Virus record (IMG/VR): IMGVR_UViG_3300021254_000004
Span: 1 to 41,685 of that record
Reading direction: 5' to 3' (one strand)
Length of the DNA: 41,685 nt
Source of the DNA: a virus
Below, piece by piece: positions 1-41,685 of the stretch. The notes below the pieces were generated by a model, which searched no databases, was not told where the DNA came from, and saw only the letters and a list, made by a program, of their open reading frames with translations. Position 1 is the first letter of the stretch. Every line of letters starts with the position of its first letter. Made by a program: the position numbers and the translations under genes.

Positions 1-127
1 TTTTGTTTTGTTTGGTCTGTTGCTGACGCTTTTTGAATTCAGCTTGAGCTAGTTCAAAAGTCTCTTTATCTATGATTGCTTCGTGTAACCCTTCATAGAT
101 TTCACCTTTGAATTCTGTAACTCCCGT
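1..127. repeat. 127-bp terminal direct repeat identical to 41559..41685 (circular-assembly overlap)
   Basis: Bases 1-127 (ttttgttttgtttggtctg...aattctgtaactcccgt) recur exactly as the last 127 bases of the window. Confidence 0.95.
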
Positions 128-817
128 GTATATAATAGACGTCAAAATATGACTAATACGTTTGTAAGCCCACGGTTTGTCTCTTGTTACGTGTCCTTCG
201 TTGTTTAAGCCGTCTTTTATCCTAGAGATAGATTTTCCGGAAAGATATTCTTTGTAAATCCTCTTTATGATTAAAGCCTCGGAAGGGACGACGTCCATGC
301 TCTGAGTTTCTTTATTGTATCTGTAGCCGTAAGAAGTCAGATTCCACATCATAGACTTCCCTGACTTGGCTCGGCCATATCTTCCCATTTGCATACGCTC
401 TTTGATTTGTTCGCGCTCAAACTCAGCGATGGCCGATAACAAAGTCAAAAATAGGTTTCCCATAGCGGTTGAAGTGTCTATATTCTCTTGTAACGAAACG
501 AAACCGATATCATTCTCGTTAAAGATATCTCTGACTAAAAATAAAGTATCTTGAACGCTTCGAGAAAGCCTATCTAGTTTGTAAACTAAAACAGTGTCAA
601 ATTTGCCCGTTTTCGCGTCTGTGATAAGCTTTTGCATAGCAGGACGGTCTATTTTACCACCGCTAAAACCGGCGTCCGTATAGACGTTGTAAATGGCCCA
701 ATTCATCGCCTCGCAGTATTTTGTTAAGGCGTCTTGTTGTTGGCCGATAGAATAACCTTCGATAGCTTGGTGTAATGATGACACACGGACATAGATTGCT
801 ACTTTCTTGGTTTGCAT
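1..817 (-). CDS. int: large serine recombinase (integrase), N-terminal part; the ORF continues across the circular junction into 41558..40921
   Basis: Manual minus-strand translation from ATG 817..815, with SD GAGGT at 826-830. It reads MQTKKVAIYVRVSSLHQAIEGYSIGQQQDALTKYCEAMNWAIYNVYTDAGFSGGKIDRPAMQKLI...VLVYKLDRLSRS, a resolvase-type catalytic domain. The frame is open to the window edge. It is absent from the ORF track because it is edge-truncated. Confidence 0.9.
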   Translation of the reverse strand, partial: MQTKKVAIYVRVSSLHQAIEGYSIGQQQDALTKYCEAMNWAIYNVYTDAGFSGGKIDRPAMQKLITDAKTGKFDTVLVYKLDRLSRSVQDTLFLVRDIFNENDIGFVSLQENIDTSTAMGNLFLTLLSAIAEFEREQIKERMQMGRYGRAKSGKSMMWNLTSYGYRYNKETQSMDVVPSEALIIKRIYKEYLSGKSISRIKDGLNNEGHVTRDKPWAYKRISHILTSIIYTGVTEFKGEIYEGLHEAIIDKETFELAQAEFKKRQQQTKQNK

Positions 818-845
818 TGATTTATACCTCATTTCTTGTTAAAAT
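817..845 (+). promoter_or_regulatory. candidate sigma-A promoter TTGATT-17 nt-TAAAAT with TG extension (TGTTAAAAT), divergent from and overlapping the int start/SD
   Basis: -35 TTGATT at 817-822. Extended -10 TGTTAAAAT at 837-845. Spacer is 17 nt. Confidence 0.4.
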
Positions 846-851
846 GAGTAT

Positions 852-947
852 AGTAAAGAGCCCTACTAAAAGCAGGCTTTTTACTATACTACCAATTATT
901 AGCTCACGCTCTCCTCGTCCAAAATTTGAGCGTGGGCTTTTTATTTT
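852..947 (+). ncRNA. candidate ~95-nt small RNA, antisense to the leader between the 69-aa gene and int
   Basis: It lies downstream of the 817-845 promoter. A 16-bp hairpin (847-862 with 875-890, one mismatch) is followed by a plus-oriented intrinsic terminator. The terminator stem is 902-911 with 928-937, with a T-run at 938-947. No plus-strand ORF is present. Confidence 0.35.
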
Positions 948-1155
948 ACTTAAACAATTTTAAAATGTCAGATAGACCAAATGTAGTCTTATGATAAACC
1001 TTGTTGTAGGCTGCTTTTTTAGGATTTTTAACCCAGCCCATGCCCTTCTTCCCATATCCGGGAATAATAGCTTTTTTAGCTTGTCTTTTCCATTTAGCAG
1101 TAGTACGAGCTTTCAAACTCTTCTTTAAACTTGGTTTTCTAAATCCAACTTTCAT
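946..1155 (-). CDS. small, extremely basic protein (69 aa), unknown function
   Basis: ORF track. By my count it has 18 K plus 3 R and only 1 acidic residue. It starts 17 nt after the upstream gene. Its N-terminus MKVGFRKPSLKKSLK resembles an internal segment of the 190-aa neighbour. Confidence 0.65.
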   Translation of the reverse strand: MKVGFRKPSLKKSLKARTTAKWKRQAKKAIIPGYGKKGMGWVKNPKKAAYNKVYHKTTFGLSDILKLFK

Positions 1156-1172
1156 AGTTTAACCTCTGACGA

Positions 1173-1745
1173 TTATTTTTTAGTTTCAAAGACATTGCTA
1201 CAATTTAAGCAATGCCATTGTTTTTTGCCTTTTTTACCAGCAAAACCAGCGACAGCACCGACACCACCAGATAATACAGCGCCACCAAGTGCTTTACCGA
1301 CTGAAAATCCTTTTTTATCTTGTTGCATAAATTGCACATTTTTCGAACCGCATTTAGGACATTTGATAGCGTTCTTTTCAATTTTTGCTGCTTTTTTAAT
1401 AGCTGCAACTTCTTGAGTTGATTTTGCGCTGTTAGATATAACTTGAGACCATTTGCGATTTTGAATTTCCGCCGCTTTTTCAGGATTGTTCTTAGCAGCT
1501 AGAAATTCCCCAAAACTTTTTGATTTCATCAAAGTTTTAAAACCTACTTTAACAGGTTCGGCTGGTTCGCTTTGAATAGCAGTTTCAACCATTTCAGTGT
1601 TTTTTACTTCATCTTTTTCAGGCTCTTTTACTGATTCAAAGTCAACAACCTTTTCTTTTGTAGTTACAAGAGAGTAACCACATTCCGGACAGAATTTCAT
1701 ACCTTCTACGTGCGTTCCGCATTCCGGACAAAACTTCATCTTCAT
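1173..1745 (-). CDS. zinc-ribbon protein with a C-terminal LITAF-like membrane-inserted zinc knuckle (190 aa)
   Basis: The N-terminus is a double zinc ribbon, FCPECG...FCPECG. The C-terminus has CPKCGS, then the glycine-zipper hydrophobic stretch GGAVLSGGVGAVAGFAG, then WHCLNC. The SD AAGGAG fits the second ATG (1739) better. No terminator lies between it and cI. Confidence 0.7.
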   Translation of the reverse strand: MKMKFCPECGTHVEGMKFCPECGYSLVTTKEKVVDFESVKEPEKDEVKNTEMVETAIQSEPAEPVKVGFKTLMKSKSFGEFLAAKNNPEKAAEIQNRKWSQVISNSAKSTQEVAAIKKAAKIEKNAIKCPKCGSKNVQFMQQDKKGFSVGKALGGAVLSGGVGAVAGFAGKKGKKQWHCLNCSNVFETKK

Positions 1746-1793
1746 AGCTCCTTTATTTCAGCTTTTAACGTGATTCAGGATTTGCACGATTGA

Positions 1794-2600
1794 TTAGCGT
1801 TCTCTGTAGATATCAACAACTTCGCCGATTGTACGAATATCGTTTTCTTCAGAAAGTTGAATGTCATCATAATCTTTGTTAAGTGACTCTAAACGGTCGC
1901 TTTTTAGTTTTTTAACGTAGTTTTCACCATCGACTTTAAAAATACCGATTTTATTTAAATCAACTTGATTTTTCAATTTAATGAAAAGAAAATCGCCATT
2001 TTTGATTTTAGGCTCCATTGAATGACCGACGACAATTGCGATAGTGTCATATTCGCTTTCATCTGGGATTTCATCTTCGTAGAAATCTACCATAGTGTCG
2101 TAGTCATCTTCTTGCCAGTAGCCAGTACCAGCCGAAACCTTACCGGGAGCAGGCAAGCTCACACGCTTTCTAGTTTCGTATTCGGCACGTTTTTCGCAAA
2201 TATCAACGACTTTACCGTCTTCCTCTGCCAAAAGCTTCTCGGAAACCTGTACAAGCTTATCCTTGCGATTGTCGTTTAACTTATTATAGTTAGACAGTAG
2301 AATCGCTTGGCGAGGGTCAAAGTTGATTTTAGATGAAATTGTTTTTTTGGTAGCTTTAAAACGTGGGTCAATATCGGATTTTAGAACTCCGAAAAAATCA
2401 GCAATTTTTTCTACATTTCCCGGAATAGGAAGAGAAGTCCCTTTTACATATCCAGTAATAGTTGAAGGTGGGATTTTAGTCCCTCTTGCGATATCAACTT
2501 GTTTCTTATTTTGCTCGTTTAATAATCTGTTTATATTGCTAGAGATTATTTTCATATATTCGATATCTTGAGGCGTTAATTTTCCTCTTCCTCGTGCCAT
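1794..2600 (-). CDS. CI-like repressor: XRE-family HTH with a C-terminal S24 (LexA-like) autopeptidase domain
   Basis: The N-terminal HTH reads NKKQVDIARGTKIPPSTITGYVKG. The C-terminal segment GHSMEPKIKNGDFLF...VKKL supplies the Ser/Lys dyad. SD GAGGT is present. It is divergent from the lytic promoter. Confidence 0.9.
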   Translation of the reverse strand: MARGRGKLTPQDIEYMKIISSNINRLLNEQNKKQVDIARGTKIPPSTITGYVKGTSLPIPGNVEKIADFFGVLKSDIDPRFKATKKTISSKINFDPRQAILLSNYNKLNDNRKDKLVQVSEKLLAEEDGKVVDICEKRAEYETRKRVSLPAPGKVSAGTGYWQEDDYDTMVDFYEDEIPDESEYDTIAIVVGHSMEPKIKNGDFLFIKLKNQVDLNKIGIFKVDGENYVKKLKSDRLESLNKDYDDIQLSEENDIRTIGEVVDIYRER

Positions 2601-2631
2601 ATTGTACCTCGTTTCAATTTTTTCTAACTAT

Positions 2632-2660
2632 ATAATATCGTTTTAATTCGTATTTGTAAA
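2632..2660 (-). promoter_or_regulatory. candidate repressor-maintenance promoter (TTTACA-17-TATTAT on the minus strand)
   Basis: Plus-strand tgtaaa at 2655-2660 and ataata at 2632-2637, 17-nt spacer, about 30 nt upstream of the cI ATG. Confidence 0.5.
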
Positions 2661-2724
2661 TAAAAAAAGCATAAAAAATACGAATTTTTTCGTAAAAACT
2701 GTTGACATACGATTTAATTCGTAT
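2640..2724. promoter_or_regulatory. operator set: two 18-bp palindromes ATACGA-N6-TCGTA(T/A) plus a third half-site copy
   Basis: ATACGAtttaatTCGTAT at 2707-2724 lies inside the PR spacer. ATACGAatttttTCGTAa lies at 2678-2695. gttttaattcgtat at 2640-2653 matches 2711-2724 at 13 of 14 positions and lies inside the PRM spacer. Confidence 0.65.
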
Positions 2725-2730
2725 TATAAT
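2702..2730 (+). promoter_or_regulatory. consensus sigma-A early lytic promoter (PR-like)
   Basis: TTGACA at 2702-2707, 17-nt spacer, TATAAT at 2725-2730. Confidence 0.8.
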
Positions 2731-2780
2731 AAACTCGTAAGGTTGAGAAAGGCCTTAACAAAGCAAGGGGGGGTGAGCGT

Positions 2781-2936
2781 ATGAGACCCAAACGCTATCC
2801 GTATTGCGGAAATAAAAAACAAGCTGAATTGAATCAGCTTGCGGATAGAATGTTAACTGCTGAAGTTCAAATAAATCAGCTGGCGAGAGTTGTTTATCGA
2901 ACTTCAAGTCCGTCTGGTGTTTCAGAAACTTCATAA
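2781..2936 (+). CDS. possible 51-aa ORF in the PR leader (MRPKRYPYCGNKKQAELNQLADRMLTAEVQINQLARVVYRTSSPSGVSETS)
   Basis: Manual translation. A G-rich SD (ggggggtga) lies 4 nt upstream. Its 3' end overlaps the convergent 71-aa gene by 43 nt and it contains that gene's terminator. It is below the ORF-track cutoff. Confidence 0.3.
   Translation: MRPKRYPYCGNKKQAELNQLADRMLTAEVQINQLARVVYRTSSPSGVSETS
2811..2840 (-). terminator. minus-oriented intrinsic terminator of the 71-aa gene
   Basis: Stem AAGCTGA (2821-2827) with TCAGCTT (2834-2840). The plus-strand A-run at 2814-2819 gives a U-run on the minus strand. No U-run follows on the plus strand. Confidence 0.6.
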
Positions 2937-3109
2937 CCAGCAAGTTTACATTCGTCAATAATTTCTTGCTTATCCATAATGTATTCAGCAGGATTTACGA
3001 CAGCCCATTGAAATTGAGGGTCTTTGAATGTTCGTTGTAAATGTTCATCTAAATCTTCCCAAGTTTTCGTTGGAACTTTGCTAGTTGGTTTTGGTGTAAG
3101 TTTTCCCAT
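2894..3109 (-). CDS. hypothetical 71-aa protein, a stand-alone minus-strand unit inside the switch region
   Basis: ORF track. Strong SD (gaaAGGAGaagaatATG). It has its own terminator at 2811-2840 and a candidate promoter at 3145-3172. Confidence 0.65.
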   Translation of the reverse strand: MGKLTPKPTSKVPTKTWEDLDEHLQRTFKDPQFQWAVVNPAEYIMDKQEIIDECKLAGYEVSETPDGLEVR

Positions 3110-3144
3110 ATTCTTCTCCTTTCATTAAAGTTGCTAACAAAACT

Positions 3145-3172
3145 ACTATACTAAATCTTTTAAGATTTTAAA
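3145..3172 (-). promoter_or_regulatory. candidate promoter (TTTAAA-16-TATAGT) with the palindrome AAATCTT-TT-AAGATTT in its spacer
   Basis: Plus-strand actata at 3145-3150 and tttaaa at 3167-3172. A perfect 7-bp-arm palindrome lies at 3153-3168. Confidence 0.35.
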
Positions 3173-3199
3173 TCAGTCTAAAGACCGAGAGGAGCAGCA

Positions 3200-3355
3200 A
3201 TGAGAGAGGATTTAATCATCGAGGTAGCTGACAAGATTATCGAATCAAGCGAAACTTACGGAGAAGCGTTGAAACTATGCAAACGAGTAGAGCACGAAAT
3301 CGAATTGCGTGCTTATGAACAAAAAATAGAAAGGAGTAGGATATGCAAAAAATGA
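3200..3355 (+). CDS. hypothetical 51-aa protein (MREDLIIEVADKIIESSETYGEALKLCKRVEHEIELRAYEQKIERSRICKK)
   Basis: Manual translation. SD GAGGAG lies 6 nt upstream. Its end overlaps the next start (ATGCAAAAAATGA). Confidence 0.45.
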   Translation: MREDLIIEVADKIIESSETYGEALKLCKRVEHEIELRAYEQKIERSRICKK

Positions 3356-3576
3356 CGTTACGTGCCTTGCGTACGAATTACAGCTTATCAGCTAAAGAAG
3401 TAGCTGAAGAAATCGGAATCCATCATCAAACTTTGCTTAAATATGAGCACGACAGCACAAGAATTCCGGTGAATCTATTACGAAAACTTGCCGATTTCTA
3501 CGAAGTAGACCCTGATTTTATTTTTTTAGGGAAAAAATACGAATTAAATCGAAATAAACATTTGTCAGCAAGTTAG
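3343..3576 (+). CDS. Cro-like XRE-family HTH regulator (77 aa)
   Basis: HTH_3-type sequence LRTNYSLSAKEVAEEIGIHHQTLLKYEHD. SD AGGAG. It is the first HTH gene on the lytic side of the switch. Confidence 0.8.
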   Translation: MQKMTLRALRTNYSLSAKEVAEEIGIHHQTLLKYEHDSTRIPVNLLRKLADFYEVDPDFIFLGKKYELNRNKHLSAS

Positions 3577-3587
3577 AAAGGGGTTCT

Positions 3588-4331
3588 ATGAACGAATTAA
3601 TTAACGTTACTTTAAACGAAAATCAAGAGCCTGTTGTTTCAGGTCGTCAGCTTCATCAAGCTTTAGGAGTTAAAACAGCTTATAAAGATTGGTTCAAACG
3701 CATGACTGAATATGGTTTTACCGAATACGAAGATTTCAACCCGCTCAAATTTGAGCAGGTTCGAACGGAAGGCAAGAGAGAAGTAAAACGTGAAATGACT
3801 GACCACGTCCTAAAACTAGACATGGCAAAAGAAATCGCAATGATTCAACGTACCGACAAAGGTAAAGAGGTCCGCCAATATTTCATTCAGGTCGAAAAAG
3901 ACTTTAACAGTCCTGAGAAAATCATGGCACGAGCTCTTAAAATTGCTGACCGTAAAATCATTAAGCTCGAAGCGACAATTGAAGAGCAAAAGCCTAAAGT
4001 CATCTTTGCTAACGCAGTCAGCGCAAGTCATACGTCTATTTTAGTCGGTGATTTCGCTAAGCTCATGCGTCAAAACGGCCTTAATTTCGGTCAAAATCGC
4101 TTATTTTCGTGGTTGCGCCAAAATGGCTATCTTATTAACAGGAAAGGTAGCAGTTGGAACATGCCGACGCAAAAAGCGATGGATTTGGGTCTGTTTGAAA
4201 TCAAAGAAACGACTATCAATCATTCAGACGGTCATATCAGCATTAACAAGACGCCTAAAATTACAGGTAAAGGGCAATTGTATTTCGCTGATAAGTTGCT
4301 GAATGTTGACGACAACAAGAAACTTAGCTAA
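3588..4331 (+). CDS. phage antirepressor (AntA/ORF6N-type N-terminal domain plus KilAC/ANT C-terminal domain)
   Basis: The N-terminus VSGRQLHQALGVKTAYKDWFKRMTEYGF and the C-terminus PKVIFANAVSAS...LFSWLRQNGYLINRKG match my recollection of these families. Confidence 0.85.
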   Translation: MNELINVTLNENQEPVVSGRQLHQALGVKTAYKDWFKRMTEYGFTEYEDFNPLKFEQVRTEGKREVKREMTDHVLKLDMAKEIAMIQRTDKGKEVRQYFIQVEKDFNSPEKIMARALKIADRKIIKLEATIEEQKPKVIFANAVSASHTSILVGDFAKLMRQNGLNFGQNRLFSWLRQNGYLINRKGSSWNMPTQKAMDLGLFEIKETTINHSDGHISINKTPKITGKGQLYFADKLLNVDDNKKLS

Positions 4332-4341
4332 CTAACTGTTT

Positions 4342-4509
4342 TCAGGCTGGTTGATACGGCTCTAGTAGGTGATTACTCATAAATATCAATTTGACTATGT
4401 TTGATTTTCCTTTACCAATATAGATTTTTTAATCATTTACACGATAGTATCTCCTATTTATTTTTAACCGGCTGAAAAGTGCCTACTAGGGCCATACCAG
4501 CCAGTCTGA
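4342..4509. repeat. 168-bp element bounded by ~28-bp imperfect inverted repeats around an AT-rich core
   Basis: Arm 4342-4369 (tcaggctggttgatacggctctagtagg) pairs with arm 4482-4509 (cctactagggccataccagccagtctga). There are 2 mismatches and 3 G-T pairs. Confidence 0.7.
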
Positions 4510-4515
4510 GAGCAT

Positions 4516-4553
4516 AAAAAAAGCCCTTGGCTAACGGCAATTAGCTAGAGGGC
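4516..4553 (-). terminator. minus-oriented intrinsic terminator
   Basis: Minus strand reads GCCCTCTAGCTAattgccgtTAGCCAAGGGC followed by TTTTTTT, which is the plus-strand A-run at 4516-4522. Confidence 0.55.
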
Positions 4554-4574
4554 AAACATAAACATTACAAAGGT

Positions 4575-4603
4575 ATTTTAACATGAAACGAAAAAAAGAA
4601 CAA
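4575..4603 (-). promoter_or_regulatory. candidate minus-strand promoter TTGTTC-17-TAAAAT with TG extension (TGTTAAAAT)
   Basis: Plus-strand gaacaa at 4598-4603 and attttaaca at 4575-4583. With the 4516-4553 terminator it would give an RNA of about 50 nt. Confidence 0.35.
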
Positions 4604-4762
4604 TGGAAACCTAAAGTTACTAGTTATCGCGAAGTAACTGAGAACAATGAAACAAAGCTAGTTGAATTTGACCCAGCAGACTACACAATCCCAGCGGGCC
4701 ATCTAGTTTACAGAACACTTGTAGCAATCAATGAAACACGCTTAGAGGAGCGAACAGCATGA
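4583..4762 (+). CDS. possible 59-aa ORF (MKRKKEQWKPKVTSYREVTENNETKLVEFDPADYTIPAGHLVYRTLVAINETRLEERTA)
   Basis: Manual translation. The SD is weak. It is ATGA-coupled to the next micro-ORF. Confidence 0.35.
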   Translation: MKRKKEQWKPKVTSYREVTENNETKLVEFDPADYTIPAGHLVYRTLVAINETRLEERTA

Positions 4763-4854
4763 CATACATAATTATCACAACAATCATTTTAGCATTAACA
4801 GAAATCACTATCTTGCCATTTATTGGCCGCTACACAGACGATAAGGAGCAATAA
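4759..4854 (+). CDS. possible 31-aa hydrophobic micro-ORF (MTYIIITTIILALTEITILPFIGRYTDDKEQ)
   Basis: Manual translation. ATGA overlap with the previous ORF. Confidence 0.3.
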   Translation: MTYIIITTIILALTEITILPFIGRYTDDKEQ

Positions 4855-4858
4855 CATA

Positions 4859-5092
4859 ATGAAATTTTTCGGTAAAATCCACGACTTCTTCTTTCCTGAA
4901 AATGAAGAGGTTGAAGCAAAAGATTTTGTAAGATTCCCAAACGAAGCGGACCGCTACAGAGAAATCGCTGCTAAACTTAATCAACAATTGATTTTGAGTA
5001 ACAGAATGTGTAAAGACTTAAATCAAAGGGTTTTTGATTTAGAGAAAGAAAATAAATGTTTACGCGAAATGTTAGCAGAGGTTAAGAAATGA
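4859..5092 (+). CDS. hypothetical coiled-coil protein (77 aa from the internal ATG)
   Basis: The ORF-track frame starts at 4823. SD AAGGAG precedes ATG 4859 (MKFFGKIHDFF...). Confidence 0.6.
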   Translation: MKFFGKIHDFFFPENEEVEAKDFVRFPNEADRYREIAAKLNQQLILSNRMCKDLNQRVFDLEKENKCLREMLAEVKK

Positions 5093-5385
5093 AACGAGAA
5101 AATTTTGAACTTGAAGAAGACCATTGTTATGCCGTCGAGTGTGAAGATTGCGGCTATGTAGATGATGATTTCCACTTTACCGAAGAGAACATGGAATGGG
5201 AATTAGGGGATTATCGTTGTCAAAATTGCGGCGGAGACGTATTAATTATGACAATTCACGAGGGCGAAGAGTGCTCAAATTGCGGTCATACATTCGATAT
5301 GTGGGAAGACGCATATCGAGATGATTTTGAAGACGCTTTAATTTGTGAAGATTGCTATTTTGAATTAGACGAAGAGGACGATTGA
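5089..5385 (+). CDS. acidic Cys-rich protein with four CxxC pairs (two predicted zinc ribbons), 98 aa
   Basis: CEDCG, CQNCG, CSNCG and CEDCY motifs. Start overlaps the previous stop. Confidence 0.65.
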   Translation: MKRENFELEEDHCYAVECEDCGYVDDDFHFTEENMEWELGDYRCQNCGGDVLIMTIHEGEECSNCGHTFDMWEDAYRDDFEDALICEDCYFELDEEDD

Positions 5386-6279
5386 TTGGCGAAGACAAAT
5401 AGACGGTATTATTGGATTCAGCTTGCTCAGGATTTCTTTAAATCAAAAGAGATGAAGCTTTTGCGTAAAATGCCCGGTGGCGACACGTACACTATAATCT
5501 ATCTCAAATTAATGCTAATCAGCCTTGAAGACAACGGAAAAATCTTTTATGAAGGCCTTGCTCAAGATTTAGCTGAAGAGATGGCTTTACTCATTGATGA
5601 AGATACAGAAGCTGTCAGAATGACTTTAATTTTTTTGAGCAAAAAAGGACTTTTGACCAAAAACAATAATTTTGAATTTTTCCTTGAACAAGTTCCTGAG
5701 ATGGTAGGCTCAGAAACCGCTAGCACAAGGCGTTCTCGTAAACACAGAGAACAAAAGGCGTTGCATTGCAACACCAATGCAACAAAGTGCAACGGAGAGA
5801 TAGATATAGATATAGAGAAAGATATAGATACAGAGGAAGAGGAAAAGAAAGACGATTCCGCCAGCTCCTCTTCCAATTCTCAAAATTTAAAATATTTCTT
5901 TGACAAATGGCAAGAAATTACAGGTAGAGCTTTAACGCCTTTTGAAATCGAAGATATCCCAAAATTACACAAAGAAGATGGATTTAGCATTGACTTAATG
6001 CTTACAGCTTTGAAAGAAGCAGCTAACTCTACTAGCAATTTCAATTTTAATTATTTCAAATCTATCTTAATGCGTTACAAACGCCAAGGACTTTTGACCC
6101 CTGAGATGGTAGCAGGAGCTGAAAAGCAAAGGCAAGAGGCTAAAGATAAGCAATATTTCAAACAGCAGCCGGCTAAAAGCAACGTTCCTGAGTGGGTAGA
6201 TGAAGAATACAAACACGAAGCAACAGCGGACGAGCAAGCTAAGCTTGACGCGCTGAAAGCAGCATTTTTAGAGGAGTAA
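5386..6279 (+). CDS. phage replisome organizer (N-terminal organizer domain plus DnaD-like C-terminal domain)
   Basis: RRYYWIQLAQDFFKSKEMKLLRKMPGGDTYTIIYLKLML is typical of replisome-organizer N-domains. The C-terminus LKYFFDKWQEITGRALTPFEIEDI is DnaD-like. TTG start. Confidence 0.8.
   Translation: MAKTNRRYYWIQLAQDFFKSKEMKLLRKMPGGDTYTIIYLKLMLISLEDNGKIFYEGLAQDLAEEMALLIDEDTEAVRMTLIFLSKKGLLTKNNNFEFFLEQVPEMVGSETASTRRSRKHREQKALHCNTNATKCNGEIDIDIEKDIDTEEEEKKDDSASSSSNSQNLKYFFDKWQEITGRALTPFEIEDIPKLHKEDGFSIDLMLTALKEAANSTSNFNFNYFKSILMRYKRQGLLTPEMVAGAEKQRQEAKDKQYFKQQPAKSNVPEWVDEEYKHEATADEQAKLDALKAAFLEE
5767..5835. repeat. iteron-like direct repeats inside the replisome organizer gene (candidate ori)
   Basis: TGCAAC occurs three times (5767, 5778, 5788) at 10-11-bp phasing. 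Four GA(T/G)ATAGA units follow at 5797-5828. Confidence 0.5.
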
Positions 6280-6287
6280 ACATAAAC

Positions 6288-6557
6288 ATGAACGTAAAAC
6301 AAACAATTTTAGATGAACACAAAACACTTGAACGAGTTAAAGGACTTAGAGATGAGCTAAAGCACGTCGTCGCTGTTGCAAAAATTGGCGATATATTGGG
6401 CGAAATCAACTTTAACGAAGCTGAAAAAGGAATGATTGACGGGTTCTTACTACTGTCTGAAGTTTTAGAGGACGTCTTGAATGGAGCAGAGCCAGAAGAA
6501 GCATTCGAGAATAAATTGAAAGAGTTAGGAATGAAACCCGACGAGGATAAAGACTAA
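6288..6557 (+). CDS. hypothetical protein (89 aa)
   Basis: ORF track, tightly packed in the early operon. Confidence 0.6.
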   Translation: MNVKQTILDEHKTLERVKGLRDELKHVVAVAKIGDILGEINFNEAEKGMIDGFLLLSEVLEDVLNGAEPEEAFENKLKELGMKPDEDKD

Positions 6558-6778
6558 TGAAAATCGAACTATTACACGTTGTCAATGGTTATCGCAAGTT
6601 TCATCTTGGATTCTTTGATGACGGTCAGGAAGCAGTTGAAGCAATGAAACGAGATGTAGCTATCAATTCGGCGATTCATGAGCCTAGATTCCGTAAAACG
6701 ATGAGCGACGACGGTATTCGAATTGACTACGGCGCTAAGACTTGCTACTACTTGCTGCAAGCTAGAAAGGTCAGCTAA
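6557..6778 (+). CDS. hypothetical protein (73 aa)
   Basis: ORF track. Its start overlaps the previous stop. Confidence 0.6.
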   Translation: MKIELLHVVNGYRKFHLGFFDDGQEAVEAMKRDVAINSAIHEPRFRKTMSDDGIRIDYGAKTCYYLLQARKVS

Positions 6779-6912
6779 TGCAACATGGATTGTTTGGCGA
6801 TTTTGATTACGATAATTGGTTAAGCACGTATGAGGACCATGAAGAAGTATTTCAGGGTGATGAAGACGAGGCTTATGACCGCTGGAAAGACGACCAGCTA
6901 GAAGATTGGTAA
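6778..6912 (+). CDS. possible acidic 44-aa ORF (MQHGLFGDFDYDNWLSTYEDHEEVFQGDEDEAYDRWKDDQLEDW)
   Basis: Manual translation. TAATG coupling fills the gap before recT. Confidence 0.4.
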   Translation: MQHGLFGDFDYDNWLSTYEDHEEVFQGDEDEAYDRWKDDQLEDW

Positions 6913-6924
6913 AGAGGAGAAAAA

Positions 6925-7857
6925 ATGACAACAGAATTAACACAACGACAAATTACGTCAAGTGTGGCTAACCGAATCGAAGAAATGAAAGGCGAAGGCT
7001 TGCTAGTAGCGCCAAATTACAGTGTAAGTAACGCTCTAAGCTCTGCTTATTACGCTTTGACGAATTCAAATAGCGGCAATTTGCTAGGAAAATGTACGCA
7101 AGACAGTATTTATAACGCTTTGCTTGACATGGTAACGCAAGGCCTAAGCCCGGCTAAAACACAATGCTATTTCATTCCTTATGGAAACAAGGTCAAGCTA
7201 ATGCGTTCATATTTTGGAACGATGAAAGTCGTTAAACAGCTCCCTGAAGTTAAAGACATTTACGCCGAAGTTATCTACGAAGGTGATAATGTTGAAATTA
7301 AAAACGTTGAAGGTCGTAAGGTGCTGGTTAAGCACGATACTAATTGGCTAAATCAAGATAATCCAATTATTGGTGCTTACTGTATTATCGAAAAAGTTGA
7401 TGGTGAGAAGATTTTGACAATCATGACTAAGAAAGAAATCGATAAAGCTTGGGGGCAATCAAAAAATAAAACCGTCCAAAATAATTTCCCGCAAGAAATG
7501 GCAAAACGTACTGTAATCAATCGTGCCGCTAAACAGTTCTTTAACACAAGCGACGACAACGACTTATTTATTGACGCTGTAAATCGAACTACAGCAAACG
7601 AATATGATGACGAACGAAATGTCAAAGACATAACGCCAGAACAAGACGACAGTGAAAGTATTGACAGCTTCCTTGGTGAACCATTGCCAGAAGCTGCTGA
7701 CGAAGAAACAAAACAACCTAAAGATGTGACACCATCTGAAGACACCGCTCAGGAGCTCACAGAAGCCCCAGAATCGGCTCAAATGCCAGAACCTGAAGAA
7801 TTACATGAACCGGAACAAACAGAGCTATTTGAGCAACTAGGAGACCTATATGACTAA
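6925..7857 (+). CDS. recT: RecT-family single-strand annealing recombinase
   Basis: CYFIPYGNKVKLMRSYFGTMKVV parallels the E. coli RecT motif AYLLPFGN...IGYRGM. It has an acidic C-terminal tail and is followed by a nuclease gene. Confidence 0.8.
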   Translation: MTTELTQRQITSSVANRIEEMKGEGLLVAPNYSVSNALSSAYYALTNSNSGNLLGKCTQDSIYNALLDMVTQGLSPAKTQCYFIPYGNKVKLMRSYFGTMKVVKQLPEVKDIYAEVIYEGDNVEIKNVEGRKVLVKHDTNWLNQDNPIIGAYCIIEKVDGEKILTIMTKKEIDKAWGQSKNKTVQNNFPQEMAKRTVINRAAKQFFNTSDDNDLFIDAVNRTTANEYDDERNVKDITPEQDDSESIDSFLGEPLPEAADEETKQPKDVTPSEDTAQELTEAPESAQMPEPEELHEPEQTELFEQLGDLYD

Positions 7858-8680
7858 GCTAACAGATGAGAACTACTATCAAGACAAAAAATACTTGTCT
7901 AATTCACGCTTTAAACAATACATGCAATGTCAAGCTAAAGCTTACGCCGTTGAAAATGGCGAATGGGTGGAAGACCGAGACGAGACCGCTCTCTTGGTCG
8001 GCAATTACGTACATAGCTACTTTGAATCCGAAGAGGTTCACGACGCTTTCGTTGAAGCTAATAAAGCGAAAATCATTGCTAAAACAGGCAAGAACAAGGG
8101 CAATCTGAAAGCTGATTTCGTGGTAGGCGAGAAAATGATTAACGCCTTGAAAGATGACGAGAACTTTAATCGCCTATATCACGGCTATCCAAGCGATGAC
8201 GTCCGAAAAGAATTGATTGTCATTGGCGAAATTGAAGGGGTACCAATCAAGGGCAAACTTGACAGCATTAACCTATCTCGTGGCTACTTTGTTGACCTGA
8301 AAACAATGAGGTCAATTTACAACGAAGAGTGGAACGCAGATTTACATAAGAAAGTGCCAGCAGCGGTCAATAATATCTTAAATTTTGGCTATAACGGTCA
8401 GTTAGCTCTTTATCGTGAATTGCTAAAACAGATGTCGGGCCAAGAATTTAGACCGCTAATCGTAGCCGTATCAAAAGAGAACGTTCCTGACAAGGAATTT
8501 ATCAAAGTTGATGAAAATTGGCTTGAAGAGGGTCTTGACTATATCAAAGATAATGTCAAAGAAGTCTGGGACGTCATTCAGGGTAAGCAAGAACCTAAGA
8601 AGTGTGGTCATTGTGACTACTGTAAGGCTCAAAAGAAACTTTCTAAACTCGTAAGCTTAAACGATATGATTGGAGATTAA
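7850..8680 (+). CDS. PD-(D/E)XK (Cas4/RecB-like) exonuclease partner of RecT
   Basis: GKLDSI...FVDLKT fits a D...(D/E)xK motif. A C-terminal Cys cluster CGHCDYC is present. It overlaps the recT end. Confidence 0.7.
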   Translation: MTKLTDENYYQDKKYLSNSRFKQYMQCQAKAYAVENGEWVEDRDETALLVGNYVHSYFESEEVHDAFVEANKAKIIAKTGKNKGNLKADFVVGEKMINALKDDENFNRLYHGYPSDDVRKELIVIGEIEGVPIKGKLDSINLSRGYFVDLKTMRSIYNEEWNADLHKKVPAAVNNILNFGYNGQLALYRELLKQMSGQEFRPLIVAVSKENVPDKEFIKVDENWLEEGLDYIKDNVKEVWDVIQGKQEPKKCGHCDYCKAQKKLSKLVSLNDMIGD

Positions 8681-8683
8681 AAC

Positions 8684-9010
8684 ATGCAAATGGAACACGT
8701 TACAGATAGCGTCACTATCTATTCGGACGGAACTAACTTACAGGTCATTCATGACCTTGGCCCTGAATTCGTCTTAGATTTCGAACTCGAAAAAGAACCG
8801 ACTTTCAACATTGATGTTTTAGGTAAGACAGACTACGCTTACCACCTAAAACCATTCTTTAGTGTTTCTGGGTTCTGCTCAAAGGGCGAAGATGACCTTC
8901 ATCGATTGCGTTGGGCAATCTTGCAATTTCAGGAATTTGAGCAATATTTAGCAGATAATCAAGCAGAAATGCTTCAATGGTATTTCAATCCGAAAGGAGA
9001 AACAGAATGA
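8684..9010 (+). CDS. hypothetical protein (108 aa)
   Basis: ORF track. Confidence 0.6.
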   Translation: MQMEHVTDSVTIYSDGTNLQVIHDLGPEFVLDFELEKEPTFNIDVLGKTDYAYHLKPFFSVSGFCSKGEDDLHRLRWAILQFQEFEQYLADNQAEMLQWYFNPKGETE

Positions 9011-9093
9011 TTGAATTTCTTAGAGAAGCAGGAATGGCTCTCCTTTGGTTGCTATTAGGTTACCTTATCGGAGAACGTCAAAGTAAGAAATGA
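9007..9093 (+). CDS. possible 28-aa membrane micro-ORF (MIEFLREAGMALLWLLLGYLIGERQSKK)
   Basis: Manual translation. ATGA coupling. Confidence 0.3.
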   Translation: MIEFLREAGMALLWLLLGYLIGERQSKK

Positions 9094-9104
9094 GGTTTTA
9101 AACC

Positions 9105-9452
9105 ATGAATAGACTGAAAGAATTACGTAAGGAAAAAGGCTTATCTCAACAAGCAGTAGCAAATGAATTGGGTATTCATTGCAGAACATTACAAAATTGG
9201 GAAAGCGGAGCAACCCAAATAAAAATCGAAAAAGCTGAAAAGTTAGCTGATTTTTTGGGTGTAACACCGGCTTACTTGTTAGGATATTCAGACTTCCCAG
9301 CTAGAAATCTTAGAGAACTACTTACCCACGAAGTCAAAGCGTTAAAAGAATACGAAGTAGTTCGTGTCGGTGGCAGGAATTTCATTTCCGAAAACCAAGT
9401 TTTAAACATAATTGATAAATACGTGCCGGGATTCACGATAAAAGCGAACTAG
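9105..9452 (+). CDS. XRE-family HTH protein (115 aa) within the early region
   Basis: LKELRKEKGLSQQAVANELGIHCRTLQNWESG is a canonical HTH_3 sequence. Confidence 0.8.
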   Translation: MNRLKELRKEKGLSQQAVANELGIHCRTLQNWESGATQIKIEKAEKLADFLGVTPAYLLGYSDFPARNLRELLTHEVKALKEYEVVRVGGRNFISENQVLNIIDKYVPGFTIKAN

Positions 9453-9495
9453 AAAGACGTGCCGATTTTAACGAGACGGCAATGTAAAGAATTTC

Positions 9496-9547
9496 AGCGG
9501 GCGCAAGCCATACTCACACAACTTTAAAAGTGCCCGCTTTTATTTTT
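9496..9547 (+). terminator. possible intrinsic terminator with a large loop
   Basis: Stem AGCGGGC (9496-9502) with GCCCGCT (9532-9538), followed by TTTTATTTTT. Confidence 0.45.
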
Positions 9548-9559
9548 GAGGAGAAAAAA

Positions 9560-9880
9560 ATGAAAGAAGACCTTATCAAATTGACGCAAGAGGATTTTGA
9601 AACTTACGCAAAACATAAAATTTCAGAGCACCTTGAATTAGAACCACATGATGTTTACATGGTTTGGTTTAACTATACACTTGGAAACGCTAAAGGAATG
9701 TTTAGCTTTGACAGCGAGAAAGCTTATCCGATGAGCAACCCAAATTCGAAACTTCCGGATTACGTTGAAGTGACATACAACAGCGAAAAGCATGAGTTTT
9801 ATTTCGATTGGTACACAAAAGAACGCCAAGAAGTCACTCACGTCGCTTTTGAGATTCCGGGGCTTACTGATGAAATTTGA
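9560..9880 (+). CDS. hypothetical protein (106 aa from the internal ATG)
   Basis: SD GAGGAG precedes ATG 9560 (MKEDLIKL...). The track start at 9530 lies inside the terminator. Confidence 0.65.
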   Translation: MKEDLIKLTQEDFETYAKHKISEHLELEPHDVYMVWFNYTLGNAKGMFSFDSEKAYPMSNPNSKLPDYVEVTYNSEKHEFYFDWYTKERQEVTHVAFEIPGLTDEI

Positions 9881-10256
9881 GTTTATTTTATCGAATACTA
9901 AGAAGCAAAAACAGATGTTAAACGCCAATGACCGTCCCCATTGGACGCAAAAGGCTAAAATCACCGCATTTTTACGTGATACAGCCGCTAGAGCAGGTCG
10001 GCAATGTAATTGTACCCCCTACTCAAAAAAGCGCCCCTGTGGCCTTGTAGTGACGATTTACGCACCTACTAAAAGACGACTTGACCCACCTAATTTTTAT
10101 CCGACCGTCAAAGCACTCGTTGATGGATTGACAGACGCCGGAATCTGGACGGACGACAACTCAGAAGTCATTAAATTTATGACGTTTAAACGAGGTGGAC
10201 CAAGCGAAATACCCGGAAAATATAGGATTAGATTGGAAATAAAGGAATTATTATGA
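9870..10256 (+). CDS. rusA: RusA-family Holliday junction resolvase (128 aa)
   Basis: RRLDPPNFYPTVKALVDGLTDAGIWTDDNSEVI fits the RusA D..N...K...D.L...DD pattern. ATG 9870 overlaps the previous stop. Confidence 0.7.
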   Translation: MKFEFILSNTKKQKQMLNANDRPHWTQKAKITAFLRDTAARAGRQCNCTPYSKKRPCGLVVTIYAPTKRRLDPPNFYPTVKALVDGLTDAGIWTDDNSEVIKFMTFKRGGPSEIPGKYRIRLEIKELL

Positions 10257-10429
10257 CAAAAAAACACATTGTAAGGGAATACAGCCCAAAGCTTAGAACA
10301 GCGACCTGTTTCGCAACAACCAAAGATTTTAAAGAAACAGAGTTTAAAACCAAAAAACAAGCTCTTAAATATTTTGAAAAGGCTCGTAAAGAGCCCGGAC
10401 AAACAGAATACTATGAGGTGGTAAGTTGA
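10253..10429 (+). CDS. possible 58-aa ORF (MTKKHIVREYSPKLRTATCFATTKDFKETEFKTKKQALKYFEKARKEPGQTEYYEVVS)
   Basis: Manual translation. ATGA coupling to rusA. Confidence 0.45.
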   Translation: MTKKHIVREYSPKLRTATCFATTKDFKETEFKTKKQALKYFEKARKEPGQTEYYEVVS

Positions 10430-10680
10430 AAGCTGAAAGATACATGTTTTTAAGTATGTTGTTATCGTTTACAATCATCGTCACAGTTGTCTTTTTTACG
10501 ATTGAGTTAGGAATGCAAAAGACTGTTTATAACAACAAAATTACTGAGCTGAAACTTGAAAATATCAAGCAAAAATATGAAATCAAGCGGTTAGAGGACA
10601 ATCAAACGATTGTTTATCACACTGATAATTACGGGGGAGAGTACGATTATGAAAGTACGGTTCACGCTAACAAACAATAA
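10426..10680 (+). CDS. hypothetical single-pass membrane protein (84 aa)
   Basis: ORF track. Hydrophobic N-terminus FLSMLLSFTIIVTVVFFTI. Confidence 0.5.
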   Translation: MKAERYMFLSMLLSFTIIVTVVFFTIELGMQKTVYNNKITELKLENIKQKYEIKRLEDNQTIVYHTDNYGGEYDYESTVHANKQ

Positions 10681-10822
10681 GCTTTTGACGACGTGTGTTA
10701 GTAAAAGCACGTATGATTATATATACAATCGTTGGAAAGCTGGTCAGGACGTTGAATTGGGCCACAAACGAAGCATTTTAAACAGTGAAATCAAGAAAAT
10801 CGAGGTATTGGAAAATGGATAA
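10649..10822 (+). CDS. hypothetical protein (57 aa from the internal ATG)
   Basis: SD-like ggggagag precedes ATG 10649 (MKVRFTLTNNK...). Confidence 0.45.
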   Translation: MKVRFTLTNNKLLTTCVSKSTYDYIYNRWKAGQDVELGHKRSILNSEIKKIEVLENG

Positions 10823-10982
10823 ATGGTACACAGTGTACGCAAGTAAAACAGACCGCCCAGAGCTCGGTTATCGCTTACTTGCTCCTTCTAAAGACGTTGC
10901 TTTAGATATTGTTTCAAAAGACCCCAAAATCAAAGAGTGGGAGTTAACTAATATTTGGGTAGAAAATGAGGAAACACGATGA
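10815..10982 (+). CDS. hypothetical protein (55 aa from the internal ATG)
   Basis: SD GAGGT precedes ATG 10815 (MDKWYTVYASK...). Confidence 0.5.
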   Translation: MDKWYTVYASKTDRPELGYRLLAPSKDVALDIVSKDPKIKEWELTNIWVENEETR

Positions 10983-11383
10983 AAAATAAAAAAATAGCAG
11001 TTTTAGCAGGTGCAGCGCTCATGACAATTGGTTTAGCTACGTTGTCAGGTTGTACGGAATCGGATAAAGTCTCTTACAACATTAGTAAGGAAGCGGATAA
11101 TTTTAATGTTCGCAGACGTGTAGCAGTTATCAATACACGTACTGACAAGATTGAGTTTAAGGTCGAAGGTCTTATCTCAGTTGATACGTCAAACAGCAAG
11201 AAATTGGTCGTTATTGCTGAAGTATCAAAAGGAAAATACAGGAAGCATTTAATCAACATGACCAAAAACAACATGTACGTCGTCGAAGATTTAACAGACG
11301 GAACAAAAGTCAATAAATACAAGTATGAAGTTGAGTACATGCCTGAAAGCATTCTTCCTGTAACGATTACAGATAACGAGTGA
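10979..11383 (+). CDS. predicted lipoprotein (134 aa)
   Basis: Signal peptide plus lipobox: MKNKKIAVLAGAALMTIGLATLSGC. Confidence 0.75.
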   Translation: MKNKKIAVLAGAALMTIGLATLSGCTESDKVSYNISKEADNFNVRRRVAVINTRTDKIEFKVEGLISVDTSNSKKLVVIAEVSKGKYRKHLINMTKNNMYVVEDLTDGTKVNKYKYEVEYMPESILPVTITDNE

Positions 11384-11394
11384 GGTGCTGAGAG

Positions 11395-11643
11395 ATGAAA
11401 AACAAAGCTCTAATAATGCTAGTCGGTCTAACCTTGACAGCAGTCGGATTGTTCGGGTGTTCAGAAAGCGGAAATGCGTCTAGTCATAGCACGTACGCTT
11501 ACATACCAACTGATAAGCAGAATTGTGGTTGGGAGCGTGTAGAGGTCAAAGACTATGATTGCTACGGAGACGAAGGGATTTGGATTCAAACAACAGATGG
11601 GCGAACTATTAAAGGCTGCAATATTACAATTGTGAAGGAGTAA
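11395..11643 (+). CDS. predicted lipoprotein (82 aa)
   Basis: Signal peptide plus lipobox: MKNKALIMLVGLTLTAVGLFGC. Confidence 0.7.
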   Translation: MKNKALIMLVGLTLTAVGLFGCSESGNASSHSTYAYIPTDKQNCGWERVEVKDYDCYGDEGIWIQTTDGRTIKGCNITIVKE

Positions 11644-11646
11644 GCG

Positions 11647-12024
11647 ATGAATCTGAAAAAATTTTTAGCTAAATTACAAGGAGAGCTCAAAGATACTGAG
11701 CGTAGTAACAATGGTGAATGGGCAGCTGCATTCAATAGTGGGCTTATTTATGCGATGAAAGTCGCTGAACAGTTTGAAGAGTCCGATAAAACTAAGATGG
11801 ACCTGAAAGAGTTAGAGCGAGCGAATATGCTTGTCCAAAACGTCAAAATTTTAGAAACATTGTCTAAAAGCAAAATTTATCACATTGCTGTAAAATATCC
11901 TGACGGAAGAGATGACTGTGTATTTATGAAAGATGAACTCAAAGAAAAAATTCAGAAGGTATTTGAAGATTACGCTGATGAATTAAAAGCAGAATTGAAA
12001 GGTTTGGGGGTTGATTATGAATAA
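11647..12024 (+). CDS. hypothetical protein (125 aa)
   Basis: ORF track. Confidence 0.6.
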   Translation: MNLKKFLAKLQGELKDTERSNNGEWAAAFNSGLIYAMKVAEQFEESDKTKMDLKELERANMLVQNVKILETLSKSKIYHIAVKYPDGRDDCVFMKDELKEKIQKVFEDYADELKAELKGLGVDYE

Positions 12025-12592
12025 GCAAGAATTGATGAGAAAAATGCACGAAGCGGGATTCAATTGCAAAGCAATTAAATATGCTAGTCAATTTGATAAA
12101 GGTTATAACAATGGGATTGCCTATGCTATAAATTTGCTTGACAAACTTGACGAACCAGAAAAACCAGTGCTGACTAAAAAGGAAGCTGAATGGGTTGATA
12201 AACTTACTGATTTTTACAGTTTACCAGACGCTTTATACTACATTACTCGCTGTGGTTATGGATACTTATTTGTTTTCGAAATGGCTAAGAAAACATATGA
12301 ACTACCAATTGATAGTGGTGCAACCTATGGTGAATTCTGCGAGCTTAAAGAACGTCTTGTGAATGCTGTGATTTACGGCTATACAGTTAAGGAAGAGAAA
12401 CTGTACACAGCTAAATTAAAATTAACTAATGAGTATCTACATTATGATAAAGGTTATAAAAAATTTCATCATTATGCAGTACATGAAGATTGGGCTAATA
12501 ATAAAAAAGAGTTTCACTTTACTGAAGATGACTTGACTAAATATAACGCTTGGGAAAATGAAGTTTATGAAATTGAAGAGGTGGAAGAATGA
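12017..12592 (+). CDS. hypothetical protein, paralog 1 (DUF1642-like by recollection)
   Basis: It starts ATGAATAAGCAAGAA, as the next gene does. It shares the DEPEKPV and EKLYT motifs and an EEVEE C-terminus with the next gene. Confidence 0.65.
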   Translation: MNKQELMRKMHEAGFNCKAIKYASQFDKGYNNGIAYAINLLDKLDEPEKPVLTKKEAEWVDKLTDFYSLPDALYYITRCGYGYLFVFEMAKKTYELPIDSGATYGEFCELKERLVNAVIYGYTVKEEKLYTAKLKLTNEYLHYDKGYKKFHHYAVHEDWANNKKEFHFTEDDLTKYNAWENEVYEIEEVEE

Positions 12593-13134
12593 ATAAGCAA
12601 GAAGTGACTGAAGAGATTAAAAATTTAGAAGGAGTTACTATTTTAGATAAGACTATTAACTTTGATAGTGAAATGATACCTAAAAAAGAGGTTTTTAATA
12701 TCATCAATCAAATCGACGAGCCAGAGAAGCCAGTAGTGCCACAATTTGTGGCGGATTGGTACGAGGGTCACAAACGTAGCCTAGAATGGACTTTAAGACA
12801 GCTAGGACTAGATATGATGAATGGAGTATTTGATAACACTGAAATGAAAGGGTGGCTTAATAACTCGAATAATAAACCAATTCAAACAATTGTGAACATG
12901 CACCAATTTGATTATGAAGTTGAGAAAGAGAAGCTGTACACAGTAGAGTTGCCAAATTCAAATTATCAAGGTTCTGGACATTTTGTACTTCACAAAGATG
13001 AAAAAGGTAAAGTCTTTATAGACTGGCATTACTCAGAAAACTGGAAAAAGCTTGATGGTGTTGAGCTGACTGAATCAGAAATCAAGGAAGATTATGATTG
13101 GGCTTGGCAATTTGCGGAAGAGGTGGAAGAGTGA
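12589..13134 (+). CDS. hypothetical protein, paralog 2 (DUF1642-like by recollection)
   Basis: It has the same N-terminal codons and the same shared motifs as 12017..12592. Confidence 0.65.
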   Translation: MNKQEVTEEIKNLEGVTILDKTINFDSEMIPKKEVFNIINQIDEPEKPVVPQFVADWYEGHKRSLEWTLRQLGLDMMNGVFDNTEMKGWLNNSNNKPIQTIVNMHQFDYEVEKEKLYTVELPNSNYQGSGHFVLHKDEKGKVFIDWHYSENWKKLDGVELTESEIKEDYDWAWQFAEEVEE

Positions 13135-13451
13135 TACAGAAAATTGAAGTACTAAAGATTACTAAAATTTATTATTCTAGAAAATATAGGGATTATGATA
13201 CAGAGACAGAACTCTTAGGGATATTCTCTTCAGAAACAGAAGTCCACAGAGCAATTGGAGCACTTGGTTTTGACCCAGAAGACTTTAAGTATTTAGGAGA
13301 TGGTGGCGGTGTTATACCAGATGATAGTTATGGAGTTATTGTGGATAATATGAATGGTAGTGAACTATTCATTTACTGGGAAACTTATGACCTAGATGAT
13401 TTCACACCAAGCACTATTTGGGAAGATTACTGTGAGGAGAATGGACTATGA
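13131..13451 (+). CDS. hypothetical protein (106 aa from a GTG start)
   Basis: SD GAGGTGGA precedes GTG 13131. GTGA coupling. Confidence 0.5.
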   Translation: MIQKIEVLKITKIYYSRKYRDYDTETELLGIFSSETEVHRAIGALGFDPEDFKYLGDGGGVIPDDSYGVIVDNMNGSELFIYWETYDLDDFTPSTIWEDYCEENGL

Positions 13452-13660
13452 AAGAGTATTTAGTCGAAGGATATTTCCAAGGGAAATTAAGCTGTACTTT
13501 CACCGTGACGGCGCTTTCCCCGCACGATGCCTTTTGTATTATCGCAAATAACCCAAATTATATAAGATACCTTAATTTGGACGAGGTAAACATATCTTTA
13601 GTTCCTAAATTAGACTTTATTTGTGAAGGAACAAAGGTTAGAGCAGTTCCTAGACAATAA
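13448..13660 (+). CDS. hypothetical protein (70 aa)
   Basis: ORF track. ATGA coupling. Confidence 0.55.
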   Translation: MKEYLVEGYFQGKLSCTFTVTALSPHDAFCIIANNPNYIRYLNLDEVNISLVPKLDFICEGTKVRAVPRQ

Positions 13661-13734
13661 AAAAAGCCAAGTCGCAATCAGCTCCTTAGCAAACGTTCTC
13701 ATTATTACTATTATAGCATAAGGAGATTGAGAAA

Positions 13735-14208
13735 ATGCGACTTTTTCAGGACATAGATAAGGTTTTAACAAAACGCAACGCTTACGAGGTGCTTTCTCTT
13801 TATCGTCGCTATTCTCGCATGGCTGGCGAAGAGTATACACCTAAAATTACAGCGACTTACTCGCTAGAACCTAAAGCGTCAGGATTTAGCAATAGCAAAC
13901 GAACAGAAATCCAAGTAACTAGACGTGTAGCGGCTTGGGACGAAATGCAAGCAATTACGAAAGCAATTAACCGCATTATTGACCCGTTCGTAAGACAAAT
14001 TTTGATTGAGAAATATTGTAAATGGCAAATTAAATCAGATTGCGAAATCTACATGGAGTTAGGCTACTCTGAAAGCGAGTTTTATCGCATGCTTGAGCGC
14101 GGAGCGGTCGAGTTTGCGGAATGTTATCGAGGTGGAGAGTTGTTGGTCTTCCGAATTGGGAGAGAAGAGCAAGAAAATAGCTGGGATAACAACGTTTCTG
14201 AGTGTTAA
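13735..14208 (+). CDS. arpU: ArpU/RinA-type late-gene transcriptional regulator
   Basis: It is the last early gene, directly upstream of terS. AYEVLSLYRRYSRMAG...SESEFYRMLERGAVEFAECY resembles ArpU-family proteins by recollection. Confidence 0.7.
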   Translation: MRLFQDIDKVLTKRNAYEVLSLYRRYSRMAGEEYTPKITATYSLEPKASGFSNSKRTEIQVTRRVAAWDEMQAITKAINRIIDPFVRQILIEKYCKWQIKSDCEIYMELGYSESEFYRMLERGAVEFAECYRGGELLVFRIGREEQENSWDNNVSEC

Positions 14209-14211
14209 AAT
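14203..14211 (+). promoter_or_regulatory. extended -10 element TGTTAAAAT overlapping the arpU stop codon
   Basis: It is the same 9-mer as at 837-845 (+) and 4575-4583 (-). No good -35 is present. Confidence 0.3.
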
Positions 14212-14237
14212 CATATTATAGAAAAAAATAGCATAGA

Positions 14238-14324
14238 GCGCGACATTGTCACCTGTGTTAAAGCGGTCGCGCCGCAACATATGGGAGCTTGCCGTAATGC
14301 GAAAGCTAGCAGCACTGTATGTTG
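14238..14324 (+). ncRNA. structured leader: two 7-bp helices (one enclosing a 5-bp helix) immediately 5' of the tRNA
   Basis: GCGCGAC 14238-14244 pairs with GTCGCGC 14266-14272. CAACATA 14275-14281 pairs with TATGTTG 14318-14324. AGCTT 14286-14290 pairs with AAGCT 14303-14307. Confidence 0.4.
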
Positions 14325-14326
14325 GT

Positions 14327-14398
14327 AGGGATATAGCAAAGGGGTGAATGCGACAGACTTTTAATCTGTAGGCGTAGGTTCGAATCCTACTTTCCCTG
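14327..14398 (+). tRNA. tRNA-Lys (anticodon UUU), divergent
   Basis: Hand-folded cloverleaf. The acceptor stem agggata/tttccct has 6 of 7 pairs, with a T-T mismatch. The D stem has 3 bp with GG in the loop. The anticodon arm is acaga-cTTTTaa-tctgt. The T arm is gtagg-TTCGAAT-cctac. No CCA is encoded. Confidence 0.6.
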
Positions 14399-14403
14399 TT
14401 TCG

Positions 14404-14430
14404 GTCACACGTTCGTGTGGCTTTTTTATT
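14404..14430 (+). terminator. intrinsic terminator 35 nt upstream of terS
   Basis: The stem gtcacac (14404-14410) pairs with gtgtggc (14415-14421) over 7 bp, with loop gttc. It is followed by TTTTTTATTT. Confidence 0.8.
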
Positions 14431-14465
14431 TATTTGAGATTGAGAGGTGATGGAAAATCGCTAAA

Positions 14466-14888
14466 ATGACCATAAAACAGCAACGTTTTGCCGACGAGTA
14501 CATCATTTCGGCAAATGCAACGCAAGCAGCTATTAAAGCGGGTTACAGCCAAAAATATGCGAATACGAATGCAAGTAAGCTACTACAAAATACTACAATC
14601 AAATCTTATATAGATGAGCGTTTGGCTGATTTGCAATCAAAAAAGGTCGCAGACCAGCAGGAAGTGCTTGAGTATTTGACGTCGGTCATGCGTGGCAAAG
14701 AAACCGAGCAGACCATTATTGGCGTCGGTGATTTCGGCCAAGAATTGACCGATATCGAAGTTAGTGCTAAAGACCGTATCAAAGCCGCAGAACTTCTCGG
14801 AAAACGTTACAGAATGTGGACCGACAAGCAAGAAGTTGAGGTGCAAGGAACGGTGGTGTTCGCTAATGAAGACGACATCGCAGACTAA
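14466..14888 (+). CDS. terS: terminase small subunit (P27/Terminase_2 type)
   Basis: MTIKQQRFADEYIISANATQAAIKAGYSQKYANTNASKLL is canonical for this family. Confidence 0.9.
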   Translation: MTIKQQRFADEYIISANATQAAIKAGYSQKYANTNASKLLQNTTIKSYIDERLADLQSKKVADQQEVLEYLTSVMRGKETEQTIIGVGDFGQELTDIEVSAKDRIKAAELLGKRYRMWTDKQEVEVQGTVVFANEDDIAD

Positions 14889-16134
14889 CGACGTTATCGT
14901 TGACCTTCCTAAAATGGTTGGTGGCGGATACGGTAAGTTTTGGCGTTCTAAGAACTTTTACAGGGTTGTCAAAGGCTCTCGTGGTTCGAAGAAGTCGAAA
15001 ACGACGGCTTTGAACTTTATCACAAGGCTTTTGAAATACCCGTGGGCCAATCTTTTGGTAGTTCGTAGGTACTCAAACACTAACAAGCAATCAACTTATA
15101 CGGATTTTAAATGGGCGTGCAATCAATTAAAGGTTGCGCACCTTTTTAAATTCAATGAGTCTTTGCCTGAAATCACGTTGAAGAAGACAGGTCAAAAGAT
15201 TCTTTTTCGAGGCCTTGATGATGAATTAAAAATCACGTCTATTACTGTTGACGTTGGGATTTTATGCTGGGCTTGGTTTGAGGAGGCTTATCAAATCGAA
15301 ACGGAAGATAAATTCAGTACAGTAGTTGAATCTATTCGTGGTAGCTTGGACGTTCCCGGATTTTTTAAACAAATTACAGTGACCTTCAACCCGTGGAATG
15401 AAAGGCACTGGTTGAAACGGGTCTTCTTTGATAAAGACACACAACGGGCTGACACGTTAGCTTTGACTACTACTTACAAGTGTAATGAGTGGCTAGACGA
15501 AGTCGATAGGCAACGCTACGAAGACTTATATATCACCAATCCAAGACGTGCTCGGATTGTTTGTGACGGTGAGTGGGGTGTAGCTGAAGGACTTGTGTTT
15601 GAGAATGTTAAGGTTGAAGATTTTGACAAAGACGAGCTGCTTAAAGACAAGAACAATAAACTGGCGCTTGGTCTTGACTTTGGTTTCACCCACGACCCAA
15701 CAGCGCTTGTAGCTTGTCTGATTAATGACGAGACGAATCAAATACACATTTTTGATGAGGCTTATCAGGTCGGCTTAATCACTCGTGAGGTAGCGAACTT
15801 GATTACATCGAAAGGTTATCAAAAGACAACGATTATAGCCGATTCAGCAGAGCCTCGCTTGATTGAAGAGCTTAAACAAGAGCACGGCTTGAGACGTGTG
15901 AAACCTAGCCGAAAAGGTAAAGATTCAATCATGGCAGGTATTTCGAAGCTGCAAGGCTACCAAATTATCGTTCACCCAGCTTGTACGCACATCATGGACG
16001 AGTTTTACAGCTATTGCTACCAACAAGACAAGGAAGGTAACTGGCTAAACAAACCAGAAGATAAAAATAACCACTTGATGGACGCACTTCGCTATGCTTT
16101 GCAATGTGTCGAAAGCAAGAACTGGCTATATTAA
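14866..16134 (+). CDS. terL: terminase large subunit (PBSX/Terminase_3 type)
   Basis: Walker A-like GSRGSKKSKT. ATG 14866 overlaps the terS end. The track start at 14764 is a spurious extension. Confidence 0.9.
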   Translation: MKTTSQTNDVIVDLPKMVGGGYGKFWRSKNFYRVVKGSRGSKKSKTTALNFITRLLKYPWANLLVVRRYSNTNKQSTYTDFKWACNQLKVAHLFKFNESLPEITLKKTGQKILFRGLDDELKITSITVDVGILCWAWFEEAYQIETEDKFSTVVESIRGSLDVPGFFKQITVTFNPWNERHWLKRVFFDKDTQRADTLALTTTYKCNEWLDEVDRQRYEDLYITNPRRARIVCDGEWGVAEGLVFENVKVEDFDKDELLKDKNNKLALGLDFGFTHDPTALVACLINDETNQIHIFDEAYQVGLITREVANLITSKGYQKTTIIADSAEPRLIEELKQEHGLRRVKPSRKGKDSIMAGISKLQGYQIIVHPACTHIMDEFYSYCYQQDKEGNWLNKPEDKNNHLMDALRYALQCVESKNWLY

Positions 16135-16144
16135 GGAGTATACA

Positions 16145-17647
16145 ATGCTACAAACTGAAAATATTTCAACGCTTGGCGCTGAGATTAAGAGCTTAATCAA
16201 TAGTGACAGAGCTAGCGCTTTGAAGCGAAAAATGTACGATGGTGTCAGATATTATGATTCACAGCACGACATCTTGAAAACACGCTTATTCTATTTTGAT
16301 AGCAACGGACAGCTAAGAGAAGAGGAATATCGAGCTAATACGAAGATTTCACACGGTTTCTTTACTGAACTCGTTGACCAGAAAGTTCAATACTTGCTAT
16401 CTAATCCGGTCGAGTTTGAAACGGAAAATTTAGAACTGCAAGATTATCTAGAACAATACATCGATGACGACTTTCAGCTTATGCTACAGGAGCTTGTTGA
16501 AGGTGCTAGTCAAAAGTCCTATGAGTATGCGTTCTGGAACGTTGATGAGAATGGCAAGGTCAAGTTTAGAACCGCTGACGCACTCAAAACTATTCCGATT
16601 TACGACGAGAACTTGGCAATTGACCAGATGATTTACTACTACGATGACCAAATCACAATCAAGAACGAGGTCAAGAACGTGGTTCGCGCTCAGTTCTGGA
16701 CCAAAGAACAAGTATTTTACTTTGTTTGCGTTGATGAAGGCAAAATGGAGCTAGACGAATCTATCAAGGTGAATCCGGCTTTCCATCAGCTTGCAAAAGA
16801 CGAGGAAGGGACTTACTACGGTAAGGGCTATGGCCAAGTGCCATTTATCAAACTTGCTAATAACAAGCGTGAGAAGACTGATTTGGAGCCAATTAAAGAC
16901 TTGATTGACGACTACGACTTGATGGCTTGCTCGTTGTCTAATAACTTGATTGACTTTGACCACCCGATTTACATCGTTCGAGGCTTTGAAGGTGATAATC
17001 TAGACTCGCTAGTTACCAACCTTAAATCTAAAAAAACCGTTGGAGTCGGTGAAGGCGGCGGTATTGACGTTCAAACCGTTGATATTCCGGTCGAAGCTCG
17101 CAAGACTAAGCTGGCAATCGATAAAGAAGGTATTTACAAGTTCGGTATGGGCTTTGATAGTTCTCAAACTGGCGACGGAAACATCACGAATATTGTGATT
17201 AAATCACGTTACAGCTTGCTTGACCTGAAATGTAATAAGACCGAGGTCCGATTGAGAGCGGTTATCAAGCAAATGCTTGACCTGATTATCCAAAATATCA
17301 ATGAATTGAACGGAAAAGCGTTTGATTCGTCAGATATTGAAGTGATTATCACACGTTCGGTTATGGCAAATGAGACTGACAACGCTACTGTCGCTAAAAC
17401 GGAAGCAGATACTAAGCAGGTTTTAATCAACAACGTCATGACAGCCGCTCCTCGTTTAGATGACCGTACGGTTTTGGAGTTACTCGCTGAAATTCTAGAG
17501 ATTGACCCAGACGAAGTCGAGAAAGCGTTAGGTGAACAGGCTTACAAGTCTGATTTTAACCAAACAACAGAGGTAAATGATGACGGAACTGAATCAATTC
17601 CAACAGGAAATAGAGAATCTGCTGGCGAAGGCGGACAAGAAGACTGA
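16145..17647 (+). CDS. portal protein (SPP1 gp6-like)
   Basis: 500 aa, located after terL. SD AAGGAG precedes ATG 16145. The C-terminus is acidic. Confidence 0.85.
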   Translation: MLQTENISTLGAEIKSLINSDRASALKRKMYDGVRYYDSQHDILKTRLFYFDSNGQLREEEYRANTKISHGFFTELVDQKVQYLLSNPVEFETENLELQDYLEQYIDDDFQLMLQELVEGASQKSYEYAFWNVDENGKVKFRTADALKTIPIYDENLAIDQMIYYYDDQITIKNEVKNVVRAQFWTKEQVFYFVCVDEGKMELDESIKVNPAFHQLAKDEEGTYYGKGYGQVPFIKLANNKREKTDLEPIKDLIDDYDLMACSLSNNLIDFDHPIYIVRGFEGDNLDSLVTNLKSKKTVGVGEGGGIDVQTVDIPVEARKTKLAIDKEGIYKFGMGFDSSQTGDGNITNIVIKSRYSLLDLKCNKTEVRLRAVIKQMLDLIIQNINELNGKAFDSSDIEVIITRSVMANETDNATVAKTEADTKQVLINNVMTAAPRLDDRTVLELLAEILEIDPDEVEKALGEQAYKSDFNQTTEVNDDGTESIPTGNRESAGEGGQED

Positions 17648-19400
17648 TAAACAGCTATATGGTTTGTATGTTGACACAATTAAGGACCTTAAACAGGCTC
17701 TACTGGTCGATTATCAACGCTATGAACAGCTATCGTCCACAGAAAAGCTAAAATTAAGCCGTATGACGAGTCTTTTAGAACAACTTGATAAATCAACCAA
17801 GGAACTAAAACAAGGGCTTAAAACGGAAATTAACAGCCATTTAGAGGATACGGGGAAAATAGCTTATAACGAGCTTTTTTACGAGTACGAATCTAAAAAC
17901 ACAGCTATCAATTTCACAATGCTAAAAAGTGAAGAACTGAAGACGATTATCGAGACGCCTGTAGCAAATTACAAGCTGTCTGAGCGCTTAAACGATGGTG
18001 TAGCTGAACGATTGAAGTCAAATATCAAGTCAGAGCTTACACGAGTGTTCTTGCTAGGCTACAGCTACAAGCAGACTGCTGCTAGGTTGGCAGAGCTTGG
18101 CTATAGTTCTTATCGTCGAGCCTTGAACATTACACGCACCGAAGCCGGTCGAGTTCAGGCAATCGCAAGACAGAAGTCGCAAATGGAAGCAATGAAACTG
18201 GGTATCGAGTTTGAAAAAGAATGGATTTCAACACTTGATAATCGTACTCGTAGCGACCACGCTAAGCTTGACGGCCAACGTGTCAAACCTGACGAAGATT
18301 TTGAAGTCAGCGGGCTTAAAGCGAAACAGCCCCACATGTTTGGGGTTGCTGCTGAAGATTGTAATTGCCGTTGCCGCACCGTTTCACGTTTGAAGAACGA
18401 TAAAAAGGCGCTTTTAAGACGTGATAACAAGACGGGAGAGGTTTCTAAATGGAGAAACTACAACGAATGGTTAGCAAATAAAGACGGTTTTAAATCTGTT
18501 GAACAAATTATGGCAGAAGGCTATGAATTAGGGCGAAAAAACCGAATCGATAAGGCGAGAAAAGGAGCTGTTCAGGCAATTGAGAAAACAAACATGTCTA
18601 CGGCTGTTGGTTTAGCAAATTACAATCAATTTCTTGATAAATTTGATACAATTAAAGATGAAAATATGCTAACCTTGTATTCAAAACTTGGTGGCAAGCT
18701 TGAATACAAGAGTTTAGGCGGAAAAAGAGCCTTTGCAAGAGGGAGCAGCGTTCAATTAACACAAGGTTCCTTTGATGGATTTAAAACGAAAGACGGTACA
18801 GCTTACATGAAAAATCCGCTTTCTACCGTTTTTCACGAAAACGGTCACGCCCTTGATTATTTAGGGTTTGGCAAGCTAACTAAAGGCGAGCGAGTGGTTA
18901 TCGGTCAACAGAAAACGCGTTTATCTGGAAAAACTTACACAATCGATATATACGGCACACACGCTTCTTCTTTACCGCAATATAACTTGAAAGAGACACT
19001 TCAAAATGATTTTTGGAGATATATTAACGGTGATTTACGAATTATCAAAAAAGGCGAGCGTGTTCCGGCAGCAGAAAGAGCCGAAATCAGAAGAAAAAAC
19101 CAAGAAAACATAAAAGAATTCGTGAAGGAAGTAGAAAAACTCGGAAAGAAAGTTCCTGATATAATTCCACCGCTGTCAGACATGTTTGAAGCTACAGGTT
19201 ATCATTATGATTATCCTTTTGGTTGGGGACATGGCAAAAGATACTGGAAACGTCCGGGAACGGCAGAGACGGAGTTTTTCGCAGAAATTAGCGAGCTTTT
19301 AGCGACAAGCCCCGAAGCATACAACGAAATCAAACGAATGTTGCCGAACGCTGTAAAAGTTTATCATCAAATTGTAGAAGATATTTTGAAGGAGCTGTAA
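17577..19400 (+). CDS. MuF/SPP1 gp7-like minor head protein fused to a ~300-aa C-terminal HExxH (zincin-like) domain
   Basis: It follows the portal gene. MuF-type segments: TRTEAGRVQAIAR...TLDNRTRSDHAKLDGQ...CNCRCR. The HENGH motif is encoded at 18834-18848, with ETEFFAE downstream. Confidence 0.8.
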   Translation: MMTELNQFQQEIENLLAKADKKTDKQLYGLYVDTIKDLKQALLVDYQRYEQLSSTEKLKLSRMTSLLEQLDKSTKELKQGLKTEINSHLEDTGKIAYNELFYEYESKNTAINFTMLKSEELKTIIETPVANYKLSERLNDGVAERLKSNIKSELTRVFLLGYSYKQTAARLAELGYSSYRRALNITRTEAGRVQAIARQKSQMEAMKLGIEFEKEWISTLDNRTRSDHAKLDGQRVKPDEDFEVSGLKAKQPHMFGVAAEDCNCRCRTVSRLKNDKKALLRRDNKTGEVSKWRNYNEWLANKDGFKSVEQIMAEGYELGRKNRIDKARKGAVQAIEKTNMSTAVGLANYNQFLDKFDTIKDENMLTLYSKLGGKLEYKSLGGKRAFARGSSVQLTQGSFDGFKTKDGTAYMKNPLSTVFHENGHALDYLGFGKLTKGERVVIGQQKTRLSGKTYTIDIYGTHASSLPQYNLKETLQNDFWRYINGDLRIIKKGERVPAAERAEIRRKNQENIKEFVKEVEKLGKKVPDIIPPLSDMFEATGYHYDYPFGWGHGKRYWKRPGTAETEFFAEISELLATSPEAYNEIKRMLPNAVKVYHQIVEDILKEL

Positions 19401-19401
19401 T

Positions 19402-19617
19402 ATGCTTTATTTTGAAGATGACAAATTAAAAACAAGAGTAGCAGACGTTGAAGAGAAGTATTTCGAACATTTTCAAGAAGATTTTCCGATTTTTGAAGTG
19501 CTTTCAGAAATGCCAACGGCTGACGAAGTCGAAAAACTTGAGAAAAGCGTCGCTGATTGCATTAGCAACGATAAACCTTACCCAAAGCCAGATGATTATG
19601 CTGACAAACTTTATTAA
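19402..19617 (+). CDS. small acidic protein (71 aa); candidate cognate or immunity partner of the MuF C-terminal domain
   Basis: ORF track. It starts 1 nt after the MuF stop and is followed by two terminators. Confidence 0.6.
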   Translation: MLYFEDDKLKTRVADVEEKYFEHFQEDFPIFEVLSEMPTADEVEKLEKSVADCISNDKPYPKPDDYADKLY

Positions 19618-19619
19618 CT

Positions 19620-19648
19620 AGCACTATCTAAATGATGGTGCTTTTTTT
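19620..19648 (+). terminator. intrinsic terminator T1
   Basis: 9-bp stem agcactatc (19620-19628) with gatggtgct (19634-19642), followed by a T-run through 19648. Confidence 0.8.
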
Positions 19649-19657
19649 ATACCCAAA

Positions 19658-19687
19658 AAGTCGTAGAAATACGGCTTTTTTTGTTTT
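19658..19687 (+). terminator. intrinsic terminator T2
   Basis: Stem aagtcgta-gaaa-tacggctt, followed by TTTTTGTTTT. Confidence 0.7.
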
Positions 19688-19758
19688 GCGCTCTTAGTCT
19701 AACGGAAAGACGTTGGTCTCCAAAACCAAAAATATGGGTTCGATTCCTATAGAGCGTG
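19688..19758 (+). tRNA. tRNA-Trp (anticodon CCA)
   Basis: Hand-folded cloverleaf: gcgctct / gtct-aacggaa-agac / ttggt-cTCCAaa-accaa / atggg-TTCGATT-cctat / agagcgt. The anticodon and T arms resemble bacterial tRNA-Trp. Confidence 0.85.
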
Positions 19759-19842
19759 TTCGCCAAGACAAGGCGTTAAATTGTCAACATTATTCAAATT
19801 CTCGTGGTCGTCTCACGTAAAAATGACGTAGAAGGAGAACAA

Positions 19843-20412
19843 ATGAAACGTGAATTTCTACAGTCTCTAGAACTGTCTGAAGAAGTTATCAATCAAATTA
19901 TGGCAGAGCATGGCAAAACCGTACAAGCTACGCAAGAAAAACTGTCCGCGGCAGAAGCACAGCTTAACGAGGCAAATGCAACGCTTGCCACTTTGAAGAA
20001 GAACAATAAGGACAACGAAGAGCTACAAAACGAATTGAAGTCTTATAAAGAGCGAGTTGAAACGCTTGAACAGGAAGCAAAAGACAACGCTCGTAAACAG
20101 ACAATCAAAGACGCTTTGACGGCTGCTAAAGGGACTGACGTTGATTATCTCATGTTTAAACTTGGTGACCTTGAAGTCGATGACGAAGGCAATGTGAAAG
20201 ACCTTGAAAACAAAATCAAGGACCTGAAAGCAAGCCTTCCAACTTTCTTTGAGCAATCATCAGAACCGCCTAAAGAACCAGAAGGTTTCACTAAACTTGG
20301 TGGCGCTAAATTAGGTGGTGGACAGCCACCAAAAGAAGCAACTCTTGAGTCAGTTCTTGCAAATCCTGAAATGAATCTGACTCAGTTCTTGCAGCAACAA
20401 CAAAACAAATAA
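19843..20412 (+). CDS. scaffolding protein
   Basis: SD AAGGAG precedes ATG 19843. It is a coiled-coil, charged protein directly upstream of the capsid gene. Confidence 0.75.
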   Translation: MKREFLQSLELSEEVINQIMAEHGKTVQATQEKLSAAEAQLNEANATLATLKKNNKDNEELQNELKSYKERVETLEQEAKDNARKQTIKDALTAAKGTDVDYLMFKLGDLEVDDEGNVKDLENKIKDLKASLPTFFEQSSEPPKEPEGFTKLGGAKLGGGQPPKEATLESVLANPEMNLTQFLQQQQNK

Positions 20413-20426
20413 AAGGAGAGTTTTAA

Positions 20427-21398
20427 ATGCCAAACGAAATTACAAAAGTTCTGGATACAATCACACCAGAAATTTACAACGCTTATATGCAGCAATATAC
20501 TGCTCAAAAATCACTAATTGTTAACTCAGGAATTGCAATTGCTGATGAACGTGTCTCTAAAATGATTACAGCCGGAAACGTGCTTGTGAATATGCCGTTC
20601 TGGAACGACCTTGACGGGGAAGATGAAGTTCTTGATGATGACAAAGAACTTTCAACTGGCAAAATCACAGCAGGAAAAGATGTCGCGGCAGTTATGTATC
20701 GTGGTCGCGGTTGGGCTGCTAATGAATTAGCGGCAGTCGTTTCAGGTGGTGACCCATCACGAGCTATTCTTGCTCGAATCGGGGACTACTGGCTACGTCA
20801 AGAACAAAAAGTATTGTTGTCAGTACTTAAAGGTTTGTTTGCTGAAGGCGGAGCGCTTGCTTCTACTCACATGTTAGACATTGCGGCAAAACCAATTACA
20901 GCCAAAGAAGTACTTAACGCTAAACAACTTCTTGGTGATTCAGCTGATAAACTTAAAGTTATGGTTATGCACTCAGCAGTTTATACTAAATTGCAACAAG
21001 ATAACTTGATTGTTTATATCCAACCAACAGACGCAACAATCAATATTCCAACATATCTTGGCTATCGTGTTATCGTTGATGACAGTAACGCACCAACTGA
21101 CGACGTATACACTACGTACTTAATTGCTGAAGGCGCTTTTGGTCGTAACAACGGAACACCGGCAGAACTTACAACGTTCGAAACTAACCGAAAAGCTGCT
21201 GCTGGCGTTGATGAAGTATTCACACGTCGCGCTTTTGTTTTCCACCCGTACGGTGTTAAATTCACTGATTCAACAGTAGCAGGCTTGACACCATCGAACG
21301 CAGAGCTTGCCACAGCTAACAACTGGGAACGTGTTTACGAGCCTAAAAATATCGGTATCGTGGCAATTCGTCACAAATTGTCTACTGAAACTGTTTAA
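20427..21398 (+). CDS. major capsid protein
   Basis: 323 aa, located after the scaffold gene, with a strong SD AAGGAG. Confidence 0.8.
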   Translation: MPNEITKVLDTITPEIYNAYMQQYTAQKSLIVNSGIAIADERVSKMITAGNVLVNMPFWNDLDGEDEVLDDDKELSTGKITAGKDVAAVMYRGRGWAANELAAVVSGGDPSRAILARIGDYWLRQEQKVLLSVLKGLFAEGGALASTHMLDIAAKPITAKEVLNAKQLLGDSADKLKVMVMHSAVYTKLQQDNLIVYIQPTDATINIPTYLGYRVIVDDSNAPTDDVYTTYLIAEGAFGRNNGTPAELTTFETNRKAAAGVDEVFTRRAFVFHPYGVKFTDSTVAGLTPSNAELATANNWERVYEPKNIGIVAIRHKLSTETV

Positions 21399-21412
21399 GG
21401 AAGGTGATTCGA

Positions 21413-21760
21413 ATGAAAAAACTTTATCTTGTCGTTGATTCGTTCATCGATTCGCAAGATGAAGGTGTTTTCTACCCTATCGGGGCTATCTATCCCCGTG
21501 AAGGGTATGAACCAGACGAAAAACGTGTAAAATCTTTCTTGAAAGGCGAAAACGCCAAAGGTTCAGTGCTTATCAAGGAGCTTATTCAGCTTCCGGCTAA
21601 AGAAGCGGTCGAAACACCGAAAGAAGTAGCTGAAGAACCCGAAAAAGAGCTTAATCGTGATGAAATCAAGGCAAAACTTGATGAATTGGGCGTAGATTAC
21701 AAGAAAAATGCACGTACTGAAGTGCTAGCTGACTTGCTAGCTGAACAAGAAGGGGAGTAG
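21413..21760 (+). CDS. hypothetical head-associated protein with a C-terminal HeH/SAP-like motif
   Basis: SD GGAAGGTGA precedes ATG 21413. The C-terminus reads LNRDEIKAKLDELGVDYKKNARTEVLADLL. Confidence 0.55.
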   Translation: MKKLYLVVDSFIDSQDEGVFYPIGAIYPREGYEPDEKRVKSFLKGENAKGSVLIKELIQLPAKEAVETPKEVAEEPEKELNRDEIKAKLDELGVDYKKNARTEVLADLLAEQEGE

Positions 21761-21792
21761 TCAGCTACTCTCTTTTAATTTTGGGGGTATGT

Positions 21793-22323
21793 ATGATTAT
21801 TTCGCTTGAAGACGCTCTTAAAATCGATAAAAATGCCACACAAGAGTATTGCGACGGTCTTGAAACGATGGTCAGGGTGTCTACTAACAACAATTTCCAA
21901 AATATTCGCTTTAGGTGCTCTGGTTTGGTGCTTTCGGATAATGAAATTCGCGTCTCTAAAGGTCGTTTAGACATTTTTAAAGTCGGTGATACGGTCGAAG
22001 TAAATAATACAAATTATAACGACGGCTTATATACCGTCTCAGAGGTCACTGACGACGTTTTGAAGATTGATGGAGAATTTATCACAGAAGTATCAACGCA
22101 GGCCATACTGACCAAAATAAGCTACCCAGCGGACGTCTTAGCTGGAGTTAAGAAATTAATTCAATACGATTCTAAAATGTCTGGAAAAATTGGGGTCAAA
22201 TCGGAATCGATTAGTCGTCATTCGGTGACTTACTACGATGTGACCGCAGCAGAGAGTCAAGAAGGCTATCCGGCTACTTTGCTAGGTTTCCTGAAGAAAT
22301 ATAAGAAATTGAGGTGGTCTTGA
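21793..22323 (+). CDS. head-tail connector (gp6-like) protein
   Basis: Position, plus an N-terminus ISLEDALKIDKNATQEY typical of connector proteins. Confidence 0.5.
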   Translation: MIISLEDALKIDKNATQEYCDGLETMVRVSTNNNFQNIRFRCSGLVLSDNEIRVSKGRLDIFKVGDTVEVNNTNYNDGLYTVSEVTDDVLKIDGEFITEVSTQAILTKISYPADVLAGVKKLIQYDSKMSGKIGVKSESISRHSVTYYDVTAAESQEGYPATLLGFLKKYKKLRWS

Positions 22324-22631
22324 TGTCTACTTTTACGATTTTAAAATATGATAAGACAGGTAGAAGAAACAGTTTAGGCCAAATCATTCACGACTTTCAG
22401 GAATCTAGCACTTTTGACGGCTGGATTGACTTTTTGGGCGGCGAAGAAAGCAATGGTCAGAACGCAATCACAGCAGACAGCACTCATATTATTATCACGT
22501 TCGAAACAAGCTTAGAAATCTCTATTTCGGACCGAATCCGATTTAAAAATAGAGATTATGAAGTGACGTACGTCGATAATCCAATGGAGTTAGACGACCA
22601 CTTGGAAATCTTTTTGAAGGCGGTGGGTTGA
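22323..22631 (+). CDS. head closure / head-tail adaptor protein
   Basis: Position. The C-terminus RIRFKNRDYEVTYVDNPMELDDHLEIFLK resembles head-closure proteins. Confidence 0.55.
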   Translation: MSTFTILKYDKTGRRNSLGQIIHDFQESSTFDGWIDFLGGEESNGQNAITADSTHIIITFETSLEISISDRIRFKNRDYEVTYVDNPMELDDHLEIFLKAVG

Positions 22632-23038
22632 TGTCTAGTGAGTTTAAAGATAATTCGGCAGCAGTCAAGCATGAAATTGAATTGCAGGCTATTCGTGGCC
22701 TGATTCAAGCTTGTATGCTTGTTGAAGGTGACGCCGTTGGGTTGGCGCCGGTCGATACTGGGGCCTTGCGTGATAGCATTGACTACCGCGTTGACCGTGA
22801 CGAGTTGGTCGGCTACGTCGGCACTAATTGCGAGTATGCAGTCTGGATTGAATTTGGTACTGGTGAATTTGCCGAGAAAGGCAATGGTCGAAAAGGTGGC
22901 TGGGTCTATACAGCTGCTGACGGTAAAACGTATTTTACTTACGGCCAAAAGCCCGTTAAGTTCTTGCGCGGTGCTTTCCGTCAAAACAAGTCGCAAATTC
23001 GGGAGATTTTGGAAGATTGTCTTAGAAACTTAACTTAA
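22628..23038 (+). CDS. HK97 gp10-family tail component
   Basis: The hallmark motif PVDTGALRDSI is present. Confidence 0.8.
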   Translation: MMSSEFKDNSAAVKHEIELQAIRGLIQACMLVEGDAVGLAPVDTGALRDSIDYRVDRDELVGYVGTNCEYAVWIEFGTGEFAEKGNGRKGGWVYTAADGKTYFTYGQKPVKFLRGAFRQNKSQIREILEDCLRNLT

Positions 23039-23048
23039 AGAGGTCGAA

Positions 23049-23417
23049 ATGAACGAAGTTATTGCCGCTGTATTGGCCCAATGTCAAAATGTCATCGCTG
23101 AAAGTTATTTCAGAAAGAACACAAGCCAACAAATCACTTATCCTTATCTAGTTTTTAGCTATGATAGTGATAATCGTGACAAATACGCTGACGGTGCTTA
23201 TCTGGACGTAACTATTTTTGATAATCAAGGCAGCAATGACGAACGAATTGAGACCAAAACGGCAGAATTAAAACAAGCATTAAGAAATTACTCTGAAATG
23301 CTTGATAGTTGTTATATTAGAGCACGTTTTGAGGGCGGAAACATGACTGACACAGGTTCGGACATGCTACAACGTCGAGACGTGCGTTTTTATTTGGTTA
23401 TAGATTGGAGAAATTAA
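23049..23417 (+). CDS. tail completion/terminator-like protein
   Basis: Assigned by position only, between gp10-like and the tail tube. Confidence 0.45.
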   Translation: MNEVIAAVLAQCQNVIAESYFRKNTSQQITYPYLVFSYDSDNRDKYADGAYLDVTIFDNQGSNDERIETKTAELKQALRNYSEMLDSCYIRARFEGGNMTDTGSDMLQRRDVRFYLVIDWRN

Positions 23418-24028
23418 TGGCAAAACAAGCTGTACGTAAAACAGGTTATACCAAGAACACGCCTAAATCATACGTAGTAGACGCCGGCGCTGTTTACAAA
23501 GACCTTGAATGGAATGCAGAATCTAAAAAATGGGAAGGCGAGCTTTTAGGTGCTACTTCCGACGGTAACAAAGTTACTATCGAGAAAAACTATCGTGAGG
23601 TTGAAGTCGATGGCGTTAAAACTAAAGCCGTTGGTTTGAAGATTTTGGAATCTCAAAACGCAACACTTGAAACTAACGTCAAAGAGCTTACGGCCGGAAA
23701 TATCGCTTTGGCCCTAGGTGCTGAAGTGACAAGCGGTGACGGCGTGTCAGCGCCAGAAAACTACAAGATTATCACAAGTAAAGGCACAGTCGAAACTAGT
23801 GACTATCTTAAAAATATTGCCCTTGTAGGTACAATTTCAGGAACTAAAGACCCGATTATTATTGTATTGGATAACGCTCTTTGTACGTCTGGTCTTGAAA
23901 TGGAACTTAAAGATAACGATGAATCTGTAGTGGCGATGACATTTGAAGCGCACGCTGACGAAGACCAAGTAGAAGACTTGACACTCCCAGCTCGTATCTA
24001 CTACCCACAAGTTAGTCTTGAAGTTTAA
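23417..24028 (+). CDS. major tail (tube) protein
   Basis: Position upstream of the chaperone pair. SD GGAGA precedes ATG 23417. Confidence 0.65.
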   Translation: MAKQAVRKTGYTKNTPKSYVVDAGAVYKDLEWNAESKKWEGELLGATSDGNKVTIEKNYREVEVDGVKTKAVGLKILESQNATLETNVKELTAGNIALALGAEVTSGDGVSAPENYKIITSKGTVETSDYLKNIALVGTISGTKDPIIIVLDNALCTSGLEMELKDNDESVVAMTFEAHADEDQVEDLTLPARIYYPQVSLEV

Positions 24029-24053
24029 CATTATTTAGAGAGGATTTTGATTG

Positions 24054-24440
24054 ATGACTGAAAACGTAACTGAACTACCAAAAGAAACAGCTCAAATGCG
24101 CGAGCTTAAAGGTGACGATATCTTTACTATGCTTGGTATCCTTGGCAAACTTGACTGTCAAGATGAAATCATGGCTTTGGTTGACGGAGCCTTTAACAGC
24201 ACTGAAAAAGACCTTGAGAAACGAGGAACAAAAGTCGTTGCAGGCCTTGTCTTTGCGGTCATGAAAAATATCAATAAAGCAAAAGACGATATCAATGCTT
24301 TTCTTGCCGATTTAACTGGTAAGGAAGTTCGTGAAATCAATTCGCTTAGCATGATTGACTACACTAAATTATTAACCGCTTTCTTTAAAAAAGAGGAACT
24401 TAAAGATTTTTTCAAATCTATTGCGTCAGTGTTGAGCTAA
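24054..24440 (+). CDS. tail assembly chaperone (gpG-like)
   Basis: Position directly before the tape measure gene. It is acidic. Confidence 0.7.
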   Translation: MTENVTELPKETAQMRELKGDDIFTMLGILGKLDCQDEIMALVDGAFNSTEKDLEKRGTKVVAGLVFAVMKNINKAKDDINAFLADLTGKEVREINSLSMIDYTKLLTAFFKKEELKDFFKSIASVLS

Positions 24441-24751
24441 CAGAATTTAGGTTAAAAGATTTACTTTTTAAACGATACGCTAATCCAATGCTCGTCCTAG
24501 GGACTATGACCTTAGGGCAGACGTTGGATTTTTTAGTGTATTTGGTCAATGAAACTCAAAAAGAAGAGTTGAGAGATATCTGGTTGGCCAAAGATACCGA
24601 ATTAAGTTTAGGCGAGTTCATCAACAAGAATCTTCATTCTAAAGGGCGTACAGATAAGAAACAATCTGTAGAGAAAGATAAGCAGGCCATCGCAATGGCT
24701 GAATTTATCTTAAATAACGACAAGAAAGGAGATGTAGATGGAACTATTTAG
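24054..24751 (+). CDS. tail assembly chaperone G-T fusion made by a -1 frameshift at 24407-24413
   Basis: The -1 frame is open from 24404 to 24751. The slippery heptamer T_TTT_TTC lies in the zero frame at 24407-24413. Confidence 0.6.
24407..24413 (+). other. slippery heptanucleotide T TTT TTC for the -1 programmed frameshift
   Basis: Frame walk done by hand. The last -1-frame stop is at 24401-24403. Confidence 0.6.
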
Positions 24752-27700
24752 CTTATTCGGGAAAATTGGTATCAAGAACCAAGAAGCCAACAAGGCAATC
24801 GATGAAACGACCGGAAAAGCTGAAGGAGCTCATGGAAAACTAGGAAAAGTATTCGGTGGTATCGGAAAAGCTGCTGGTGTAGCTGGTAAAGCTATCGGCG
24901 TTGGCCTTGCTGCTGGTGTGGCAGCGTTAGGGACTTTAGGAGTTGCAGCAACAAAGAACTATGCTGAGTACGAACAGTTAACTGGTGGTGTTGAAACACT
25001 TTTCGGGACCGGTGGTAAAAGTCTTGAAGAATACGCTCAAAGCGTCGGAAAAAGTGTTGATGACGCAGCAGAACAATTCAACAAGTTGCAATCGGCGCAA
25101 GACGCTGTTATGAACCATTCTAAAAACTCTTTTAGAGAAACAGGTTTGTCAGCTAATGCTTACATGGAAACCATTACCAGCTTTAGTGCGTCATTGATTC
25201 AATCGCTTGGTGGAGATACTCAAAAAGCGGCTGAAGTCGGACATAAAGCGGTAGTTGACATGTCTGATAACGCCAATAAAATGGGTACTAATATTCAGGA
25301 TATTCAGAACGCATATCAAGGTTTTGCCAAGCAGAACTATACCATGTTGGATAACTTGAAGCTCGGTTTTGGTGGTACAAAAGAAGAAATGCAACGCTTA
25401 TTGACGGAAGCCGAAAAAATTAGTGGTATCCATTACAACATTGATTCATTCGCGGACGTTGTTGAAGCGATTCACGTCATGCAAGAATCAATGGGAATAG
25501 CCGGAACCACAGCGAAGGAAGCTGCGACAACTATCGAGGGTTCAATCAGCATGTTAAAAGCGTCTTGGACCGATTTCTTGACTGGTATGGCCGACTCTGA
25601 CCAAGACATTGGGCAATTGGTTAAAAACGTCGCAGATTCGCTCAAAACTGTATTTGATAATGTCATTCCTCGTATTCTACAAGCCTTGCCTCGTGTTATC
25701 GAAGGATTGTCACAGCTCTTTCAATTAGTAGCTGGTTATCTACCTGAAATCTTGCAAACATTGCTACCACCTTTAATTTCAGGAGCTACTGAATTGCTAG
25801 GAGCATTATTCAATGCTTTACCAGCAATTTTCAACACGCTATTCAATACGGTTCTTCCGCAAGTTTCGGACGCTTTTATCAAATTCCTAGACAAAGTCTT
25901 CTCGCAAGTTCCGCCTGAATTCTCAGGTCTTCAAAAAGCTTACGAGAATATCAAGACGACTATTTCAGAAGTTGCTAGCATGGTTGGAAACTTCTTTAGT
26001 GGTTTCTCTGGTGCTGACGGTAGCACAAATAAAGTCAACGGTCTAAAAGACGCCTTGAAAGGCGTTTCTGATTTCTTGGCAGACGCTACAGGCGGAGTTA
26101 AGGACTTTGTGACATGGTTTAAGCAAGGTGGCACGTCTGTAGATGTATTTAAATCTGCTATTGTTGGCGCTACAGGCGCTTGGACGGCTTACAAGGTTGT
26201 TACCGGTGTTATCAAAGGTATCGAAACAGCTAGAAACGTTGTTTTAGGTGTTTCAAACGGTTTGATGATTGCTCGTGCTGTTCGAACTGGTGCATTGACG
26301 GCGGCAGAAGGAGCTCACGCAGCCGCTACCGTTGCAGGTACTGGAGCGATGGCCGCATTTAACGCAGTCATGGCTATTAATCCATTCACAATCCTGATTG
26401 TAGCGATTGGCGCAGCAGTAGCAGGACTTGTTTGGTTCTTTAGTCAAACAGAGACCGGCAAAAAAATGTGGTCCGACTTTACTAAGTGGCTCGGTGAGAC
26501 ATGGCAGTCACTCGTAGACGGCGCAGGCCAAATTTGGCAAGGTTTAGTGGACTTCTTTAGCAATCTCTGGACGTCTATCAAAGACACTGCTTCAAGTGTG
26601 TGGGAAGGCGTTAAAGGAGCATTGTCTGACGCTTGGAATTCGATTGTAAGTGCAGCGCAAGGAGTCTGGAACGGTTTAGTAGCGTTCTTCAACGTTCTTT
26701 GGGGAAGTATTGCGATTATCTTCCAAGTCGCATGGTTGGCGATTTATACGCCTTTACGGACCGCTTGGGAAGTGTTCTGGGCGTTTACACAAGGATTCTG
26801 GCAAGGCCTAGCTTATTTCTTTTCTGACCTTTGGGAAGGAATTAAATCAGTAGCTACTACGGTCTGGAACGCTATCGTTTCAGGGATTACAGCTATCTGG
26901 AACGGAATTGTTTCGGTTGCTAGCGCCGTGTTCGCTCCTTTGGGTGCTTTCTTTAGCGCTCTTTGGAACGGGATTGTAACCGCTGCTCAAACTTACTGGA
27001 ACATTCTTGTTGCTTTCTATTCAACACTATGGAATGGGATTGTAACGCTTGCTACTACGGTCTTTGGTACTTTGAGCACATTCTTTAGTACAGTCTGGAA
27101 CGGAATCGTAACAGTAGCAACTACAGTCTGGACGGCTTTGAGTACTTTCTTCAGTAGTCTCTGGAGTGGTATCAGCTCAGTAGCTACAAGCGTTTGGAGT
27201 TCTATTTCTTCATTCTTGTCTGGAATCTGGAACGGAATTTCATCAACAGCTTCAAGCGTGTTTAATGGTGTCAAGAACACAGTATCAAACGCGTTCAATA
27301 GCATTAAAGGCGTAGCTTCATCTGTTTGGAATGGCGTTAAGAGCACAATCTCAAACGCAATCAACGGAGCTAGAGACGCAGTCAGAAACGCAATCGAAGC
27401 TATTAAAGGATTCTTTAACTTCAGTATTTCATGGCCACATATTCCAATGCCGCACTTTAGCATTTCACCAGCAGGGTGGAGCGTCGGAGACCTTTTGAAG
27501 GGTAAAATTCCGCATTTGGGCGTGCAGTTTTATAAAAAAGGTGGGATTATGACTAGCCCTACACTTTTTGGAATGAATGGCAATAACGCAATGGTAGGCG
27601 GAGAGGCTGGAGACGAAGCCGTCCTACCGCTTAACGATAAGACCTTGGCTGGAATCGGTAAAGGAATCGTTGACGCAACAGGTGGAGAATCTGAAAGCGT

Positions 27701-27860
27701 CGAAGTGCTTCATTTAATCCTTGGAGTACTTGAAGAAATTCTTGATAAAGACCTAGACGTCTACATCGATAGCGACACGCTTGTTAGCAAGACTTATCGC
27801 AAATACCAAGCTAAAATCGCAGCGTCTGACGCTCGTAATTTAAGATTGAGAGGGGGATAA
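24738..27860 (+). CDS. tape measure protein (1040 aa)
   Basis: Size, position, hydrophobic and Gly-rich segments, and periodic W/F repeats of the WNGIV type. Confidence 0.9.
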   Translation: MELFSLFGKIGIKNQEANKAIDETTGKAEGAHGKLGKVFGGIGKAAGVAGKAIGVGLAAGVAALGTLGVAATKNYAEYEQLTGGVETLFGTGGKSLEEYAQSVGKSVDDAAEQFNKLQSAQDAVMNHSKNSFRETGLSANAYMETITSFSASLIQSLGGDTQKAAEVGHKAVVDMSDNANKMGTNIQDIQNAYQGFAKQNYTMLDNLKLGFGGTKEEMQRLLTEAEKISGIHYNIDSFADVVEAIHVMQESMGIAGTTAKEAATTIEGSISMLKASWTDFLTGMADSDQDIGQLVKNVADSLKTVFDNVIPRILQALPRVIEGLSQLFQLVAGYLPEILQTLLPPLISGATELLGALFNALPAIFNTLFNTVLPQVSDAFIKFLDKVFSQVPPEFSGLQKAYENIKTTISEVASMVGNFFSGFSGADGSTNKVNGLKDALKGVSDFLADATGGVKDFVTWFKQGGTSVDVFKSAIVGATGAWTAYKVVTGVIKGIETARNVVLGVSNGLMIARAVRTGALTAAEGAHAAATVAGTGAMAAFNAVMAINPFTILIVAIGAAVAGLVWFFSQTETGKKMWSDFTKWLGETWQSLVDGAGQIWQGLVDFFSNLWTSIKDTASSVWEGVKGALSDAWNSIVSAAQGVWNGLVAFFNVLWGSIAIIFQVAWLAIYTPLRTAWEVFWAFTQGFWQGLAYFFSDLWEGIKSVATTVWNAIVSGITAIWNGIVSVASAVFAPLGAFFSALWNGIVTAAQTYWNILVAFYSTLWNGIVTLATTVFGTLSTFFSTVWNGIVTVATTVWTALSTFFSSLWSGISSVATSVWSSISSFLSGIWNGISSTASSVFNGVKNTVSNAFNSIKGVASSVWNGVKSTISNAINGARDAVRNAIEAIKGFFNFSISWPHIPMPHFSISPAGWSVGDLLKGKIPHLGVQFYKKGGIMTSPTLFGMNGNNAMVGGEAGDEAVLPLNDKTLAGIGKGIVDATGGESESVEVLHLILGVLEEILDKDLDVYIDSDTLVSKTYRKYQAKIAASDARNLRLRGG

Positions 27861-27884
27861 TGCTTGGAGAAAATTTTAAAAACT

Positions 27885-29336
27885 ATGTCCTACAACGGCG
27901 TAGACCTTGAGCCTTATCTCACGGTTTTAAAGGTCTATCGTCCGGGAACAGCTGACATCACAAACGAAACAAGGCAGGTCGCAACTCGTGGCCTGTCTTT
28001 TAAACGTCAGCGAAGAGGTGGCAAGACAATCAAAGTCGATATTTTTATCGCGGGAAATGTCTTGGAAACTATCGATATATTGAACGATATCTTTGCCGAA
28101 TATCCGGCTAAATTGGTCTTTAGCGACCAACCAGACCGCTACTATTTAGCGACACTTAGCAAGTTTCCTGAACCGTCAAGTTCGGTCAGAGAAGCGGAGT
28201 TAACACTGGAATTTGAGTCATTCGATGGAGTGGCTCACAGTGTTGCTTATAAGCGCTTTGATAATCCTACGGTTAAAGACGGTCTGCTTACTTTTAACAT
28301 CGAAAATAAAGGGAATGAGACCGCACTGCCGATTATCCGACTCAAATCTAATAGCGATAACGGCTATTATGGGTTAGTTAGCGATTCTGGCGCTATGGCT
28401 GTCGGAAATAAAGAAGAAGTTAATGGTAAAACTGTAGAAAAATCAGTAGATGACATTTGGTACAGAGGAGAGAAAATCTTTGACGGTTTTAATAACGGTA
28501 TCAAGAATCAAGCTATCTCAAACGTTGCCGAAAATTTAACTGGAACGCTCGGAACTGTTCGGTTTTACGATAGAGCACACATCTATTTGCAATCATTCTC
28601 ACAGCAAGGCGTTAACAGCTCTGGTAGTCTAACGTTTCCTACACCTGATTCCACTTTGTACGATTACATTTGGTGGCGTCAAATGTTTTGGAGTGGTCCT
28701 GAGAAGCTTGACAACCAACATGGCTTCATTAAGGTTATTGCAACCGACGAAGAAGGTACATTCTTATATGGCGCTGAAACCTTTAAGCGTGCTCGTGGAC
28801 TTGACTGCGAATACAATTTTTTGGGTGCTGACGGTCATGGCGGTTACAAAATTTTGGGAACCCGAAAATTTTGGGATACACAATACGAAAGTCAAAACCC
28901 ATTTAATCCTCAGGGCGGTTTCTCGGATATTTTGAGAAAAGACGACGTTGTCGATTTCTTCTATTGGGGCGGTCGTAATTCATACACGCTCCCAGCAATT
29001 AAAGGCAAAAAAACAGCTAATATACACCTGATTTTAGGTGGTTTCTCAGGTCATGCTTTGGTAACTCGCATGTATGTCAGCGATATATCATTTAGACGTG
29101 ATAGAGTCCCAGAATGGCAAGATATTCCGAATCGATACATGTCTGGAACCAACGTAGAAATCAATAGCGAAAGCCGTACTATTTTACTTGACGGGATTCA
29201 AAGCGCTAAAGAAATGGTTGATGGCGGAGACTTCTTAAAAATTCCACGAGGAAAAAGTAAAGTTATTATTTCAACATCTGACTGGTGTGAGAAAGAACCG
29301 ACAGCAAGTATTGAATTTGAGGAGAGGTGGAGCTAA
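27885..29336 (+). CDS. distal tail protein (Dit), long form
   Basis: It comes directly after the tape measure gene. The N-terminus MSYNGVDLEPYLTVLKV is typical of siphovirus tail-component proteins. The extra length suggests an inserted domain. Confidence 0.7.
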   Translation: MSYNGVDLEPYLTVLKVYRPGTADITNETRQVATRGLSFKRQRRGGKTIKVDIFIAGNVLETIDILNDIFAEYPAKLVFSDQPDRYYLATLSKFPEPSSSVREAELTLEFESFDGVAHSVAYKRFDNPTVKDGLLTFNIENKGNETALPIIRLKSNSDNGYYGLVSDSGAMAVGNKEEVNGKTVEKSVDDIWYRGEKIFDGFNNGIKNQAISNVAENLTGTLGTVRFYDRAHIYLQSFSQQGVNSSGSLTFPTPDSTLYDYIWWRQMFWSGPEKLDNQHGFIKVIATDEEGTFLYGAETFKRARGLDCEYNFLGADGHGGYKILGTRKFWDTQYESQNPFNPQGGFSDILRKDDVVDFFYWGGRNSYTLPAIKGKKTANIHLILGGFSGHALVTRMYVSDISFRRDRVPEWQDIPNRYMSGTNVEINSESRTILLDGIQSAKEMVDGGDFLKIPRGKSKVIISTSDWCEKEPTASIEFEERWS

Positions 29337-31690
29337 TGCTGTTAAGTATTTTAGACCATAACCTTGAACGTGTCGGTTTCTTGGATAACGACGACAATGC
29401 TAAAGGCCTTGAATTTTACAATGACATGTGGTCGCGGTACCTAGATACAGGTTCCGCGACTTTTGATTTTACAGTTGATAAAAAGAATCTGGGCTTAGAC
29501 ACAAATAACAGACGTATTTACGAAACGCTTAACGAGCGTTCGTTTGTTTCGTTTCGTCATAATGGTCAATCTTACCTGTTTAACATCATGAAAACAGTTG
29601 AGGACGAAGACGCTATCACTTGCTACTGCGAGAATCTAAATTTAGAGCTTTTGAACGAATACGCTAACCCATTTAAGGCTGATAAAGCTTACAGTTTCGA
29701 AGAATACCTTAAAAAGCTAGATTTGCTAGATTTTGCCGCATTGAAATTAGGTATCAACGAAGTTTCTGACCAAAAGAGAACTATTGAATGGACTGGCCAA
29801 GATACTAAGCTAAAACGCTTGATTTCGTTAGCAAATAACTTTGACGCTGAAATCGCATTCGAGACCTATTTGAATGATGATAGCTCGCTTAGAATCTTTC
29901 GTCTGAATGTCTTTAAAGAGCATGATGACACACATCAAGGCGTTGGGGCTAGACGTGATGACATCATATTGGATTATGACGAAAATATCGAAAAAATCAC
30001 TCGTACAGTTGATAAAACGACAATATTCAACGTGGTTCACCCAGTCGGCGGTGATAAGACAATCACTCGGAAAGTCACTAAAACTAGGACGGTTTACAAG
30101 ACTGTTACGGTGTCTGGTGGTGGCGCAGGGAATACAGAGAACGCTCTGAGAAACATTGAAAGTCGCAAAGGTCAACGCGTCGGAACTGGCCAATGTTATT
30201 CACTATCCGCCTTGTATTCCGCTTTGCTAGGTGGTCCCGGTCTTGGAGCTGGTGTCACTGGAATCAGTGGGCGAATCGGTGCAGGGATAGCCGCTTCGAA
30301 TATTGGTACGGATTATCGCTGGGGTGCTTTTGGTTGGGCTGTCGTTGGTAACGAGGTTTCGAATGCAAAAGCTGGCGCCATCGTCAATATTAGAGCTAAT
30401 TATGGTTCGCCTTTTTGGACGGGGCCTTACGGACATACAGCGATTATTAAATCGGTCAGCGGCTCTACTATCACGGTCTTGGAGCAAAACTACGCCGGTC
30501 GCATGTATGTAGTCGAAAATAGCTACAATCTAGGCGCTTATATGGCTGGTGTTCAGACGGTTTGTTTTCCGCCTGAGATTGCAGCAGGTAAGACCGTGGG
30601 CGGTCAAGCAGTCACTAAGCAAGTCCCTGTACAAGAAACGTATACAGAGGACGTTAAAGAGACCGTTAAGACAGTGATTCCGTCCGACAAATACAAAGAA
30701 TACAAGAACGACGCCGGTGAAGTCGAGTTTTATGTAAAGAACGGTAATATTTACGCGCCTATTTCAGCAAAGCTCTATCCGGCCGTTTTATCTGGTAAAG
30801 AAATCGGTGATAACTGGATTCGTAAAGACATATCGGTCGAAACAACTGACGAAACAGTTCTGGAAGCTACAGCTTTACGAACTATTCGAGCCGGCTGTTA
30901 TCCGGCAATCACTTACGACGTCAAAGGGGACGCCGATTTGGCGCCCGGGGATACGGTTAAAGTACATGATAGCCAATTCTTTCCGGTTTTACTTTTGGAA
31001 ATGAGGGCTTCAGAGGTTCACCGGAGCTTCTCAGACCCAGACCAAGGCCACATAGTATTTACCAACTTTAAAGTAATCGAGAATAAACTTCCTAGCGACT
31101 TGCTATCTCGTATGGAAGAAATGGCAGACGCCAAAGCACCTTACACAATCCGCTTATCGAGTGATAACGGTACGGCGTTTAAGAACAATGAGGGTGAGAC
31201 GCTTTTTAAAGCCGACCTTTACAAGGGCGAGAAACTTGTCGCCACTGACGTCTCATGGCGCTGGGCGCTTGACGGCGTGGTAACAGTCGGAATGCAGTAC
31301 TTAGTAAAAGCAAAAGACATAGACGAGACAGCGGTACTAACCGTCTCGGGCTACGTTGGGAACACAGAAGTAGCCACGACGGAAATCACGTTGGCAAACC
31401 TCGTTGAGCAGATTGAGCTCAAAGTCATGACGTCAAACGGGAACACGTTCAAAAACGGCAATATTGCTAGCACACTGACAGCCACGCTTTGGCGTGGAAA
31501 CAAGGAAATTGACAAAGACGGTACAGAGTTTAGTTACATCTGGACCAAAATGAATGACGATGAGACACCAGACGAGCATTGGAACAGAGACCATTCGTAC
31601 TCTCAGAAATCAATAAGAATCACGCAGGAAGACGTGTTCAGACGAGCCACATTTTCTTGCGAAATCGAGTATATAGGCAAACAAGTTTAA
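29336..31690 (+). CDS. tail-associated lysin (Tal, prophage tail endopeptidase type) with an internal CHAP domain
   Basis: The N-terminus is MLLSILDHNLERVGFLDND. The CHAP Cys (GQCYSLS) is at 30194-30196 and the His (YGHTAII) at 30434-30436. Ig-like repeats lie at the C-terminus. Confidence 0.8.
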   Translation: MLLSILDHNLERVGFLDNDDNAKGLEFYNDMWSRYLDTGSATFDFTVDKKNLGLDTNNRRIYETLNERSFVSFRHNGQSYLFNIMKTVEDEDAITCYCENLNLELLNEYANPFKADKAYSFEEYLKKLDLLDFAALKLGINEVSDQKRTIEWTGQDTKLKRLISLANNFDAEIAFETYLNDDSSLRIFRLNVFKEHDDTHQGVGARRDDIILDYDENIEKITRTVDKTTIFNVVHPVGGDKTITRKVTKTRTVYKTVTVSGGGAGNTENALRNIESRKGQRVGTGQCYSLSALYSALLGGPGLGAGVTGISGRIGAGIAASNIGTDYRWGAFGWAVVGNEVSNAKAGAIVNIRANYGSPFWTGPYGHTAIIKSVSGSTITVLEQNYAGRMYVVENSYNLGAYMAGVQTVCFPPEIAAGKTVGGQAVTKQVPVQETYTEDVKETVKTVIPSDKYKEYKNDAGEVEFYVKNGNIYAPISAKLYPAVLSGKEIGDNWIRKDISVETTDETVLEATALRTIRAGCYPAITYDVKGDADLAPGDTVKVHDSQFFPVLLLEMRASEVHRSFSDPDQGHIVFTNFKVIENKLPSDLLSRMEEMADAKAPYTIRLSSDNGTAFKNNEGETLFKADLYKGEKLVATDVSWRWALDGVVTVGMQYLVKAKDIDETAVLTVSGYVGNTEVATTEITLANLVEQIELKVMTSNGNTFKNGNIASTLTATLWRGNKEIDKDGTEFSYIWTKMNDDETPDEHWNRDHSYSQKSIRITQEDVFRRATFSCEIEYIGKQV

Positions 31691-31717
31691 GAAAAAGAAA
31701 AAAAGGAGAATTTAATC

Positions 31718-32842
31718 ATGGGAATTATCGCAGCAGGTCAAATCACAGTTGTAGACCTATCAGACGCACCCGTTTTAAATGCGTTTATTACAGCCAACAA
31801 ACCAACAACACAAGTCTACAGTCAAACATCAGGAACTTATAATCCGTCATACGCTTCTAGCGCTCAAACGTTGACACTTAACCTTACTAAAGCAGGTTCA
31901 ACAGCAAGCATTTTGGGCGGTATTAGTGGTCTTCGTTGGTACGTTGTTGACGGCTCTACCAAAACGGAAATCACATCAAAAACTAATACAGATAATCAGT
32001 ACGTTTCAGGTTCACACAACGAGAATTTAACTACTAAAGTCAATATCAATCCTGATAAAGGTTCTAAACGCTTTGAAGCAAGCGGAACTTGGAAAGACGA
32101 TACATCAGGTTTAGACGTACAATTTCATGCACAAATTGATTTGTTCGTAACATCAATCGGTAAAGAAGCTCAAATCCTAAACGTATACGCAGGAAACGGG
32201 AACACGTTCCGCAACAACTTGCCAGCAAGTCTTACAGTCAATGCAGACCTTTACCGAGGAAATGTACTAACAAACGATAACAAGCAATTTAAGTTCTTTT
32301 ATCAAGACACGACCGTGACAGCCACTACATCAGCAGGCTACGACTCTGACGGTGGTCTAGGTTGGCACCTATGCTCTAGCACTACTACAGGTCAAACACC
32401 TAACGTGGCACCAGGCACTAACACAACAGGTCAAGGCGTGCTTACAGTCACACCAGGAGTAGTTACTAATGCGCAAACATTCAAAGTTGTATGTACTAAC
32501 AAGACAGGTGGGCTTAATGACCAAAAAACTACAGGTCTATGTACTTTGGTCGATATGTCAGACCCAATCAGTCTACATCTAGAATCTAGCGCAGGAAACA
32601 TCTTTAAAAACGGACAAGGGTCAACGGTGATGAAAGCACGTCTTTTTCGCAACGGTGAAGAGCTTGACACAGACGGCTCAGACAAGACTAAAACTTACAA
32701 ATGGGCAAAATACAACAAGAATGGCGTTATGGACACTAATTTTGGCGGTTCGGGCAATGCTTATAAGACTGGTAAATCAATCACTGTTAACGCCAGCGAA
32801 ATCAGTGCTAAAGCCGATTTCAAGTGCGAAGTTTGGGAATAA
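31718..32842 (+). CDS. tail fibre/baseplate-associated structural protein with Ig-like repeats (374 aa)
   Basis: GNTFRNN...LYRGN and GNIFKNG...LFRNGEE repeats resemble those in the Tal C-terminus. Confidence 0.6.
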   Translation: MGIIAAGQITVVDLSDAPVLNAFITANKPTTQVYSQTSGTYNPSYASSAQTLTLNLTKAGSTASILGGISGLRWYVVDGSTKTEITSKTNTDNQYVSGSHNENLTTKVNINPDKGSKRFEASGTWKDDTSGLDVQFHAQIDLFVTSIGKEAQILNVYAGNGNTFRNNLPASLTVNADLYRGNVLTNDNKQFKFFYQDTTVTATTSAGYDSDGGLGWHLCSSTTTGQTPNVAPGTNTTGQGVLTVTPGVVTNAQTFKVVCTNKTGGLNDQKTTGLCTLVDMSDPISLHLESSAGNIFKNGQGSTVMKARLFRNGEELDTDGSDKTKTYKWAKYNKNGVMDTNFGGSGNAYKTGKSITVNASEISAKADFKCEVWE

Positions 32843-32860
32843 CAGAGAGGAGAATCAAAC

Positions 32861-33109
32861 ATGATTAGAGCAGACGTAGCAATTGCCGAACAGCGTCAAA
32901 TCATTGACGTGCCTGTTGAAACAAAATCCGAAGCTATTCGTGTGCTTTGGAACACATATGGACCAGCGATTGACATTAAACGTTGGGTCGAAGATGAACA
33001 GGAAGAGGTGCAAGATGAGCAAGTTGATAGCAACGAGTCAGATGACTCTGGTGAACTTGACGGAGAGGGCGGAAGTACGCAGGGAGACATTTTACAAGTT
33101 AACGAATAG
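32861..33109 (+). CDS. small acidic protein (82 aa) overlapping the next gene's start
   Basis: Strong SD GAGAGGAG. It overlaps 33015..35159 by 95 nt in another frame. Confidence 0.5.
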   Translation: MIRADVAIAEQRQIIDVPVETKSEAIRVLWNTYGPAIDIKRWVEDEQEEVQDEQVDSNESDDSGELDGEGGSTQGDILQVNE

Positions 33110-35159
33110 CGCTGAGGCGCCTGAGGTACCGAGTGCAGGCGGGCGAAACCTTATGCAAAGGACCGATAAACCTTTCGTCATGGGTTACGGTATTACAAAT
33201 ACGACTTGGGACGATGATAAGAAATGGGCTTATCTTGATTTAACAGACCCAAATGTTAATCCTGCTAAACAGAATGAAATCTTACCACAAGGGCAGTTTT
33301 ATAATTTTAAGCCAACTAAAGGTATGATTTACACGCAGTCTATCTTGATTGATACCGACGCAACGTTTAACCCGAATGGGCAATCTACTAACTCTTGGTT
33401 TACTAGTCGAGGTCATAATGAACAGAAAGGTTACTTCAAGAAGCTTAGTGAAACGACATATCGCTTTTGGTCAACATATACGTGGCAATTAGAGGATATT
33501 GCTCTTCGTGCGTTTGACTGGTTCTATTTATATAAAGTTTTGGGGTTTCGCAACAGCGGAACATATTTAGCATTTTACAAACCAAAGCTAGAAACAAGTG
33601 ACCAACCAAGTGAGTGGTCTTTAGCCCCCGAAGACCTTGGCTGGTCAATGGCTACACTAGTCCCAACGCAGGAACAGCGCTACTTATGGAAATTTGAGTA
33701 TATATACTACTCAGACGGTTCCGCTGAAATCACGCAGCCAACAAACATCAGCATAGCAGGCACGAACGGTCAAACCTCGCACGTACACTTTGCGTTTGCT
33801 GACAATGCTACTGGTGGCGGATTTAGCTTGACTACACCGAAAGCTTACATGGGCTGGTACGCTGATTTTAATGAGACAGCAAGCAATGACCCGACTAAGT
33901 ATAAGTGGGGTAAGTGGAAAGGTGACCAAGGGGCACCAGGGGGTAAAGGTGATGACGGTAAAACGTCTTATCTCCATCTCGCTTTTGCAAGCAGTGCAGA
34001 TGGTAAGACTGGTTTTAGTTTTACGGAATCTGGTCAACAGTATCAAGGCTATTACACCGATTTCACGCAATCTAGCAGTACAGACCCAACGAAGTATACG
34101 TGGATGGATAGACGAGCTGGAGTTGAGGTTGGCTCAAAGAATTTGTTGCGTAAAACAGCAGTAAACACTAAAAATCTAAAACTTTTCGGCACAATAGATA
34201 CAACTGTTAGCGTTGTTGAGAAGGACGGACATCAAGTATACAAATTGGTAGTTTCTGGCTCTAGTAATGCAGGCGCTTATTTCATCGGCAATAGTGATTA
34301 TTACAATCTTGCCAAAGACCGTAATTATACATTTAGTTTCTGGGTTTTGACTAATAAAGATAAAAATTTCAGCATGAATAGCTTAGGTCATATTCAAGCC
34401 GTCAACACTAATAGTGATAAAGTTGGAAACGATAGTTTACACCAACATACACAGCCCGTGTACAGCACAAATATTATAAAAGCGAATACGTGGACAAAAG
34501 TTTGGCTTACCTTTAAGCCTATATCAAATAGTTATTTTCTTCCGCATTTCTGGTATCTAAAGGCTGGTGACGAAATATACATCTATGACATGATGTTAAA
34601 TGAAGGTACCATACCTCTTTCTCACAGCTTAGCTCCTGAAGATACACAAGAACAAATTGACAGTAAAGCAGACCAAGCACTCACGCAGCAACAGCTGAAT
34701 GCTTTAGCAGAACAGAACAGCATTGTTAAAGCTGAAATGGAAGCTAAAGCAAGCATTGACACGGTCAATCAGTGGATTACAGCTTATCAAAACTACGTTA
34801 ACGCTAATGACGAGGCTAAAGCGGAATCTGAACGCAATTTGCAAGAGGCGTCAGCTCGTATCTTGCAATTAAAGACAGACGTTGGAACTTTGCGCCAACA
34901 ATGGGACTTTATCGATACATATATGACTGTTCAAAATGAAGGTCTTATCATCGGTAAATCTGACGGTTCAGCTTATGCTAAGTTTGCCAACGACCGAATC
35001 AGCTTATTCTCAGGTAGTAGCGAAGTCATGTATATCTCGCAAGGTGTCTTGCGAATTGAAAACGGTATTTTCACCAAAACAATTCAAATTGGACGTTTCC
35101 GTTTTGAAACGCACCCAGCAGACCAAGACATGCTGGTATTAAGGTATTTAGGAGGTTGA
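33015..35159 (+). CDS. receptor-binding/host-specificity tail protein with a short collagen-like tract
   Basis: SD GAGGTG precedes ATG 33015 (MSKLIATSQMTLVNLTE). GDQGAPGGKGDDGKT at 33921-33965 is flanked by two ~48-aa repeats. The track start at 32883 is a spurious extension. Confidence 0.7.
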   Translation: MSKLIATSQMTLVNLTERAEVRRETFYKLTNSAEAPEVPSAGGRNLMQRTDKPFVMGYGITNTTWDDDKKWAYLDLTDPNVNPAKQNEILPQGQFYNFKPTKGMIYTQSILIDTDATFNPNGQSTNSWFTSRGHNEQKGYFKKLSETTYRFWSTYTWQLEDIALRAFDWFYLYKVLGFRNSGTYLAFYKPKLETSDQPSEWSLAPEDLGWSMATLVPTQEQRYLWKFEYIYYSDGSAEITQPTNISIAGTNGQTSHVHFAFADNATGGGFSLTTPKAYMGWYADFNETASNDPTKYKWGKWKGDQGAPGGKGDDGKTSYLHLAFASSADGKTGFSFTESGQQYQGYYTDFTQSSSTDPTKYTWMDRRAGVEVGSKNLLRKTAVNTKNLKLFGTIDTTVSVVEKDGHQVYKLVVSGSSNAGAYFIGNSDYYNLAKDRNYTFSFWVLTNKDKNFSMNSLGHIQAVNTNSDKVGNDSLHQHTQPVYSTNIIKANTWTKVWLTFKPISNSYFLPHFWYLKAGDEIYIYDMMLNEGTIPLSHSLAPEDTQEQIDSKADQALTQQQLNALAEQNSIVKAEMEAKASIDTVNQWITAYQNYVNANDEAKAESERNLQEASARILQLKTDVGTLRQQWDFIDTYMTVQNEGLIIGKSDGSAYAKFANDRISLFSGSSEVMYISQGVLRIENGIFTKTIQIGRFRFETHPADQDMLVLRYLGG

Positions 35160-35166
35160 TAAGTAA

Positions 35167-37167
35167 ATGGCAACAGCTACTTTTAGCGGTCAATATGGAC
35201 ATAATATGACCTTGGAAGTGTGGTCTGGTTGGAATAGGCAAGACGTAGCTAACAATAGGTCAACAGTTAACGTACAAGCACGTCTTATCACGAATGGATA
35301 TGCAAGTATGTGGGGTGTCACGGCTGATTTGACTATTACAATTAACGGTGGTTCGGCGATTGAGCACCCCGGTATTAACATTGGCACAGGGTCAAGTCAG
35401 TTGATTTTTGCTCATGATTATGTTGTTGGTCATAACAACGATGGTAGTAAAACAGTTGGTATTAAGATTTCGGTTAGTCTTAATACAGGTGGATATGGTA
35501 GTTCAATGGTTGCATTCGACCTTAAATTACCAAATATTCCGCGAGCGAGTTCAGGCAGCGTCACATCTGGCGACTTAGGGACACCGGTCAAGATTTCAAT
35601 CGACCGCAAAGTTAGTACGTTTAAACACACTTTAAGATACGACTGGAACGGTGTCACAGGAACAATAGCAAGCAATGTTGATACATCTTATTCGTGGACA
35701 TTGCCAATGAGTTTTGCGGATAAAATTCCAAACGCAACATCTTCTTGGGGACGTGTTTTTATTGACACTTATAACGGTTCTACAAAAATTGGTACAAAGG
35801 AAGCTACATTTACAGGTAACGTCCCAGCAAGCGTTAAACCAACCTTAGGCAGTATTAGCTTATCTGACAGCAATACGACTGTATCTAACTTGATAAATAC
35901 GTCAAACACGTTTGTTCAGGTCTTATCCAATATCAAAGTCGCTTTTAACAACGCAAGCGGTGCTTACAGCTCTACCATTTCCAATTATCACGCTGAAATT
36001 GTTGATAGAAACATGACCACGACGTCAAACAATGGCGCTTTGGGAATTATGAGTTTTAGCGGTTCGGCAACAGTTAGAGCGACAGTGACAGACAGCCGAG
36101 GACGTACGTCCGAACCTGTAGAAGTAGAAGTCAACGTATTGCCGTATTTTACGCCACAGCTAAGCTTTACAGCACAGCGTAGCGGTTCGGCAGGCACGAC
36201 TATCACCGTGACTAGAAACGCCAAAATTGCGCCTTTAACGGTCGGTGATAATCAAAAGAACACGATGAAGCTCACGTTTAAATACAAGAAACATTCGGCA
36301 ACCGACTACACAGCCGACACTGGTAGCGCAGGCGGAACGTGGACGACAGTCAGCGAGCTAGTTAACTCACAAGCAAATCTGGACGCAGTATTTAACGCTC
36401 TGACGACTTATGACATTGTCGGCAAAATCGAAGACAGCTTTACCAGCTACGATTTTAGTGCCACAGTCGGAACAGAGAAATTCCCGCTAGCTATTAGACC
36501 AGACGGAATCGGGCTTGGTAAGGTTCCTGAAAGAACGAATGTTATTGATAGCGATTGGGCTTATTATTACCAAAATCAACGTATTGAATTCGTTAAAGGT
36601 TTAAATACTTCAGCTGACCCAAACACACTTTTAACAAGCGGTGCTTACAAACCAACGACTACAACCAACCTACCTAGCGGAGCAGGTCAGAACGGACAGT
36701 TACTAGTCGTTAAAAGTGAAGGTGACACAATTAGTCAAATGTATATGCCTTACAACGAATCAAGTGTATTTGTCCGCAATGCAAACGGAATCGGTGGTAG
36801 TTCGCCAAACTGGAAGGGTTGGAAGAAACTTGCAAACACTGACGAAGTTAATGCAATCAAAAACAGTAGCAATATGACTAACACAGGTTGGCAGTCAGCA
36901 GGTCATGCAGGTTCTTACTACAAGCGCAGTGGTGACATGTTAGCTATTCGATTTGATTTTAAAGGTAACGGGAACACATTTGTATTTGCCGAAGTGCCAT
37001 CAAGTGTATTTAGCGCACCACAATCTTATATGATTGAGATTGCAGAATGGTCAGTCAGTGGTGCTGACACTGGTCACGTACAGGTCAATGCTGGCACTGG
37101 TCAGTTTAACATTTTAGCTTCCAAAAACAATCAACAATACCGCGGACAAATATTGCTCATGGTCTAG
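35167..37167 (+). CDS. siphovirus minor structural/tail protein (666 aa)
   Basis: Position. The N-terminus FSGQYGHNMTLEVWSGWNRQDVANNRSTVNVQARL resembles a streptococcal phage family (DUF859 by recollection). Confidence 0.65.
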   Translation: MATATFSGQYGHNMTLEVWSGWNRQDVANNRSTVNVQARLITNGYASMWGVTADLTITINGGSAIEHPGINIGTGSSQLIFAHDYVVGHNNDGSKTVGIKISVSLNTGGYGSSMVAFDLKLPNIPRASSGSVTSGDLGTPVKISIDRKVSTFKHTLRYDWNGVTGTIASNVDTSYSWTLPMSFADKIPNATSSWGRVFIDTYNGSTKIGTKEATFTGNVPASVKPTLGSISLSDSNTTVSNLINTSNTFVQVLSNIKVAFNNASGAYSSTISNYHAEIVDRNMTTTSNNGALGIMSFSGSATVRATVTDSRGRTSEPVEVEVNVLPYFTPQLSFTAQRSGSAGTTITVTRNAKIAPLTVGDNQKNTMKLTFKYKKHSATDYTADTGSAGGTWTTVSELVNSQANLDAVFNALTTYDIVGKIEDSFTSYDFSATVGTEKFPLAIRPDGIGLGKVPERTNVIDSDWAYYYQNQRIEFVKGLNTSADPNTLLTSGAYKPTTTTNLPSGAGQNGQLLVVKSEGDTISQMYMPYNESSVFVRNANGIGGSSPNWKGWKKLANTDEVNAIKNSSNMTNTGWQSAGHAGSYYKRSGDMLAIRFDFKGNGNTFVFAEVPSSVFSAPQSYMIEIAEWSVSGADTGHVQVNAGTGQFNILASKNNQQYRGQILLMV

Positions 37168-37179
37168 AAAGGAGAATAC

Positions 37180-37563
37180 ATGAAACTATCTTTTAATTCA
37201 AAATCGCAGGAAATCGGGCTAGATGGTTCAGTTACTGGAACACGAGTTGTTTTATCAAACAACGACGGTGGATTTCTCCCCGTCATGTTACCAGCTGACA
37301 AAATCAGCTTATCAAATGCAGAGCTGGAAGAGCTAGCGCTGGAAGTCGTGTATCAGGAGAATTTCCCGAGACGTGCTGAAAACGAGAAATTCAACGAAAT
37401 TGGCGAGAAAATCGCTAAGTATGATGAGATGATTGAGAAAATGCAAAAAGCCATTGATGACTCGGAAAAGATGACAAAGCTAGCAACAGCTACTTTGAAT
37501 GGCTTAATCAATCAAATGTATGCTGACGAGGAAGCAGCAGATGAAACTATTAAAGAAAATTAA
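37180..37563 (+). CDS. hypothetical protein (127 aa)
   Basis: ORF track, with SD AAGGAG. Confidence 0.6.
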   Translation: MKLSFNSKSQEIGLDGSVTGTRVVLSNNDGGFLPVMLPADKISLSNAELEELALEVVYQENFPRRAENEKFNEIGEKIAKYDEMIEKMQKAIDDSEKMTKLATATLNGLINQMYADEEAADETIKEN

Positions 37564-37588
37564 AAACACAATTTTAGGAGGAAGAACA

Positions 37589-37726
37589 ATGATGATTAAT
37601 TATTTCGCAATGCAAATTGAATTAGGTTGGATTACTATTGAGACTGTTCCAAAACGTTTCCGTAAACAAGTGCAAGAGCTTGTAGACCTATCTCACGCAG
37701 GCTTGCAAGAAGAAACCGCCGAATAA
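37589..37726 (+). CDS. hypothetical small protein (45 aa from the internal ATG)
   Basis: SD AGGAGG precedes ATG 37589 (MMINYFAMQIELGW...). Confidence 0.5.
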   Translation: MMINYFAMQIELGWITIETVPKRFRKQVQELVDLSHAGLQEETAE

Positions 37727-37746
37727 GGCTTAGATAGCGTGGGTCT

Positions 37747-38079
37747 ATGGTGGGTCAAGATGTAATACACGAAGCTATGCAAGCGACTTGGACTATTGAT
37801 AAAGTTGGCGGAATCCTAGCAACGGCTATTATTGTCGTCATTTTGATTTTAATCAGCGGTATGCTATGGGTTACTAAGAAATTAGTCACTGGTTTCCAAG
37901 AAACGAATAAAGAGCTACTAGCGTCTAACAATCGAATAGCGACCGAGAACCAGCAGCAAATGGCTAGATTGACCGAGGCAGTCAATAGCTTGTCGCTGGA
38001 GACACGAAAAGACATATCAGTCTTGCAAGATAAGGTGGACGGTCTGGAAGATGTGGTCAGAAAAACGCAGATGTTTTAG
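37747..38079 (+). CDS. single-pass membrane plus coiled-coil protein, possible holin-associated
   Basis: TM segment GGILATAIIVVILILISGMLWV. It sits in the lysis cassette. Confidence 0.5.
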   Translation: MVGQDVIHEAMQATWTIDKVGGILATAIIVVILILISGMLWVTKKLVTGFQETNKELLASNNRIATENQQQMARLTEAVNSLSLETRKDISVLQDKVDGLEDVVRKTQMF

Positions 38080-38123
38080 ACCACGCGCAGCAATGCGCAG
38101 TTATGCGCAGAAGGGAGAAGAAC

Positions 38124-38450
38124 ATGAATGATGTGATTGTACAAGCAGCTATGCTTATTTTGACAGGTCTAGCTGGTTTTATCGTTAAAACCGTAAAAGA
38201 TTATCTTTACAAAGAAGGCGGTGAGAAAGCGCTCAAAATCGTTGAAATCATCGCAAAGAACGCTGTTAACGCAGTTGAGCAGATTGCTGAAGAGGATACT
38301 AAAGGTTACCAAAAACTTAGCGAGGCAAAAGCTAAAGCTAGAAAGAGCCTAGAAGCTCACAATATTTATTTAACAGATAGTCAGCTGGAAATGTTTATCG
38401 AAGCAGCAGTTAAGGAAATGAATGACGCTTGGAGAGGAGAAAGCAAATGA
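38124..38450 (+). CDS. holin (LL-H-like by recollection)
   Basis: SD GGGAGAAG precedes ATG 38124. The N-terminal TM is VIVQAAMLILTGLAGFIV. It lies directly upstream of the lysin and overlaps it. Confidence 0.65.
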   Translation: MNDVIVQAAMLILTGLAGFIVKTVKDYLYKEGGEKALKIVEIIAKNAVNAVEQIAEEDTKGYQKLSEAKAKARKSLEAHNIYLTDSQLEMFIEAAVKEMNDAWRGESK

Positions 38451-39292
38451 ATACAGACATTTTAATCAATTGGTTCGAAAGCCGTCGAGGAAAACTTACT
38501 TATAGCATGTATGGCAGTCGTAACGGTTCAGACGGCACAGCAGACTGTTCTGGTTCGATTTCTCAGGCTTTGAAAGAAGCGGGAGTAAATATCATCGGAT
38601 TGCCGTCAACAGTGACTCTAGGCTCACAATTGGCAAATAACGGCTTTTATCGAGTATCTAAAAATGAAGACTGGAACGGACAGCGTGGCGACATTATTTT
38701 GATGTCATGGGGCGCTGATATGTCGCAATCTGGCGGAGCTGGTGGGCACGTCGGAGTGCTAGAGGACGCTAACACATTTATTTCCGTTGACTACTGGACT
38801 GGCGGACAAGCAGGGACAGCAGTGTCATCTCACAACTGGGACCAATATTACGCTATCGAAAAACCAGCCTATATCGAAGCTTGGCGCTTTAGCGGGTCAA
38901 CAGCTACACAGCCTAACACAGTAGTCTCAGGTGGTCGTAAACCAGACAGCAAAGCTTACTATCTAGCGAATGATGTAGCATTTGTTAACGGTATCTATCA
39001 AATTAAATGTGACTACCTAGCGCCTGTTGGCTTTGATTGGTCTGATAACGGTATTCCCGTTGGTCTAGTCAATTGGGTAGATGAAAACGGCAACAACTTG
39101 CCTGACGGTCAAGACAAGGACTTTAAAGCAGGTATGTACTTCTCATTTGAGATTGACGAGGCACACATTACAGACACTGGCGAAGGTGGCTACTATGGTG
39201 GTTACTATTGGCGTAAATTTGAGTTCGGTCAGTTCGGCACTGTATGGCTTTCTTGTCGAGATAAAGACGATTTGGTCAACTATTACAAATAA
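38447..39292 (+). CDS. endolysin: Pal-like Amidase_5 N-terminal domain plus a C-terminal cell-wall-binding domain
   Basis: WFESRRGKLTYSMYGSRNGSDGTADCSGS...RGDIILMSWGADMSQSGGAGGHVG aligns by eye with pneumococcal phage Dp-1 Pal. Confidence 0.9.
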   Translation: MNTDILINWFESRRGKLTYSMYGSRNGSDGTADCSGSISQALKEAGVNIIGLPSTVTLGSQLANNGFYRVSKNEDWNGQRGDIILMSWGADMSQSGGAGGHVGVLEDANTFISVDYWTGGQAGTAVSSHNWDQYYAIEKPAYIEAWRFSGSTATQPNTVVSGGRKPDSKAYYLANDVAFVNGIYQIKCDYLAPVGFDWSDNGIPVGLVNWVDENGNNLPDGQDKDFKAGMYFSFEIDEAHITDTGEGGYYGGYYWRKFEFGQFGTVWLSCRDKDDLVNYYK

Positions 39293-39327
39293 ATTTGATA
39301 TAATTAAGTGAGCACAATACTTTAACA

Positions 39328-39356
39328 CCCCTAGCTAAAAAGCTAGGGGCTTTTTT
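39328..39356 (+). terminator. intrinsic terminator ending the late operon
   Basis: cccctagct-aaaa-agctagggg followed by TTTTTT. Confidence 0.85.
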
Positions 39357-39386
39357 GTTGCTGTTATAACCACAATAATAAAAAAA

Positions 39387-39402
39387 GTCCGTTTTAACGG
39401 AC
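39387..39402 (-). terminator. hairpin GTCCG/CGGAC flanked by an A-run and a T-run (minus-oriented or bidirectional terminator)
   Basis: Sequence aaaaaaaGTCCGttttaaCGGACcaaaaaatttt. Confidence 0.4.
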
Positions 39403-39443
39403 CAAAAAATTTTAAAAAATATCAAAAAAGTTTATAAAAAGTG

Positions 39444-39472
39444 TTGACATTATATCGTATATATACTATAAT
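39444..39472 (+). promoter_or_regulatory. consensus sigma-A promoter P1 of the accessory island
   Basis: TTGACA at 39444-39449, 17-nt spacer, TATAAT at 39467-39472. Confidence 0.8.
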
Positions 39473-39525
39473 ATATATGTAAGGTTGATTGAGACCTTAT
39501 AATAAAAAAAGAAAGGGAGCTTAAA

Positions 39526-39654
39526 ATGAAGCGTGCAGAACGCAGGCAACAAAAAGAAGCGCAGAAGTTGGAACAACAAAAGCTTAAATTAGGATTAATC
39601 ATGTTAGCCCTTGATATCCTATATAAGTTAGTTGAACTACTTAAACGCTTCTAA
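39526..39654 (+). CDS. 42-aa peptide with a charged N-terminus and hydrophobic C-terminus (MKRAERRQQKEAQKLEQQKLKLGLIMLALDILYKLVELLKRF)
   Basis: Manual translation. SD AAGGGAG lies 8 nt upstream. It is followed by a terminator. Confidence 0.45.
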   Translation: MKRAERRQQKEAQKLEQQKLKLGLIMLALDILYKLVELLKRF

Positions 39655-39664
39655 ACCAGTTACA

Positions 39665-39705
39665 GGTGAGGTGAGAAACCTCCCTCACTTGTATTTTTAT
39701 TTTAA
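39665..39705 (+). terminator. intrinsic terminator
   Basis: ggtgagg(t)gag-aaac-ctccctcact, about 10 bp with one bulge, followed by tgtatttttatttt. Confidence 0.7.
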
Positions 39706-39721
39706 GCTAAAAATTGGTGTA

Positions 39722-39811
39722 ATGCAAATGAAATTACATGATTTAATTAAAATTCTGTTGATTATTGATATCGTTTTAACATTGGTTCTGATAATCATGA
39801 AGCTGATTTAA
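39722..39811 (+). CDS. 29-aa strongly hydrophobic micro-ORF (MQMKLHDLIKILLIIDIVLTLVLIIMKLI)
   Basis: Manual translation. The SD is weak. It ends 11 nt before the next gene's ATG. Confidence 0.35.
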   Translation: MQMKLHDLIKILLIIDIVLTLVLIIMKLI

Positions 39812-39822
39812 AGGAGAATTAT

Positions 39823-40011
39823 ATGCCTGAAAAAGCAGGTCAAACAGCAGCACAAAAGAAGGCTGACAAAAAATGGAACGAAAAAAACAGAGAACACCGC
39901 AATTACATGACTAAAAGGTCAACGGCTAGGGGTTTTATTCGTAACCATGCGACAAAAGAAGATTTACTTGAATTACAAGAACTTATCCAAGAAAATCTAA
40001 AAAAATTTTAA
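39823..40011 (+). CDS. small basic protein (62 aa), unknown function
   Basis: ORF track, with SD AAGGAG. Confidence 0.65.
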   Translation: MPEKAGQTAAQKKADKKWNEKNREHRNYMTKRSTARGFIRNHATKEDLLELQELIQENLKKF

Positions 40012-40019
40012 AAAAGTTC

Positions 40020-40048
40020 TTGACATATTATAGTATATATACTATAAT
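40020..40048 (+). promoter_or_regulatory. consensus sigma-A promoter P2, a near-duplicate of P1
   Basis: TTGACA at 40020-40025, 17-nt spacer, TATAAT at 40043-40048. The 15-mer TATATATACTATAAT is shared with P1. Confidence 0.8.
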
Positions 40049-40054
40049 AAAAAC

Positions 40055-40215
40055 ATAAAGAAAAGGTTACCCGCCAACAATCGCCAAACCGTTACGGATA
40101 ACCTAGAAACAATCCACTTAACTAAGTAGATATGTGAATATTATAGCATAGGTACCTAGTTAAGTAAAGCTTACTAGGTACTTTTTAGTACCTCTAAAAA
40201 GAAAGAGGTAAAAAC
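40055..40215 (+). promoter_or_regulatory. ~160-nt structured 5' leader (hairpin, antiterminator, terminator, anti-SD); candidate riboswitch or attenuator
   Basis: H1 pairs 40064-40073 with 40095-40104. The antiterminator pairs 40116-40124 with 40157-40165. The terminator spans 40152-40186. TACCTCT 40188-40194 pairs with the SD AGAGGTA 40203-40209. Confidence 0.5.
40152..40186 (+). terminator. intrinsic terminator inside the leader, 30 nt upstream of the 203-aa ORF
   Basis: gtacctagt (40152-40160) pairs with actaggtac (40173-40181), followed by TTTTT. Confidence 0.7.
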
Positions 40216-40827
40216 ATGAAAATACTTGAACTTGAAGTAAAATACGTTAACCAATACGCAAGCGACGACTACATTTTGAATGACTTTGAACTTTCTGAAG
40301 AAAGTCTTGAAGAACTCGCTAAGCTTTTAGGTTTGAAAGAAAATGAAGATTTTGACGACGTTAAAGACGAAGCAGCACAATGGTTCTTGGATAATTACGA
40401 AGAAGAAAACTCAAAAGTTGAAGCAACTGAATTTTACAACCGTACTATCAGCCACAAAGATATCTCAGTTTCTTACGAAGCTGACCTAGTGGCGGAATAC
40501 AACGATACTAAAATCATTGCTCACGTTGACTTTGAACAAGATTGTTTATATAACAACGCTGAAGCTAAACAAGTACTAGCTGAACAACCTAAAAAGCTTT
40601 ATCTTAGCGGAATTGAACACGTTGAATACATTGAAGATTTTGAAGAAATTCAAAACGACTTTGAAGAAGATTATTATGACGACTGGTTTACTTACGACGA
40701 AGAAAATTATGAGTGGTGGGAAGAGTTAGCGAACGCTTTGTATGAATTGGAATGTGAAGGCGTTGATATTAAAGCAATGGAAGTAAATGAGTTACAAGAT
40801 TACATTGACGCATATAATGAATTATAA
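40216..40827 (+). CDS. hyper-acidic 203-aa protein, unknown function (DNA-mimic-like composition)
   Basis: ORF track, with SD AGAGGTA. By my count it has 38 E plus 22 D against 12 K plus 1 R, and it is rich in Y/W/F. Confidence 0.8.
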   Translation: MKILELEVKYVNQYASDDYILNDFELSEESLEELAKLLGLKENEDFDDVKDEAAQWFLDNYEEENSKVEATEFYNRTISHKDISVSYEADLVAEYNDTKIIAHVDFEQDCLYNNAEAKQVLAEQPKKLYLSGIEHVEYIEDFEEIQNDFEEDYYDDWFTYDEENYEWWEELANALYELECEGVDIKAMEVNELQDYIDAYNEL

Positions 40828-40836
40828 AAAACAAAA

Positions 40837-40860
40837 GGCGGTCTGATGACCGTCTTTTTT
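40837..40860. terminator. bidirectional intrinsic terminator between the island gene and the int 3' end
   Basis: ggcggtc-tgat-gaccgtc has TTTTTT after it on the plus strand. On the minus strand it is followed by ttttgtttttt. Confidence 0.75.
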
Positions 40861-40874
40861 GCTATAGTTTTAAT

Positions 40875-40922
40875 AGAGTATTTTAGTTTCCTTTATTTGA
40901 ATCAATGACACTAAAATCCTCT
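40875..40922. other. candidate attP core: 13-bp imperfect inverted repeat arms separated by 22 bp, abutting the int stop codon
   Basis: agagtattttagt (40875-40887) pairs with actaaaatcctct (40910-40922) at 12 of 13 positions. Confidence 0.3.
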
Positions 40923-41685
40923 AAAAATCAAAAATAATTTTGATATCCTCTTTTGTGACATCAACTTTTTTTATTAACGTTTTAGCGAGATTCCGTTGCT
41001 CTTCATAAGTCATCTTATCTATGTCTTTTACAGATAGATTCTTCCTAACATTCTCCGCTTTCAATTTTAAAATACTGTTTTCGTCTTTTTTCAATTGAAC
41101 TTCAAGAATGTTTTTTTCGCTTTTGAATTTGTCGGCTTTGCTTTTTAAATCTTCGATAGTTATCAAATCGTTTAAGTAAAGGTCGTTAAGCTTTGCTATT
41201 TGCTTATCTATTTTTTTGATTTGGGATTCTATTTTTTTTGTATCTATCTTCGTTTCTTCAGGTTGTTTTAAATATTTATTTAATTCATCAGGGTTCTCTT
41301 GTAACTTTTTGATTTCGTTGATTACATACCCTTCCACGTCCTCTTTCAAGTATCTTCCGGATTGCGTACACTGTTCGTTGTTGTTATATACAGTCAAATA
41401 GGTGTGTTTTCTCTTCCATCGGTTATGACAGTCGTAAGCCATTAAACGAGTACCGTCTTTTCGAACGGGCCCTTTTCTCATTTTTAAAGGAGCACCGCAG
41501 TAGCCGCAGCGAATCATTCCGGATAACATATATTTTGCTTGAAATGGTCTTGGATTGTTTTTGTTTTGTTTGGTCTGTTGCTGACGCTTTTTGAATTCAG
41601 CTTGAGCTAGTTCAAAAGTCTCTTTATCTATGATTGCTTCGTGTAACCCTTCATAGATTTCACCTTTGAATTCTGTAACTCCCGT
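40921..41685 (-). CDS. int: large serine recombinase (integrase), C-terminal part (zinc-ribbon and coiled-coil domains); 41559-41685 duplicates 1-127
   Basis: The track ORF 40921..41529 begins at an internal Met. The frame stays open upstream to the window end and joins base 1 in frame (...KRQQQTKQNKNNPRPFQAKYMLSGMIRCGYCGAPL...). Confidence 0.9.
   Translation of the reverse strand, partial: TGVTEFKGEIYEGLHEAIIDKETFELAQAEFKKRQQQTKQNKNNPRPFQAKYMLSGMIRCGYCGAPLKMRKGPVRKDGTRLMAYDCHNRWKRKHTYLTVYNNNEQCTQSGRYLKEDVEGYVINEIKKLQENPDELNKYLKQPEETKIDTKKIESQIKKIDKQIAKLNDLYLNDLITIEDLKSKADKFKSEKNILEVQLKKDENSILKLKAENVRKNLSVKDIDKMTYEEQRNLAKTLIKKVDVTKEDIKIIFDF
41559..41685. repeat. second copy of the 127-bp terminal overlap
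   Basis: Identical to 1..127. Confidence 0.95.

Follow-up and report, generated by a model that had tools for sequence, protein, structure and literature searches.

The window analyzed here is the whole 41,685-nt stretch of IMG/VR record IMGVR_UViG_3300021254_000004, which derives from a prophage of the Streptococcus equinus/bovis group with 97% identity to Javan202. On the plus strand it carries arpU (13735-14208), which codes for a late-gene regulator of the ArpU (Ltr) family (TIGR01637, 99 bits against a cutoff of 43) and whose product also matches phrog_248, a transcriptional activator (E = 5.5e-40). A sigma-70-like promoter of its own is predicted by the promoter scan at 13686-13714. As is typical of Ltr/ArpU late regions, the regulator is encoded immediately 5' of terS (14466-14888, plus strand), the first late gene, which was identified by PF03592 (E = 1.5e-34, with the profile matched from position 1). 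The gap between both genes measures 257 nt, and the five elements that a first-pass annotation of the sequence had placed there (an extended -10, two helices, a tRNA-like cloverleaf, and a terminator) were all found at the positions it gave.

Within the 3' end of the arpU coding region, we read two putative ArpU boxes from the sequence, AGCAAG and AGCTGG, 11 nt apart (14169-14185, plus strand). L028, L031, and phage phiARI0285-1 show the same pattern, two GCWRG copies spaced at 11 nt, the second of which is 18 nt away from the TG of the motif described below. The geometry recurs in phiFL2A and phiFL3B, there with three TTGGCGG boxes. Published experiments showed that ArpU-dependent expression in phiFL2A needs these repeats, and chimeras have shown that the repeat block is functional with unrelated downstream DNA of other size (PMC3753634). 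The 14169-14185 pair would be where ArpU binds.

The boxes are followed by a late-promoter-like motif, TGTTAAAAT-C-ATATTAT (14203-14219, plus strand), which combines an extended -10 with a second -10-like hexamer. TGTTAAAAT itself (14203-14211) does have further copies at 837 (plus strand) and 4575 (minus strand), as had been noted, but the recurrence does not exceed chance, since 1.5 copies are expected and at least three appeared in 18 of 100 shuffles. Its significance lies rather in being part of a longer motif, TGNTAWWATNRTAWTRT, which has a single exact match in the window (14203-14219) and, with one mismatch allowed, two matches against 0.26 expected. Phages of Enterococcus and Streptococcus have the motif, in the form TGnTAwwAT-n-rTATTrT, 18 nt 3' of their ArpU boxes, and it is found once per locus, just 3' of the ltr gene, in phages of S. 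suis, S. pyogenes, S. pneumoniae, S. thermophilus, and E. faecalis. After the RinA-family genes of Javan264 and phi11, visual inspection showed imperfect copies in which the spacer is 3 nt. The second hexamer is conserved 1 to 3 nt after the first. From this motif, we can predict a transcription start at about 14218-14226.

At the other end of the gap, the terminator scan identified an intrinsic terminator (14403-14430, plus strand) with an 8-bp stem, GGTCACAC/GTGTGGCT, a GTTC loop, and a T6ATTT tail. With a folding energy of -10.7 kcal/mol for the stem (14403-14422) and an end 35 nt before the terS ATG, it corresponds to the strong terminator described in the first-pass annotation. SBSEC and S. 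suis phages share the stem sequence GTCACAC/GTGTGGC even where the preceding cargo differs; among the relatives, every type of cargo is followed by an intrinsic terminator, 20 to 35 nt ahead of the terS ribosome-binding site, and one is also present between ltr and terS in phi11, phiFL2A, 858, phiS10, and the leaderless sisters described below. The terS ribosome-binding site, GAGGTGAT, is read together with a mini-ORF, ATG GAA AAT CGC TAA (14450-14464), in the region 14444-14465 of the plus strand, and the mini-ORF stops 1 nt short of the terS ATG. GGAGGTGATGGAAAAT is conserved before different types of terS, and in phi11 a counterpart, ATGAAATGA, overlaps the start of terS. The claim that no usable promoter fits between the terminator and terS stands for the sole sigma-70-like match in this interval, TTGAGA-16-TAAAAT (14440-14467), whose -10 overlaps the terS ATG and which is not conserved in relatives. 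A weaker 8/12 candidate that overlaps the terminator can be drawn by eye (GTCACA at 14404-14409, a 17-nt spacer, and TATTTA at 14427-14432; unscored).

Two tandem intrinsic terminators are located inside the late operon (19620-19642 and 19655-19680, plus strand; found by the scan, with energies of -12.8 and -11.3 kcal/mol), matching the two further strong terminators already reported within the morphogenesis genes. They are directly followed by a tRNA-Trp(CCA) gene (19688-19758, plus strand; Rfam and ARAGORN), and the scan found no plus-strand promoter between the double terminator and this tRNA. The double terminator is conserved in relatives, including one leaderless phage, and a tRNA-Cys occupies the slot after it in relatives.

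The cloverleaf in the arpU-terS gap (14327-14398, plus strand) is a genuine tRNA-Lys(UUU), with 71.2 bits against RF00005 (gathering score, 29) and an ARAGORN assignment to Lys, anticodon ttt. It has no encoded CCA, its first pair is A1-U72, and the discriminator is G73. Immediately upstream lies a leader that contains two hairpins. P1 (14238-14272, plus strand; inverted repeat I16) has a perfect 7-bp stem, GCGCGAC/GTCGCGC (14238-14244/14266-14272), and a conserved loop, ATTGTCACCTGTGTT. P2 (14275-14324, plus strand; inverted repeat I17) consists of a 10-bp outer stem, an inner stem, and a GAAA-capped tip; it includes a perfect 7-bp inverted repeat (14275-14281/14318-14324) and ends 2 nt before position +1 of the tRNA. 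Both 7-bp helices had been given exactly in the first-pass annotation, and a check of their conservation and covariation found 95.3% of the P1 and P2 cells paired in 11 homologues, versus 14 to 52% with slid partners. Three pairs changed on both sides in a compensatory manner, within some 4 to 5 independent lineages of one host group. P1 alone was paired in 100% of the cells in 10 homologues, including G-C to A-U and G-U variants, while one pair of the P2 outer stem covaries as C-G, A-U, U-A, and U-G. The single-sequence fold of the leader was no stabler than that of shuffled sequence (z = -0.57). The most constant part is a 32-nt core of P2 (14284-14315), which is identical in all variants except L053, where two changes fall at positions unpaired in the RNAalifold consensus, and which stays constant while the stems and the tRNA bodies diverge.

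We were unable to assign the leader to any described RNA. At gathering thresholds, Rfam returned only the two tRNAs in the window, and at E <= 10 on positions 14100-14500 no family covers the leader (14209-14322); a match to SpF41 is subthreshold (28 versus 52 bits) and spans only the tRNA and the terminator. An identity as T-box, rrn boxA, GOLLD, or ROOL was rejected, as no covariance model matched, and in clade 2 the P1 loop has a stretch that resembles boxA at just 9 of 13 positions, by eye. No CUUUUAA-type hairpin that could act as an anticodon-loop decoy is present. When the 16-mer GCCGTAATGCGAAAGC was searched in viral contigs, the extra matches were chance or the GAAA hairpin in domain 1 of group II introns (RF02005), and a 19-mer scan over one genome per species gave S. 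equinus only, apart from one match in a cyanobacterial MAG and one in a Cohnella genome, both of which we judged to be chance. The complement of the P1 loop or the P2 core was sought elsewhere in the window, with nothing beyond chance. Two possible contacts with terS were discarded: the relative L027, with a different terS 5' region, does not preserve the 11-nt match between P2 core and terS (I3), and the pairing of the P1 loop UUGUCACCU with the terS ribosome-binding site AGGUGAUGG (6 Watson-Crick and 3 G-U pairs, by eye) is a generic anti-Shine-Dalgarno match. Conservation of the P1 loop also extends to loci in which a gene other than terS comes next downstream.

The leader and tRNA-Lys(UUU) strictly co-occur. 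About 13 unique leader variants were collected, all of them directly 5' of a tRNA-Lys(UUU), although with four different tRNA bodies, and the leader covariance model had no match away from tRNA-Lys in 27 sources. Leader clades and tRNA bodies are reassorted among the variants, and the pair is found behind regulators of both the ArpU and the RinA families. In L053, P2 without P1 accompanies the tRNA-Lys in an unrelated, nonlate gene context. The leader is tied to the tRNA, not to the promoter, the regulator, or the terminator, and this association suggests that the leader forms a conserved RNA domain coupled to tRNA-Lys. Our best guess is that it functions as a stable RNA, or as a processing or stability module, acting with the phage tRNA-Lys. 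In L019, an extra 290-amino-acid ORF follows the tRNA-Lys; it has just a subthreshold match to DUF7946 and no PADLOC match.

Comparison with close relatives reveals how this region is exchanged. Four sisters (L022, L026, L040, and Javan226) lack the leader, and they have an arpU that is 91 to 93% identical, the same promoter motif, and a retained terminator before terS; L022 and L040 have even the same terS as the window. The leaderless L022/L086 contig also retains the double terminator and a tRNA inside the late operon. The window and the leaderless sisters share the motif and AGAAAAAAT, then diverge, and then reconverge at GGTGATGGAAAAT, with each version of the cassette carrying its own terminator. 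Other ArpU phages contain unrelated leaders, or none, in the arpU-terS region. The noncoding stretch downstream of arpU in phiARI0285-1, a phage of S. pneumoniae, carries an annotated GOLLD RNA; the part of that phage covered here has no annotated terS.

Building on the observed anatomy, conservation, covariation, and co-occurrence pattern, we propose that the late operon has a transcribed leader and that 14222-14430 within it is a cargo cassette, composed of the structured leader RNA (P1 and P2, about 105 nt), the tRNA-Lys(UUU) gene, and its own intrinsic terminator. ArpU bound to its two boxes would drive the extended -10 promoter at 14203-14211, with a start near 14218-14226. The majority of transcripts would end at the 14403-14430 terminator and yield a tRNA precursor, which RNase P is assumed to cut at 14326/14327, separating tRNA-Lys from the two-hairpin leader RNA. 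The foot of P2 would thereby become the 3' end of this leader RNA, with RNase P cutting right beside a stable helix. A fraction of the polymerases would read through into terS and later through the terminators at 19620-19680, either by leakage or because the polymerase has been modified at the promoter. We give a probability of about 0.5 to this reading, in which the cassette has its own terminator, late transcription starts upstream, and P1 and P2 are not the determinant of read-through. Of the ideas in the first-pass annotation, the upstream start is strengthened by the fixed 18-nt geometry between boxes and motif and by the terminator always found before terS. As the motif is always followed by variable cargo and a terminator before terS, late transcription probably starts upstream of the terminated leader and must pass the terminators.

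The main alternative follows what has been mapped in staphylococcal phages and seems possible, if on the unlikely side. Late transcription would start around 14440, 23 to 27 nt before terS, in sequence that overlaps or immediately follows the 14403-14430 terminator, with ArpU bound upstream and activating at a distance. The leader, the tRNA-Lys, and the terminator would then either close the arpU (middle) transcript at its 3' end or form a small tRNA unit of their own, a variant of the earlier null hypothesis, and the arpU promoter at 13686-13714 could supply the tRNA. In phi11 and 80alpha, 5'-RACE placed a RinA-dependent 5' end 23 to 24 nt before terS, about 20 nt past a terminator of -14.4 kcal/mol (PMC3152322), which by analogy would correspond to a start at about 14440-14443 here. 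A start inside 14430-14466 is therefore a weak point in the case made by the first-pass annotation. Furthermore, GTCACAC/GTGTGGC is conserved without covariation and keeps a constant 16- to 17-nt spacing to TATTT(A/T), resembling a -35 and -10 pair. However, the candidate promoter scores only 8/12, and the interval from terminator to ribosome-binding site in S. thermophilus phage 858 and the leaderless sisters either lacks a -10-like hexamer or could not accommodate one. Among relatives, the motif and boxes are anywhere from about 95 to about 800 nt away from terS, which is difficult to square with a position-dependent activator, while the motif stays fixed at 18 nt from the boxes, like the -10 of a box-dependent promoter.

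An upstream start could also be combined with a different role for the regulator, in which ArpU, like Q, loads on the polymerase at the motif and makes it processively resistant to terminators, and the stretch from motif to terminator is a 6S-like cargo slot. The regulator gene adjoins the promoter, conservation of the two -10-like hexamers in tandem spans Staphylococcus to Streptococcus, the terminator is retained after the motif with every cargo, and further terminators of the late operon have tRNAs directly downstream. Reporter experiments in which the boxes were required, Pcad read-through was blocked without Ltr, and the downstream DNA was interchangeable fit an antiterminator as well as an activator (PMC3152322, PMC3753634). 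Nevertheless, we consider a Q-like ArpU unlikely. The ArpU sequence had no significant match in Pfam, none of the Q type in Pfam, NCBIfam, or PHROGs, and none in a sequence search of PDB, and its AlphaFold2 model (pLDDT 80) had no Foldseek match in PDB below E = 1, so no similarity to Q proteins is seen in sequence or fold. A search of ten early ORFs with PHROGs for an antiterminator gene found none. Sigma-dependent pause elements are found at +1 to +6 or further into the initially transcribed region, whereas the second hexamer here would lie at about -4 to +2, unlike the arrangement in lambda. Leaky terminators account for the same anatomy, and the phi11 and 80alpha RACE data point the opposite way. 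It is distinctly unlikely that the RinA/ArpU "late activators" would as a group start transcription beside their boxes, confer Q-like terminator resistance, and maintain a general slot for RNA cargo, including a tRNA-Lys-linked P1-P2 RNA. Examples of cargo in such a slot would be tRNAs, tRNA-like RNAs, and GOLLD, with the P1-P2 RNA possibly directed against defense systems that target tRNA-Lys.

The first-pass annotation had instead regarded the two helices as candidates for a put-like cis element, that is, P1 and P2 would make the polymerase resistant to the terminators at 14403 and 19620-19680. They are two stem-loops directly 3' of the likely late promoter and 5' of the terminators, with conserved structure, some covariation, and strongly conserved loops and core, as expected for an RNA contacted by a protein. 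This role is very unlikely, as P1 and P2 are absent from the sisters that keep the motif, a nearly identical arpU, and the terminators (in the L022/L086 contig, also the internal pair), other ArpU phages manage with unrelated leaders or none, and the leader follows tRNA-Lys even behind RinA or, as P2 alone, outside late regions. Finally, the constant 32-nt core between mosaic flanks and the reassortment of leader clades and tRNA bodies could suggest a DNA-level element (a recombination junction or a protein-binding site), but this is barely credible given stem positions that change yet stay complementary, a fixed orientation and spacing to the tRNA, and a location always on the transcribed strand between the promoter-like motif and a terminator.

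The cargo-cassette reading can be placed among several known systems. Stx phages carry tRNA genes in the corresponding leader region. As in the PR'/6S (StxS)/tR' arrangement of lambda and Stx phages with Q, the regulator gene here immediately precedes the likely late promoter, the late genes would be preceded by a short transcript ending at a terminator (here at the sequence level), and terminators are found inside the long late operon; unlike in these phages, the regulator belongs to the ArpU family and not to Q, and the tRNA comes before the first terminator. The short terminated transcript of Stx phages can itself be a functional RNA (PMC7547250). The locus shares with Ltr (RinA/ArpU/LtrC) systems an ArpU-family regulator, direct repeats (here the putative boxes) at the end of the ltr gene, and a terminator between ltr and terS, and with those of phiFL2A and phi11 the same motif after the repeats, but its putative boxes are inside the arpU coding region, unlike in the other Ltr systems. 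In the published model, transcription starts about 23 nt before terS and the terminator is called the ltr terminator (PMC3152322, PMC3753634), whereas the comparative anatomy here suggests a promoter beside the boxes, with cargo and terminator included in the transcript. The two adjacent stem-loops, 3' of a promoter and 5' of terminators, resemble the HK022 put RNAs, although P1 and P2 track tRNA-Lys and are missing in sisters with the same terminators; we know of no sequence relation between them.

The tRNA side also has parallels. GOLLD and ROOL RNAs adjoin phage tRNAs. Unlike these and similar RNAs, the leader is far smaller (about 105 nt), matches no Rfam family, and is found only with tRNA-Lys and in one host group. 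Structured RNAs cotranscribed with a tRNA, as proposed here, are also known from T4 (species 1 and 2 RNAs) and MALAT1/mascRNA, and, as in tRNA-linked noncoding RNAs, RNase P would set the 3' end of the leader. To our knowledge, a conserved structured 5' extension on tRNA-Lys has not been described in counterdefense cases, and the hosts of the present phages are not known to carry a defense of the kind named next. Phage tRNA-Lys is a known counterdefense against PARIS/AriB and PrrC-type anticodon nucleases (PMC11464382, PMC10264068), and, like the phages that use it, this one has its own tRNA-Lys(UUU) with a body unlike the typical host tRNA-Lys.

For the Ltr phages, these observations bear on a puzzle that dates from 2011, namely, the unexplained ability of RinA and ArpU to act from sites that precede the mapped late 5' end by more than 155 bp, a distance that reaches about 800 bp in phiFL2A, with terminators and a tRNA in between. 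The boxes, the 18-nt spacer, the extended -10, the variable cargo, and the obligatory terminator offer a concrete alternative, in which transcription would start beside the boxes and the terminators would be passed. In addition, the constant 32-nt core, maintained next to a changing tRNA-Lys body, represents an unexplained and narrowly distributed RNA that may relate to tRNA-based counterdefense.

The phage is temperate and belongs with the Streptococcus phages of the S. equinus/bovis group; over 13700-14900, its identity is 97% to Javan202 and 94% to Javan215. It codes for an ArpU-family late regulator (ORF 13735-14208; TIGR01637, 99 bits against a cutoff of 43, and a phrog_248 match), followed after a gap of 257 nt by terS (ORF 14466-14888; PF03592, with the match beginning at profile position 1). 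Every element that the first-pass annotation had placed in this gap was confirmed at the sequence level, namely TGTTAAAAT (14203-14211), two perfect 7-bp inverted repeats that form the hairpins P1 (14238-44/14266-72) and P2 (14275-81/14318-24), a genuine tRNA-Lys(UUU) gene (14327-14398, 71 bits), and an intrinsic terminator (stem 14403-22, then a T6 run; -10.7 kcal/mol) that ends 35 nt 5' of the terS ATG. The same holds for two further terminators, at 19620-42 (-12.8 kcal/mol) and 19655-80 (-11.3 kcal/mol), with a tRNA-Trp directly 3' of them. The recurrence of TGTTAAAAT, which had also been pointed out, is within chance for its three copies.

Immediately 3' of the late regulator (ltr) gene, many phages carry the motif TGnTAwwAT-n-rTATTrT, once per locus and with one exact match in the window. 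It reads TGTTAAAATCATATTAT in the window (S. equinus group), TGTTAAAATAGTATTGT in phiS10 (S. suis), TGGTAAAATAGTATTGT in phiARI0285-1 (S. pneumoniae), TGTTATTATAGTATTAT in Javan530 (S. pyogenes), TGGTATTATTATATTAT in 858 (S. thermophilus), and TGCTAATATAGTAATAT in phiFL2A/phiFL3B (E. faecalis), and, behind RinA-family regulators, TAAAATGCGATATTAT in Javan264 (S. infantarius) and TTAAATGAGATATTAT in phi11 (S. aureus). The phiFL2A motif begins exactly 18 nt past the last of three TTGGCGG repeats, shown in published work to be an absolute requirement for the ArpU-dependent expression of terS (PMC3753634). Reading these distances from the sequences, we found the same 18-nt gap between box-like GCWRG repeats and the motif in the window (repeats at 14169-14185), in the loci L028 and L031, and in phiARI0285-1. 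This geometry is what would be expected were the motif the -10 element of an ArpU-dependent promoter. In published chimeras, the repeat block was functional also in front of unrelated DNA that differed in size (PMC3753634), and the defined 59-nt phi11 block contains the motif.

What follows the motif differs widely among loci, from about 40 nt in L022 and 858 to about 215 nt in the window, about 450 nt with tRNA-like cargo in phiS10, and about 730 nt in phiFL2A (a hairpin with a T-run, a tRNA-Arg, and a terminator); Javan530 has several T-arm-like motifs and phiARI0285-1 an annotated GOLLD RNA, the fetched stretches of these last two ending before terS. An intrinsic terminator lies 20 to 35 nt 5' of the terS ribosome-binding site (RBS) in every locus whose fetched stretch includes terS. 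Because of the motif-box geometry, the variable cargo, the constant terminator, and the chimeras, we favor a start beside the boxes, with transcription running through cargo and terminator, in support of the general idea of the first-pass annotation that late transcription begins upstream of the terminated leader.

A serious rival for this window is a late start just 3' of the terminator, here at about 14440-14443, as in phi11 and 80alpha, where 5'-RACE placed the RinA-dependent 5' end 23 to 24 nt before terS (PMC3152322); in the phi11 sequence, this end falls about 20 nt 3' of a strong terminator. A weak candidate promoter overlaps the window terminator (GTCACA at 14404-09, 17 nt, TATTTA at 14427-32), and the sequence of the terminator stem is kept without covariation behind different cargo, which fits a sequence-specific role. 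However, in the sister phages that have no P1/P2 leader and in phage 858, such hexamers are absent or there is no room for them, so a promoter over the terminator cannot be the general solution.

The first-pass annotation had also named the P1/P2 helices as candidates for a put-like cis antitermination element. In the viral, genome, and metagenome collections searched, we found about 13 distinct variants of this leader, all from S. bovis/equinus-complex prophages or metagenome/uncultivated-virus contigs and each with a tRNA-Lys(UUU) gene immediately 3' of it. The regulator that the leader follows belongs to the ArpU family in the window and to the RinA family (TIGR01636) in Javan264. L053 carries only P2 and tRNA-Lys, among unrelated small genes. 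The sisters L022, L026, L040, and Javan226 have an arpU 84 to 93% identical to that of the window and share its promoter motif, and L022 and L040 have the same terS; leader and tRNA are absent from all four, the leader covariance model found no match in them, and all that stands before the RBS, which they share with the window, is a small terminator hairpin. The leaderless L022/L086 contig also has the same double terminator 5' of the scaffold gene, with tRNA-Cys in place of Trp. P1/P2 thus appear dispensable for whatever passes polymerase through these terminators, and the put-like reading fails because the hairpins are absent from phages facing the same terminators; a role in antitermination is unlikely.

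The helices themselves are moderately supported, though not proven, by covariation from some four to five lineages of a shallow phylogeny. In an 11-sequence alignment, 95.3% of P1 and P2 cells are paired, versus 14 to 52% with slid partners; for P1 alone the figure is 100%, with the variants G-C, A-U, and G-U, and in the outer stem of P2 one pair occurs as C-G, A-U, U-A, and U-G. The 32-nt P2 core (14284-14315) is identical in all variants but L053, whose two changes both fall at unpaired positions of the RNAalifold consensus; around this constant core, the stems vary and four types of tRNA body occur. P2 always ends 2 nt 5' of tRNA position +1, with a U at -1. No Rfam family matched at an E value of ≤10, and the leader alone is not unusually stable (z = -0.57). 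The leader RNA is new, absent from Rfam, narrow in its distribution, and linked to a tRNA. Its strict link to tRNA-Lys(UUU), the fixed junction, and the invariant core suggest that it acts together with the tRNA.

Some further features of the leader and the tRNA were recorded. The P1 loop UUGUCACCU (14247-14255) is complementary to the terS RBS/mini-ORF start AGGUGAUGG (14446-14454) by six Watson-Crick and three G-U pairs, and in clade 2 the loop contains UGUGUUUUAACGA, a 9/13 match to the E. coli boxA consensus; both may be coincidence. In the tRNA-Lys, the first pair is A1-U72, U6 and U67 are mismatched, the discriminator is G73 (tRNA types C and D have A73), and no CCA is encoded; these features are unusual for a bacterial tRNA-Lys and may affect processing or charging. 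Within 13686-13730, the arpU gene has its own sigma-70-like promoter (TTAGCA-17-TATTAT), and the stretch TATTATAGCATAAGGAG resembles the late-leader start TATTATAG...AGCATAGAG, or AACATAAGG in clade 2, which may reflect a past duplication.

In other ArpU phages, a structured leader of another kind stands right 3' of the promoter motif (L072 1393-1480, L070 1395-1480, L032-L034 at about 2987-3085, L147 1187-1262). A 10-bp helix closes a GAGAAGAGATA leader and shows three compensatory changes when S. suis/SBSEC phages are compared with S. pyogenes Javan530; in phiFL2A, the closing helix has 14 bp (-25 kcal/mol). A closed 5' domain seems to recur after the late promoter. Odd tRNA-like cargo occupies the arpU-terS gap in L033 (3078-3188), L034 (3079-3189), L028 (1127-1197), and L070 (1480-2200); it includes 111-nt tRNA matches (43 bits) whose anticodon loop reads GGGGAAG and which have an additional T-arm-like hairpin, and one borderline tRNA (30 bits) interrupted by a long insert. 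In Javan530, >900 nt of noncoding DNA contain several T-arm motifs of the form GGTTCGATTCC. ARAGORN called none of this cargo. The GenBank GOLLD annotation of phiARI0285-1 (L071 2102-2220) lies about 750 nt 3' of arpU, and its fetched 119 nt scored below the Rfam gathering score; if the annotation is right, structured RNAs of very large size can also occupy the slot downstream of arpU. Some relatives have a 290-aa ORF inserted within the late leader, between leader-tRNA-Lys and terS (L019 3284-4156), whose sole match was a sub-threshold DUF7946, with none by PADLOC. The short contigs L035-L038 (9 to 10 kb; ArpU 72 to 76% identical to that of the window) resemble Javan203, annotated as a satellite prophage (ArpU 72% identical), and all have a strong terminator 3' of arpU and no terS, which suggests satellites tapping the late promoter of a helper phage.

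At the terS start (14444-14468), a strong RBS precedes a four-codon mini-ORF (ATG GAA AAT CGC TAA); 1 nt separates the end of this mini-ORF from the ATG of terS, which is itself 18 nt from the RBS. GGAGGTGATGGAAAAT is kept before different terS types, with the mini-ORFs MEN*, MENR*, and MENH*, and the terS start codon in relatives is ATG, TTG, or, apparently, TTA; in phi11, the analogous ATGAAATGA overlaps the terS ATG. This arrangement points to translational coupling of terS to the mini-ORF. There is a second slot for RNA cargo 5' of the scaffold gene (19620-19842 and L076-L090), with two tandem terminators and then a tRNA with no promoter between; the tRNA is Trp in the window and Cys in L079, L082, L085, and L086, and L078 has an undetected tRNA-like sequence there. 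The element of about 80 nt 3' of this tRNA (19760-19840; hairpins CGCCAAGACAAGGCG and CGTCTCACG..GACG) is conserved even in relatives with 58 to 61% identical proteins.

We give a probability of about one half to the following scheme as a whole. ArpU-dependent transcription would begin near 14218-14226 and most transcripts would terminate at 14430; from these, RNase P would release tRNA-Lys and a leader RNA of about 105 nt with two hairpins, while a fraction would proceed into terS, by leakage or by a lambda Q-like, ArpU-dependent modification of the polymerase; comparison of ArpU with Q proteins and solved structures found no similarity. Phage tRNA-Lys genes have been described as countermeasures to tRNA-Lys-cleaving defenses (PMC11464382, PMC10264068), which for this leader and tRNA offers a lead rather than a finding.

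In its working, the layout is closest to the PR'-6S/StxS-tR' region of lambda and Stx phages, but it falls outside that system because it has no Q protein. The region belongs to the Ltr/ArpU late-control family and is, as a whole, a variant built on known kinds, outside the put-like class. Its value is moderate, as the old puzzle of the distance between promoter and Ltr becomes directly testable.

Follow-up and report, generated by a model that had tools for sequence, protein, structure and literature searches.

A probable countertranscript-driven transcription attenuator upstream of an orphan acidic gene in a prophage context

The window analysed here is the whole stretch of 41,685 nucleotides of the viral record IMGVR_UViG_3300021254_000004. 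Close to its 3' end, a small open reading frame is followed by a strong promoter, an untranslated leader and the gene of a highly acidic protein, the outer features of the locus being the following:

39823 to 40011, plus strand: small upstream open reading frame encoding a basic protein of 62 aa, PHROG 2277 (E = 3e-26)
40020 to 40048, plus strand: sense promoter P2, TTGACA, 17-nt spacer, TATAAT, matching the sigma-70 consensus at 12 of 12 positions
40026 to 40049, no strand assigned: perfect 24-bp palindrome and candidate operator, TATTATAGTATA / TATACTATAATA, spanning the P2 spacer and -10 box
40216 to 40827, plus strand: gene of the 203-aa highly acidic protein, with no assigned function, taken as the regulated gene

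Regarding the acidic protein, searches of Pfam, PHROG and NCBIfam gave no match above curated cut-offs: the Pfam and NCBIfam matches lay far below the cut-off, and those in PHROG were to two families of unknown function (E = 3e-8 and 5.5e-7). No match was found among PDB sequences, only one related cluster (97% identical) was recovered in a search of 5.8 billion proteins, and the AF2 model (pLDDT 39) was unusable, with no confident fold. The gene is thus that of an orphan acidic protein in a prophage context and not of a plasmid replication initiator. The 62-aa protein upstream is modeled by AF2 as a two-helix hairpin (pLDDT 85), and its gene occupies the position held by the small Cop-type regulator in analogous plasmid systems, dual control by a Cop protein and an antisense RNA being represented by pIP501 (CopR) and pMV158 (CopG); by analogy, it may play such a role. 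The palindrome within P2 could, judging from its sequence, serve as an operator, and palindromes located at the same place differ between subfamilies of the related leaders described below.

Transcription from P2 probably starts near 40055, and the resulting leader contains several overlapping structures:

40064 to 40073 with 40095 to 40104, plus strand: H1 hairpin, AGGTTACCCG / CGGATAACCT, 90% complementary, with a 21-nt loop
40116 to 40124 with 40157 to 40165, plus strand: perfect helix of the antiterminator, ACTTAACTA with TAGTTAAGT
40116 to 40165, plus strand: antiterminator hairpin, full arms 40116-40134 / 40147-40165, 19 nt each and 84% complementary
40116 to 40127, plus strand: anti-antiterminator hairpin ACTT-aact-AAGT of the MFE fold, which retains the 5' arm of the antiterminator upon terminator formation
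40152 to 40186, plus strand: intrinsic terminator (attenuator), core 40152-40160 / 40173-40181, GTACCTAGT / ACTAGGTAC
40176 to 40193, plus strand: alternative helix AGGTACT / AGTACCT, pairing the terminator 3' arm with a segment past the U-run (inverted-repeat scan)
40189 to 40210, plus strand: anti-SD TACCTCT (40189-40195) and SD AGAGGTA (40204-40210), from the fold and the inverted-repeat scan

Direct reading and an inverted-repeat scan recovered all four elements of the original prediction (H1, antiterminator, terminator and anti-SD/SD pair), which had placed the first three correctly and the anti-SD and SD segments one base too low. The terminator stem (40152-40181) folds into 12-13 pairs with one bulge and runs into TTTTT (40182-40186); since the antiterminator 3' arm and the terminator 5' arm overlap, the two structures are mutually exclusive. 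Overall, the 168-nt leader reaches an MFE of -39.1 kcal/mol versus -24.0 +/- 3.5 kcal/mol for dinucleotide shuffles (z = -4.36), none of the 200 shuffles being as good.

At least 32 distinct related leaders were found in prophages of Streptococcus, the hosts including S. equinus, S. suis, S. agalactiae, S. mitis, S. vaginalis and others. They precede unrelated genes at different genome positions, and these downstream genes encode diverse small proteins and an Ant anti-repressor. Indeed, in Javan52 and similar prophages, the gene of an RHH-like protein is followed by the leader and then by an Ant-type anti-repressor (PHROG 847, E = 2e-50). A small gene lies upstream in every member, encoding a protein of the PHROG 2277 family, an RHH-like protein or a Cro-like HTH protein, and where a relative has a sense promoter of its own, this promoter scores 11-12 of 12 and has a spacer of 17 nt. 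The closest relative (L004) shares the downstream gene of the window, and its 3' leader is 92% identical.

Across these relatives, compensatory changes maintain H1, the antiterminator and the terminator. In the H1 stem, 11 of the 12 pairs covary; for H1 and the terminator together, 86% of cells are paired, versus 68% in shuffles and 27-41% with slid partners, with a covariation score of 0.49 versus 0.18, a value reached by none of 500 shuffles. Cognate arms also pair far better than swapped ones, in the antiterminator (-14.7 versus -7.8 +/- 3.2 kcal/mol) as well as in the terminator (-13.9 versus -8.6 +/- 2.3 kcal/mol). The proposal of a transcription-attenuation switch built on mutually exclusive helices is supported, and both helices covary. 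H1 recombines independently of the half that carries the antiterminator and the terminator. While the H1 loop is kept, the stems and the arms of the antiterminator diversify, much as plasmid incompatibility groups do.

The anti-SD/SD hairpin is likewise real, being present in 19 of 21 relatives, with a change from CCUC/GAGG to CCUU/AAGG in one of them. Its supposed coupling to the switch found no support in folding: with the antiterminator enforced in silico, the SD stays masked, its probability of being unpaired being 0.11 versus 0.03. The alternative helix AGGTACT / AGTACCT, which is paired in 92% of cells across relatives, has a nearly constant sequence and offers no covariation evidence. 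A chain of events in which antitermination would let the terminator 3' arm pair with the anti-SD segment and so free the SD was considered and rejected, this helix being invariant and the SD being masked in the antiterminated ensemble.

On the opposite strand, the same segment carries a second set of transcription signals:

40140 to 40168, minus strand: predicted antisense promoter, -35 TTTACT (40168-40163), 17-nt spacer, TG (40148-40147), -10 TATAAT (40145-40140)
40057 to 40133, minus strand: predicted antisense RNA (ctRNA) of about 77 nt, comprising a 5' stem-loop 1, a short spacer, stem-loop 2 (H1) and a U-run
40055 to 40063, minus strand: antisense U-tract UUUUCUUUAU following the H1 hairpin, the putative 3' end of the antisense RNA

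A TGn element with TATAAT, TATACT or TACAAT and a -35 box at 16-18 nt was found in all 32 members, the antisense promoters scoring 10-13 of 14 (mean 11.3), versus 8.0 +/- 1.1 in shuffles and 8.0 for the sense strand in the same scoring. The -10 box lies at the apex of the antiterminator and the -35 box in the loop of the terminator. In alignment A1, the invariant columns of the antiterminator apex correspond to TG, T-12, A-11, A-9 and T-7 of the minus-strand extended -10, and the A columns matching the antisense U-run are invariant as well; outside the terminator and its U-run, the invariant leader positions are exactly those of the antisense extended -10. Promoter and terminator signals of the opposite strand thus explain the conserved nucleotides of the leader. 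Read on the minus strand, H1 and the ensuing U-run form a predicted intrinsic terminator, and a T-run follows H1 on this strand in 32/32 members, giving predicted RNAs of 77-91 nt.

In the window, the ends of the ctRNA (about 40133 to 40057) are set by the promoter and terminator signals. This predicted RNA folds at -27.8 kcal/mol (z = -4.9), and its complementarity covers roughly the first 78 nt of the leader, including H1 and the antiterminator 5' arm. A two-hairpin plan is common to 17 relatives and to RNAI of plasmid pT181. Stem-loop 1, which is present in all predicted ctRNAs, is the complement of the small anti-antiterminator hairpin (40116-40127), and equivalents of this hairpin with other sequences appear in the full-length MFE folds of relatives. 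Moreover, a covariance model built from the phage antisense RNAs detects one strong copy in the window. The conserved core of the H1 loop, CGCCAAACCG on the plus strand, reads GGUUUGGCG in the antisense RNA and contains there a UUGG motif of the YUNR type.

In our reading, which we regard as probable, the leader is a countertranscript-driven transcription attenuator whose antisense RNA is encoded on the opposite strand. We infer from sequence that this RNA is made, that it pairs with the leader and that pairing leads to termination. P2 (40020-40048) would start the sense leader near 40055, and the minus-strand extended -10 promoter (40168-40140) would produce an antisense RNA of about 77 nt ending at H1 and its U-run. 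When the antisense RNA is absent, the antiterminator (40116-40134 with 40147-40165) would form in the nascent transcript and let the polymerase read into the acidic gene. When it is present, a first contact, probably loop-loop at H1 through the UUGG motif, would be followed by sequestration of the antiterminator 5' arm, so that the terminator (40152-40186) could form and transcription stop. The anti-SD hairpin would act as a standing translation brake on the acidic gene. Such a device would make the amount or the timing of expression of an accessory gene of a Streptococcus prophage depend on the level of antisense RNA and so limit or time it; this level could reflect gene dosage, the time elapsed after infection or induction, or supply by a resident prophage. 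Among the effectors that had been proposed for the switch, an sRNA had been listed; that it might be encoded antisense within the leader itself had been missed.

Folding simulations are consistent with this logic. The antiterminator forms in the nascent prefix of all 21 members examined, and masking the ctRNA-complementary region in silico yields the terminator in 21/21, seven of them having flipped from no terminator. In the window, 15 of the 17 paired bases of the antiterminator 5' arm lie inside the ctRNA-complementary region. The MFE of the free full-length leader already contains the terminator in 14 of the 21 members, including the window, and read-through must therefore rely on co-transcriptional kinetics. 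This and further points speak against the attenuator model. The antisense signals of the window are among the weaker ones (-35 TTTACT; U-tract UUUUCUUUAU interrupted), and the strong convergent P2 could occlude the antisense promoter.

The closest analog is the countertranscript-driven attenuator of plasmid pT181 (RNAI/RNAII, repC leader), reportedly described by Novick et al. in 1989. The module, as predicted, shares with it a small antisense RNA that has two stem-loops and a U-tail, arises inside the leader and is complementary to the 5' part of the latter, a terminator that closely precedes the start codon and competes with a "preemptor" pairing, and a recognition loop with UUUGG. In L004, the antisense loop AAACUUUGGUCGGGGA is near-identical to that of pT181 RNAI. 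The two differ in that pT181 controls a replication initiator whereas a phage accessory gene is concerned here, in that its preemptor is formed by the 5' arm of the hairpin equivalent to H1 whereas the antiterminator 5' arm is here a separate segment downstream of H1, and in that its SD lies inside the terminator whereas it has here its own hairpin.

Database comparisons bear on this kinship unevenly. The predicted antisense RNA of L004 matched the Rfam family RF00242 (ctRNA_pT181) with 42.6 bits, below the gathering threshold of 56 bits, over the whole length of the model (positions 1-94); location and strand agree with the prediction, and E is 0.008 for 43 kb and 3.8e-5 locally. A score of 105.6 bits is obtained with pT181 itself and of 32.5 bits with pST5A, a plasmid of S. 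thermophilus. With the antisense RNA of the window, no match to RF00242 appeared, even at E <= 10, and in the reciprocal test the covariance model of the phage antisense RNAs missed pT181 RNAI. Plasmid BLAST searches with the leaders of the window and Javan52 returned nothing, and only H1 of L004 gave weak matches, to small staphylococcal and S. thermophilus plasmids.

Countertranscript-driven attenuators are of the type represented by plasmids pT181, pIP501 and pAMbeta1. Precedents for the mechanism are pT181 and pIP501, where attenuation induced by an antisense RNA goes together with a small Cop protein and the U-turn loop of the RNA matters (PMC4981023, PMC5703833). The module resembles the pIP501/Inc18 system (CopR and RNAIII, repR leader) by its gene order, with a small putative regulator gene, a strong sense promoter, a long leader with an attenuator and a convergent antisense promoter inside the leader, by a probable start of pairing through a loop-loop contact with a U-turn (YUNR) loop (PMC4981023), and by a palindrome in the sense promoter that could be a Cop-type operator. 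It differs from it in several respects: no sequence similarity was found by plasmid BLAST, RNAIII of pIP501 has 136 nt and four stem-loops versus about 77 nt and two here, the upstream protein of the window models as a helical hairpin and not as an HTH, and the target is not a rep gene.

It is distinctly unlikely, in our view, that the antisense RNA or its promoter acts mainly by other means, be it transcriptional interference, duplex cleavage by RNase III or translational control of the kind exerted by P22 sar or pMV158 RNAII. Such means would fit the convergence of the two promoters, 40020-40048 on the plus strand and 40168-40140 on the minus strand, whose deduced starts lie about 78 bp apart, as well as the conserved hairpin that holds the SD and the very high computed stability of the full sense/antisense duplex (-140 kcal/mol). 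In pIP501, indeed, convergent transcription matters (PMC4981023). Against this, the complementarity of the ctRNA stops at about 40133 while the SD lies at 40204-40210, so that the ribosome-binding site is not overlapped, and neither is the start codon; moreover, a covarying terminator whose 5' arm competes with the segment targeted by the antisense RNA would be left without purpose. Interference, RNase III or translation effects could still add to attenuation.

Antisense control of an accessory or regulatory gene that lies just downstream of a very small regulator gene recalls phage systems, namely the immI region of P22 (arc - sar - ant) and c4 - ant of P1/P7. In P22, sar blocks the translation of ant by covering its ribosome-binding site, while c4 RNA acts on the translation of icd, with Rho-dependent polarity. 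The present module departs from both in that its antisense RNA misses the SD and in that it has an intrinsic attenuator. No Rfam match to sar was found.

The original prediction had called the leader riboswitch-like, and an attenuator sensing a ligand, a protein or a tRNA, in which a trans factor would bind H1 or the antiterminator and the minus-strand signals would be incidental, now appears very improbable. This explanation has in its favor that the mutually exclusive structures are real and conserved, that the H1 loop keeps its sequence while the stem varies, as a recognition loop would, and that every member has the gene of a small protein directly upstream. An antiterminator competing with a terminator, together with SD sequestration, is a platform shared with riboswitches, T-box, RAT/LicT, PyrR and TRAP systems. 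Unlike these, the leader has no conserved sensor domain, no conserved multi-helix core or aptamer and no Rfam match, and the conserved positions of its apex coincide one by one with the minus-strand extended -10. Since the proteins encoded upstream fall into three or more unrelated families, there is no constant protein partner, and the independent recombination of H1 and the antiterminator/terminator half also speaks against this reading. Finally, the 18-nt H1 loop is replaced by its exact reverse complement in four leaders whose identity outside the loop is 88-97%, and Javan565 has an inverted loop too. Since the sense/antisense loop pair is unchanged by inversion, such events are tolerated by an antisense mechanism, whereas a sequence-specific ligand or protein site on the sense RNA would be destroyed.

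The absence of a match to a known riboswitch or T-box, as already stated in the original prediction, was upheld by the gathering and permissive Rfam scans of the window leader, in which only chance-level matches to microRNA and sRNA models appeared. Three more specific candidates were rejected: a T-box, for which neither a T-box sequence nor an Rfam match was found, a leader peptide, the ATG-TGA frame at about 40132 not being conserved in relatives, and a protein of the HutP/TRAP type recognizing UAG repeats, the TAG triplets being frequent in the window and not in relatives of the L018 type (by eye).

Least credible of all is a pair of small RNAs with functions of their own (for instance in immunity or addiction), in which a sense RNA of about 130 nt ending at 40186 would have the antisense RNA as partner and read-through into the acidic gene would be incidental. 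In its favor, a strong promoter is followed 130 nt downstream by a good terminator, and the module changes its genomic context without the gene that follows it. Against it, 19 of the 21 aligned members keep the anti-SD/SD unit, at the end of the module and a short distance before the start codon of the next gene, and a covarying antiterminator only makes sense if read-through is selected.

The countertranscript-driven attenuator that we favor is a known mechanism in a prophage accessory-gene context that was not found described in our literature searches, and the suggestion of a new cis-regulatory RNA stands insofar as the leader belongs to a conserved, mobile module absent from Rfam at curated thresholds. 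If confirmed, it would mean that Streptococcus prophages have adopted a classic plasmid copy-number device, an attenuator of this kind beside a small regulator gene, as a mobile cassette for expression control with which they gate fast-evolving accessory genes (orphan acidic proteins, the Ant anti-repressor and other proteins of unknown function). It would also add a family uncaptured by Rfam at these thresholds and explain how strong consensus promoters are restrained in prophage ends. In addition, it would provide a natural series of sense/antisense attenuators that are orthogonal, differing in their stems and following one plan; attenuators derived from pT181 are already used in synthetic biology.

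As a more tentative proposal, possible if rather doubtful, the module may be a portable cassette that gives prophage accessory genes an RNA-based specificity: through its antisense RNA, a resident prophage would silence in trans a matching cassette that is incoming or co-resident. The silenced targets would then be, for example, an anti-repressor or a candidate counter-defence gene of the other phage, and the module would constitute an RNA layer of superinfection immunity, or a timer allowing an early burst followed by shut-off, in streptococcal phages.

Regarding the H1 loop, a search of the window for further copies or complements revealed no convincing site, with 15 matches at up to two mismatches versus 8 +/- 3 expected, the only exact one being the leader itself. 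The strong conservation of this loop exceeds what cis-complementarity requires, which hints at an extra constraint, either the U-turn geometry or a host factor. The conserved loop is common to pT181, to an S. thermophilus plasmid and to a hairpin on a contig that was assigned by binning to a Sarcina sp. MAG; were the specificity-cassette proposal true, it would mark an ancient recognition module of the mobile elements of Firmicutes, possibly read by a host factor. The exact loop inversions, for their part, represent a natural experiment on loop-loop recognition.

By its nearest relatives, the window is the right-hand end of a prophage from the S. bovis / S. equinus group of Streptococcus. The acidic gene is set in it as follows (H1, antiterminator and terminator core from an inverted-repeat scan):

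Ahead of the small ORFs: tail fibre, holin and lysin (38429-39292)
Between lysin and the 62-aa ORF: several small ORFs
39823-40011: 62-aa ORF, directly ahead of P2
40020-40048: sigma-70 sense promoter P2, 12/12 consensus
Between P2 and the acidic ORF: leader, ~165 nt
40064-40073 / 40095-40104: H1, the first leader hairpin
40116-40134 / 40147-40165: antiterminator, with the perfect 9-bp helix of the original prediction as its core
40152-40160 / 40173-40181: terminator core, then TTTTT
40216-40827: 203-aa acidic ORF, 3' of the leader
Beyond the acidic ORF: terminator, then serine recombinase on the minus strand

Past the lysin gene and its terminators, a second sigma-70 promoter with 12/12 consensus positions (39444-39472) stands ahead of a 42-aa ORF (39526-39654), and the prophage also carries two tRNA genes at 14327-14398 and 19688-19758 (Rfam tRNA, 71 and 65 bits).

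The original prediction described a riboswitch-like leader combining transcription attenuation with masking of the SD. Its anatomy is correct, all listed elements being recovered by the scan, with the anti-SD/SD pair lying one base further right than proposed (40189-40195 / 40204-40210). Folding of the leader is more stable than that of shuffled sequences (minimum free energy -39.1 kcal/mol, shuffles -24.0 +/- 3.5, z = -4.36). Phage, viral-contig and genome collections were searched with BLAST and with sequence patterns, which brought up at least 32 distinct, related leaders; 21 leaders were aligned with MAFFT to follow covariation in H1 and the terminator. In these helices 86% of cells are paired, versus 68% in shuffles and 27-41% with slid partners, both sides have changed in 15/20 pairs, and the covariation score (0.49 vs 0.18 in shuffles) was reached by 0/500 shuffles. 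The antiterminator region aligns poorly and was therefore examined by partner swapping, its cognate halves pairing at a mean of -14.7 kcal/mol vs -7.8 +/- 3.2 for halves of unrelated members; for the terminator duplex, the values are -13.9 (cognate) vs -8.6 +/- 2.3 kcal/mol (swapped). The helices are hence retained through compensatory changes and cognate pairing, so that the antiterminator/terminator switch is real and the idea of transcription attenuation by mutually exclusive, covarying helices was right. Regarding the SD, the masking hairpin exists (19/21 relatives, one relative having the compensatory variant CCUC/GAGG to CCUU/AAGG), but its role in the switch was not borne out: the window SD remains paired even with the antiterminator enforced (P unpaired 0.11 vs 0.03), and the hairpin is treated here as a standing brake on translation rather than as a demonstrated switch component. 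The terminator 3' arm can also pair with the segment following the U-run; this helix is conserved, yet gives no covariation evidence because its sequence is invariant. The U-run itself can pair with the A-run separating anti-SD and SD (40181-40201, CTTTTTAG / CTAAAAAG).

By sequence comparison, the leader is a conserved, mobile module. It occurs in S. equinus, S. suis, S. agalactiae, S. mitis, S. vaginalis and S. rupicaprae, among other hosts, the downstream genes are unrelated to one another, and its prophage positions vary (the lysin-integrase end, beside the integrase, the early region, or a divergent cassette adjoining the terminase). Moreover, the phages Javan288, Javan237 and Javan238 have the window's upstream gene and promoter and lack the leader. 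In Javan288 (L002, 1381-1640) and Javan237 (L003), the 62-aa gene, consensus promoter and palindrome are common to the window, and a ~35-nt UTR without leader precedes a different acidic protein. Between promoter and cargo, the leader is thus an insert that may be present or absent. Of note, the mosaic leader L068 has an H1 half 96% identical to that of Javan214 (L052) and an antiterminator arm (CTACTTAACTAAGTAG) matching the window's; each half of the module thus recombines separately from the other. H1-type hairpins and loops also occur outside Streptococcus prophages, on the S. thermophilus plasmid pST5A (L272, 704-821 minus; sub-threshold RF00242 match, 32.5 bits), in a contig binned to a Sarcina sp. 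MAG (L164, 5424-5496) and in an AT-rich viral contig (L153, 8295-8372), the latter two scoring ~45 bits with the antisense-RNA model built here.

What operates this switch is most likely a cis-encoded countertranscript. Indeed, a promoter scan located inside the leader a minus-strand promoter (40168-40140: TTTACT, 17 nt, TG-n-TATAAT). At the equivalent place, TGn with TATAAT, TATACT or TACAAT is found in 32/32 members, preceded 16-18 nt upstream by a -35-type box (TTGACT, TTTACT or TTGCxx), again in 32/32. These promoters score 10-13 of 14; dinucleotide shuffles give 8.0 +/- 1.1, with 11 reached by 1.4% of them, and the sense strand across this interval gives 8.0. In the alignment from H1 to the terminator 3' arm, no columns are invariant other than the antisense promoter's TG, -12 T, -11 A, -9 A and -7 T; these are located in the apical antiterminator, where RNA-level constraint is least expected. 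On the plus strand an A-run precedes H1 in every member, so that, read on the minus strand, H1 is a hairpin with a U-run behind it. From the promoter and this terminator, an antisense RNA of 77-91 nt is predicted (~40133 to ~40057 in the window), with complementarity to H1, to the linker and to the 5' arm of the antiterminator. The window's RNA folds into a 5' stem-loop and a terminator hairpin (-27.8 kcal/mol, z = -4.9), a plan also found in 17 relatives. We infer from these signals that the countertranscript would be made from this promoter and pair with its complementary region, allowing the terminator to form and ending transcription before the acidic gene. In silico, truncating the nascent leader ahead of the terminator 3' arm yields the antiterminator in 21/21 members, and blocking the complementary region gives the terminator in 21/21, with a flip from no terminator in 7/21. 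At equilibrium, the terminator is already the favoured fold of the free leader in 14/21, so the default state hinges on the kinetics of folding. With opposite-strand promoter and terminator signals pointing to a countertranscript, the riboswitch originally proposed is unlikely. Elsewhere in the window, 4514-4580 (minus) weakly matches our antisense-RNA model (21.5 bits, E about 0.07); its hairpin (GCCCTTGGCTAA...TTAGCTAGAGGGC), just upstream of a 59-aa ORF, follows an A-run and so reads as a minus-strand terminator, and there is no antiterminator/terminator pair beside it.

The H1 loop also bears on the effector. The 18-nt loop of Javan326 (L051), CTCAAACGCCAATCCGAC, is exactly reverse-complemented in four leaders (L059, L109, L157 and L268) that are 88-97% identical to it outside the loop, and Javan565 (L047) likewise has an inverted loop core. 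As the H1 stems are inverted repeats, the change is a simple DNA inversion. A site recognised by its sequence on the sense RNA would be lost through such an inversion; sense and antisense partners would merely exchange loops. Small inversions between the stem arms thus persist in nature. UUGG, in the loop core, is a motif of the YUNR type; for pIP501, the importance of a U-turn loop has been reported (PMC4981023), and a YUNR loop has been described as contacting the terminator loop in bsrG/SR4.

Eight relatives scanned permissively against Rfam gave one relevant match, ctRNA_pT181 (RF00242), at L004 955-1046, agreeing in strand and position with the predicted antisense RNA (962-1041). It covers model positions 1-94 with 42.6 bits (E = 0.008 over 43 kb, 3.8e-5 locally), and the terminator loop is AAACUUUGGUCGGGGA in L004 and AAACUUUGGUcaGGGa in the pT181 consensus. 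L004 has the window's acidic gene; 3' of H1 its leader is 92% identical to the window's, and the difference lies in the H1 module only. Since the L004 score falls short of Rfam's gathering threshold (56 bits) and a permissive scan of the window leader gave no match for its antisense RNA, the window is not filed under RF00242. Read directly, the pT181 repC leader follows the same logic with different wiring: its preemptor is the 5' arm of the H1-equivalent hairpin, unlike the separate antiterminator arm of the prophage leader, and its SD lies inside the terminator. The mechanism is thus of a type already known from pT181 and pIP501. For the setting, no counterpart was found in Rfam or the searchable literature: a recombining cassette that gates accessory genes of prophages and combines a separate antiterminator arm with loop-inversion polymorphism.

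A very small ORF lies just upstream in all members; these ORFs fall into at least three families (PHROG 2277, to which the window's belongs, RHH-like and Cro-like HTH). The window's 62-aa protein is modelled as a two-helix hairpin (pLDDT 85). Sense promoters, where members have their own, match 11-12 of 12 consensus positions. In the window, a perfect 24-bp palindrome (40026-40049, TATTATAGTATA / TATACTATAATA) occupies the P2 spacer and -10 box, and each subfamily has its own spacer palindrome (CATAGTATT/AATACTATG, CATAAT-N6-ATTATG, AATCCT/AGGATT); these look like candidate operators of differing specificities. This arrangement mirrors the pIP501 layout of CopR, promoter pII, leader with RNAIII and repR. 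Most cargo genes are of unknown function; they are small and in many cases acidic. The window's acidic protein is an orphan, with only one cluster (97% identical) among 5.8 billion proteins, no family above curated cut-off, two PHROG matches of unknown function and no PDB sequence match; its AF2 single-sequence model is unusable (pLDDT 39). The Javan52-type cargo is an Ant anti-repressor, recalling arc-sar-ant of phage P22.
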